Origin: Octopus vulgaris
Lineage: Eukaryota
DNA: 64,000 nt
Direction of reading: 5' to 3'
NCBI GenBank assembly: GCA_951406725.2
Contig: OX597815.1
Span: 214,458,001-214,522,000 of the forward strand
The notes below the pieces were generated by a model. The model was not told where the DNA came from. It searched no databases and saw only the letters and a list, made by a program, of their open reading frames with translations. A program made the position numbers and the translations under genes. This document shows, one piece after another, positions 1-64,000 of this stretch. The stretch's first letter is position 1. Every line of letters begins with the position of its first letter.

Positions 1-61
1 TATCCGATTAGTTAATTAGTCACTTGGTTAGCTAGTTGAGTAATTATCCTTTCTACTTCAG

Positions 62-250
62 GCACCAGACTGGAAATTCTTGGTAAGTGAGCTAGTCAAT
101 TACATCGATCCCAGTACTCAATTGTAACTTATTTTATTGACGCCGAAAAGATGAAAAGCAAAGTCGACCACAGCGGAATTTGAACTCAGAACGTAAAGCT
201 GGGAGAAAAGCTGCCAAGCATTTTGTCCAGCGTGCTAACGTTTCTGCCAA
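62..250 (-). mobile_element. tRNA-derived SINE, family A (degenerate)
   Basis: Reverse complement of the window's recurrent unit ggcagaaacgttagcacg...gttctgagttcaaattcc...gtcgacttt...tcatc. Confidence 0.8.
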
Positions 251-838
251 CTAGTTGACTAATAATAATAAAGAAATGAAATAGAACCAGTGTGTGTATT
301 TATTGGCAAGATTATCCTCCCGAGATACAAAGATGTAGTTTTTATTTCGGCTTTCACTGTTCTTGACCTAGAATTTTGCGGTGGTGTAAACTTCTCCTAT
401 AACAACTGATAGTTTTGTCCTTTAGCCTCAGGTCAGACCTGGTCTGGCATAGGTAGAAAAGAGCAGTGAATAGAATGTCTACCAGTAATTTTTTCCAATT
501 CTCTGCGAGCTGAGTTCAAATCTCACTTGAGTTAACTTTGGGTATCATCGTTATGAACTCGATTCAAAACAAATATCTATCTATCCTAGGTACTGGATTG
601 GTGAAACTATAAGGATGTCGAACATAATGCCTTGTGGTATTTGTTCAAGCTCATTGCGTTCCGAGTTCAAATCCACCCATAGCCTACGTAGGTGGTAAAT
701 TTAATCCGTCACCTTCTTTAACATCTCTACCTGACATCTTGAGTTTCTAACATTGTCCACTTTATTGCAACAAGTCAGAATTGGGTCTTCGATTTGATGT
801 TACCTACTTTCTTCCTCCATCCAATATCGGAGATTAGG

Positions 839-1057
839 TGGAACCACGTGGCTTAGTGGTTGTTAGGGTGTTGGACTCATGATCGTAAGATTGTGGTTTC
901 GATTCCTGGACAGGCAACAAGTTGTGTTCTTGAGCAAAACACTTCATTTCTCGTTGCTCCAGTCCACTCAGCTGGCAAAAAGGAGTAATCCTGCGACGGA
1001 TCGGGGTCCCGTCCCAGTGGGGGAATTTCTACGCGATGAAACCGGGAAACCGACTCG
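839..1057 (+). mobile_element. tRNA-derived SINE, family B/D (CORE-like body)
   Basis: A box tggcttagtgg, B box gtttcgattcc, body gtgttcttgagcaaaacactt; same family as 47523-47785. Confidence 0.8.
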
Positions 1058-1219
1058 AGGGGGTAAATTTACTATTTTTTTTTATCACAGATTGTTAAAA
1101 GGCAAGTCTTTATGGACACTGCATTATCTCCTGTCTCAAAGATAAAAAGCCAATGAGCGAGAACGATTGTCTAATTTTCTTTTTCAATCATGTATCCAAA
1201 ATGTCCTGTACAAGGTCCA

Positions 1220-1460
1220 GTCCTTGTTACGATATGATAGCATATGTGCCATGATGACCCTGAGAGCTATAACAGCAAATCCGAAAAGAAGCTGCAAGAC
1301 CCGACACCTCATTAATAACTGGAGGAGGAATACTAAAGCACAGCTGAAGAAGCAGGGATCCTACTGGAAAGGAGCAGAAAAGAGAGTCCCAGCTTCGAAA
1401 ACAGTGGAGAAAAGTCGTCGATGGTCAATACTCCATAGAAAGCAAGGGGTTTAAGTAAAG
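1220..1460 (+). pseudogene. RTE-clade LINE 3' fragment
   Basis: Translation TLRAITANPKR...NNWRR...SYWKGAEK...QWRKVVDG resembles the RTE ORF C-terminus (ALxWNP-G-R-RGRP-xWRR...WRxxVDG). Confidence 0.55.
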
Positions 1461-1794
1461 CAAATATATTCAATCTTTCCTGCCTCTATAAAGATTTTTT
1501 TTAGATTTGGTTGCTATTTCTAGCTAACAGAACGGACAAGTAGCGGTGTTATGGTTCTAGACTCGTCCTCGCTCATCGACTTTCAATGTTGACAATTACC
1601 TATCAACTGCGCTTCACGTTTTGCTTTTCCTGTCTCTATTCACTTCTCAATTAAACTGTATTCTTCCCAACCATTCAGAATTGACAGCGACGATGTTTTG
1701 TAGTTTTGTTTAGCTCATCTCCCTCTCAGCACCGTCTGTAATAGCAATCAATAAGCATTGCATACAGAATTTACGCAGAATGTGCAATATTGAA

Positions 1795-2069
1795 GAGAAA
1801 AAAAGAAGAGGTGAGGTGAGAAGGGAGTATGATGAAGAAGAAGAAAAAGGGGGAGGGCATGAAGAGGGGAGGAGGAGATGCAGAGGCGGAGGAGGGGATG
1901 CGGCGGCGGTGGAGGAGAGGAGGAAAAGAGGTAGTAGTAGTAGTAGTAATGGAGGTGGTGGTGGTGGTGGTGGTGGTGGACGGTAGGAGGAGAGGGGAGA
2001 AGATGAAGGTAGGTGAGGTGGTGGTAATGATGACGATAATACTACTATTGCCACCGTTGTTATTACTAT

Positions 2070-2134
<65 letters not shown>

Positions 2135-2140
2135 GTACTT
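1795..2140. repeat. Compound GA-rich / (GGT)n / (CTA)n trinucleotide repeats
   Basis: Directly visible; explains the poly-S/L/G/V ORFs. Confidence 0.95.
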
Positions 2141-3059
2141 CTACGACAGCTCCTGTTAGTACGTATTACTGCAACGACAGCGATAGCATAAGGAACACTG
2201 ACAGCATACGGGACAGGGAATATAGCATTTTCATGATTTAATCTAGGATTATTTCTGTTTCTCAACAGCATAGATATTATGGCGATGCACAAAAATATCT
2301 CGTAAACAAGATGTAATTTCTTAATAAAACTTGCAAAACATCAACAACAACAGCTGCGATGACGACGACCACAAGAACAACAACTACCAAAAAGAAAAAC
2401 ATTAACATCTGACAAGGTTTCTACATTCAAATGGTGTTTCATAAAAGGAAACAAACACTCTTAACAACATATTCGCAACGATATTTGTGCTATTGCGAAC
2501 GTGTTTTTTAAGAGTGTGTCGCTGAGTTTCCTTTCATCAGATGGTTGCGTGTGGCTGCAAACGAACTGACTATGAAACCTATTCTTGGTTCCCACTTTGC
2601 ACCGTTTCATAAATGCCAGTTTTTATGCAAACACAATACTTACAATCAAACGTACAAGGTCTGTCCAAAAGCAAACCATGTTTTTAGAACAGACAGACAA
2701 CCAGCATGCACGTGACTGCAATGCTGTATGTATGTATGTATGTATGTATGTATGTATGTATGTATGTATGTATGTATGTATGTATGTATGTGTAACCTTG
2801 ACCGTTAATCCAATGATACTAAAGATAACTACACCATGTCAGGAAATCATGAATCTACATTTACTAGAGTGAACGTATATATTCGTAAAAACATATGCAC
2901 ATACAGATCAAAATCCGAAATATGAGAAACTAAGGCCAACAAAAGAATTGTTTGATTATTTAAGTTCTTGTAAGGATTCTTCTCTTTAGGACTTCGCTTC
3001 CTTTGAAGCGTTGGCTATCGACTTCCCGCCGATCTTCTCGACTCTGAACTGCCTTTCCT

Positions 3060-3360
3060 GCTTCCCTCAAGCTGAATTCATGCATTTTCTACCTCAATAT
3101 CCTGCCTACAGGTAGTTCTTTTTGGCGGGAGCCGTCCTGTCGGAGATTGCTGCACTTTTGTTTTTCTTCTAGGTAGATGTATTGGCCCTGTGCAAAACCC
3201 ATTTTTACTTGTGTGAGGAGGTAGCCCATATTAGCCTGGGTTCTATCCTTTGACCTGTTCAAAATGGGAGATCCAACCATTGCGGTATTTATTCCGTCTT
3301 TTGCATTCTGATTTTGCATCCCACCGAGATAAGCGTTGCTTTTTACCCTTCTGTGGAAGC
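3060..3360 (-). pseudogene. Very decayed LINE ORF1 (zinc-knuckle) fragment
   Basis: AYLGG motif and frameshifted KCSN-x-DRTAPAKKN resembling CxxCxxxGHxKKNC of the ORF1 at 24421. Confidence 0.35.
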
Positions 3361-4215
3361 GGGGAGTTAATATAATGAAATAACTGTCTGGCACGATGAA
3401 TTGTCAGAATGCTGGAATGTCAAATAGAATATCATCTGACATTTGTTCCCGTTACTTATATTCTGTGTTCAAATCCTGACATAGCGTACATGGGTAGTAG
3501 ATTTACTTTGAAGCCTGGCCTTTGGATACCTTAGTGGAGGTGTCCACACGGCTACAAGCCATCAAGCCAGGTAACTAGTGAAAGACAGTCTCCTCTTTTT
3601 TTTTTCCCCGCCCATCATTTAGAAAGGCTCTAATAAGAGTCAGCAGCAATGCCCTTTTCCTGATAGCTTGTAAGGTGTTAACGATACGCACCTCAAAATT
3701 GATTTACGGTCCCTTTAATAAAAATAATGGAAAATAAAACAAAAGCTCTATTTTCGCCTAACATTTTTAGCCCTTCCTACAACCAGACCAATTTAAGGTT
3801 TGATGCATTCAGATCGTGATCAAATCTCGCTAATTCCCATTCAAAGGCTTTAATCCCTTTCGCTACTGTACGTCAGAATGAGGTAACACACAGATTCCAC
3901 TCGGGAGAACCCATCGATAATCACCTGTTTAACACATTTACATGTAGAAATCCATACATACATGCTGAGATGCATGATACTGAAATACATATACGTAGTT
4001 ATATATAATCGTATGAGTGTACATAGATTAATATATATGTACATATGTGTACATGTATGTGTGTGTATGTGCTGTGTGAGTATATGCGTGTGTATGATTG
4101 CGTACATGCGTGCACGTATTAGTATGTTTGTAGATATATGTACATATTATACATATATATATATATATATGCACATATATGTATATACATATATATATAT
4201 ATATGCACATATATG

Positions 4216-4266
<51 letters not shown>

Positions 4267-4694
4267 ATAATAAATAAGAAACAAAAATTGAATTTTAACC
4301 GTTGTCTGCGAAAATAGTGACATATATGTGTAGATAAATAAACCTATATATGTGTATACTTTAAGATTATACGTATAAATGTGAGTGTGTATACGTGTTC
4401 ATATGATTGTGTGTGCTTATACATATGTATAGGTAGGTTTATATTTGCATATATTTATATCTAAGACATTATACCCATTCACCGTTAGACGGTGGTGAGA
4501 GGGACACATACACACATACAACCTTCGACAGAGTAAGAGTCATATATACAGCTTGAACAGACACACATATCAGTACATCATAAACATATGTTCACATGTA
4601 CACACACATATGCACACACACAGGCACGTTTACACACTTAAATACCTAAATACTCACATACATGCATTAGTACATACATACATACATACATACA

Positions 4695-4725
<31 letters not shown>

Positions 4726-5144
4726 CATGAACTACCTGTTACTTTCTCAGGTGCAGCACGGAATTTCGTCAGTGAACAGGTCGTGGTCTCAAAGCGACGA
4801 AAATATTTTAACAAATTAAATTTAAATGTTGAAATGAATCTAACAGTTTTTGTGTGTGTTTAAATGGCTTAAAAACACCTTCCACGCCGCAGTTGATATA
4901 GGAATGTTTGCGTCAAAATTACTTTATTTAGTATAAAACAAAAATAATAATATGGAAAAAATCAGAAATATAAAATCATTTATATAACATTTGGCAGGTT
5001 TTGTCTTTCGTCCTACAGGGTGTCCAACGAAAACTATATTTTTTACCAAACATGCTTCGCAGCCCGTTTAGACGCCGACGGCCCGACGATGCAACACTGG
5101 CACTGGTAACCTTACACGTCACCAGGAGCATTAAGAGAGACCTT

Positions 5145-5289
5145 CAGACATATATACATAAATATATACATACATACTTACATATATACATACATACATA
5201 CATACATACATGCATGCATACATACATACTTACATATATACATACATACATACATACATACATGCATGCATGCATACATACATACATAC

Positions 5290-5320
<31 letters not shown>

Positions 5321-5549
5321 CATACGTATATACATACATACATACATACATACATACATACATACATACATACTTACATATATACATACATACATTCATA
5401 CATGCATACATACATACATACATACATACATACATACATACAGACATACATACTTACATACATACATGCATGCATACATATATACATACATACATACATA
5501 CATACATACATACATACATACATACATACAGACAGACAGACATACATAC

Positions 5550-5580
<31 letters not shown>

Positions 5581-6101
5581 CATACATACATACATACATA
5601 CATACATGCATACATACATACATACATGCATGCATACATATATACATACATACATATATACATACATACATACATACATATATACATATATACATACATA
5701 CATACACACATACATACATACATACATACATACATACATACATACATACATACAGACATACATACATACATACATACATACATACATACATACATACAGA
5801 CATACATACTTACATATATACATACATACTTACATATATACATACATACATACATACATACATACATACATACAGACATACATACTTACATATATACATA
5901 CATGCATACATACATACATACATACATACATACAGACATACATACTTACATATATACATACACATACATACATACATACAGACATACATACATACATACA
6001 TACATACATACTTACATATATACATACACATACATACATACATACATACATACATACATACATACTTACATATATACATACACATACATACATACATACA
6101 G

Positions 6102-6134
<33 letters not shown>

Positions 6135-6196
6135 CATATATACATACATACATACATACATACATACATACATACATACATACATACATACATACA

Positions 6197-6230
<34 letters not shown>

Positions 6231-6669
6231 CATACACATACATACATACATACAGACATACATACATACATACATACATACTTACATATATACATACACA
6301 TACATACATACATACATACATACATACATACATACATACTTACATATATACATACACATACATACATACATACAGACATACATACATACATACATACATA
6401 CTTACATATATACATACACATACATACATACATACATACATACATACATACATACATACATACATACATACATACATACATACATACATACATACATACA
6501 TACATACATACATACATACATGCATACATACATGCATGCATACATACATACATACATACATACATACATACATACTTACATATATACATACACATACATA
6601 CATACATACATGCATACATACATGCATGCATACATACATACATACATATATACATACATACATACATAT

Positions 6670-6700
<31 letters not shown>

Positions 6701-6718
6701 CATACATACATACATACA

Positions 6719-6750
<32 letters not shown>

Positions 6751-6808
6751 CATACATACATACATACATACATACATACATACATACATACATGCATACA
6801 TACATACA

Positions 6809-6868
<60 letters not shown>

Positions 6869-6902
6869 CATACATACATACATACATACATACATACATA
6901 CA

Positions 6903-6934
<32 letters not shown>

Positions 6935-7004
6935 CATACATACATACATACATACATACATACATACATACATACATACATACATACATACATACATACA
7001 TACA

Positions 7005-7038
<34 letters not shown>

Positions 7039-7178
7039 CATACATACATACATATATACATACATACATACATACATGCATGCATACATACATACATACA
7101 TACATACATGCATGCATACATACATACATACATACATACATACATACATACATACATACATACATACATACATACATT
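5145..7178. repeat. ~2-kb (TACA)n microsatellite with variant units
   Basis: Directly visible; source of the 640-734 aa YIHT ORFs. Confidence 0.98.
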
Positions 7179-7562
7179 TATCGACGTTTCATAAAACGCC
7201 AATAATACGCTTAACAGCTTGAAAGTCACATTTTATTTCCTTGCCATAAAATAAGGCCTCATACTTTCATAAGAATTGTTGCTGCTATTAATATTAATGC
7301 TGCTGCTGCTGCTGCTGTATGTTGTTGTTGTTCTTCTTTTGGCCCTCGCTATGAAAAGCCGGGATCAAAGACATTTCAGTCTTGGTCATTCAGTTTTCCA
7401 GAGATGCTACAGATCAAATATAATATACCATTCCCTTTTTTTAAAATGGTAGACCAACATTTGAGGAGATACTTAGTTGCTGTTTCGAGCGAGTCAAACG
7501 ACAATTGCATAGAGGCTTCGTTGTTGTCGTTGCCTATAAAAAAATTTAATACTTCAAGCCTT

Positions 7563-8400
7563 AAAGGCGGCGAGCTGGCAGAAACGTTAGCACGCCGGGC
7601 GAAATGTTCAGTAACATTTAGTCTGCCGCCACGTTCTGAGTTCAAATTCCGCCGAGGTCGACTTTGCCTTTCATCCTTTCGGGATCGATAAATTAAGTAC
7701 CAGTTACGCACTGGAGTCAATGTATGCGACTTAATCCCTTTGTCTGTCCTTGTTTGTCCCCTCTATGTTTAGCCCCTGTGGGCAGTAAAGAAATAAGAAT
7801 CGTTAGCATGCCGGAAAAAATGCTTAACAGCATTTCGTCCGTTTTTACGTTCTGAGCTCAAATTCCGTCGAGGGCTACTTTGCTTTTCATTCTTTCGGGG
7901 TCGACAAAATAACTACCAGCTGAGCACTGGGATCGATGTAAATCGATTTACTCCCTTCCCTGAACTTGCAGGCTTTGTACCAATGTTTGAAATCGATACT
8001 TTGTGCCTTAAAGGCTGCGAGCTGAAAGAATCGTCAGCGCCCCAGGCAAATGGTTGGCGGAGTTTCGTCCGTCTTTAGGTGCTCGGTTCAAATTTCCGCC
8101 AAGGCCAACTTTGCCAACAATTTGAAGAGATACTTAAACGCTGTTTCTAACAGGTCAAGCGACAACTGCATAGAGGCTTAGTGAAAAGTCTTAATATCTT
8201 AAGCCTTAAAAGCGGCGAGCTGGCAGAATGGTTAGCACGCTGCGCAAAATACTTTGCGGCATTTCGTCCGTCTCTACGTTCTCAGTTCAAATTCAACCGA
8301 GGGCTACTTCGCTTTTAACTTGTTTTTGGGATCGATGTAAATCGACTTACTCGTTCTCCTGAACTTGCAGGCCTTGTACCAGAATTTGAAACCAATATTT
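7563..8400 (+). mobile_element. Tandem cluster of about four family-A SINEs
   Basis: Repeated heads aaggcggcgagctggcagaa..gttagcacg and body gactttgcctttcatcctttcggggtcgataaa (resembles the MetaSINE central domain, from memory). Confidence 0.9.
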
Positions 8401-8849
8401 CGTGTCTTACCGATTTGCTTAAGGCTTTATCATGATAATCATCGAACTTTTCGCGACAGAATATTCTCTTTTGTCTGAGATAACAAACAATTTCAGAATT
8501 AAAGATGTCTGTTGTTTGTTCGGAACAACAGCGATAAATGTGTCTATAAAAACAGCCCATAATACTTGATATATCACATTATAATAAATATACTACACAC
8601 ATGTATACATTCACAAACATACAAAGCTGCTTACAATTTCTCTTTTACATGCACCCTCCCCCTCTATACCCCTTCTTCTCTCTCTCACACACACACTCAC
8701 ACAAATATGCATGCACACATCTATTTCTCTTCTTTCTTTTGATCTGTACGTACGTAGAGTTTTTCTTTGTAGGTGTTTTTGTAGGTATATTTGAAAGCCT
8801 AACCAACGCACACATTTCATACAATTCCCACAACATATTTCAGTCATAC

Positions 8850-9202
<353 letters not shown>

Positions 9203-9363
9203 GTCTGTAATCTCTTTTAGGCCGCCTTTCTGTTCTAAGCCGCTCCTTCTCGCCCCTCCCCCTCAATCTCGCCCCTCTCTAATTCTATCTCCCTCTTTCT
9301 TTGTCTCTCTCTCTCTCTCTCTCTCACACGCACACACTTTCTCTCTTTCTATCCGTAATACCT

Positions 9364-9399
<36 letters not shown>

Positions 9400-9671
9400 T
9401 ATTCATCTTTAACAATATATGCATTTACTATCTCATCTTTACACCTTATTTCTCCAACTCCCATCCTTCTTTCTTTTCTAACACATACACACACTGACAC
9501 CAACACACAAACTCAAATAAAGGACAGACACCTTTGTTTAACAAACCCCTATCATACTTATCCACACGTAAACATATACACAACATCTATCAATCTATTT
9601 ATCTTCTCTGCATCATATACTTCCATCATCCATATCCCTTTCATAGAGTAACACACAAACATACCTTGTCA

Positions 9672-9759
<88 letters not shown>

Positions 9760-10473
9760 TACATATGTGTGTGTATATGTATGTATGTGAGTGTTTGTAT
9801 GCATGTATGTATAGACACAGCCTTTATAGTCTTTATAATATTTATCATTTAGTTATTGTCTCTCTCTCTCCTTTCATTCTCTCATATCTTACTCCTGCTT
9901 CACCCCCACCACCCTACCACCCTACCACCCTCACGTTTTCCCTTTCATTCATCCGAGTGTCCTCCCTTTATTTCACTCTCTCTAAGACAATTCATATATA
10001 AATCTCCCATCACTCGACTTTTCCCTCAGTTCAATTCCCATAGTATTATCTTGCTCTTCTCTATCTTGAACCAATTCCTTCTCTCAAATCTCTCTTTCTT
10101 CCATTTCAGTCTCTTTTCTTTCTCTCTCTCTCTCTCTTTCTCGCTCTCATCTCATCACAACCGTCTTCCTCTTGCTCTCTCTCATTGCTTTCAATCTTCC
10201 CTTGTCTTCACTGTTTGTTTGACAATATTATCGACCTAACCTCCGCGACATTAGCTCTCTCGAGGAAAAATCAGTTTTAATAAATCGTTCGTTTTATATT
10301 ATTGCTATCGGCCCATAAGTAATTAGAAAGGACAGTTCTGCGATTAAAACGAGAACTTTCGGAAATATCACATAAACTCAATAAATATTGTGTCTAACAA
10401 TATCTATAACCATATCAGTATAATATACGCGTGCATATATAGATACATGTGCGTGTGTGTGAGGGGTGAATAT

Positions 10474-10559
<86 letters not shown>

Positions 10560-10867
10560 GTGCATATAGGAGATACGTTATTTATATGTATATGTACTAT
10601 ATATTTATAGCATGAATGTATGATATCAAACATATGTATACACACACTCACTCACACACACTCACTCACACACACACACACACACACATATTCAATGGAT
10701 GCTAGAATTGCGTTACTGTGAAATGAGAGAAAGTTTAAGAAAACTCTGGACACAGAATGAATGGAAGAATATTTATAGAAAACGAACGAGAGAATCTCCG
10801 TTTAATGATTCACATACACACACTATACATTGAATGTGCGCGTGTGTGCGTGTCTATATATACATAT

Positions 10868-10901
<34 letters not shown>

Positions 10902-12286
10902 AACACACGTATGCGTGTTTGTACATATGTTCTATTCTATCTGTGATTATTTGAAGTTTTCTTCTGAGGAAGGAGCTGGTTTTAACAAAGATAAAAATCT
11001 CCACCGTTGGAATGTAGGTAAAAAAGAAATGTCACATTTTAAACTCGAGTAAAGTCTTGCATATTTGTACCCTTCCGCTTAGAAATTGTATTTGTTATGT
11101 GCGTATTAAGAGACTATGTTCTCTTTCTAAAAACCCCAGCTTTTGCAGATTGTCAGGTATTTACTCGCAAAACCCAAGTACACCTATTATTATTGGTATA
11201 TGTATGAATTTATAATCTAGATATAGAAACTGAACCTTCGAAGCAATAGTCTACAATTATCCTTCTCTTTGATTTTCGAAGAGTTATTCACATCAGTAGA
11301 GCAGCTGGCCTTTATGACATTACTTTTTTTTTGTAAATCCCAAATAACAATGTCCGACCTGTTATGTTTGTATTTGGTAGAGGTTTTGATGGGAATGTTC
11401 CACCAATAAATTTGGAGTTGACATTTATGTATGCATTCAATAACAGGGATGTTCTGTATATTTATTCCAGTATGTATCTATGCATGTATGTATGTATGCA
11501 TGCGTTTATGTATGTATGTATGTATGTATGTATGTATGTATGTATGTATGTATACGACAGTATGTATATGTATGGATTGTATTTCTGAATGTGTACATGC
11601 AGTTATGTGCGTGCATAAATATTTTTAGATTTACATATGCGCATCTGCTTTTGTACATATTTTCTATGCATTTGAAAACTTAGAAACGCCTATACTTTTA
11701 TACATACACAGGGTCAAACACAAAATTGTGTATGTATAGATAACTATTTTCCTATTCATATGTTCATACACAAATGTATACACATATGCATATGCATATA
11801 ATTATCCAATCGAAGTGACATTCTGATACACAGCCCACATACGCATATTAGAAAAGTCAATATATGCAATTAAACGGAAGTATAATCTAAATACCTGCTG
11901 GTCACACATCTCAAAAGAGTTCCACTTACATTTGAATATACCTCGTTTAAATACGCATATATGCATTAATACATTCAATGGAGATATGCACTCGCATGAA
12001 TAAATACACATGTCTTTTCTGGAATGCATCATATGCTAAGAAGAATACACAGCCTTTCCGGCGCTTACATACTCAAATGTATGCAAATACACGTTCTCCA
12101 ACACTGATAATAATATATATATGTATGTGCGTGTGTGCGTGTGTGCGTGTGTGTGTGTATGCATGTATATGCATGTGCGTGAGTATATGTATATATGCTT
12201 GTATGTATATATATTTATATATGTGCGTGTGGATGGGTGTGCGTGTATATATACATATTTGTGTATATGTATATGGACATGTGTGT

Positions 12287-12340
<54 letters not shown>

Positions 12341-12404
12341 TTGTATATATACATGCGCACGTACATATATACATACAAGCATATATACACACATTCACAT
12401 ATAT

Positions 12405-12452
12405 GCCTTATGAGTCGATTTGGTTGACAGAAATTAAAAGAAGCCTGTCGTG

Positions 12453-12506
<54 letters not shown>

Positions 12507-12815
12507 TATGATATATATATGATATATATACATGTGTGTGTGTGTAGGCATGTATAGACACCCTTTATTGTCCTTAAAATATTTATCTAGTTAATGTGTC
12601 TTTGTGTCTGTGTTATCTCTACCACCACTACATGCGCTTGACAACGGATGTTGGTGTATTTACGTCCCCATAACTTTGCGGTCGGCAAAAACGATCGATA
12701 GAATAAGTACCACATTTACGAAGAATAAGTCCTGGGATCGATTTCTTCAACTAAAAGGCAGTGCTCCAGCATGGCTGCAGTTAAATGACTGAAACTGATA
12801 AAAGAATAAAAGAAT
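12405..12815 (+). mobile_element. Family-C SINE (5'-truncated) with internal microsatellite
   Basis: gatttggttgacagaaattaaaagaagcctgtcg-(TA)n-...gtgctccagcatggctgcagttaaatgactgaaac. Confidence 0.8.
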
Positions 12816-12841
12816 ATTATTTATATATATATATATATATA

Positions 12842-12884
<43 letters not shown>

Positions 12885-13026
12885 AAGGAAATGAAGAAAA
12901 TGCTGACAAAATAATTTAAGTAATTTAAGTAATTTAATTAGGTGAAAGTTATTTTTACCGGTTGCGCATTTGTTATGCTTATCAAAAGATATTTTTAAAG
13001 ACAGATAGAGTTCCTTTCTGATAGAT

Positions 13027-13112
<86 letters not shown>

Positions 13113-13929
13113 TACAAGCACATGTATGTACACATACATATACACGTACACACTTACATACATACATACATACATACATATACACACGCACACACATGCA
13201 TATGCTCATGTATTTCATTAACACGGCAAACGTACAGGTTTTCTCAAACTTTGCTATTCTTTGTATCATGTCTAAAGATCTTAGGAAACATTGAAAGTCT
13301 TTTAAGTTCATGCTGTGTTCAAAGAACCGAGTATCTTTCATTTCCAAAGATTAGCTGAGAAATCGTACACATCAGAAATGAACTGTCCAAGACACCGGAC
13401 AGTGTCCTTGGCGTGATATCGTTATTAAAAAACGTATCCTTCGACCAGAAACACACATTCAAGTACTAGTATGATTATGAACACGCCGCTACCCAGGCTG
13501 TATGCGAAAAGATGGTAGCACAGCCTCCGAGAGAAAATATAGGGAGGTACATCAAGGCTACTTCAGAGCTTCAGTAGCGTGTGGTCTTCTCAGTTCGAGA
13601 TGAAGTGACTAAGTTCTTTTTCTTTCTTTCTTTTTTTTTTAGGGAGAGGTCCTTCCCATATTTGCGGGTTCTGCTTGACTCTTCAAACCTCAATCTACTG
13701 TACGGACTGAACCGACATTTTATAGGCATTGAGTGGGTAACTGTTTGCAGTAGATCCTTTGAAATGATTTAGAGCATTTATTAAGGTATCGAATATATTG
13801 TGTAATTTAGAACTAGTATTTATTTAGAGTGTTGGGTAGGAGTTTCGATTTCCTCCGTTTTATACACCTTTTGCTACAAGTACATGTCAATCTTAACAGG
13901 ATCCATTTCATATTGGTTCCAAATTTTGG

Positions 13930-14690
13930 CACAAATTTTAGATCGACCCCGATGCTCAACTGGCTTTTTTTTTTATCGCCCCGAAAGGCTGAAAGGCAAA
14001 GTTGACTTCAGCAGAATTCGAACTCAAAACGTAAAGCGGACGAAATACCTATTTCTTTACTACCCACAAGGGGCTACACATAGAGGGGACAAACAAGGCC
14101 ACATAAACGGATTAAGTCGATTATATCGACCCCAGTGCGTAGCTGATACTTATTTCATCGACCCCAAAAGGATGAAAAGCGAAGTTGACCTCGGCGGAAT
14201 TCGAACTCAAAACGTAAAGCGAACGAAATGCCGCTAAGCGTTTTTCCCGGCGTGCTAACGATTCTGCCAGGTCACCGTCTTCGAAATCAAATTTTCGCAT
14301 AAACTTTTGATCGACCCCAATGCTCAACTGGTACTTATTTTATCGATCCCGAAAGGCTGAAAGGCAGATTTGACCTCGGCAGAAGTAGAACTCACAACGT
14401 AAAGACGGACGAAATGCCGCTAATAGCATTATCCGGCGTTCTAACAATTCTACCAGCTCTCCACCCCTATAAGCTCCGTCATTAAGGCGGCAAGCTAGCA
14501 GAATCGTTACCGCCCCGGCAGTATTTCTCCCTGCTTTACGTTCAGAGTTCAAATGCCATCGGTGCCGACTTTCCCTTTCGTCTTTTCTTCGGGGTTGACA
14601 AAATAAGTACCAGCTGAGCACTGGGGTCGATGTAATCAACTTAACTTCTCCCCCGAAATTCCTGGCGTTGTTCTAAAATGGGAAACCAAC
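13930..14690. mobile_element. Cluster of family-A SINEs (three on -, one on +)
   Basis: Family-A body motifs in both orientations. Confidence 0.85.
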
Positions 14691-15015
14691 ATCACACAAT
14701 AACACATTTTTTTTTGTAGTGTGTGTAAGATCCATGGATTACGCTTATCTGGTTTTACTTTTCAAGCTATGAAGTGACTACTACATGATATGTCAGATTA
14801 AATAGAAACCTGATATTATCTTGAGAAAGGGTGTATTTCTCTGACAGGAAGACAACAAGATTATCAATTTCAACATTTTGAAACAAGGAGTGGATATACG
14901 TTGGCTCTATACTTTGACACAGATGAGTAAGTACAAACTCAATGACACACACACATGCATACATACATAAATATATACATACATAAATACATACATACAT
15001 ATGCATATGTAATAT

Positions 15016-15164
15016 TTTGCAATGCTTCGCCAAAGGGATGAACTATAATTGTCACTAAATGTGACTAGGGTTTAGCTCCTATTTCTAGCAATGTAAGTGT
15101 TTCCTAACACCCAAGTCACATTTAGTGACGATTTTAATTCGCCCTTTTGGTTAAACATTGCAAA
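15016..15164. repeat. Short fold-back (~55-bp arms), Penelope-tail-like
   Basis: 15016-15071 is the imperfect reverse complement of 15109-15164; sequence matches the tail of the hammerhead element at 22940-23000. Confidence 0.7.
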
Positions 15165-15216
15165 CTGTTGTTTATATATGTATGTATGTATGTATCTATG
15201 TATGTATGTATGTATG

Positions 15217-15268
<52 letters not shown>

Positions 15269-15270
15269 CA

Positions 15271-15760
15271 TATACGTAAATATAAGAGAGTAACCACTAT
15301 GTGGTCAACTCTAGCACTAAAAATAGATCCGCTAGGTTTCAGCCACGAAGAATTGTTTCCGATGAAAGTTAGCGTAAACGAACAGGGCAAATAAAAATAA
15401 CAAAAATGCAGATTGGTTCAGGACAATTGTTTCGCTATTAATAAATTATGTAATTTTACTCTCATAACATATCTGTAGCTCCTCAGCCGAGCCCGTCCAG
15501 AATACAATTTACTCAACCGCACGCCAGATTTTACCATAACGATAAACACTCGTGCGGTTAAGTCGATTGTATTCGCTGTTATAATTCAAGTGCTCCTGCC
15601 ACAGCCCGCCAAAATTCACGGAAACAGATACTACATCAAAAAATAAATGTAGTATAATTACAATCAACTACGGAAACAATTCTTCGTGGCTGAAACCTAG
15701 CGGATCTATTTTTGTGCTTGAGTCGACCACATAGTGGTTACTCTCTTATATTTACGTATA
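15271..15760. mobile_element. Fold-back element with ~90-bp inverted arms (Penelope-derived or TA-TSD MITE)
   Basis: tatacgtaaatataagagagtaaccactatgtggtc...aattgtttccg versus its reverse complement ending at 15760. Confidence 0.8.
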
Positions 15761-16164
15761 AAATTTATTGTATTCCTGGTTTTTATGCACTAAGCCACTT
15801 GGGGTTAAATGGATGTACTATTAAATTAGTATCCAATTTTCTCACCCTTATTAGTTGATTATATATACATATATATATACATATGTATATACATATATAT
15901 ATTAATATATACATATATATGTATATATATACATATATATACAAATATATACACTCATATAATATACATGTATATATACATATATATACATATATATATA
16001 CATATATATATATACATATATATGCACATATATATGTGCATATATACATATATATATATACATATATACATACACATATATATATACACATATACATATA
16101 TATATGCATACATATATATTCATATATACATACATATATATACGTATATATATACATATATATA

Positions 16165-17044
16165 GCATCTTTTCCTTTTAAACGGCACTTCACTTTGTAA
16201 CATAATTTCTAGGTAACTAAAACGTTTTAAACTTCGTATACTGGTAGAATGTGTTTATAAAACATCATTTTCTCTTGGCTTTATTGAGAAAATTCTATAG
16301 TTTGTAAGACATTTCGTCTGAAATTTCGAGCATTTCGGCAATTTTAACCAATCGATTACCTCCATTGACGTAAACAACATTCCGTGCTGTATGAATATGT
16401 CCCTCGTTTAAGAAACAGATTGGGTTTATTTACATTTGTGAAGAAAAAAAGATACCCTTCCCCCACCCCTAACCCTAACTCTAACCCTAACCCTAACTAA
16501 CCCTAACTCACCCTAACTCTAACCCTAAATCTCAAATAGATTGAAATGCAATAGATCGATACTAGGGTTATAATTATGGGTGCCAATTTCATACGACACC
16601 GCTACGAAAAATGGGATTTCTTTCTAGCGGTGTCAAATGAAAATGTCACCATAATTATAACCCTAGTATCGATCTATTGCATTTCAATCTATTTTAGATT
16701 TAGGGTTAGGGTTAGGGTGAGTTAGGGTTAGAGTTAGCGTTAGGTTTAGGGGTGGGGGAAGGGTATCTTTTTTCTTCACAAATGTAAATAAACCCAATCT
16801 GTTTCTTAAAGGAGGGACATATTCATTATGCACAGAATGTTATTTACCTAAATGGAGGTAATCGATTGGTTAAAATTGCCGAAATGCTCGAAATTAAAGA
16901 CGAAATATGTTACAACATATAGAATTTTCTCAATAAAGCCAGGAAAAATGATGTTTTATAAACACATTCTACCAGTATACGAAGTTTAAAACTTTTTAGT
17001 TACCTAGAAATTATGTTACAAAGTGCCGTTCAAAAGGAAAAGAT

Positions 17045-17046
<2 letters not shown>
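16165..17046. mobile_element. 882-bp palindromic MITE with internal (CCCTAA)n/(TTAGGG)n, Merlin-like family
   Basis: Two ~440-bp inverted arms, ends GcATCTTTTCC / GGAAAAGATCC, inserted in (TA)n; arms homologous to 20458-20915. Confidence 0.9.
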
Positions 17047-17102
<56 letters not shown>

Positions 17103-17138
17103 TATACATATATATATATATATACATATGTATGAATA

Positions 17139-17286
<148 letters not shown>

Positions 17287-17303
17287 CATGCATATATATA
17301 TGC

Positions 17304-17348
<45 letters not shown>

Positions 17349-17529
17349 ACATACATTTCTCTCAACATCCAAACCCCTCATTCTTTATCGAGTGAAAAAA
17401 CGGTTTTGGTGTCTCGCTATGCCATATACAACTACGAGGATTTACCTTCCCAAAGAAAACTCGTTTTTTTCCCAAACTATTTCTCAAACCTGCTATAATG
17501 TAATACATGTCTTTGGTGTGGTAATTGTA

Positions 17530-17618
17530 TGCGGCTGAAGAAGGCTGTTGACCTACATGTTATATCAATTATGCATTGATATAAATTGTTCAATAAAGCT
17601 AGCAACATATGTACCGCA
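17530..17618 (+). ncRNA. Type-I hammerhead ribozyme motif, decayed (GAAA>GCAA)
   Basis: tgcgg-CTGAAGA-a-ggct..long hairpin..agct-a-GCAAC-atat-GTA-ccgca; stems I and II pair, loop III palindromic. Confidence 0.75.
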
Positions 17619-17671
17619 AAATCCTTTCCATCCTGTTTTCTTTTGATAAATATATACATACATATATATAC

Positions 17672-17722
<51 letters not shown>

Positions 17723-17723
17723 C

Positions 17724-17789
<66 letters not shown>

Positions 17790-18610
17790 GCATATATATA
17801 CATACATTTACACACACAGGACATCTGTGCAAACAACAGGAAATACGTAAACAAGGAGAGAAAAAATAGAAAACAGGACAAGAAAGGACCCTCCATCAGT
17901 TGTTGGCTGTCTATCTACTCCTCATTTGGAGCATATACTTGCTTGTATGTATGTATGTTATGTTATGTTATGTATGTATGTATGTATGTATGTATGTATG
18001 TATGTATGTATGTATGTATGTATGTATGTATATTGTACACCTGTTTGCAAGACAAACTTTCCTTTATCTGATTACCTTAATTTGAAAGAATAGACTTACG
18101 CGAAGTATTCGTGATCTTTAGCTATAAAACGAAATGAAACGAAGTGCCACGTTTGTTTATACTATCGAAATGTATGCGCATAACTATCATACACACACAC
18201 ATACAAATATACAAGTATAAACCTGGAGGGACTTCTAGAATTTCTGTCATTATTGAACTTCTTTCGCCATGTTTCCTTACTTTATGTTCATCGATTAAAT
18301 TATCATTGGGAATTCTGCAGTATTTATGTATCTAATGATGGAGTTGATGATCAAAGTTCAGTCACCAACCGAACGTATTTGACGGTCTACACGTCTTTAT
18401 TATCCTCCGGATAAATTTGAACAACTCAACATGCATTTTACCTGCTGCAGAAATTCGTAATTTTTTCGATAAATATATAGAAAAAGGTGTTTGATTCGTA
18501 ATAAATAGTCTTATACTTTCACAATTCTATGATTTTCTTAACTGATTTTACAAACTCGAAAAAATAAGTACCAACCTAATATTAGTAGAGGTGATATAAT
18601 CGAAAACACC

Positions 18611-18844
18611 TGTTTCTTTACTACCCACAAAGGGGCTAAACACAGAGAGGACAAACAAGGACAGACAAACGGATTAAGTCGAGTATATCGACCCCAGTGC
18701 GTAACTGGTACTTATTTAATCGACCCCGAAATGATGAAAGGCAAAGTCGACCTCGGCGGAATTTGAACTCAGAACGTAGCGGCAGACAAAATACCGCAAA
18801 GCATTTCGCCCGGCGTGCTAACTTTTCTGCCAGCTCGCCGCCTT
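18611..18844 (-). mobile_element. Full-length family-A SINE with 17-bp TSD
   Basis: TSD atataatcgaaaa(c/t)acc at 18594-18610 and 18845-18861. Confidence 0.92.
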
Positions 18845-19711
18845 ATATAATCGAAAATACCCTTGAAGGTGTATAGTCTTCGGCAAAGACGCAAGCCAGT
18901 GATTGAAACTAAGAGGAAAGCAGATGGCCAAGTTAATAAGCAACAGGCAACCATCCAAGAAGCTGGAGCTGCCGAGCTATCAGCTTTCATTTCCACACTA
19001 GTGCTACACTTTGTCCATAGCTAAGATATTTATCTGTCAATGGCCCAGTCTACCTAATTTTACGTTGCTACAAATCGATATAGTTCACTGCATGTCGAAA
19101 GTTCTCCATTGCTAAAAGTCGATATAGTTCACTGCTTGTTGGAAATTACCCATTGCTACAATACAGCTGTTCACTATTGGTCTCTATTTTTGGCACAAGG
19201 CCAGAAAGTTCGGGGGTTGGGATAAGTTGATTACATTGACCCCAATACTCAAATTGTACTCATTTTATCGACCGCAAAAATAAAAATGAAAGGCAAAGTC
19301 AACCTCAACGGAATTTGAACTTGAGACATAAGGAAGACAAAAGGCTGCTGTGGATTTTGCAAGGCGTGCTAATAATGCTACCCACTCATCACCTTAACAG
19401 GTGTTCACTATCACTCAAGTATGAATCACTTCTTTATATCTTTTCAAAAAAGAAAATGATTTTGTGTAGATATTCAAAGTTAATAGAAAATGAAATAAAA
19501 TATGAAGGTACATTAGTGAGAATGAGACAAACGTTCTGTTTTTGAAGTCTTCGATGTAATTACTAGAGGTTCTCTCATATCTGCTTTCACGATGGACACT
19601 GTTATACATCTACACAACGGATTCTCAACCAGGGACCATATCGCCCTTTGGGGTCCATGTAAGATTTTGTTGTTAAAATTTATGTGCAATAAATTGGTTA
19701 TACTTGTACAA

Positions 19712-20007
19712 TGTTTGTTCCTTCTCGAGCCACACCTGGATCATAAGGGCCGGTTTTTCGGTTCCTTGGCATATAGGTTCCCCACCTGGACGGGACGCCG
19801 GTCTGTCGCAGGTGAGCTGCAAGATGCAGGAGGAAAGAGTGAGAGAAAGTTGTGGCGAAAGAATCAGCAGAAGTTCGCCATTACCTTTTGCCGGAGCCGC
19901 GTGGAGCTTAGGCGTTTCACTCATAAACACACACATCGCCCGGTCTGATTCGAACCCGCGATACCTCGAGTCCGCTGTTCTAACCACAAGGCCATGTGCC
20001 TCCACAC
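19712..20007 (-). mobile_element. Full-length family-B SINE with 12-bp TSD
   Basis: tRNA head tggaggcacatggccttgtggttag...ggttcgaatc; TSD atacttgtacaa at 19700-19711 and 20008-20019. Confidence 0.92.
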
Positions 20008-20066
20008 ATACTTGTACAAAACAATATATTTTAATTTTATTATATAATTCCAGGTAATTCTTAATA

Positions 20067-20250
20067 GGAGCAGGCGTGGGTGTGTAGTAAGTAGCTTGCT
20101 TGCCAACCACGTGGTTCCGGGTTCAGTCCCACTGCGTGGCACCTTGGGTAAGTGTCTTCTACTATAGCCTCGGACTGACCAAAACCTTGTGAGTGGATTA
20201 GGTAGACGAAACTGAATGAAGGCTGTCGTACATGTGTGTGTGTGTTTGTC
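20067..20250 (+). mobile_element. Family-C SINE 5' half
   Basis: gcaggcgtgggtgtgtagtaagtagcttgc...ggttcagtccc...ccttgggtaagtgtctt. Confidence 0.85.
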
Positions 20251-20457
20251 CATTATAACCTTCGAACAGGGGAGGTCAGTCGCTTCCCCAAGGAAAAGCA
20301 AGGGGAAGCGGCTGGGACACAGGTTCGTGTGTCACATAGTTAATTAACGGCAGTATTCGTCCTGTATTTCTGGACTGCCATATTAGCTTGGCGATAACTA
20401 TTAATATCCAGTACCACTGCCGTAGTCTCCTTTAGAGAGACTTATAAATAATAATAT

Positions 20458-20915
20458 GGATCTTTTCGGTTTGAACGGCAGTTTTTTAAAATAATTTCCA
20501 AGTAAACACTTTTAAACTTCGTATACTGGTAGAATGTGTTTATAAAACATCTTTTTCTCCTGGCTTTATTGAGAAAATTCTATGGTTTGTAAGATATTTG
20601 TTGTTTTTTTTTCTTCAATTTCTGCAATTTCAACCAATCAATGACGTCTATTGAGCTGAAAACATTCTGTGCCGTATGAATATATCCCTCGTTTAAGAAA
20701 CAGATTGGGTTTATTTACATTTGTGAAGAAAAAAGGATACCCTTCACCCCCACCCCACCCCTAACCCTAACCTTAACTCTGACCCTAACTAACCCTAACT
20801 AACCCTAACCCTAAAACAGATTGAAATGCAATAGATCGATACTAGGGTCATAATTATGGGTGACAATTTCATATGACACCTCTAGAAAAAACTGCCGTTC
20901 AAACCGAAACGATCC
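20458..20915. mobile_element. 458-bp MITE, 30-bp TIRs, 8-bp TSD, internal (CCCTAA)n (Merlin-like)
   Basis: TIR GGATCTTTTCGGTTTGAACGGCAGTTTTTT (1 mismatch); TSD aataatat at 20450-20457 and 20916-20923. Confidence 0.93.
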
Positions 20916-21944
20916 AATAATATTTCTATTTTGGAATAGATTAGTTTTCATTTAATTAAATTTTGATACAATCTTAACAAAAATCCATATTTTGCATAAT
21001 ATCCTACATACTGTACGTGGCAGTATGCGTTCTCATATTTGTGTCAGCCTGCGTACGAACGAATAAGGATATACCTGAGTTATTTATCTCATGTGCTGCA
21101 AATCACTATTTCCTTTAGTATTTTTATTTTCTTATTTGAATTACCAGACTGTAGTAACTTTAGTTTGTGCTACTTTAAAAAGCAGATATAATGTAGGTTA
21201 GTTTTTTCTTTTGTGAAAGCATTGATTACACTGAATTTGCTAGCTTGTTTGTTAGGTTTTTATTTAAAAATTGTTTTCTTATAAAATGGGTCATACTTCG
21301 TCTAACTGTAATATATCTAAGACAGTAAAACAGGTGCGCCAATAACTAGTCAGGTAACCCATACCTAATTTCAAAATCGTGAAGTATGTCCCTGAAACTT
21401 TACACTAAAACAACATTTTCAAATAAAATATTTTCTTTTTGAAAACCAAATATTCATAATCGTTATCTGTGTATGCCAGTGAGTATGCCTGAATGTGTGA
21501 GTGTGTGTGTGTGTGAGTGTTTACGCTTTAAACAAAACACAGATACACGTGAAAGAGAGTAAAGTGCGAGAGTGCGCAGTTCCAGGTTACTGTCTCGGTA
21601 TGAAAACAAAAAAAAATCACTTCTACCACAAACCAGCTTTTACATTAACATCTCTGATAGCAGAACACATCGAATTTGCTTTTTAATTTTAAATCCTATC
21701 ACTTGTAGAAATCGTTTCTGGCTTGTGCGTCTTGATTTGATTACCAATCGATTTAATCGTAAAATCAATTATTATGTAACTCTAAGAAGGCTGACACCTG
21801 CTGCACTTCTGTTTGAAAACAACAGGTGTTTCTTATTTAAATCAAATGCAACGACGCACTTGATTTAAATTCACTGTTTTACTTTCACTTTTTTACTTTT
21901 CATAAAATATTAGTTATCGGTTATCGATTAGTATATATCTTTTA

Positions 21945-22150
21945 TCTAAAACTGCGGCCATGCTGGGGCACCGCCTTGAAGAATTGTTAGTCGATTGAAA
22001 TGACCCCAGTACTTACTTATTCATGTTTTAAAGCCTAGTGCTTATTCTATCGTTTTCTTTGACAAACCGCTCAGTTACGGGAACATAAACACACCAACAC
22101 CGGTTGTCAAACGGTGTCAGGGCACAAACAGAGATAAAGACACACGCACA
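21945..22150 (-). mobile_element. Family-C SINE 3' half
   Basis: ctgcggccatgctggggcaccgcc...caccaacaccggttgtcaa. Confidence 0.8.
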
Positions 22151-22329
22151 CATGAACACACACACACACACACACATATATATATCAGTTAATATTTAAA
22201 TGTTGGTTATGTTCCTAGTAGTACGCCGATAAAGCATGTTTATAAAGTAGTCTATGGCTACCTGGCGTCATCCACGGTATTTATACAATTGGCATCGGAT
22301 CTACCTCGGGAAATCCTGTGTACCTTGAG

Positions 22330-22583
22330 TATAAAACAAACGATAAAGACGGAATATGGAATACATGGGAAAGTTTATTGCTCACACCGATCATTTCGAT
22401 ATCCTGCCTTGATCCCTCGCGGCTAGGAAACTACACAACAGATGACGCAATAAGAAGTAACTTATTAAATGAACTCTATTTTGCTCGGATTTAATACATA
22501 TTGTATATGTTCTAGGTTAAGGCTGCTGTGAGCAGTAAAGTTTCCCGCGTATTCCATTTTCCATCCCTATCGCTTGTTATATA
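22330..22583. repeat. Old fold-back element, ~57-bp arms
   Basis: 22330-22386 is the imperfect reverse complement of 22527-22583. Confidence 0.75.
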
Positions 22584-22637
22584 TATGTGCGTATATATAT
22601 GAGTGTGTGTGTGTCTGTGTATGTATATATATATATA

Positions 22638-22905
22638 GTGGAGGCGCAATGACCCGGTTTCGATTCCCTGATCGGGCGTTGTGAGTGTTTATTGAGCGAA
22701 AACGCCTAAAGTTCCACGTGGCTCCGCCATGGAGTGGTGGCGATCCCTGCTGTACTCTTTCGCCACAACTTTCTCTCACTCTTTCTTCTCTTGGCCTGCT
22801 CGCTTAGCCAGCGGTTTGGCATCATTTGAAGGCTAAAACAATGCGAAGCGCATTGTGACCAGTAATGTGTAACTACATCTGGTCGGTCACGGTGATCACG
22901 GTGGT
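22638..22905 (+). mobile_element. Family-B SINE with deletion in the tRNA head
   Basis: Matches 30411-30716 including the tail gcattgtgacc...tggtcggtcac. Confidence 0.85.
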
Positions 22906-23075
22906 ATATATACATTTACATATATATATATATATATAATTGTCACTAAGAATGTCAAGAAACCTAAATTGATAGAAATAAGAGCTAAAATGCTCCAACC
23001 CTGTAGGAAGAGCAAATAAATGCATACATAGATTCTCACAGGGGGTGCAATCGCCCAAAACACTGACTCGAGAAT

Positions 23076-23128
23076 TCCTTTGACTGAACGTCCAGTTTCG
23101 GCTATTTCCTTAACCTCTTCCGTAAAAA
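23076..23128 (-). ncRNA. Type-I hammerhead ribozyme motif, decayed (CUGA>CGGA)
   Basis: Minus strand: ttttta-CGGAAGA-ggtta-aggaaa-tagcc-GAAAC-tgg-acgt-tca-GTC-aaagga. Confidence 0.7.
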
Positions 23129-23687
23129 CCGCTTTAGTGAGATCGGCAAATTCCAGGCCAATCCTCTGTCAGCATGTATGTATTTACCGTAAAAAAATTC
23201 TGTATGATTTAGCTGATCACTAATGTGTATACAAAACTTCATACCATAAAAAGTGATACGATAAAGGAAAACTATAACTGTCACAAGTAAGGTTATCAAT
23301 GCTCTAATGTTGTAAGAAAAAACACATAAATATATACATAATGTTCATATATCGCCCAGCAACGATTATAGTTTTTCTTTGTGATATTACATTGCACATA
23401 GCTGTTTATATTAAGCTATAAAAATATATACGACGGGTTTCTTTCAGTTTCCGTATATAAAATCCACTCACAAAGCCCGACGCTATAGTAAAAGCCACTT
23501 TCCCGAAGTGCAATGCAATGCATAATAATTGAACCTAAATCAATTATTATGTAACTCCAAGAGAGCGGACACTTGCTGCACTTTTCTTCGTAAACGACGG
23601 ACGTTTCTTATTTCAATTCCGTTTTACTTTCACTTTTTGACGTTCAGTGTTGGGAAGCAGACATCTTACCACACAGCCACGCTTATT

Positions 23688-23908
23688 CTTTTACTTGTTT
23701 CAGTCATTTGACTGCGGCCATGCTGGAGCACCGCCTTTAGTCGAGCAAATCGACCCCAGGACTTATTCTTTGTAAGCCTAGTGCTTTTTCTATCGGTCTC
23801 TTTTGCCGAACCGCTAAGTTACAGGGACGTAAACATACCAGCATCGGTTGTCAAACGATGTTGGGGGGACAAACAAAGACACACAAACACACACACACAC
23901 ACACACAC

Positions 23909-23948
<40 letters not shown>

Positions 23949-24092
23949 TACGACGGGCTTCTTTTCAGTTTCCGTCTACCAAATCCACTCACAAGGCTTT
24001 GGTCAGTCCGAGGCTATAGTAGAAGACACTTGCCCGAGGTGCCACGCAGTGGGACTGAGCCCGGAACCATGTGGTTGGTAAGCAAGCTACTT
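23688..24092 (-). mobile_element. Family-C SINE (3' part; its 5' end resumes at 26263-26296)
   Basis: Continuous family-C sequence is restored when 24093-26274 is removed. Confidence 0.92.
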
Positions 24093-26262
24093 TATTTCAA
24101 AACATTTGCCATAAAGGCAGTACACAGATTAAGTTAGCTTTGCGGGCTGGACGAGGACATTAATGAAGTGAATGATAATGAAAGAAAGATGATAAGGATG
24201 GGAGAAGACAAAAAGTGCCCGCCGACTTTCGCTTCCCTAAAACATTGTTCTTTTTAAGGATAAACACAAAACGAGGTATTAAACCTCTTACAATTTTTCC
24301 AATTTTTGGATTTAGCAGTCCATTATTAATAAAAATAAACACAAAACGAGGTATTAAACCTCTTACAATTTTTCAATTTTTGGACTTAGCAGTCCATTAC
24401 TAATAATAACAGTTCAATAATTACATATCGTCCTTGAAGTCGCTTGTGCCCGCGCCCTCCACCATCAACCACGCCTCCCTCAGAACGTAATCAAGTTCCG
24501 AGTCAGCGTCGCCCGGGACCAAGTTATAGTCTTCCTTGAGCTCCTTTAGCCCAAGCGTCACGTCGAACGGAGGCCATTCGGGGTCCTGTGTGAAGGCTAA
24601 AGGTGCTCCCTTGTGATGCTCTTCCATCACTTTTTCAATTTCTCCTCCTCTATAGAAGAGGACCAATACGTTCAGTTCTTTCGGTGGCGACACAGTTCCC
24701 GCCAACGGTATTCCTTCTCTTGTCGGTGGCACAACCCCAACCGACGTAGTTCCGGGACATTCCGGTGCTACACTGACAGTCGGTAATGTCCCGTTTTTCT
24801 TCCTCTTTTTCTTTTTTTTCCCCTTTTCAACTGAGGGAGGGTACGTCTCCTCCGTGGCTGGAAGATTCGCCTTCCTCTCCTCATCCCTATTATCCTTTGG
24901 TGAGCACCCATTGTTGCTCACCTTCCTCTTTCGGCCTCTGTTTGAGGAGTCCTCTGCTTTCTCGGCCGTTATCATTCCCTCTTCTAGAGGGGTTTTACTT
25001 AACTGTTCCGGGATCCTATTTTGTTCCCGGGGACAGTTCTTCTTTATGTGGCCGGACTCCAAGCACCGATGACACTTAGGGGGGCGACCCTCAAGCATCA
25101 CCGGGTACCTGCACCCGGCCATTTTCAAAAAATCTGGAAGAACCAGATTGGCTGATTGGGTCCACAGGGTCAAAATTGCTTTTGACCCAACCCAAGCAGC
25201 CGCAGGAAGAACTTTTACATTAAGGAGCTTAGTTTCGCTGCCACCCAGACCCCGGCGGATAGTCTCCTCTATCCACTCGGGTTCTATGTCGGGTGGCAGA
25301 CCGCAAATCCAAGCTTTCATCACTTTCTTTTTTTGTACGTGGGCAGGAATAAGATTTCCTTACCCTCCAGGGGTTTGCTTAGCAAATTTGCAAGCCTCTT
25401 CATGGGTGTCAAATAGCAACCACACCGTTGCATATTTGACACCCCTGGAAATGAATTTAATTGTTGGCAAATACTCTTCCAACTCCTTTTCAATTGCCGT
25501 CTTTTCGAATAGGGCGATGGTGTCGAGTGCCTTGGAGTAGGTTCTCAACACCACCGTCCTATCTTCACGGTCTTTTAACTACTTTTTAGGCGGTATGATC
25601 TCCCATTCCAAAAGTTTGTTATTTTTCATTGCCATGTTCTTTTTTTTTTTTTTTTTTTTTTAAATGTATTCAGAATAAAACTAAAAAACGAGAGGAAAAG
25701 GAAATCCGAAGAAAGTCACAGTGAAAAAGGAGAGAGTCAAATAAAGTTAAAAAGAAAGTCAAATAAAGTTAAAAAGAAAGTCAATAACACAGCAAAAACC
25801 TTCTGGCCATTTGGTACTCCCGGCCTAAATTGAACCAGGTGGCACAACTTCCACAAAACTTGGTGTAAAATTGGTAAAACTTGTTCAAACTTCGGAGGCA
25901 AAATACTCCCCTATATAGCAGTTTTCACAAAAAGTTCTTTACAGCACAATACAATTCTCACAATTACGTGAAAAAAATATTCACTCAATTTATCGAAGAC
26001 GGATACGCCCCTCCACTGTTTTTTTTTTCAATAAACACAAAAACGGCAGCCGCCGAGAGCAGGCGAAATTGTCTCAGAGTTGGACACAACTTACTGAAAT
26101 AATAATTGGCACGCAATAAATTATGCCCAACTCACAATAAACAAAATCACTTACCTCGACAACTTTCCGTTTTTGGTCTTTTTTCTTTAATTGGACGGAG
26201 CTGGTTGACTCGCGTCCACTCTGGCTGAACAGGAAGCAACTGACTAACTGCGCATGTGTGTT
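24093..26262 (-). mobile_element. ORF1-only non-autonomous LINE (HAL1-like), 2170 bp
   Basis: 12-bp TSD agcaagctactt (24081-24092, 26263-26274); agtcagtt initiator-like 5' end, ~630-bp 5'UTR, one ORF1, ~330-bp 3'UTR ending AATAAA; no RT/EN. Confidence 0.85.
24421..25632 (-). pseudogene. LINE ORF1 / Gag-like nucleic-acid-binding protein with CCHC knuckle (disrupted N-terminus)
   Basis: CHRCLESGHIKKNC (CX2CX4HX4C), basic KKKKKRKK tract; 300 open codons 24421-25323; stops near 25580 and 25360. Confidence 0.8.
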
Positions 26263-26784
26263 AGCAAGCTACTTACCACACAGCCAGTCCCGCGCTTGTA
26301 ATATTTTTATTTCAGCTTTTGCTTGTATCAGTTGTAAGACCACGGCCATACTGGAGCACCGCCTGAAGGGTTTAGTGAGATAAATCGACACCAGTACTAA
26401 TGTCTTAAACCTGCTACTTATTCTATTGCTCTCATTTAAGCTGAATCGCTAAGAGACTTGTGTAAGCGTTTGCCAGTATCTGTGAGAGTTCCAGATTCTA
26501 ATCCCACCAAAGTTGACTTACACTTTAATCCACTACCCCACCCGTAAAGAGAGGATTGATTAAAATATGTTCCAGTGGCATACTGGTGTCGATTTAAACG
26601 ACTGCATTCTCTCTCTCTCTCCTTTTCTATCTCCTTCTAACACACACGCGCCTGCGCTCACACAAACACACACACACGAGCGCGCACATGCTGACTCTTG
26701 ACAAATGAGAAAAGTTATAACCCATTATTATGATTAAGTATTGTTTAATGAAAGCATTACTTCTTAAGATATATGCATATATAC

Positions 26785-26823
<39 letters not shown>

Positions 26824-26953
26824 CAGAGAGAGATGCATACATATATATATATATATATATTGTTTGTAATACGGTTTCAAATTTTTGTCGCTCAAAACTG
26901 CGACCTGGTTATCGCATGCATGTATTATATATATATATACATACATACATACA

Positions 26954-26983
<30 letters not shown>

Positions 26984-26984
<1 letters not shown>

Positions 26985-27560
26985 CTCTCTATATATATAA
27001 AACTGAGAATGTGTCTGTCTGTGTGTTTCCCTAAAACTTGAGAACTACACAACCAATCTCATTCAAATTTTACACATGCCTTACTTAGGGTCCGGGTAGT
27101 GTCATCGGCAAAAATTTTTTTTTAACTTTTTGCCTAGGGCGAGCTCATAGCGATATCATATCTTCTCCATTACGATTCCCTAAAACTTGAGAACTACACA
27201 ACCAATTTCATTCAAATTTTACACATGCCTTACTTAGGATCCATGTAGTTTCATGGGCAAAAAAAATGTTCAACTTCTTGCCTAGAGCGAGCCCATAGCA
27301 ATATCATATCTTCTCCACAATTTCAGTATTACGTGTTAAAAGTGAAACAAAAACATTTCTCTATTTTATGTCAGATGCTTTCACTTTAACAATAAAAATA
27401 ATAATAACAATTGAATTATATGTAGTAAGTAATAATTAAAATCAAACTAAAGTATAATATAATCGAAACATAACAAAAGTAAAAATAGCAATTGGTATAA
27501 AATTGCATCAATGACTTGAACTTGAAAAAGTGGTTTCACATGAATGGGAATAAATTAAAA
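26984..27560 (+). mobile_element. Non-autonomous Helitron 5' portion with 149-bp internal tandem duplication
   Basis: A|TCtctctatatatataaaactg...tgtctgtctgt start as in 52015; repeat 27027-27169 / 27176-27317; 3' limit uncertain. Confidence 0.65.
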
Positions 27561-28059
27561 ATAAAATTAGCGTGCAGAAATGGAATAGTCCAGATGGAGG
27601 TGTGCAATACCCTTTACCACGGCTTTTACATTAGATTATCTGCTAATTAGCTAGCATTAAGTATCTATATGAAATTTGGCTGTATGTAATATCTGTTTTC
27701 TCGAACAGCCGCTCCTGATGGTTTATTTCTTATACATAAAGGACTTCAACTGCTTACTGCTTTCTGACTCATCGTAAGGTTTGTTGTTGTTATTATTACT
27801 GTTTAACTATTGTTATCACGTTTGTTGGTTCCTCGTAAAGGAAACATTGTTGTGTTGCATTTGTTAAATAATTGTAAACTGTAACCCTTTGGGAGAAGGA
27901 GCTTTGGTTATTGCTTAAAAATTGAATTGTGTCCCTGTTTGGGGAAATTGACAATATTTTCACCGTTTACACGGAAGCATTTTCGTTAGAATGCCTTCGA
28001 TAGAAGAAAGTCCAAAAATGAATTTCGCTGCAGCCGTCGGCGGGCGCGAACTCATTGAA

Positions 28060-28500
28060 ATTAAAATGGAAGAAAAACGGATTGATCACCAACAAAGACG
28101 GTGAATCTAGGATAACACCACCAAACGAAATAAAAAATTAAATTAAAGAAAAGACTATTGTCTATAAAGTATACAATGTAGAGAAAAAAAAGATTTGAAC
28201 ACCTGGAGGAAAGCACCACCCAAAAGTTAGTCTGGTGCGACTATGAAAGATATCTAACCAGAGGCGGTAAATTCGCCACAATAGAAGCAAGGTTCGAGTC
28301 AACGGAGCGTGCAAGGGAGTACTCGACTGGAACCTTGCAAAGTGGAAATATTTTATTTTTCTCTTTATATCTGGGACGTGGGACGTCCCGGATAAAAATT
28401 TAAAATTTCCCCCCCCCCGGAAGTAGAGGTAGGCTGGATTGTAGCCACACTTCTATACAAGAGGGAGGACAAGATCCAATTGATCGAAATTGCAAGACAC
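28060..28500 (+). pseudogene. Decayed LINE ORF1 N-terminal fragment
   Basis: YLTRGGKFATIEARFESTERAREY...ILFFSLYLGR aligns with FISRGVKYATVWLLFDTHEEACKF...ILFLPTY of the 24.4-25.6 kb ORF1. Confidence 0.65.
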
Positions 28501-28638
28501 GGGCCTACAATTCTAGTCTGTTATATATTTTGAGTATTGTTATCACTAGCGATATCAAGATATAACTTTGTATTTTGTATTTTATGTGTAGATGTATATA
28601 TATAAATGTACATGTAATATGTACACATATATACATGC

Positions 28639-28679
28639 ACTAGCACTATGACTCGGCAACGACGGGTCATAATGCTAGT
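28639..28679. repeat. 41-bp palindromic Helitron-type 3' terminus
   Basis: actagcactatgactcg-gcaacga-cgggtcataatgctagt; hairpin plus CTAG|T. Confidence 0.6.
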
Positions 28680-28927
28680 ATATATATATATATATATATA
28701 TATGTCGAAATATCTCATTTTGGAGAGCGAGTGTTAGACTTAAGGGCTAAAAGAATTCAGTCTTTTAGAACTTCAGTGGGCGTTAGAGTGAAGATCTAAA
28801 GTCCTGGTTCAGTCCCGGGTTTCCGCATCTGGGGTTTTGTAGCGGTGATGCTCCAGCATGACTGCAACTGCTTGGATATATATATATGTATATATATGCA
28901 TAAGTATATACATACATATATACATAT

Positions 28928-28980
<53 letters not shown>

Positions 28981-29469
28981 CTATGTAACTCCACATGTGC
29001 TATCAATTAGCAGATTAGCAGGAGGAGAATTTCTAGCGAAAGTGCAGCATCATTTGCTTTAATGTAAAACGAAACAGCACAAGACAAAACAAAACAAAAA
29101 AAACGAAGCAAAGCACAATAAGGCAACGAGAAACAAACATATTAAAGTCAAGTCTCTTATTCTGTTGTCTACTGTCGAAGTGCGGACGCTTATCATACTT
29201 CTTTGCTCTATTTAAACTAAGTCTGATTACATTTAGTGAGTTTAGCTTTATTTTCTTTCATTTTTTCCTTTTCTTTCATTTGTTTTTCTCAGCTTAGAAG
29301 CTTGTTGTAAACCATGATGCCATTACAACCTCGAGTGGACGGGTTCTGTGATCCAATTAAGAATGAATGGTTATTAGATTGCATATCTAATGATCAAACT
29401 TTTTATCATGAATTATCAATTTAATTACAAAATGTTTCGACTAGTGCAACAGTGGAAATAGTTACGTAG

Positions 29470-29690
29470 AATCCGTGGCTGTGTGGTAAGTTTCCTTCCC
29501 AACCACATGGGTCCGGGTTCCGTCTCACTGCACGGCACCCAGGGCAAGTGCCCTCTACCACAGACTCGAGCCGGCTAGAACCTTTTGAGCGGATTTTGGA
29601 AACGGAAACTGAAAGAAGTCCGTCGTGTGTGTGTGTGTGTGTGTGTTTGTCTCCACAACACCGCTTGAGAACTGGTGTTGGTATTTCACC
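29470..29690 (+). mobile_element. Family-C SINE (degenerate)
   Basis: gtggctgtgtggtaag...gggttccgtctcactgc...gaaactgaaagaagtccgtcg(TG)n. Confidence 0.8.
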
Positions 29691-30079
29691 TTGGCCTTAG
29701 TCATGATGGATTAAAGAAAGCAAAATAATTAAAGGAGTTAAATGTCAGCTGCGCCAGAAATGGCTGTTGGTTATTTATTGAAACGTGTCCGGACCTTTCT
29801 TCTCATCTCTTTCTGACAAAGAACAATGCTCGAAATGTTATGCACCCACCCTTTTTCCCAATCTTATACTGAACGTGAACCTAATACATTCCAAGAAACT
29901 AGGATATCGCATAAACAGCTGTCAGCGACTATTTTCTATCGTTCGCTATGGAGCTAAATCAGATTAAATTAAATTAAATTAAATGTCCTTGTCATGTCTT
30001 GCTTAATTGTTTGCCTTTCCTCACTACTTTAACCTATACACACACACACACACATACACACACATACATATACATATAT

Positions 30080-31005
30080 ATATATATATATATAAAACTC
30101 AACTTGTGTGTCTGTGTGTTTAACTTCCCGGCACATCTCCTCCTAGCCAACAAATCGTAGAGCCACAAAAGATGGGTCACTTAAAGTTTAGGCGAATGAA
30201 AATTGAACTGCGCTATTTCTGTTCCGAAATTCATCTCGCAAGTGCAAAAATCGATAATGTGTCTGTTTAGGCCTTATCCCATGCATTGAATAGTGAACTT
30301 TACTCAGTCAGCTGTTTGACGTGAACTGTGTTCACCACGCGTGCAAGCATGCGTAAATTGCATGAAAAATTAAAAAATCAAGATATAAAAACGAATCGCC
30401 GTTACATATGTGGAGGCGCAATGGCCCAGTGGTTAGGGCAGCGGACTTGCGGTCGTAGGATCGCGGTTTCGATTCCCAGACCAGGCGTTGTGAGTGTTTA
30501 TTGAGCAAAAACACCTAAAAGCTCCAAGAGGCTCCGGCAGCGGGTGGGGATCCCTTCTGTACTCTTTCACCACTCTTTCTCCCACTCTTTCTTCTGTTGG
30601 TCTGCTCGCTTAGCCAGCGGGGTGGCGTTATTCGAAGGCTAAAACAATGCGAACGCATTGTGACCAGCGATGTGTAACTACATCTGATGGACTGGTCGGT
30701 CACGTGATCACGTGATATATACATATACATATATATGAGAGTATGATAGAAGAAGGCTAACTCTTCCTTGCGTAGAAGAAAAAATTCAAATCGGACCATG
30801 TTAACACCAAAAATTATTTACATCAAAAAGGTGCCTTTTTTCTATGAAAATCCCTATTTTTTACGATGTTTTGACTGCTGTGTCGCCATTTTTCGGTGTA
30901 TTTCACTTAAAGAGAATAACAAGTTAGATACTGCCAAACTTTTAATTTTCAAAAATTCCAATTCTAAAGGGTCTAAACAAATCGCAACGCCGGGCGATAC
31001 TGCTA

Positions 31006-31006
<1 letters not shown>
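30080..31006 (+). mobile_element. Non-autonomous Helitron (contains a SINE)
   Basis: tatataaaact...tgtgtgtctgt 5' motif; 3' gcaacgccgggcgatactgCTAG|T identical to the end at 52531. Confidence 0.75.
30411..30716 (+). mobile_element. Full-length family-B tRNA-derived SINE
   Basis: tggaggcgcaatggcccagtggttagggcagcggacttgcgg...ggtttcgattccc (A and B boxes). Confidence 0.9.
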
Positions 31007-31048
<42 letters not shown>

Positions 31049-31192
31049 GCAGTCTTCGAAGCGTATTTTATGCCTACTGGACTATACTTGTATAATCCAT
31101 CTGAGTTTAACTGCCGCTTAAGTGAATGCTAAACAGGTTCTTAAATGAAATGCTAACGAGGTGATACCCTGGATTATGATTATCACCTCAAA

Positions 31193-31231
<39 letters not shown>

Positions 31232-31528
31232 TTTGTGTGTGTGTGTGTGTGTAGTTATTTATGTTTGTTGTAATTCATATGATATGAAACATATCTATTT
31301 CAAAATATGTTTACTTATCAAACTGAACTAGAGTATGATACATGTAAATACATATATACACAGGGTGGCCCAAAATTAGGCTTACAGTTATCACGTCGGC
31401 ACTTTAAATTTCTTTTAAAACATTTTATTACATTTTCATTTCTATCTTACAAACTGGAAAGGGGGACTTGACAAAATTAACTAAAATTAGCAGAGAATAA
31501 GGGTTTCATATTTTTTTTTTTATAATTA

Positions 31529-31576
<48 letters not shown>

Positions 31577-31730
31577 ATATTGTTACATTTCGGAATGGTC
31601 ATATTGCCAGTTTAGCCAATAAAAACACACGCACTATATATTTGGTGTTATTTTGCTTCAGTGTTATTTATTTTTTACATTAATCTTAATCTGATTTCGG
31701 CCAGAGTTCTTTCGTCAAACTCCTGTGACC

Positions 31731-31823
31731 GCATCTTGGGTAAGTGTCTTCTGCTATAGCCCCGGGCCGACCAATGCCTTGTGAGTGGATTTGGTAGACG
31801 GAAACTGAAAGAAGCCTGTCGTA

Positions 31824-31875
<52 letters not shown>

Positions 31876-31951
31876 TATATGTGTGTATTTGTGTGTCTGT
31901 GTTTGTCCCCCTAGCATTGCTTGACAGCCGATGCTGGTGTGTTTACGTCCC

Positions 31952-31955
<4 letters not shown>
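31731..31955 (+). mobile_element. Family-C SINE middle part with internal (TA)n
   Basis: cttgggtaagtgtcttc...gaaactgaaagaagcctgtcg(TA)n...gtttacgtcccc. Confidence 0.85.
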
Positions 31956-32019
<64 letters not shown>

Positions 32020-32702
32020 TATGTTAGTCGACTAACAGTCACCTTCTAGCCAAGGTGGTTAGTCGAACAGTATTCACTGGGTTTATACAATAACATACTT
32101 CATACACCAGTAATTTCAACAAATTTTAATAATCTTCTCATTAATCTGTCTCTGTCGTATAAATATCCTGGTCTGAAAATTTCGTCGTTTTACATTTCTT
32201 TTCCTCCTCCGTCACTTTTATTTTACCTACAGTACGTTATAGAAAACTGCACTAAACCTATTTGCTCAATCATCCTTTCTCAAAAGTGCATCGACTTCCC
32301 TCTACCTATAGGTGAGTTTTATCTTTGAAGGAATGTCCACGTGACCATTTGACTTGCTATGTATAGGAGCCAAAACCCTCTCAAATTGCATTTTTTTAAA
32401 AGATAAGGAGGAAGGACACACTTTATAATACAGTCCTCGATTTTTCTATACACTATGTCTCGAAGGCAAAAGCTGGCTGGTCATAGCTAAAAATAGCTTT
32501 GTCAGCTCGATCGGGATGGCCGGGGGACGAAGCAACAATATCATCCTAGAGCTGTTTTCGTAATACAGCAGTAAAATGATCCGGAAAGAAGGTTGCGAAT
32601 ACTATACTCTCTCTGCGGATCAAATTAAATTGAACTGTGTATGTGTGTGTGAGTATGTATGTATGTACCTATTTATATATATATATATACACACACAGAC
32701 AG

Positions 32703-32731
<29 letters not shown>

Positions 32732-32733
<2 letters not shown>

Positions 32734-33190
32734 GAGGGTGGGGTGAATATATTGCCGTCTAAATTATGCGGAATGAAAATAACACTGACATCTCATTTTA
32801 TCAGATATATTTACCAAAATTATATGAAATTATCTTGAAATACTAAAGAGTAAATTTATTCAATAAAATCGCCATTGGCTTCAACCACGGCCTCCAGACA
32901 ACTTCGGAATCTCCTACAACTCTTTTGGGTGGTCTCCTTGTATAAATTGGTGAATGTTGCTATAATCCTTGCCTTCACTTCATCTTTGGTGCTACAAGGA
33001 GTTTTGTTGGTCTCTCGCTCAAAATAATAAAGGGGGTTGCAGTCTGGGGAGTTATGTGGCCTGATGTTAGGGGTGATGTGGTCGCAGAAATTGTCTGACA
33101 GCCATGACTGAGTTTTCCTGCTTTTGTGGCTTGATGCAGGGTCCTGTTGCCAGACATAGAGTCTTCCAGCAGCTTTGTCTTTATGACCAT
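32732..33190 (-). pseudogene. Tc1/mariner DD37D (maT) transposase C-terminal fragment and element end
   Basis: YVWQQDPASSHKSRKTQSWLSDNFCDHITPNIRPHNSPDCNP then ERETNKTPCSTKDEVKARI...CRRFRSCLEAVVEANGDFIE*; spacing fits D37D. Confidence 0.85.
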
Positions 33191-35969
33191 CCGTATTTTA
33201 TGCAGCCACAGAAGTATATTTTTTTTTATATGCCTTTCCTTTCTTAAGACGTTGGGGAGATTTGCCTGATATTTCTAGAAGGCTGAGGAAACCACATATT
33301 CTTATATATGTACATAAGTAAATAAATATATACTCATTTATGTACGATCATGGATTTTTACTTTTTACTCATTTCTACAATTAGAAATGTAGAAACCCAA
33401 TTCCGTTACCATAATCTTGTATCATGCAATTCTATTTTCTTCTAAATCATCTCCGATTATTTTACTAAGAATGCCATCTTTATTTGATCAGAAATAGATT
33501 GCTAACAAAATGAACGCAGGAGTTATCGGAAAAATCCCAAACAGACTAACCCACTAACGTTCTTCGTTGGATATCTTAATTGTGGAGTTTATACATTTGT
33601 GTGTGTATGTTGTATGTATGTTTATGTTTCCCGATTGCTCCTTTGGAAGCATTTAGAATTAGCAAACTGCTAGTCATAATAACCAAGTCTCCCTTAAATG
33701 AAACCTATTGACTTGAAAAGAGAGGAACACATTAAATAATATAGTTCGAGATATCTGAGAATGGAACTGGTCGATCATAGCTGGAACGCTTCTAATGAGA
33801 AGACTGCACATTTAAATTGACCTAGGATGAGCTTGACTAAAGCATTATGGAGTTACCGGGCATAGGCCAAGCGAGAAAACAAATCCGTGGTTCGTAACTC
33901 GAAGTTATTGCTGCACTGTGCCCAGAGACTTATCTTCCAATATTGCCGTTCGGTTTGCTGGGAAGAAGCATCGTGCTTAAATATTATATTTCATGATATT
34001 TAGACATTGTTTACAAGTAAGATTTAATAATAAACTTCACATATTCTAGACAACCGCCTTATCAAGATTACTTACATTTCTTTACTATTCTAATGTTCTG
34101 ATTGAATTCCAATAAATAAATTAATGCAAGAGATATCATTACTCGGCGAGAATTTTATTAAATAATTAGTTTATTTCCCCAACTGAGACTACCCAAACTT
34201 CTAGCTTCTAACCAATCTAAGATTAAAATCATGCAGTTTTAAAATCATTAATTCTGTAAGGTAGCTTAAACAAATATCATTGACACACTGACAGACTATA
34301 AATAAAGGCACCGATAGAGATTAAATATCATTTTTCAGTTCTAGGTTTCAACGTTTTGTTCAATCAGCCACAGTGAACGTGTCATGCCCTGACAAATTCA
34401 GTCTGACTGGAGAAATATATATAAAAAAGAAGGCAATGTCTATTATTAAATAAGCAAAATTTATGTATGTATACGTGTGTAGCCTACAATAATCCAACTT
34501 TTCTGTTGCTTTAAATGCTCAGTCTGCTATTAAGACCACTCTAGTTGATTTATAGCCGACTGCATTAAGAACAGAGTTCAAATATGTCGTCGTAATTCAT
34601 TGAGTGTCGACAACAACGACAGGCTTCAGTTCACGCCTCCCCAAAACATTACAAGACAGAAATCAGGTTAGACTTGTAAGATAAAGCATACATACTCACT
34701 AAAACATGGCCACCCGATATCGTAGCTACGTCCTGCACAATATTAATCATAGATTAAACGCATCTCTATTCTACCTATGTAGGTCAACTAAAACTGAATG
34801 CATCCGAATACATTTGTATAAGTCATTCATAACATGGTATCTTTACAAGGTAAATAGTAAAATTTGAACGAAAATAAATATGCCAATAAAACATTGTTGC
34901 TTTCTAAAGGTGTAGTCTGACAAAATCTATTTCGAAAAGTACTGACAATCAAAATAGTTTCAGAGTGAACACTATTTTCAGCAAACATACTTGCTTCTCG
35001 TTATGAATTCCACTGTTACTAAGCATTCGTTAACGGTATCACAGAAATTAATAAAGACCAGAAAGAAATAGATCTACTCTGGCTGTTGTTTTACAATTTA
35101 TTTCGTTCAGTTCTTGTAATACGTCCCTGGGCAGAAAGTTTTCCTGAAATTATCATTAATGTATTGTTTTGTAATAATGCTTTCGATCAAAAAGATATTA
35201 CTACAGAATGTGATATGGAAGTACGTTGAATCGTGCCTCTAGCTGGTTAGAAGAAACATGTAACATGTGATTGAGAAATAGATTGAATTAGCAAACTGTA
35301 TTTAATGAAAGTGTTCATTTTATCAAAACTGTTATTTTCGTTAGGAATATATATGGATGGAAGTGCTAGGCGGGCGGGCAGGCTGGCAGGCGGGCAGGCT
35401 GGCACTGACTCTTTGTGTATGTGGTGTTTTATTCTGGTGGCAGTGACAGTGCTACAGCGATGCCGATGCTTGGTGCTGTTGATTGTGGTAGTAGAGATGA
35501 TAGCAACACAAGAGAAAAGGAGAATAATGATAAAATGGAAAAATTTACTGTACTGAATATACAGGCGGATAAGATGGGGAATAAGAAAAGTACAATTGAA
35601 AGGAAACGTAAAAAGAAGAAAACGGAAGACGGGGGGAGGAATATCAATAGAAGGAAGAGTAAAGGAGAGAAGAAAGGAAATAGAGTTGAAATTGCAGTTT
35701 GAAAGTATTAACGTGTTTTGAGAGCAATCTTGATCATTCACATTTACATGGAAATAGATCTCGACTGGTATTTATCGATACAAATATTACAATTGAGGTT
35801 GGACTACTGAAGAGGAGATAGATAAGCGGTGGAAATAAATGGTTTATTATGTGCTGCTTTATTCTGGTTATTTTAGTGTCATATTTTCTCTTTAAATTGT
35901 AGATAAAGTTTCAGGAAACAATGTTTAAAACTTTACAAAAATTTAAGGACTTAATAATAGTTTAAAATT

Positions 35970-36125
35970 TTTTGACACAAGGCCAGAAATTTTAGGAGAG
36001 GGGCCAAGTCGATTACATCGGCTTCAACGTTCAACTGGTACTTATTTTATCTACCCCGAGAGGATGAAAAATAAAGTTGACCTCGGTGGCATTGAACTGA
36101 GGAAGTCAAGTGCCGAAAGAAATAC
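35970..36125 (-). mobile_element. Family-A SINE (old)
   Basis: caactggtacttattttatc...aggatgaaa...aaagttgacctcgg. Confidence 0.75.
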
Positions 36126-37639
36126 AGACTTAATAGTTTTAAAATATTATAAACCTCCATTAACACTTCTTTCATCGAAGCTGACTCGTGATTAAAGCAT
36201 TGGTAGCAAGCTTTGGCACAATGCCAGCAGTGATTAAAAATATTAGCAAATCATCGAAAGGAAATAAAGACTCTTTCTTTGATGGTTACATGGAAAATGT
36301 TGTTAACAGTTCTGTAAAGTTATGAAAAGGATTTTAATTATGATTTTGGTCAAAAGTAGCTTTGAAACAAACTAGTAAAAGTGAATATTCTCCAGAATCG
36401 TTTTAATTACTTAATTTAATTTGAAATAGAGGAGTTAAAACTAATCGAGATAAAACGTCTCTTCGCCACTGATGAAACGGCGTTTCAACCGCACGTGATA
36501 AAAGATATAATTTTGCATTGTGCTATTAGTGTCTTCCAATCATAAATTAGCCGACATTTCATAGCTTCTTCCAAGCACACAACTAGCCAGCAATATTAGC
36601 AAGTCGTCAACTGAATAATTTTGCATATTTATACTACGCACAAATACAGAAGTCTTTCTTCCTTTACTTCAAAATAATCGATAAAAAGCAAATAGATGGT
36701 GTATTTTCTTGGTAAAATCTATTAGTTAAAGAAAAGCTATGTTCTCATATTGTTCATGATGTCTGATCTAGCGTTTCTGAAGTCATCGGTGACACGACTG
36801 CTAACGTTACTGTCACCCTGATAATTCTATAATATATTTTACATGAAATTGATAGACAGGTCTCACGATAAGATGGTATTCTTTCAGGAAGTAATGTTAA
36901 CTCATAGTCAATACCTTTAAAAATATTTGCTGAAGGTAACTACTTGTGAACTGACCTGCTCGTGGATAATGAAAAGTTAACCAGTCAGACTACTTTGTCT
37001 AGAAGGTATTCCGTTGATTTCTTTGTATATTTCCTTATGTGTTAATAGGGTTAACAGTGTAAGCCTTCCCTCTTAGATATTCAACCTTTAATCACTAGCT
37101 CTAAATCTGTTTCATTGAACATTATTCATTATTCGGCTATATCTATGGTTTAACAAACCTAAACACTTTCCACATAAGCTTGATACGTCCTCTCTGAGGA
37201 ATGGTCAGAAATTATGAAGAGGAGTGACCAGACAGAGACTTCCTTCCACCCATTATGCTTTTCAATGATGGTGCCCAAACAGGACCACAACTCGCAGGCT
37301 GAAATAATAAAAAAGTCAAAACAATAAGAGAGTATTTATTGTCTTACTATTTCACTGTTAGTTACCAATTCATTAACTTTATTATCAAAGGTCATTAATA
37401 TATAAAATCAAAAACCTGTTCTCTCAAGTTTACGATGATCATTTCACTTCTAAAATAGTTATTTAAAAACTTATAAGTCGTACTATGCTTTTCGTTTGAC
37501 TTGTTAGATTGGATTTGTCTGAAGATCCTCTTATCCATAATTGCCATCAATAAAGTTTTATTTTCAGTTCCAAGATTTTTAACAAGTCTTTGTATTGAAG
37601 CCCCACAAGATCTCATAATACTCATTTTCTATTACAGCC

Positions 37640-38360
37640 TCTGATTTCTGTTCATACTACTTTTCTGTTGTTTTGAAGCGACATACAGGACTCAATGCAT
37701 TCCTTTCCCTACATACTCATATCCGCGCTCGTATACCTTTTGTGCTAGTATACTGCACTCATTCAAAATATGATTAATACTCTCGTCTCCTTTCCTACAG
37801 GTTCTACCTTTACTGTCTGACTCAGTTTTCTCGATATTTGCCTTGATCAGATTTCTTCTAAAGGCTTCTTCCGCAGCGGTTATAATGAACGTTTCTGTTT
37901 CTCATTTCAATTTTCCTTCCATCAACCCAAAGCCAGCAGGCTTCACTTCCAAGATTTTCGGTTTGTTGCATGAATTGGTCATACAATTCCATTTCTTTCC
38001 ATTTATTCATTCTGCTATTCTTCCTTTTCTCTTTGAATTCTCCTATTGTTTCAGTCACATTTTTTCTTTTTGGTATTTGCGACTGCCCAAAGTGTTCTTT
38101 CTTCATTTTTAGCCCCAGTACCGTAGTACCAAGTGTCTTCCTCTACCACCTTCCCGTCTGGGTAGATAAAGTCTGTCGGTATTAATATTAGGATGGAATA
38201 CGTTGTGAATTTTAGCAGTTTTCTGGCTATTTTATCTAAGTTTTGCAGCTCGATCTTTGTCCATCTTCGATCGGGGGAAGAGTATCTCGATACTGGCACT
38301 GTTCATCTATATATGGCTTTAATAATGTTTCCGTCATTTAATTTTGTTTGGAAAGCAAAA
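37640..38360 (-). pseudogene. Old Dong/R4-like LINE fragment
   Basis: WTKIELQNLDKIARKLL and WLW..LK.ETETFIITAAEEA motifs, heavily frameshifted. Confidence 0.65.
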
Positions 38361-38380
38361 ACAACGTTGTTATTATTATT

Positions 38381-38575
38381 AAGGCGGCGAGCTGGCAGAA
38401 TGGTTAGCATGCTGGACGAAATGCTTAGCGGTATTTCGCCTGTCGCTACGTTCTGAGTTCAAATTCCGCAGCGGTCAACTTTGCCTTTCATCCTTTCAGG
38501 GTCGATAAATTAAGTACCAGTGAAACATTGGGGTCAATGCAATCGACTAGTCCCCTTCCCGAAAATTTCAGACCC
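38381..38575 (+). mobile_element. Family-A SINE in (TTA)n
   Basis: aaggcggcgagctggcagaatggttagc... Confidence 0.9.
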
Positions 38576-38578
38576 TCA

Positions 38579-38579
<1 letters not shown>

Positions 38580-38642
<63 letters not shown>

Positions 38643-40470
38643 TTTCTCTTTATTGCAGGTTTTGTTGGATCTCCTGGAGTCTTGCATGCGTAGCGGGCTT
38701 ACTAATTGCATCCTACGGTACCATGTTATTCGTTCTTTTCAGCTATCAAATACTTCCCTGATTATTTTGGTTGTGCCAAAGAGGCAAACCTTTTGAAACA
38801 GTTCTACTGGGAACTCTATTCCAATTTCCTCATTATTCTTCTTGGCGCCTTCTGATACTGTTCCCAAGCTTCCAACAATAATTGGCTCTATCTTCACCTT
38901 CTTCATTTTCCATATCCGGGATGTTTCGTACTTAAGCGGGTTGTATCTAGCTAACTTTTCGCCTTTCTACTTGACTATTCATGTGTCAAAGGGGTATGTA
39001 ACATCAACTATATAGCATATGTGGTGCACCTTATCTACCACCACTAGGTCTGGTTTGTTATGCTCTAGCACCTGATTTGTTTGGAATGGGAAATCCCAGA
39101 GGATTTTGCTAGACTCCGACTCCTCCACTCTCTGGCAATTGTGCTCATACCACGTCTTGCCTCTCTCTAGCTCCCACATTTCGCACAGTTTCCAATGTAG
39201 CGCATTCGTTATCTGGTCGTGTCGCTACAACTTGTATTGGTTTTGGGCAAGTCTAGAGCATTCGTTCGTGATATGGGCAATGGTTTCATCCACTCTATTG
39301 CAGCTGCTACACAGCAGAGATACTTGCTCATTCCTCAAGTTGACCCTCCAGTTCGTGGCCAGAGCTTCGTCCAGCGCTGCCAGTATAGTGCTCACGGTCT
39401 CTTTTTTAGGGTTCCTTTCATTAGTTAATCCCACCTATTTTATCCAGCAACTTTTGTTGTGGCTACATAGAATTGATTGTGTAATCCTTTGCGTAATTCT
39501 TCTTCATGTCCTTTTTGTACTTTTTCCTTTGTTTTCCCTTTTTCTCTTCTCTCAATACTCCCTCGTTCCTAACTGTCGCTATCACGGTTTCCTTACTTTG
39601 GGCTAGGTATCCCATTAAGCTCTCGAGTTCGATACACACGCAGTCTTCCACACTTATCAGTCCCCTTCTTCCATTTACTCTCTTCTTGTATAGGCGATCA
39701 GCATCTGCACATGGTTGATGGACCCATGCATCGTCAGGAGCTTCCTTGACTTCCTGTCCATCTCCTTTAGCTCCTCCTCTGTCCTTTTGAGGATTCCAAC
39801 GCCATCCCGAACTACTGCGACTGCGCGCGAGTTCATTGCCAAAGTTATGTTTCTGGCATTCAGCTTTGAAGCCAATGTTTTTCTCACTCGCCGCAGGTAC
39901 TCTCTTTTTCTCTTCTCTTCCAAGTATTCCCAAGTATTTATAGCTGGATTGCGATTGGATTGCCTACATCATTTCACTTCTCTCTTGGCAAGCTTTCCAC
40001 GTCTCATCACCATCTTAATATCATTGGAGAAAATCCGCACAGACTGGACTAGGCTGTCTTGTTTTGCCTCAGTTTTTGTGAATAGCATAAGATCGTCCAT
40101 GAATAGCAAGTGGTTTAGTTTTTCCTTATCTCTTCCCAGATCATACCCCAACTTTGTTTTCTGTAATATTTCATTCAAGGGTTTCATTCTCAGCACGAAT
40201 ATCAGTGGGGACACACTGTCCTCCTGGAAGATTCCTCTCTTGATTTTCCTCCTCTCCTAGTACTTGCTTTCCTGCTGTCAATTCCGTTCTCCAGAATTTC
40301 CTATCATTCCATATCAGGCTTCTCATATTCTCCGCTACTCCATACATTTCCATTGTTCTTATTATCCAGGAGTGTTGTATCATATCGTATGCTTTGCGAT
40401 AGTCAACCCATGCCACGCTCAGGTTTGTATGTCTACTCTTGCATGTTGCTCATTGGGTCAAGGTTGGGGC
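38580..40470 (-). mobile_element. 5'-truncated Dong/R4-clade LINE (RT, CCHC, REL endonuclease) ending in (TAA)n; pseudogenised
   Basis: AWVDYRKAYD, SPLIFV, NHLLFMDDLMLF (RT); CSSC..DETIAHITNEC..RHD; WYEH..KILWDFPFQT..HNKPDLVVVD..IVDV (REL); 3' (TAA)n at 38580-38640. Confidence 0.92.
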
Positions 40471-40599
40471 TAAGAATGTTCAGACTGATCACAGAGACTT
40501 CATTGTTTTTTGGTTAAACCTTGAAATCTCTGTTGAATCAGTATTGTTGAAGACCACAACTATTTCATAAACTGTTGGTAAATTGTATTTCCGCCTATC

Positions 40600-41400
40600 A
40601 GCAGTGCGATCCCCATTAAAGACTAAATTTACGACAAACACAGGGCTCCTCATGCAGTTCTACTTCACGTAATGTCCTGTAAGATGCAGCAGAGACGTTG
40701 TTCTCTCTGATAATCTCATCCAATCTGTGTATCACCTCAAGTATACATCTTTCATTTGCTGCATTCTGAGCCCGCACTGCGGCGGGGTGAACGCTGTCAA
40801 CAACATACAGTTGAGCAAACTGCCTCTGTTGGCCCTCAACAGGATTCATGTGTGAAGTTCTGTGATAAACTTGGCCGTGCACTCTGAAGCAGAATGGACC
40901 TCGTCCTTGTGGGTCATCAATGTGAGCATCCATATTCCGAAAGATAGAGTAGAGTTGTATGACATTATGTTTTCTTTGAAGTTACCATAATGTGGATGTT
41001 GAGGGTCTGACAACACAGATTGTAAATATGGTGGAAATCCTCTTCTAACTGGAGACAGAACTTGCCCTTTATGGCAGCAACTGTTAAAGCTTCCGTCTGA
41101 TAGTCACTCTGAAGCAAAATGTTTGGCTCTACAAAACTGACATAATGCGTTCAGGTCACCACAGTTATGAACTTGAATATTCTCTTCATTATAAGTGTGA
41201 TTATTTACTAAATTTACATGATTACCAACTCTTCGCCGCGGAACTCTCATGGCGTTCGCATTCTGCTGCATTCGATTATTTCTTCGTTCTTCTGTTTCAG
41301 TATTAATTAACTCTTCCATTCTTTTTCTCATTCGTTCTCTACGAACATTTGCTTCTTCTTCAATTTCATTCTCTAGGCTTAGTCTCTCATTCTCTCTCTT
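40600..41400 (-). pseudogene. Helitron RepHel N-terminal fragment
   Basis: HNCGDLNALCQFCRAKHFASE...CCHKGQV zinc finger; FKENIMSYNSTLSF; GRGPFCFRVHGQVYHR...FAQLYVVD. Confidence 0.88.
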
Positions 41401-41423
41401 CCCCCTCTTTCTCTATCTGTTAG

Positions 41424-41457
<34 letters not shown>

Positions 41458-42669
41458 AGACCCTCTCTCCTCTCAGCTGCTTGCACTTCCGTTTCACATT
41501 GGCGTCTTTGCGATGCTCTCTCTCTCTCTCTCTCTCTCTCTCGATTTCTCTCCTTTGTGCTACTTGCACTTCCGTTTCATCTTGTCGCCTTTGTGATACT
41601 CTCGTTCTTAGACCTTCTCTCCTCTCTGCTGTTTGCTAATCCGTTGCCTCTTGGCGCCTTTATTCTTAGACCTCACTCTTGTTCTTAGACACCTTCACAA
41701 CCCTATCATCGTTGCTAGACGCAGTAGGTCAGCCAGAATGTGCGAGCGGGAGAGAAAGAATTGAGGCTGCACCGGTACTTGACTGGTAGACATTACATCG
41801 GAGTAGGCTAGGGAAACGGAAAAAGAAGTGCATTGCTCGAGGAAACAAAGCGCCAGTTGTCCCAAGAATTGAACTCACAGTTTTGGTACCATGAAACGAA
41901 CACCCTTAACCACTAGACTGCGAGCCTTCATTTAACAAATGTCAGTGCTTATGAGATGAACGAGTATATCCTCTATTATTCTTGAAATGAATACAAGCAA
42001 TGGCTCCAATGTAAACTCAAATACCTTTCTATTGAAATATTATATAAATTGATGTTGGAAAGAAAATATAATAATGAGCGGAGGAAAACTGACAGAGAAA
42101 GGACAAATTGCTCTTCAGTTTAAAGGACAAATCATGGAGTGAGAGGAAGCATAATTAAAGCGGGCACAACACCAATTCCATGAAATAACAGAACATATTA
42201 TCCTAATAGTTCCTAATTTAGGCAAAGACCAGTATGTTTCAGGAGAGGGACCAATCGATACCAGCAACCTAAGTACTTGACTGCCAAGTTGACATCTCAG
42301 CGGTATTTGAATTTAGAAAGTAAACATGTGGATAAAATGCAGTAAAACATTTCCCGTTTCCGATCTGTTGACCAAGAATAAATGTTTCAAAGCATCCCTT
42401 CGCAACTGCTCTCATGCAGCTGCATCAACTTATCTTCTGGGGGTCATGAGATGCAGACCCTTTCGAAATAACATTGTAGCTTTGCTTCCCAACCCCGATC
42501 GACTTGGAGACAAGTAGATCTCGTACCAACTGAGAAAGGGCAATGCAGGCAAATGGATTGGAAATTCTGGCCTCGATGATGGTCACCACATCTATATCCA
42601 GTCACATGATGTCGTTAAAAAAGTGGCCTCGCTTGCAAGGTGACCCTTCAAGTCACTTGCATTTAGACT

Positions 42670-44640
42670 GTTTATTCTGAGTAAGGCCAACAGAAAGCGG
42701 GCGACAAAAAATGATTACCTACCTTGTTCCTATGGGAATATATGTGTTTCGTCACTCCGGCTGGCTTTGGCTGTTTCCACGAGCAGTTCCTTATAACATT
42801 TTTACATTCCATTTGAATTCTCCAGCTCTGTCAGGGTATTTGCTTTCTTATAAAGTTGTGTATGTTTTAAGTGGTTTGTATGCTTTTTTTTATGTTGCTG
42901 GTGTGATGAAATCATTCTGAGAAATGTCTGTGTTGATGGAGGTGTTTCATTTACTCTATGTTGTGTATATTTTTGGCAATGTAATTTACAAAGCTTCTTA
43001 GTAGTTGTTCTTGGTTTGAGTATATAATGAGTCTTGCTAGTGTTTATGATGATTGTTATCTCTGCAGTGGTGATGACTGTGATGATGTGTGATGGTGATG
43101 TTGTTGTTGTTGGTGGTGAGGGAGGAGGAGATGTTGCTGTGTTGTTGGAAGATGTTTCTATCACCTGTTTGCACCTCTTATCTTTTTTAACGTAACTTTT
43201 TTGTCTTTTTCTTTTTGCTTCTTTTATTTCCTTATTGCAATTTGCTTTCTTTTCGTCATCTTCCCCAGACATGTCTAGGGAGGGTCATATCTCAGGCAGC
43301 ATTCAGTTTCTGTTTTGGGTTTGATATCATTTAGGGACTTTCAGTTGCTGTTATTGGTGGCGATATGCTGTTTCCTGGGCGCAGTGTTTCTTCTGTTGGT
43401 TTTCTTAATTTCGTTTCCACTGTCGGTGAAGTCTATGTTGTTGTTACTGTTGCTGCTGTTACTGCTGATAATGCGGCTACAATTGTTGCCATGGCTACAC
43501 GCTGCTGTTTGTGTTTTGCTGTTGCAGTGATGATATAGATAAAAAGGAGGACCCTTCTTTACTTGTTTTTGTTGTTGTTTTTTGCTCTGAACACAAGGCC
43601 TTGAGATGGATTTTGTCACCACACATGTGTCACCACTTTCTGTCTCTTGTGGCCATATACAGTTTCGTACAGCCTAACAAGTTGATCAGGTTCGGGATAG
43701 ATCCTATACTTTCTCAATCCATTTGAATCAACACTTCCAGGCCTTAGCCTCCCTAATTTTGCTTCTCGTCCTCTATGTTGGAGAGAATCACTCCACCAAC
43801 CAACAGATGTTTACTTCTCGGGACACATCGACTCATTTTTATTCTCACTTTCCAACGTTCAAGGTAGACTGGTACAAGGACTGATTCGTCGTCCTTTAAT
43901 GTTGTAGAGTGCTTCCTGGCATCATCCTCTATCGGCAATCTCACCTAAACCATGTCGTATTTTCACCTCCGAGCAACGTAAGTTTTGGTACCCCAGATAG
44001 CTCTGAGTCATTTTTCTATTGGTGGCTATGTCACTTGCTCTAATTTCCAGGTTTTCTACTTCTTGTTTTATAAGTTACAGTTTTGAGATTAGTTCCCTGT
44101 TTTCAGGATCCTGAAATGTTTAATTTTATGTTTCAGCCAGAATTAATGTGGTTTTTAATATTTCTTCATTCTTGAGACGTTAACTTAATTACATCCTCCT
44201 GTCGCATGACATTCACCATTTGCATTACTTTGGATTTGTTAATTGTGATGTCTTGATTTTCATTTCTGTTGGGGAAGGTGATGGAGATGGAATGTTAAGT
44301 GTGTTGAATCGATATCTGGGTTTTCTTCTTTCTATTTTTTTGTTGTTATTGTTTTAGTGCTCATTCTTGATATTGTTGTTGGTGGTGGTGGTCGCAGTAG
44401 TAGTAGTGGAAACGTTGCTTTCACATATCTTTCCATTTGTGTCGTTTTTGTCCGTTTTATTATTGTTGTATCAGTTGATTTTGCTATTGATGGTCAAATA
44501 CACTCTATTAACAGATTATAGTGGGAAATAAATAATAGTGGTGCTTGTTGGAACCGCTAAATACCCACTGGATTTGCAAAGGCATATTGTGTTTCTTAAT
44601 ATCTAATTTCTCTATTAAAATATTTTAAAATTTTCTCCCA
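42670..44640 (-). mobile_element. Old ORF1-type LINE copy (probable second HAL1-like element)
   Basis: YVARR.KYDMV.VRL..EDDARKHSTTLK..VLVPVYLER; decayed knuckle xHMCGDKIHLKALC; AATAAA near 42670; ends approximate. Confidence 0.55.
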
Positions 44641-44699
44641 AAGGGTGAAAATGCCACTAAGCCAATTTGCCTTAGAGCATCTGATTGATTTGATAAAAG

Positions 44700-45665
44700 C
44701 CAAAATTACTTTTTCACGACAAAAAATTTCTTCAACCTTCGCTCAAAAACAGCGTCTTTCACTTGCAAACACAATAGGCTGAACAACCTGAGAGAAGTGC
44801 GGCAACTGTTGTTGCAAAGAAGGTGAAATCAAAGGCAAAGAAAAAAGCACATGAACAATGAGCTAAGTGGGGGCAAAAAGCATTGCATAGCAAATATGTG
44901 GCCCATAGCAAAGAAGCTGATGTTTCTTTTGTTGGTTTTCTTGTTGATAGATGGGCGGATTCGAACAAGATCAACAATGGACTCGGCATTGTATTCTACA
45001 CCTCTCATCCCATAGAACCACACACACACACATTCATGTACATAAATGCATGTGCACACACACACACACACACACACGTACGCGTTCATCAGTGGATGTG
45101 GAGCTCAGGTCGAAAGGCAGAAAGTGAAAGGTTTATCTTAGCTGCTCCAGATCAAATTTTATTGACCCGGAACTACCAAGTCAATGTGATGAAAAATGGA
45201 GTAGACCCAAAGTGACGATTCTGCAACGATAAGATTCAAACAGTGAACCACTAATCTCTGGACGTAAAGTTTTAGCACCACTGGAGTGTAAATTAAGACA
45301 TGACAGAATTGGTCAATATCTATACTGGTTAATATTTTGACATTTTAAAATCAAAACTTGACAAATGGTATAATCACCACCCTGATGCTGTAACTGAGGG
45401 TGAAAATGTAACGATTTTATGGGACTTTCCAGTACACACAGATTGAAGCATTAAAGCTAATAAACCGGATATTGTTGTGGAAGACCAAAACAATAAAGCC
45501 TGTTTATTGATTGACATGAGCATTCCTTGTGTTCATATCATGGCAAAAAAAAAAAAATTGGCAGGCTCAGAAAGTATAAAGATTTCCTCATTGAAATCTA
45601 AAAAATTTGGCATCTTAAGGCGGTTACAATACCAGTGATTGTAGGAACACTTGGAATCATCTTTT
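44700..45665 (+). pseudogene. Dong/R4-like LINE 3' fragment
   Basis: HQWMWSSGRKAESERFILAAPDQILLTRNY...LRHD...WYNHHPDAVTEGENVTILWDFPVHTD...ANKPDIVV; (TAA)n follows at 45761-45812. Confidence 0.88.
44940..45077 (+). repeat. ~135-bp direct repeat of 47018-47154
   Basis: cttgttgatagatgggcggattcga...cccatagaacc(AC)n ttcatgtacataaatgca in both. Confidence 0.9.
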
Positions 45666-45760
45666 AATGGCCTATCAATGTATACAGTGAAATTTCTTTA
45701 CCCTAGGTGTTGATTAGAAACTCGGCAAAAAAATGGAAACAAAATTCGATGAAGACAAGC

Positions 45761-45813
<53 letters not shown>

Positions 45814-45814
45814 G

Positions 45815-46140
45815 CCTTGATGCAATATTAGGCAGTATGAGAATAACTGATGAGAACATAAACCTGCCAAAGTAACAGAAAAGATATCACCGTTCTTTGG
45901 GACCTTAGTATTCAAACTGATCGATCCCTTCAGACCAATAGTCAAGATATTGCGCTAAAAAATATCGTTCACAAACCTGCCTGATCATAGGTATGTCAAT
46001 CCCAGCTGACTGCAACACTGGAAAAGTTAGGCAGATACAAGGGCCTTGAAATAGCGGTCTCAAAACTTTGGCATCTAAGAACAACTGTACCTATATTTAT
46101 CGAAACTTTGGGAACAATATCAAATAGCGCTCTTAACAAT
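45815..46140 (+). pseudogene. Further Dong/R4-like endonuclease fragment
   Basis: EHKPAKVTE...LWDLSIQTDRSLQTNSQDI...MSIPAD. Confidence 0.65.
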
Positions 46141-47522
46141 ATGACCAAATACCAAGAAAACTGTTCTCATGGGTATAACCCACCGCCTGAGAAAGACATT
46201 GTCAACCTGAAAATACCTGATTCTATTAAAACGCTTTCAAAACTGAAATATTACAAATTTGAAAAGAATCTTAGTTCTCAGATTCTGGTCTCCTTTTCCT
46301 ACAATACATCGTTGCTAATCATAAATAACACCAATAGGAAAAGGTTCAATTTGCTATTACTAGAGGTCTCTGTGTGAAGCGTGGAGCAGCCCGTATAAAA
46401 CAAAACAACGACCAAGCAAATTATCAATAATAATGATAAAGTAAAAGTAAATACTGTGTTAAGATTTGTCAAATATTTGTCAAAATTGTGTCAAATCAAA
46501 TCGGGAAATAATCGATATTTTTATGCCATTACAGCAATAAGAAGACGACCACAAATCGAATAAGACATTAGTGTAAATTTCTTGTCTGCTCTTGTATCGT
46601 ATACATTCTTACTTTTCCCATGCATTGCTATTTGCTTTATTTTGTTTCTTTGTTTTTAGTACAACTCCGACCACAACAACAGCATCGATGGTCATAACAA
46701 CAACAACAACAACAGCAGCAACAACGGCAACAGGAGTTACAGTAGCAGTAGTTGAGATAAGTAGCTCATATAGCGAGAGGATCAATATGAGTACAGCCTC
46801 TACTAGAGGGAGAATAGTACCAGATAGTAGTTATTCAATTGGTAGACATGACTCATCGCTATCGGAAAAACGAAATTTTATGGTGTTTGAAAGAATTGTT
46901 CTTTATTAAGATTAGTATTGTTGTTGTTGTAGTTGTTGTCGTTGCTGGTTTTGTTTATTGTTTTATTTTTCTAACTTTTTACCCCCAACTCATTTCTAAA
47001 AATGGAAATTACGTACACTTGTTGATAGATGGGCGGATTCGAGCAAGATCAACAATGGACCCAGCCATGTATTCTACACCTCTCACCCCATAGAACCACA
47101 CACACACACACATTCATGTACATAAATGCATACGCACATACACACACACACACACTCATATGCACACAGAGAGGAAAACATGCTAAAAGCCTTTTACGAG
47201 TAACTTGAATACATTACAATAAATGGATATTGTAGAAACAACTAAATAACTATTTATAAAAATCATTCAAAATTCTAAAAGATAATTCTAAGAAAGCAAA
47301 ATAAAGGGCCACTTCAAGCAAATATAATGTTTAGATGATGTACTTTATAAGTGAGGAAGTGTTTTACTAGGAATGTGGTTATGTCTTTCTCTTGCTATCG
47401 AACAAGATCATCTCTACTGCACTCTTGTACGAGAGTGTACGGCGATTTGCTAATAGCGGAATAACTCAGGTCTTGATTTTATATATAATGTTGTGTGCTG
47501 ACGGTTTTGTGATATGCAATCT

Positions 47523-47785
47523 GTAATAAAAATAAATGTGCCCTTTTAAAGCCTAGCCAGGTTCATGGGCCCAGTTTCCCGGTTTCAATGGCGTATGTGT
47601 CCCCCAGCTGGACGGGACGCCAGTCCATCGCAGCATTACTCATTTTTGCCAGCTGAGTGGACTGGAGCAATGTGGAATGAAGTGTTTTGCTCAAGAACAC
47701 AACGCCTCGCCCGGTTCGGGAATCGAAACCATAATCTTACGATCATGATGCTGACACCCTAACCACTAAGCCACGCGCCTCCACA
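47523..47785 (-). mobile_element. Full-length family-B/D SINE with 11-bp TSD
   Basis: TSD atatgcaatct at 47512-47522 and 47786-47796. Confidence 0.9.
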
Positions 47786-48077
47786 ATATGCAATCTAGTA
47801 AAAACTTAATCTAGACCCCTCACTAGACTAAGCTGGTGAAGATGATTGCTATGAATCCAGTATGACAAACACAAAGCCTGCCAAAAAGAACGGATGAACT
47901 AGGTTTATAGTCAACGACTCTAAAGCAACAGTGCACGAGGATTTAGAAATATTCGAGACGCTGAACGTGCACTTCAGCGACGGATAATCTTGTACTCTTT
48001 AGCCATGAGATGAAGGCAAAGCTGCTCATCCATGAGAAGATCACTCCGAATAATAAGCTAAGTCAAACAATTCCATC

Positions 48078-48306
48078 GGTGCCAGTTTGGCGCACGGTCT
48101 ACCGCAACGCCCATAGTCTATGCTCTGAAATGACCGGGTCTGAGTTAGGATTAGAGTTTAGGGTGAAGGTTAGGGTCTGGGTTTACGGTTTAGGGCTAGG
48201 GTTAGCGTTAAGGTTAGAGTTAAGGTTTGGGGTTAGGAGCAGAGTTAAGTTTAGACTACATACTAAAGTGCAAACAGCTACATAGACCACACGCGAAGGT
48301 GGCACC
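48078..48306. mobile_element. Old MITE-like element with degenerate (TTAGGG)n core
   Basis: GG-starting 23-bp imperfect TIR (17/23) around a decayed TTAGGG array at ~48140-48255. Confidence 0.5.
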
Positions 48307-48686
48307 ATATAATCTTTATTTACAACAAGTTGTAGTACTTAATGTTATTAATGTTTGCTTTGCTTGCGCCGATTTTGCATCTGAAGGAAGAAGGTGGTGA
48401 GATGTGAGGTTCTTTTAGCCCTAACGTTCTTATACATGTGCAGGTGTTGCTTTTTAATACAGATGACCGGTCCACATATAAGTTCAGTCAGCTTCTTGCA
48501 TGTACAGATAAAGCTTTTAATATATATGGTTTCTAGTTGTCAGGGTTTCTTTGATGCAATGTTCATTGCAGCCGTCTGGTGATCGTGAAATATGTCGTTC
48601 AATTCCAGTAAGTGATTCTCTTCACATTTTGTTTCATTTAAGGAGTATTTTATGCAATATATGCATTCATTATAGCTTCATTTGCA

Positions 48687-48890
48687 AGGCGGCGAGCTGG
48701 CAGAAACGGTAGCACGCCGGACGAACTGCTTAACATTATTTCGTCTGTCTTTACGTTCTGAGTGTTCAAATTCCGTCGGAAGTCGACTTTGCCTTTCAAC
48801 CTTTCGGGGTCGATAAATTAAGTACCAGTTGCGTACTAATCGACTGGCCTCTCCCCGAAAAATTGCGGGCCTTGTGCCTAGAGTAGAAAA
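48687..48890 (+). mobile_element. Family-A SINE
   Basis: Complete head and body; flanked by repeated ttatagcttcatttgca (TSD). Confidence 0.9.
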
Positions 48891-49419
48891 GATTTTTATA
48901 GCTTCATTTGCATTTAAGCAACTGCTTAAAAAAGTTTACTTTCAAATTTCTTCATAGTTCGAAGGAATCAAAAACACGTATGTATGTGTATATAACTGTG
49001 TGTGTCTTACAGAATTATAAATCTATTTCTATAATTTCAGCCCTTCTGTCTTTCCAAAGTTTTTTTCTCCTTTTTATTAAATCTCGTGGATTGTAACTGA
49101 AACTCGTAAGCTGATTGCGACAAAATATTATAAAATTGACTCTGCTCCCAGAACTACTGAGTACTGTATGTAGTAAGCGAAAAAATCGTTTTTACGAACA
49201 AGCATATTATATACAAATATAAATTCATATATACACGAAAAACATACACATATAATTATAGATAGATAGAGAGAGAGATAGATAGATATGATCATATATA
49301 CATACATATACAGATACATATGTGTGTAATATATATGGTATATATGTGTATATGTGGGGAGGGTTTGTGTATGTAAATATGTATGTATGTACGTGTGACT
49401 GTATGTATGTAAATATATT

Positions 49420-49842
49420 GTGACCTCCTTCGATCATGAATGACCATGGGATTGCACCTAGAAAGTTACCCTCCGAGGAACATGTCTGGGCAAGGTTGTT
49501 TATGGAAGACCAGAAGTCGCCCACACATACCAGTCTCTCCTCTCCACACCACCGATGTTATCCAATACAGCTTGGCACCAGTGACGTCACAACTCATTTA
49601 TACACGTGTACCCTTAACGTAGTTCTAGGGGAGATTTAGAGTGACACAGAGTGTGACAAGGCTGGCCATTTGAAATACAAGTACAACAGAAACAGAAAGA
49701 GTGAGAGAAAGTTGTGGTGAAAGAGTACAGCAGGGTTCACCACCACCCCCTGCTGGAGCCTCGTGGAGCTTTAGGTGCTTTTGCTCAATAAACACTAACA
49801 ATGCCCGGTCTGGGAATCGAAATCGCGATACTACGACCGCAC
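49420..49842 (-). mobile_element. Nested or chimeric family-B and family-D SINE pieces
   Basis: 49420-49600 matches 50985-51180; 49700-49842 matches the family-B head and body. Confidence 0.8.
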
Positions 49843-49845
49843 CTC

Positions 49846-49906
<61 letters not shown>

Positions 49907-50091
49907 TTTATAAAAATATGGTAAAGTGAAATAATTTACTTTACCACACACCGAGCTTTTTAGAAATAGCAGCCAAAAGTTTGGCTATTTCTTCTACTGC
50001 AAGAAAAAGTCTCCCAGACAATGCATACTCAGAAATAAGTCACATAGGTATAAGGGAAAAAAACAACGAAAGATCACATCCATATAAGATA

Positions 50092-50154
50092 TCCGAGGAC
50101 AGCCTGTTTCTGGATTAGTTGATTAAACGCCAACATTTCCTTCATCAGCTCAGA
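50092..50154 (-). ncRNA. Type-I hammerhead ribozyme, intact core
   Basis: tctgag-CTGATGA-a-gga...tcc-a-GAAAC-aggct-GTC-ctcgga. Confidence 0.85.
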
Positions 50155-50585
50155 GATTTCTTCTGATTTAGATTTGAAAGTACTAAGAATCAAACATACC
50201 CGTCCGATATATGTAACACCGGACAAACCATGCCAGACCACCAGTACTAGCGAATCCCAAAATACAAATGAGATCTAGTATTCTCCCTGTCCACCCACGT
50301 GAGTCACAGAGTAGTGCATTCCTACAGAGGCAAAACTGTAGTTCAAATTCTTGGGGAGAAAGCATTATATTGTCAATAAAAAAGGGTAGAATTAATTAAT
50401 TATTAATTAATTCGACCGAGCAGTGTTCGGTATGTAAAAAGACCATTTACGGTATATTTGAAATATCACTTTATAAAAATAGGGTAAAGTGAAATAATTT
50501 ACTTTACCACACACCGAGCTTTTTAGAAATAGCAGCCAAAAGTTTGGCTATTTCTTCAACTGCAAGAAAAAGTCCCAGACAATGC

Positions 50586-50650
50586 ATCTGAGCTGATGAA
50601 GGAAATGTTGGCGTTTAACCCACGAATTCAGAAACAGGCTGTCCTCGGAT
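50586..50650 (+). ncRNA. Type-I hammerhead ribozyme, intact core
   Basis: atctgag-CTGATGA-a-gga...ttc-a-GAAAC-aggct-GTC-ctcggat; predicted cleavage after C50643. Confidence 0.85.
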
Positions 50651-50832
50651 ATCTTATATGGATGTGATCTTTCGTTGTTTTTCCCTTATACCTATGTGAG
50701 TTATTTCTGAGTATGCATTGTCTGGGAGACTTTTTCTTGCAGTTGAAGAAATAGCCAAACTTTTGGCTGCTATTTCTAAAAAGCTCGGTGTGTGGTAAAG
50801 TAAATTATTTCACTTTACCATATTTTTATAAA

Positions 50833-50903
<71 letters not shown>

Positions 50904-50977
50904 CATATATATATACATATATATATATACAAATATATACATACATATATATATACATACATATACATACATATATA

Positions 50978-51691
<714 letters not shown>

Positions 51692-51818
51692 TATATTATA
51701 TTAAATTAGAGACAAAACCACTATTGTGCAAATCAAACAATGAAAGACTTAAGCCAATACATAAATTAATTTATATTATTTAGATATGTAACAATTATTA
51801 AAAAAATATAATTAATAT

Positions 51819-51881
51819 CCACTACGATCGTTTCCTGTCTTCTGTCATCAAATTTTTGAGTAGCAGACATTCATCAGGTGG
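51819..51881 (-). ncRNA. Minimal type-I hammerhead ribozyme
   Basis: Reverse complement of 51949-52011. Confidence 0.85.
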
Positions 51882-51948
51882 TTTCAAATTTTTCTTGGCG
51901 AGTTTTAAACAATGAACTCGTTTAAAACTCGCCAAGAAAATTTTGAAA

Positions 51949-52011
51949 CCACCTGATGAATGTCTGCTACTCAAAAATTTGATGACAGAAGACAGGAAAC
52001 GATCGTAGTGG
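51949..52011 (+). ncRNA. Minimal type-I hammerhead ribozyme
   Basis: ccac-CTGATGA-a-tgtct...agaca-g-GAAAC-gatc-GTA-gtgg; palindromic ACGATCGT stem III; predicted cleavage after A52007. Confidence 0.85.
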
Positions 52012-52014
52012 ATA

Positions 52015-52531
52015 TCTATATATATAAAACTGTAGTTGTGTGAGTGTCTGTCTCCTACGATTTAGATTCCTAACTCCTCCCACATTTTGCGGTGCAGTTT
52101 AACCAAATTCGAGTATCTTATAGTCGTGATTAATATCGAGCCCGTCTGGCTATTAGCGCGCGTCTACGATGAGTCTACGATTTTAAAAATAATTTAACAT
52201 CATTTTTTATTCCATTTTAATGCATAATTTTTCGTGTGTCGATGGCGGCGGAGTTGGCGTCCACACTCAAACACCTGCACCTGTGTTTGCTTCTCCCCGT
52301 TCTTCCCTCCCTCGTGAAGCTGTGGGGAAGGGAGTTTAAGGAAATCAACGTCGTAATGCGTTGTCAAGGAGACCAGCGTTCTTTTAGAACAACGACTTCA
52401 TGGCTTGAAGACACCAAAACAGAAATGGCTAAGAAAGCCCGAATTGGCATCTATAAGGGAAGTGACTCTCTAAAAATGCTTATATAGTTATTTCCCTTAC
52501 AAACCCGAGCAACGCCGGGCGATACTGCTAG
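52015..52531 (+). mobile_element. Complete 517-bp non-autonomous Helitron
   Basis: A|TC...cccgagcaacgccggg hairpin...CTAG|T, no TSD; removal restores the host palindrome exactly. Confidence 0.95.
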
Positions 52532-53199
52532 TTAATTATATTTTTTAATAATTGTTACATATCTAAATAATATAAATTAATTTATGTATTGGCTTAAGTC
52601 TTTCATTGTTTGATTTGCACAATAGTGGTTTTGTCTCTAATTTAATATAATATAATATTTTACTATAAAATTGGATTCAATCCTAAATCTGATTTTTCCC
52701 TGTAAGTTTGGATTTATTCCCTAATATTTATTATACAAATATATATATATACATATATACATATATATATATAGATATATATATACATATATATATACAT
52801 AAATATATATATATATATATATTATGTATGAATGTATGTACATGTGTGTGTGTGTGTTTGTGTTTATGTCTGTACCCCCACAACCACTTGACAGCTGTTG
52901 TTTATTTCTTTGCTACGTATCTGGAACACTACGGTACAGTAAAAGAATGCCATAGACAAAAGTACCGGGCTTTAGCAAAAAAGTAAGTTGTGGAGTCGGT
53001 TTGTTCGACTTAATCTTTCAAGGATGTATCCTAGCATGACCGCCATCCATGACTGAAGCAAACAAAACATAAAGAACATCATAGTCCTCAATAAACTATG
53101 ACATACTATGGAATGGTTACACCTGAGCATGCGCTTGATCAAAAAATCAGTTCGATCTCGGCTGACCTGGAAATAAACATCAACATTTTATGTTAAGTA

Positions 53200-53590
53200 A
53201 ACGGTGCGAGCTGGCAGAGTGGTTAGCACGCCAGGCGAAATGCGTAGCCGTATTTTTTCTGCCGTTACGTTCTGAGTTCAAATTCGACTTTACCTTTCAT
53301 CCTTTCCGGGTCGATAAATTAAGTACCAGTTACGCACTGGGGTCGATGTAATCGACTTAATCCGTTTGTCTGTCTTTGTTTGTCCCCTCTGTGTTTAGCC
53401 CCTTGTGGGTAGTAAAGAAATAGGTATTTCGTCTGCCGCTACGTTCTGAGTTCAAATTCCACCGAGGTCGACTTTGCCTTTCATTCTTTCGGGGTCGTTA
53501 AAATAATTACCAGTGAAACACTGGGGTCGATGTAATCGACTAGCCCCTTCCCCCAAAAGATCAGGCCTTGTGCCTGTAGTAGAAAGGATA
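53200..53590 (+). mobile_element. Family-A SINE dimer
   Basis: Head, body and tail 1, followed directly by gtatttcgtc-body and tail 2. Confidence 0.9.
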
Positions 53591-53749
53591 TTATGTAAAT
53601 TAACAGAAGTAAGGAATTAAGGAATAAATGTGATCAATGTCGGTCAGGCTTCTCTCAGAAATGTCTCACCCCTTGCAGGAACTGCAGAAGTTACTCAGAA
53701 ATGTTGCAAGCCTTTCTAAACCCATCACAGTCAACGACACTATAGAGAG

Positions 53750-53960
53750 CCCTTCCGTATCGTCAGTAGATATCCGAGCTCACAAGCCAGTACGCTTCCC
53801 TTAAGTGGGGCGGTGAGGACTGAAGAAGTCTTCGCCTGCGGAAGGCTTCCACTTGAGGTCTTTTATCAACCATAACCACCTTGAACTAGTTTCAACAAGT
53901 GTTCCCATCTCCTTGGTGGTTTTCCTCAGATGTTTGGGTAACAGCACAATAGCACAGCGC
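53750..53960 (-). pseudogene. HERO/NeSL-like LINE 3' fragment
   Basis: LRKTTKEMGTLVETSSRWLWLIKDLKW resembles the AExxSRWLWLKR..W C-terminus of HERO-type elements (from memory). Confidence 0.5.
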
Positions 53961-54488
53961 TCTAGCTGGAAAATAGCATCATCCGACTTCAACAGGTATC
54001 GATGCTGCGTACCATCCCTTGACAAGGAACTCATCAACCAACTCCTAAACACCAACTTTGCTTGTTTTGCTTCTTCAGTCTCCAACTTCCTTGTCATTGT
54101 AGCGTTAATACAGAAACTATTATTATTAATTATCGAAGAGAAACTTGATACTTCTTCTCATATATAATACAAGCTGACCAATGGCGTTAATTTATGTTTA
54201 GGCATCTTCTGTTTCCTTTGCTTTTTTATTTGTTTTGATTTTCTTGACAACTATTTTAACAGTTTTATAGGTGTTCATTTGACTATTTTTTATTTTTGTT
54301 TTTGTTTAGTTTCACCAATATGTAATTTATGTATTCGTTTACGGTTGTGTTTATTGCACTTTTAGTTTAAAGCTCTTCGAGTATAGTTAATTGGCCATAA
54401 ACTACAATTCCGCTTGACAAACTTAATAGGAATTTTGTCAACAAACTCTGACTTTGATGAAATAGATTCTTCACAATCACATATAATG

Positions 54489-54548
<60 letters not shown>

Positions 54549-54856
54549 CACTGCATTTATACATGTTTATAGAAATGTGCTTATTTCTGCAACGTTGTAT
54601 TTGCACAAACAGAACGGCGCAAAATGTATGGATGTTCACTGATTTTATTGTTTCGCATTCGCAGACATTTATGTGTGTGTGTGTGTGTGTGTGTGTGTCT
54701 ACGTGCGTGCATGTATGTGTATGCGTGTATGTGTAAGCGTTCACAAGGGAGGCCGAAAGAGAGAGAGACCCCTGCTGTTACATTCTGTCCCTTAGAGGAG
54801 AATTAAGTGTTAAAAATGTCGTTGTCCACACACACATGATATGATGCAAATGCATA

Positions 54857-54913
<57 letters not shown>

Positions 54914-54919
54914 TCTCTT

Positions 54920-55045
54920 TCTCGCTTTTACTTGTTTCAGTCATGTGACTGTGGCCATGCTGGAGCACCGCCTTAAGTCGGACTGAACCCGAAACCATGT
55001 GGCTCGTAAGCAAGCTACTTATCACACAGCCACTCCTATGCCGAA
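54920..55045 (-). mobile_element. Internally deleted family-C SINE
   Basis: Head joined directly to the tail gcggtgctccagcatggcc. Confidence 0.75.
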
Positions 55046-55426
55046 AGGCATAGATAAGCAAACTTATCGTAGATTGGAAAAAAGGATGAAGAGCCATAAT
55101 CGATTATTCATCTCTCATTGAGGTCTCATCAGAAGTATCTACACCACTTGACCAATCCGAGAGATATAAGCAAACTGCCTGTTTATGTATACAATAAAGC
55201 CAGAAACCTATGAGAACGAGGGTTACTCATTTGCATACCATAAGTGTTTATCAATTTATTTTTATTATCAGCGACCAGTGAACGAGGATCTCAGTCCACA
55301 GAGTATCGAGTTATGTTAAATGTAAACCTACATAGTAGACATACAAAGATGGGGAATTTAACTTCTCATATACTCATTTACAGACTCATATACTTATTTA
55401 CAGACTGTATGAGTAAAATTATATCT

Positions 55427-55625
55427 GGATCTTTTCCTTTTGATGGCCAGATTTCAACACAATTTCTAGTTAACTAAACACTTTAAAACTTCGTATACTG
55501 GTAGAATGTGTCAAAAGAAAACATTATTTTCACTTGGCTTTTTTGATAAATTTGTAATTCGTTTGTTTAACGTAGTTTAATTTTTCGAATTTTAACCAAT
55601 CCTATGCATCAAAAGGAAAAGATCC
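55427..55625. mobile_element. 199-bp MITE, 19-bp TIRs, 8-bp TSD (Merlin-like family)
   Basis: TIR GGATCTTTTCCTTTTGATG perfect; TSD ttatatct at 55419-55426 and 55626-55633; shares aaacttcgtatactggtagaatgtgt with 16165 and 20458. Confidence 0.93.
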
Positions 55626-56224
55626 TTATATCTAACCGTATAACCAACACCACGCGGAACAGAAACTGTGTAAAAACCTCTAAAATTTCCACAAAACTCA
55701 CGAAAATGAAGCAAAAGCAAGCAACAAGAGTACAAAGCACGAATATTAACAACAAGCAAAGACCTGACAACAGAATGAAATCCAGTTGAATACATCTGCC
55801 GTCTAACAAATATTATCGTGATTTCGACACTTAAAGTTTGATCACTACTTCCGTTGGGGTAAAAGGGCCTTAGAAGAAGATCAAAAGATGTAAATATACC
55901 AAACAAATGCTTGTACCGGCTCCAAAATTATGAATATGCATATTTAAAACATCAACACGTACAGCACAATTGAAACGTTAATAGGTTATACACTATTAGG
56001 TCACCATTAGTATTTTAGGTCACCATTAGTATTTCAACGTAACATTATATGTCTTTATATACTGGTTTCAAATTTTGGCATAAGGCCAGCAATTTCCCTC
56101 GACAATATTAATTGGTACTATAGTAAATTATAAATGTTATAAATGTTCTTTACCACACCAAACTTTATCCCTAGTGGGTACAAATTTTAGTACTTTTCAC
56201 TTTTTTTCATATAACATTCACTGA

Positions 56225-56620
56225 CGGGATGACAGAACTGTTAGCACGTCAGATAAAACGCTTAGACGATCTGGGTTCAAATTCCACAGAGGTCGGCTTT
56301 GACTTTCAACCTATCGGGGTTGATAAAATAAGTATCTGTTGAGCAGGGGTCAAACTAGTCGACTAGACCCTCTTCCAAAATTTCAGCTCATGTGCCTATA
56401 ATAAAAAGGATTATTGTTGTTGTTATTATTAAGCACTCCGGATGAAATGCTTAGCGGCATTTCTTTCTGCTTTACGTTCTGAGTTCAAATGCTACCGAAG
56501 TCGACTTTGCTTCCATCCTTTCGCGATCGATAAAATAAATACAAGTTAAGTACTTGGAGTCGATTTAATCAAATTATCACCTCCCACCAAACTGCTGGCC
56601 TTGTACCAAAATTTGAAACC
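56225..56620 (+). mobile_element. Two old family-A SINEs
   Basis: Family-A body motifs twice. Confidence 0.8.
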
Positions 56621-57244
56621 ATTTTTCTTTACGTTTCAAAATTGTACTATGGGCAAAATCTTCTTTGTTTGACTATAAATAGTTTGAAGCAAAACAGAAC
56701 CCCCCCCCCATTTTTGCGTAAATATAGGTTACCTGATTCCAGCAACAATTAAATCAATTTTATTTGATAGTACAAGCCTTTCTCTTCTCCCTTAAAGACG
56801 AAAGATCAAAACTACGTGTACAAAGTATCGAATCAAAAGAACCTGATCAAAGAGTACAGTTTCCAACTTTATTGACACTCTATTGGACAATAATAGTAAT
56901 CAATAATCGATTGATGGTGACCTTACAATCTCACTAAATGACTTCAATTACTGTTTTACTCAAAAGAATTGATCAAATAAAAGGTTCTCTAGCCAAAGGT
57001 AATCCAGACAAAAATGAGACGAGAAGATTCAAGAAATCAAAGACACTTGAACATAAATTCTTCCTTAGACGATAATATTAAACATTATGAAGCGCTATAA
57101 ACGGTTGATGTGACTCTGCCAGATCGATATAATTCTAGAATCAAAATAGCCTTTTCGGTTTGTGTTCGATATTTTTTATTAAAGATGAAATTTTGGATGG
57201 ATATAGTCTTTTTTCAACGAACATCAATTAATATATTTTACTTA

Positions 57245-57764
57245 CCGTAAATCCTCGAGTATAGTCCGCCCTTGAGTATGATACCCAGGGGTTTTTTACG
57301 GGGCTGTACCTCTGAAAAACCTAAACCTTGTGTATAATACGTACCCCTTCTCTAACTTGAGTCAAGGAGATCTAATTACGTCCTTGGTTTGTAAAAATGT
57401 ATATGGTAACGTCCTTTATTATTATTGTACATATGACATATTGCAAACATGTAGCTTTTTGGAGCATTTTGTTTGCAGAAAATAAAGAAATAACAGTAAT
57501 AAAAGTAATAACGTTTAATAAATGTTGCTTACTGCAAGTTATGGATGATTCTTTTATGACTTCGTTGCTTTCAGGCTTAGCTTAAGGTATTTTCGTGCCC
57601 GACATCACAAAATGCGTCTGAATAAACATTGCCGGAGAGCAAATAGAGACTCGGACATTGCTTAGAAAATAATTTTAATTTTTAACCTCGTATATAGTAC
57701 GCACTAGGAATTTTGACCTTTAAATTTTGGGAAAAAAATGCGGATTATACTCGAGGATTTAGGG
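57245..57764. mobile_element. 520-bp Tc2/pogo-like MITE
   Basis: TIR CCGTAAATCCTCGAGTATAGTCCGC (2 mismatches), TA on both sides. Confidence 0.88.
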
Positions 57765-57891
57765 TATTCAAATTCGTTGACATCGTCAAAGAAGTAATTG
57801 TATCAGTTATCATATATAACCTGTCAGCAATCTCTTATTCCACTCTCGTCTGAATCAATACATTTTCGTCTGTTTCTGAAAATATCTCAGA

Positions 57892-58100
57892 GTTTCTGGG
57901 TCTTCATACACAACACCTTTAACCAGACGAGCACATCCTCTATGAAACCTTAGAAAAACCATGTAATTAAAGCATAACTGCCTTTTGCTGCAAGTTTTAT
58001 ATACCAGATAACGTTTCTGGATATTCGTACACAAAATCTAGAGTCAGACGTATACATCCTCCATGAAGCCTTAAAAACACCATCTAATGAAGGCATAACT
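57892..58100 (+). repeat. Diverged ~120-bp-period tandem duplication
   Basis: gtttctgg...cagacg...catcctc.atgaa.cctta...gcataact occurs twice. Confidence 0.7.
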
Positions 58101-59762
58101 CTTTAATGTCATTGATAAGCCTCAAAACACAAACGCAATATATTTCAAAATGCACCACGCCCTAATAGCTCGCGAATATTATTGCAGTCAAAACTATTGC
58201 ACTCCCTAAATTCCGTGACTTCTTATCTCTGATGATTCTCTTTCTGACCACACATAATATATAGTCAAGCGCGCCTCATCAAAGTTTGTATTCTTTTCAG
58301 GAGTACTGTGGTCCCAAACAGTAGGTGAGTCGATAGAAAACTTTGTTTCACACCACACTAGAGTATTGCTTGCACTCCTGGTAGGAAACACTGAACATAC
58401 AATTTCCTATTGCGAACTTTATCAACAAAAAGGAATCAATGATAAACAAGCATTTTCTTATTTAATAACGAGCCGATGAAAGCGTTTCTATGTATTACTC
58501 TCTTGCTATAAATAGCAGTCAAATTTTCCCCGAAGTACACTTTTCTGTTTTAGGAAAGAGACGGCTACATTAGGTAATGTAGTTCTAGACGTCTCTCAAG
58601 GAACGGCATGATCACTGATGGAATGCCTTCGTTTGTAGGTCTGCCTGATTAGAGTCGACAAGGGTACTTTATTCATTGATCCCGACAGATGATAAGCTGA
58701 ATTCAGAGTATAGAGATCCGGAACGAATACCGTAAGGCGTTCTATCGGAAGCTCAAACGATTCTGCCAACAGGTTGCCTTATGCCTTAGACAAGATCCTC
58801 TGAAATGAGTGCTGTTCAGCAAAGGCATCGCTAAGTTATGTAATATTGTCAGTTTCTTTACTACATTGTTGAGTTCTATGGAGTCAATTTTATCTTAAGA
58901 AAAAGATTTGCCTGTCTGAAACGTTTTTGTTCAATTTGTTCGATTCGTCTCTCGATCATAAACATCTAATCAATAAACTAACCATTAAAGCCATATTCTC
59001 TATTCAATATTTTTGCTTTTACGAAGCGGTAATGAAATCATTTTGTACACCAAATGATATAATTTTGCAATTACTTAGACTTAACAATCATTAAGTGAAA
59101 GCTGAATTGACATTTTAATAGTTAAAAGTTGTTAAAAGTTTAACACTTGAGATTATTTCCTGCGAGCAAAGAAGTCATCTAAAAATAATGGATTGGTGTC
59201 ATTAAGGAACATGTCTGTCTGTCTTGTTAGTTGAACACACAAAGAAGAAAGGTTTCAATTTATTCTTCAATCCTAATACAATGCTCTTATCTTATAAATT
59301 TCCACTTTCTTTACACAATATATAAATCTGCTTCCCCACACATTTCTCTTGTGAGTGCAAATGCTTCTAGACCCCAATAACGTTATCTGGCGCTCCGTCG
59401 GTTACGATGACAAGGGTTCCAGTGGATACGATCAACGGAACAGCGCGATCGTGAAATTAACTGGCTCTACAAAATACAGGTACGATTCATTTTTACCAGC
59501 TGAGTGGATTGGAGCAACGTGAAATAGAATATCTAGCTCAAAGACACAATGGATCCCCCACCCCACCGGGAATCAAACTCACGATCGTGAGCCGCATCCC
59601 CTGGCCACAGAGCCACACACGTTCGGGCTTCAGAAATATAACCGCACTGAGATATTAAGTTCCATTCTAAATTAATGCGGAAATATTGACCGCAAATATT
59701 TCACACTATCATTTTTCAAGCATGGATGATACACATGTTATCATCTGTGTAATCATAGCAAG

Positions 59763-60079
59763 GTGGAGGCGCAATGGCCCAGTGTTTAGGGCAACGGACT
59801 CGCGGTCGGAGGATCGCGGATTCGATTCCGAGACCGGGCGTCGTGTGTGTTTATCGAGCGAAAACACCTAAAAGCTCCATGCGGCCCCGGCAGAGGGTGG
59901 GCGACTCTTGTTGTACTCTTTCGCCCCAACCTTCTCTCACTCTTTCTTACTGTTTCTTGAGTAACGCTGTGATGGACTGGCGTCCCGTCTAGCTGGGTGG
60001 TTGGGGGGAATACATACGCCACAGAAACCGGGAAGCCGGGCCCATGAGCCTGGTTAGGCTTGAAAAGGGCGCAAATAAG
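59763..60079 (+). mobile_element. Full-length family-B SINE with 11-bp TSD
   Basis: TSD atcatagcaag at 59752-59762 and 60080-60090. Confidence 0.92.
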
Positions 60080-60369
60080 ATCATAGCAAGACGCCTAGAG
60101 TAAATGTACATTATGTTATTTCCACATACAGAAGATAATGTATGAGATTTAAAATTTAGTAAATGACACACATTGTCTTATTTTACGTCTGCTATCTCTG
60201 GTCAGTGAGAATAGTTTGAGTCCTTCAGCTATTATCACCTGTGCTTTAAAATTTTCTTTCGGTTTAAGGTGAATCAAACGAAGAAACAATCACTTTTTTA
60301 CCAAATAAGATTTTCAAATACTTAGCGATCATAATATAGATTAGCGTGTCTAAAACCCGGGACACCTTC

Positions 60370-61170
60370 CTAATAAAGCCTGAAATATTGACAAAGGGGG
60401 CTCATCGAATACATCGACCTCACTGTTCAACAGCTACTTATTTTATCGACCTCGAAAGGATGAAAGGTAAAGTCGACCTCAGCGGAATTTGAACCCAGAA
60501 CGTGAAGATGAGCGAAAGGATGAAAGGTAAAGTCGACCTCAGCGGAATTTGAACCCAGAACGTGAAGATGAGCGAAATGACGTTAGGTATTTTACCCGGC
60601 GTGTTAGAGTCTTAATAATTGTTTCTACTACATGTACAAGGCTTGAAATACTGTGGGAGGAGACTAACCGATTAAATCGACCTCTGCTCTTAAGGTCAAG
60701 TCGACCTTGGTGGAATTTGAACTCAGAACATAAAAAGTCAGAAGAAATGCCGCAGAAGTCGCCTTAATAATATCGGTTTCAAATTTTGGCACTAGGCCAG
60801 AAATTTTGGGGGAAGAGTAAGTTGATTATATCGACACGAATTGGTACTTACCTTACCCAACCCCAATTGGATGAAAAACAAAGTCAATCGCGGCGGAATT
60901 CGAACTCAGAACGGAGCGAGTCTGGAAGAATGCCGCGAACCATTTTGTGCGGCATGCTAACGATTTTGCCAGTTAGCCACCTTAATAGTCCTTTCTACTA
61001 TAAGCACAAAGTCCTGAAATATTGTGGGAAGGGACCAGTCGATTAAATCGCCCCTGTGCTTAACTCGTACTTATTTCATTGACCGCGAAAAGATGAAAGG
61101 CAAAGTCGACCTCGGCGGGATTTGAACTCAGAACGCAACAAGCCAGAAGAAATGACGCAGATGCCGCCTA
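60370..61170 (-). mobile_element. Tandem cluster of family-A SINEs
   Basis: Four to five family-A bodies in one orientation; perfect 60-bp tandem at 60453-60577. Confidence 0.85.
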
Positions 61171-61592
61171 AATAATATTGACAAGATTGGTTCTTGTTTT
61201 ACTGCTACAGTTTCTATCAAGTAAGTAATCAATTCCGTCTAACTTAGAGACTTCAGGTGTCTCCATTTCCGAAAACAACGATTCAATTTCCTTATTATGC
61301 AACTAGACACCCAGAAACAAATCAAACGCCAAATACTGTACAATGCAGGTGATCACAAACATCGACTGAATTCAATTTATTAAAGTCTACCATGGTTCTG
61401 ATTCGGTGGCAATATTGGAAACGAATGAAGTTTACGGAAATTGTTGCGTATATCATAAGAGCTGTAAATGATCACAGCCTTTCATGGTTCTTCAATTCCA
61501 TTTAATCTATCTTTATAGTTATAGTTATATACATGTACAACTTCATGTATGTATCAGTATGCAGTCTGTAAAGCCATGTTTATATATTAAAG

Positions 61593-61648
<56 letters not shown>

Positions 61649-62739
61649 TGCATTTGCCAATACCGTATGTGTTTATGAATGCAACTCTTTCTGTTAACAT
61701 TATCTGTTACTGCTAACTTATGTGTGTAGTAGCATTCCTCTTCGTTACGATGATTCTTAGCAAAATCGATGAAGCCTGAAATATTTTGGCAGCCGATCCA
61801 GCTATTGACCAGTTAATAATTCAAAATTTTTCAAAACTCGTTATTTCCAATGTCTAATCTATAATCGAAAAACGAACAGCGAAGCCTAAATTACTATTAA
61901 ATATATTTAAACAGTACGAATATCTTTATCATGTGTACATACTTTAGACTTATACCACCTGCCATATAGGATTAAATTTTATTATAACATCGCCATTTCG
62001 AAAGACATATTTTACATCCTGTCTATGTTTTTATTTATTACTTTTTACTTTGAACATTCAAGCATACGTGAGGAAGGTTGTAATGACCTTGCTTCTGAAG
62101 CTCAGATTTATTTGTGTCGACTAAATACTGACACAACTAATTCTATTATTACATAGTCAAGTTCGAGTTATATATTAATATATATATTATTATACTGCTA
62201 CAAGTATTAAATGGTTACTTAAAAATAATTACGCAATGAAGAAAAAACATTAGATTTAACAGATACTATTAACGTGGCTACGCATTTTTCTTTATGCAGA
62301 TGGTGTCTTTGGGTAATTCTCTCATTAATCGATTCTCTTTCAACTCTTCTTTAAAATATAAAAAAAATCCAGTTACAATCACTCAAGAGACGTTTACAAA
62401 AAGCATTGATCAAATTCCCCTGCAATTTTCCCAAATACTTTAGACGAAGCAGAAAGTTTTCCTGTCGTCATCTCTGTCACTGTCCTGTTACTTGGGCCTT
62501 AGTGTACACCGGTCAGTTGGTGACCCTTGACCCTATATAAACATTTCTATTGCATGATATAATTTGTACCTTGCCAACTCAGTTGCCATGCATAAATATC
62601 AGATTGTATCCTTTTGCTCATAGTGCGTAGCTTCGATCTACAGATTTCTGGATTAAGCACGCTTCCACGGCGTCACTCTGTTCAACGAGTGATTAGAAAA
62701 ATATATAACGTATTTCATTCATTGTCTGTTTTGGGTTAC

Positions 62740-63150
62740 GTTACTTCTATCGCATCATACATCATATGGTATTTATTTCTGTCTATGCACTGGACCGTGT
62801 CAAATGTCATTAGTTCGTCCGTCGTTGGCACCTCTGTCAGCGCAGCTTCGCCAAGAATGGCGGTCTTCTGCTTGTATTTCGCAGGTATTACGGCTGATCT
62901 CAAAGCTCTTCAATGAAGCTTTGAGTCTGTCCTTGAAGCGCTGTTTCTGTCTACCTTGCATGTGTTTAATTTTTGATAATTCACTTTAAAACAGTTTCTT
63001 GAGGAATTGCGAGTCAAGCATTCAAACAAGGTGGTCTGCTTACCTGACCCGTGCTCTCTTCAGCAGTGTGTAAATGCTTGACAGACCAGCTCGCGAGAGA
63101 ACCTGTGTCTAGGACCTTCACTCGCCACCTGATTTTCTACAGCTTTCTTG
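62740..63150 (-). pseudogene. RTE (BovB-like) LINE 3' fragment
   Basis: KIRWRVKV..VLSRAGLSSIYTLL...DHLV.M...GRQKQRFKDRLKASLKSFEI...AEDRHSWR. Confidence 0.8.
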
Positions 63151-63191
63151 GGCAGTTCATTTAGTAACTACAATACAAACACGCACACATG

Positions 63192-63290
<99 letters not shown>

Positions 63291-64000
63291 ATATAGCAAA
63301 TCAAGAGTTGTAAAGTATATAAAGTATATATAAAGTATATAAAAACAAGAGTTGTAAAATATATAAAATATTTTATACAGTGCAAACGCTGTGATATCGA
63401 ACTTATACCTTGGTTAGAGTAAGATGTGTATATTATACCAGGCGTTTATAGTCTACAGTAAAATTCGCGTTTAGCTGTGTTTATCAATGTGCGTGTGTGC
63501 ACATTTATACATAAATATATACCATACAATAATTACACGTGAATTTTGATAGATAGATAGACAGACAGATAGTTAGATAGATAGATGAGTGTGTATATAT
63601 GATATTTAGTAGCATTAGTATCGTCAGGTCACCAGGAGTTTGAGTTCATTTGTACTTCACGCCTGTCATTAAACTTATATTAATCCTCAATTAGACCTTA
63701 GTTTAATTGTATTTAGGCTTCATAGGATTAAAACCGAAATGTCTTTATTTTTAGAAAGTGATAAAATATTATAAGTGAGAGTAGCCAACTGTTTTTTTTT
63801 ATATATATATTAACTATTTTATTACATTACCTTATATTCTATTATTTACTCACACCTATTTTTTTGTGCATACATTTTTATTATGTGATATTTGTTCTCA
63901 CAAGAACAGAGATATTGGCTAATTACTTTTTAATTAAATTTTGGAAATGCGATCAGTTTCAACAACAATGAAAGTAATACCGTCTTCATTAACTGTTATG

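Follow-up and report, generated by a model that had tools for sequence, protein, structure and literature searches.

A short hammerhead-bearing repeat in a probable Penelope-type insertion between TA microsatellites of Octopus vulgaris

Layout of the insertion, its hammerheads and its coding capacity

A stretch of 932 nt (49904-50835) lies between two TA microsatellites in the window, the 64-kb piece of Octopus vulgaris DNA analysed here, and both of its ends fall within (TA)n (Table 1). On the minus strand it reads as a partial tail (120 nt), a 313-nt spacer, a hammerhead and a tail; to this is joined an inverted copy of hammerhead and tail, 251 nt long. Self-comparison places direct copies at 49905-50026 and 50468-50587, 563 nt from start to start, and inverted arms at 49904-50154 and 50587-50835 that agree at 243 of 251 positions (96.8%), the differences being six substitutions and one 2-nt gap. 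Between the internal and the terminal tail there are three differences in 122 nt. The original prediction of a unit of about 563 bp, caught as a partial tandem plus an inversion and running for more than one turn on the minus strand (1.2 units), is thereby upheld in its outline. It had also placed a 2-nt overlap at 50586; measured against the locus's own copies, the inversion junction has a single nucleotide of overlap, 50587. Both arms of the insertion stop at the same base. No target-site duplication is discernible at the (TA)n flanks, and self-comparison finds no further copy of the 563-nt unit elsewhere in the 64-kb window.

The insertion is flanked by two directly oriented copies of another interspersed repeat (49422-49604 and 50986-51186), both adjoining TA tracts. 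They are 88-95% similar, too diverged to be a target duplication.

Table 1. Features of the insertion and its microsatellite flanks (positions within the 64-kb window).
Feature	Positions	Strand	Basis or remark
(TA)n microsatellite, 3' end of main arm, likely target site	49846..49905	.	Sequence
Tail downstream of hammerhead cleavage site, terminal copy	49906..50097	-	Ends at same base as inverted arm
Minimal type I hammerhead of main arm	50092..50154	-	Descriptor; predicted cut after 50098
Spacer, 313 nt, without protein match	50155..50467	-	Protein searches and fold prediction
Putative PLE "tail" extension	50366..50467	-	Loose contig ends (weak) and predicted junction helix
Tail copy 2, 5'-truncated (partial tandem, pseudo-LTR), without hammerhead	50468..50587	-	Self-comparison
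Inverted 5'-truncated copy: hammerhead and tail, 96.8% to main arm	50587..50835	+	Self-comparison
Second hammerhead, family-majority loop II letters	50586..50650	+	Descriptor; core from 50593, predicted cut after 50643
(TA)n / (TACA) microsatellite, end of inverted arm	50834..50977	.	Sequence

A descriptor scan of the 64 kb finds type I hammerheads at 50148-50098 (minus strand) and 50593-50643 (plus strand); the descriptor matches five times in the window and not once in any of 30 block-shuffled windows. Rfam gives no match at the gathering threshold in the 64 kb, and its 40 weak matches at E<=10 are hairpin and TA noise with no hammerhead family among them. The core CUGAUGA...GAAA and the GUC site are complete in both motifs by the descriptor, as had been claimed, with the minus-strand core at 50148-50142 and 50110-50107. 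Stem I has 6 bp in the minus-strand motif and 7 bp in the plus-strand motif. In both, a run of three pairs starts at G10.1-C11.1 and is bordered on either side by an unpaired A; stem III is a palindrome whose self-duplex is predicted at -10.0 kcal/mol. From this palindrome one would expect weak cleavage that depends on a dimer or on protein, and the extra A between C11.1 and G12 may lower ribozyme activity.

The 563-nt unit carries one type I hammerhead, in one polarity only. The second direct copy (50468-50587) has none, so the locus holds one ribozyme per strand. Intact hammerheads on both strands had been expected, and each strand does have one full motif, but the second is a by-product of the inverted arm and not half of an ambisense pair. 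The arms had further been said to differ in the stem-II loop region. This is true of four of the six substitutions, which crowd into 10 nt (P 0.002) and include UCC versus UUC, a change from G-C to G.U that retains pairing as proposed; the other two lie elsewhere.

The expected lack of coding capacity is borne out. Pfam assigns no family to any of the 11 stop-to-stop frames tested, and the search for a longer homologue of a 66-aa frame found none, which is weak evidence. The longest ATG frame (70 aa) was rejected as coding: its three matches are all repeat-inflated chance hits to internally repeated, unrelated proteins, and a 1-nt insertion at 50331, present at about 40-65% of depth, breaks it. 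Pfam, homologue and protein searches of the unit find no trace of a reverse transcriptase (RT) or GIY-YIG domain, so that the open frame of an autonomous Penelope-like element (PLE) is lacking, and ARAGORN reports no tRNA-derived head (0).

The repeat family in other samples

Part of the unit occurs in 20 of the 24 listed runs, under four organism labels, with a best share of 0.49. Contigs were aligned for four of the 24 (X1, X4, X7 and X15; Logan contigs, 80% likeness), which yielded 1126, 761, 33 and 113 contigs. These cover all 30 bins of the unit in X1, X4 and X7 and 28 of 30 in X15, a run only guessed to be RNA and whose cover is not counted as expression; among the listed runs that hold the unit, none is on record as RNA. 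Summed depths reach 10^3-10^5 in two large runs, with 14,204 (X1) and 22,138 (X4) in the lowest spacer bin, a summed contig depth not being a copy number. The hammerhead/spacer joint is bridged by contigs of X1 (record 2) and X7 (record 26), the whole spacer by X15 record 12 (50140-50466; 330 nt, 11 differences) and the spacer/tail joint by X7 record 29 (50181-50554; 375 nt, 8 differences). Taken together, contigs of the four runs give deep cover at each of the 563 positions and leave no junction unbridged. The family of short repeats is therefore real, and in other samples its unit closes after 563 nt.

The share of contigs running into unlike sequence is 0 in X1, 0.01 in X4, 0.36 in X7 and 0.42 in X15; among those listed, the long loose ends in X7 and X15 are mostly TA-rich flank. 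No contig among those listed holds two consecutive hammerheads. A joint at which 50574 goes back to 50014 was discarded as array evidence, being merely the direct repeat within the reference sequence. Other copies end or invert elsewhere (joints 50035/50140 and 50475/50541), and a few contigs of three runs end in (TA)n at 50366, 50380 and 50382 (8, 2 and 1 contigs), which faintly suggests that another 3' end lies some 85-100 nt further on.

In 40 of the 89 variant rows, core bases 3-9 and 12-15.1 are free of variants; the variable sites are in loop II and midway through the stem III palindrome (62% of X4 depth), with an occasional change at C17. Both letter states of the arm-difference sites are found in other samples; at 50120 the letter of the second arm accounts for 60% in X1, 96% in X4 and 21% in X7. 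Exact-pattern scans return no locus in metagenome, viral and prokaryote genome contigs. The family may already be deposited in repeat libraries (Repbase, Dfam, an O. vulgaris library).

Predicted fold of the unit RNA

The unit RNA (GC 36%) is predicted to be highly self-paired, with an unusually stable rod-like fold. The fold energy of its ribozyme strand is -163.9 kcal/mol (z -6.2, a value that none of 100 shuffles reaches), with further z values of -7.6 linear, -6.7 circular and -9.8 in a third fold test; the other strand gives -4.9 linear and -5.8 circular. The background, 22 of 46 microsatellite-poor 563-nt windows, has a mean z of -0.6 and a lowest value of -3.0. In the predicted rod (49990-50383; z -5.0 sense vs -2.5 antisense) the partner of the spacer is the sequence that follows the hammerhead, and an apical arm spans 50179-50248. 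The duplex of these two regions has a z of -4.6 (0 of 300 shuffles), in windows picked after the fold had been seen. Within the unit, the active ribozyme stems are predicted to cost about 6 kcal/mol. The variants were compared with the fold in 34 of the 40 rows (of 89), leaving aside 50077 and five beyond 50468: 12 kept a pair, 6 broke one and 16 were unpaired, with no compensatory double change.

A 9-bp helix is predicted across the unit junction (50517-50509 with 50427-50435; p 0.91-0.99), and the majority letter at 50518 (71% in X1, 94% in X4) would lengthen it. It encloses the point where both arms end, the presumed start of reverse transcription. A helix that spans the insertion end can arise only where the RNA extends beyond it, in a multimer or a circle. 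When either strand is transcribed right through, the RNA is predicted to make 243-244 long-range pairs and to sequester 48 of the 51 hammerhead bases, in agreement with the earlier suggestion that about 250 bp of dsRNA would mask the ribozyme.

The spacer was also considered as an old inverted copy of the tail and rejected, the local alignment (score 91 vs 84+/-8 in shuffles) not being significant; the reading of an ADAR footprint was dropped for the same reason. Inside the putative tail extension, 50385-50417 is an AT-only 11-bp hairpin closed by GC pairs; a T6 run comes after it in the minus-strand direction, close to the ends of other copies.

Identity and origin

The element is quite probably a non-autonomous PLE derivative, that is, a high-copy 563-nt repeat with no detectable coding sequence, lying in (TA)n, that would be copied in trans. 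The insertion bears a pseudo-LTR partial tandem (period 563, with a 120-nt truncated upstream copy), an adjacent inverted 5'-truncated copy at its 5' end, an AT-rich microsatellite target with (TA)n on both sides, and a minimal type I hammerhead in which an extra base follows position 9, G10.1-C11.1 is present and stem III is palindromic. Partial tandems, adjacent inverted truncated copies, a tail and a microsatellite target are standard in PLE insertions (PMC8557442, PMC8969392), and the EN+ clades Penelope/Poseidon, Neptune and Hydra are described with the same pseudo-LTR, inverted 5'-truncated copy and AT-rich or microsatellite target (PMC8557442), as the original prediction held when it took tandem plus inverted pseudo-LTRs for a Penelope signature. 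The hammerheads share the extra base after A9 and the palindromic stem III with those of PLEs, whose repeats carry minimal dimer-type motifs of low activity in vitro; opposite-strand pairs 100-700 bp apart, another likeness, were described as common in 2014 and ascribed to truncated PLEs (PMC4209133). A 3' tail extension, optional in PLEs, may be present here too, at about 85-100 nt compared with 30-40. Unlike PLEs, the unit is only 563 nt long, lacks an RT/GIY-YIG frame and has an extra A before G12, which is not known among the marks of minimal hammerheads (PMC4209133).

In other respects the unit resembles animal non-LTR retrozymes, which are short, non-coding and low in GC, with one type I hammerhead per unit (PMC7229834); the highly self-paired prediction, the high copy and the PLE-bearing host are further points in common. 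Non-LTR retrozymes are themselves regarded as non-autonomous PLE derivatives with units of 51-972 bp, in work whose supplements cover 35 mostly vertebrate genomes and may be relevant to comparing families (bioRxiv 10.64898/2026.07.22.740005). At 563 nt the unit is longer than the expressed circles of animal retrozymes (170-400 nt), and unlike them the locus has an inverted arm. An "active" retrozyme is defined by two consecutive hammerhead-bearing units (bioRxiv 10.64898/2026.07.22.740005); the locus has 1.2 units and, with one same-strand hammerhead, falls outside that definition. The element likely combines a retrozyme-like unit with a PLE-type insertion, a kind already known. No description of a cephalopod retrozyme or an octopus Penelope hammerhead was found in the literature searched.

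In the proposed mechanism, a PLE reverse transcriptase/GIY-YIG protein would copy the unit in trans. It would bind multimeric (or circular) RNA from other loci, nick both strands of AT-rich DNA and begin reverse transcription internally at one fixed site. The first cDNA would run for 1.2 units (682 nt); the second, primed on the opposite strand and taken from a different family RNA, would run for 251 nt, and a head-to-head junction overlapping by 1 nt would unite them. For efficient cleavage the hammerhead would have to dimerise or be assisted by a protein, and the rod fold would keep it in check. An origin from a circular or multimeric RNA had been expected; a multimer fits, but 1.2 turns do not single out a circle. 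In vitro, a PLE protein cleaves the two strands of AT-rich DNA and extends each of them, starting at sites internal to the RNA; the hammerhead is protein-assisted and dispensable for insertion (PMC11167929). How PLEs form tandem and inverted ends is still undefined according to PMC8557442. O. vulgaris has 190 PLE families with a coverage of 6.83%, 31 of them recently active (PMC13282606, PMC8967140), which makes helper elements plausible. We lean slightly towards an account in which each target strand primed its own cDNA on a different RNA of the family and the two cDNAs were joined head to head, given that the arms end at the same base and that their substitutions cluster with both letters found in other samples; the arm difference could also stem from gene conversion. 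The locus itself is likely a dead end, having one ribozyme per strand and a read-through RNA that would be a hairpin of about 245 bp. With one same-strand hammerhead it cannot itself release a 563-nt circle by double self-cleavage, and any circle would come from other loci.

A bona fide non-LTR retrozyme, with arrays elsewhere giving a self-cleaved and ligated 563-nt circle as template and 1.2 turns as one passage, is a sub-case of the PLE derivative that adds a circular intermediate; it is a credible reading, if one we think will rather not hold. Circles of this kind are made by the retrozymes of mussels and corals (PMC7229834), and the closed, low-GC unit, its strong predicted self-pairing as a circle too and the predicted junction helix that forms only in a multimer or circle suit it. 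However, arrays with a second hammerhead appear neither at the locus nor among the listed contigs, the insertion ends off the cleavage site, uncleaved RNA was the main substrate of the PLE tested in vitro (PMC11167929) and eight of nine Xenopus retrozyme dimers were uncleaved (bioRxiv 10.64898/2026.07.22.740005). The three tail differences would also be unexpected right after the copying of one circle, which age could explain.

Improbable, by comparison, is a truncated long coding PLE, of which the spacer would be the 3' end and the junction a product of local truncation. Most animal minimal hammerheads are ascribed to truncated PLEs (PMC4209133), and Logan contigs, being short and broken at branch points, leave room for a longer coding relative that shares the unit's ends. 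Against this, other samples bridge the tail/spacer joint and the whole spacer at a depth like the rest, no RT or GIY-YIG trace was found, and the spacer pairs with the post-hammerhead region in the duplex chosen post hoc. The retrozyme-like short unit of the original prediction is supported, and its proviso that the spacer might belong to a longer coding PLE found no support. A MITE or fold-back DNA element with 250-nt arms as terminal inverted repeats, or a local inverted duplication, would account for the long near-perfect arms and TA flanks but is very improbable in view of the internal direct partial copy at period 563, the hammerhead within the arm, the different end and inversion points of other copies and the strand bias of the rod. 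Viroid-like and HDV-like rod circles, whose hammerheads occur in both polarities, have a long predicted rod and a hammerhead in common with the unit (PMC7936874); here the hammerhead of the unit has one polarity, the second one being a DNA inversion, there is no antigen frame, and the element is integrated in the genome with PLE marks. The single ribozyme polarity per 563-nt unit rules out an HDV-like identity.

The PLE-derivative reading would extend retrozyme-like non-autonomous elements to a cephalopod host and tie both classes at one locus, in a retrozyme-sized unit with a full PLE insertion signature. The architecture is already known and the gain incremental; what merits attention is the predicted stable rod, the helix at the junction and the difference in haplotype between the arms. 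The two-template model could be tested on short high-copy units, whose loop II haplotypes can be told apart. A bolder version, in which octopuses have a high-copy family of 563-nt circular RNAs that are longer and more rod-shaped than the animal retrozyme circles described so far and keep the PLE RT-start domain across the unit junction, and in which this locus records a two-template dimer integration, is a tentative and rather unlikely proposal. If 563-nt circles and two-template integration were real, a protein dimer priming two RNAs would explain inverted pseudo-LTRs, and a tiny, abundant substrate would make the open question of PLE integration testable. The octopus is an animal with heavy A-to-I editing, in which inversions of this kind would also be sources of dsRNA.

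Two more hammerhead-bearing inverted structures lie in the same 64 kb, which makes the layout ordinary in this genome. The first (51692-52654), unrelated to the element above, has identical hammerheads at 51877-51823 (minus strand) and 51953-52007 (plus strand) within a palindrome (51806-52026), with a palindromic stem III and a GUA site. Its outer inverted arms (51692-51815 and 52532-52654) are identical at 123 of 124 positions, with TA tracts outside, and its right tail is interrupted after a short TA run by about 505 nt of other sequence (52027-52531). The other (15271-15760), also unrelated to the 563-nt unit, has inverted arms of 91 nt at its ends (96.7%), next to a TA tract, and one hammerhead at 15486-15422 (minus strand) with canonical G10.1-C11.1, a palindromic stem III and a GUC site.

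Elsewhere in the window, a 312-codon open frame (24421-25359, minus strand) has 59% identity over 56% to an uncharacterised Octopus sinensis protein; we take it to resemble a LINE ORF1-type protein with a zinc knuckle. By eye, the open frames at 32856-33197, 39463-39963 and 40616-40981 presumably resemble Tc1/mariner, RTE-type LINE and Helitron fragments. About 2 kb at 5100-7200 is a (TACA)n-type satellite in which spurious open frames reach great length and the GC skew is strong.
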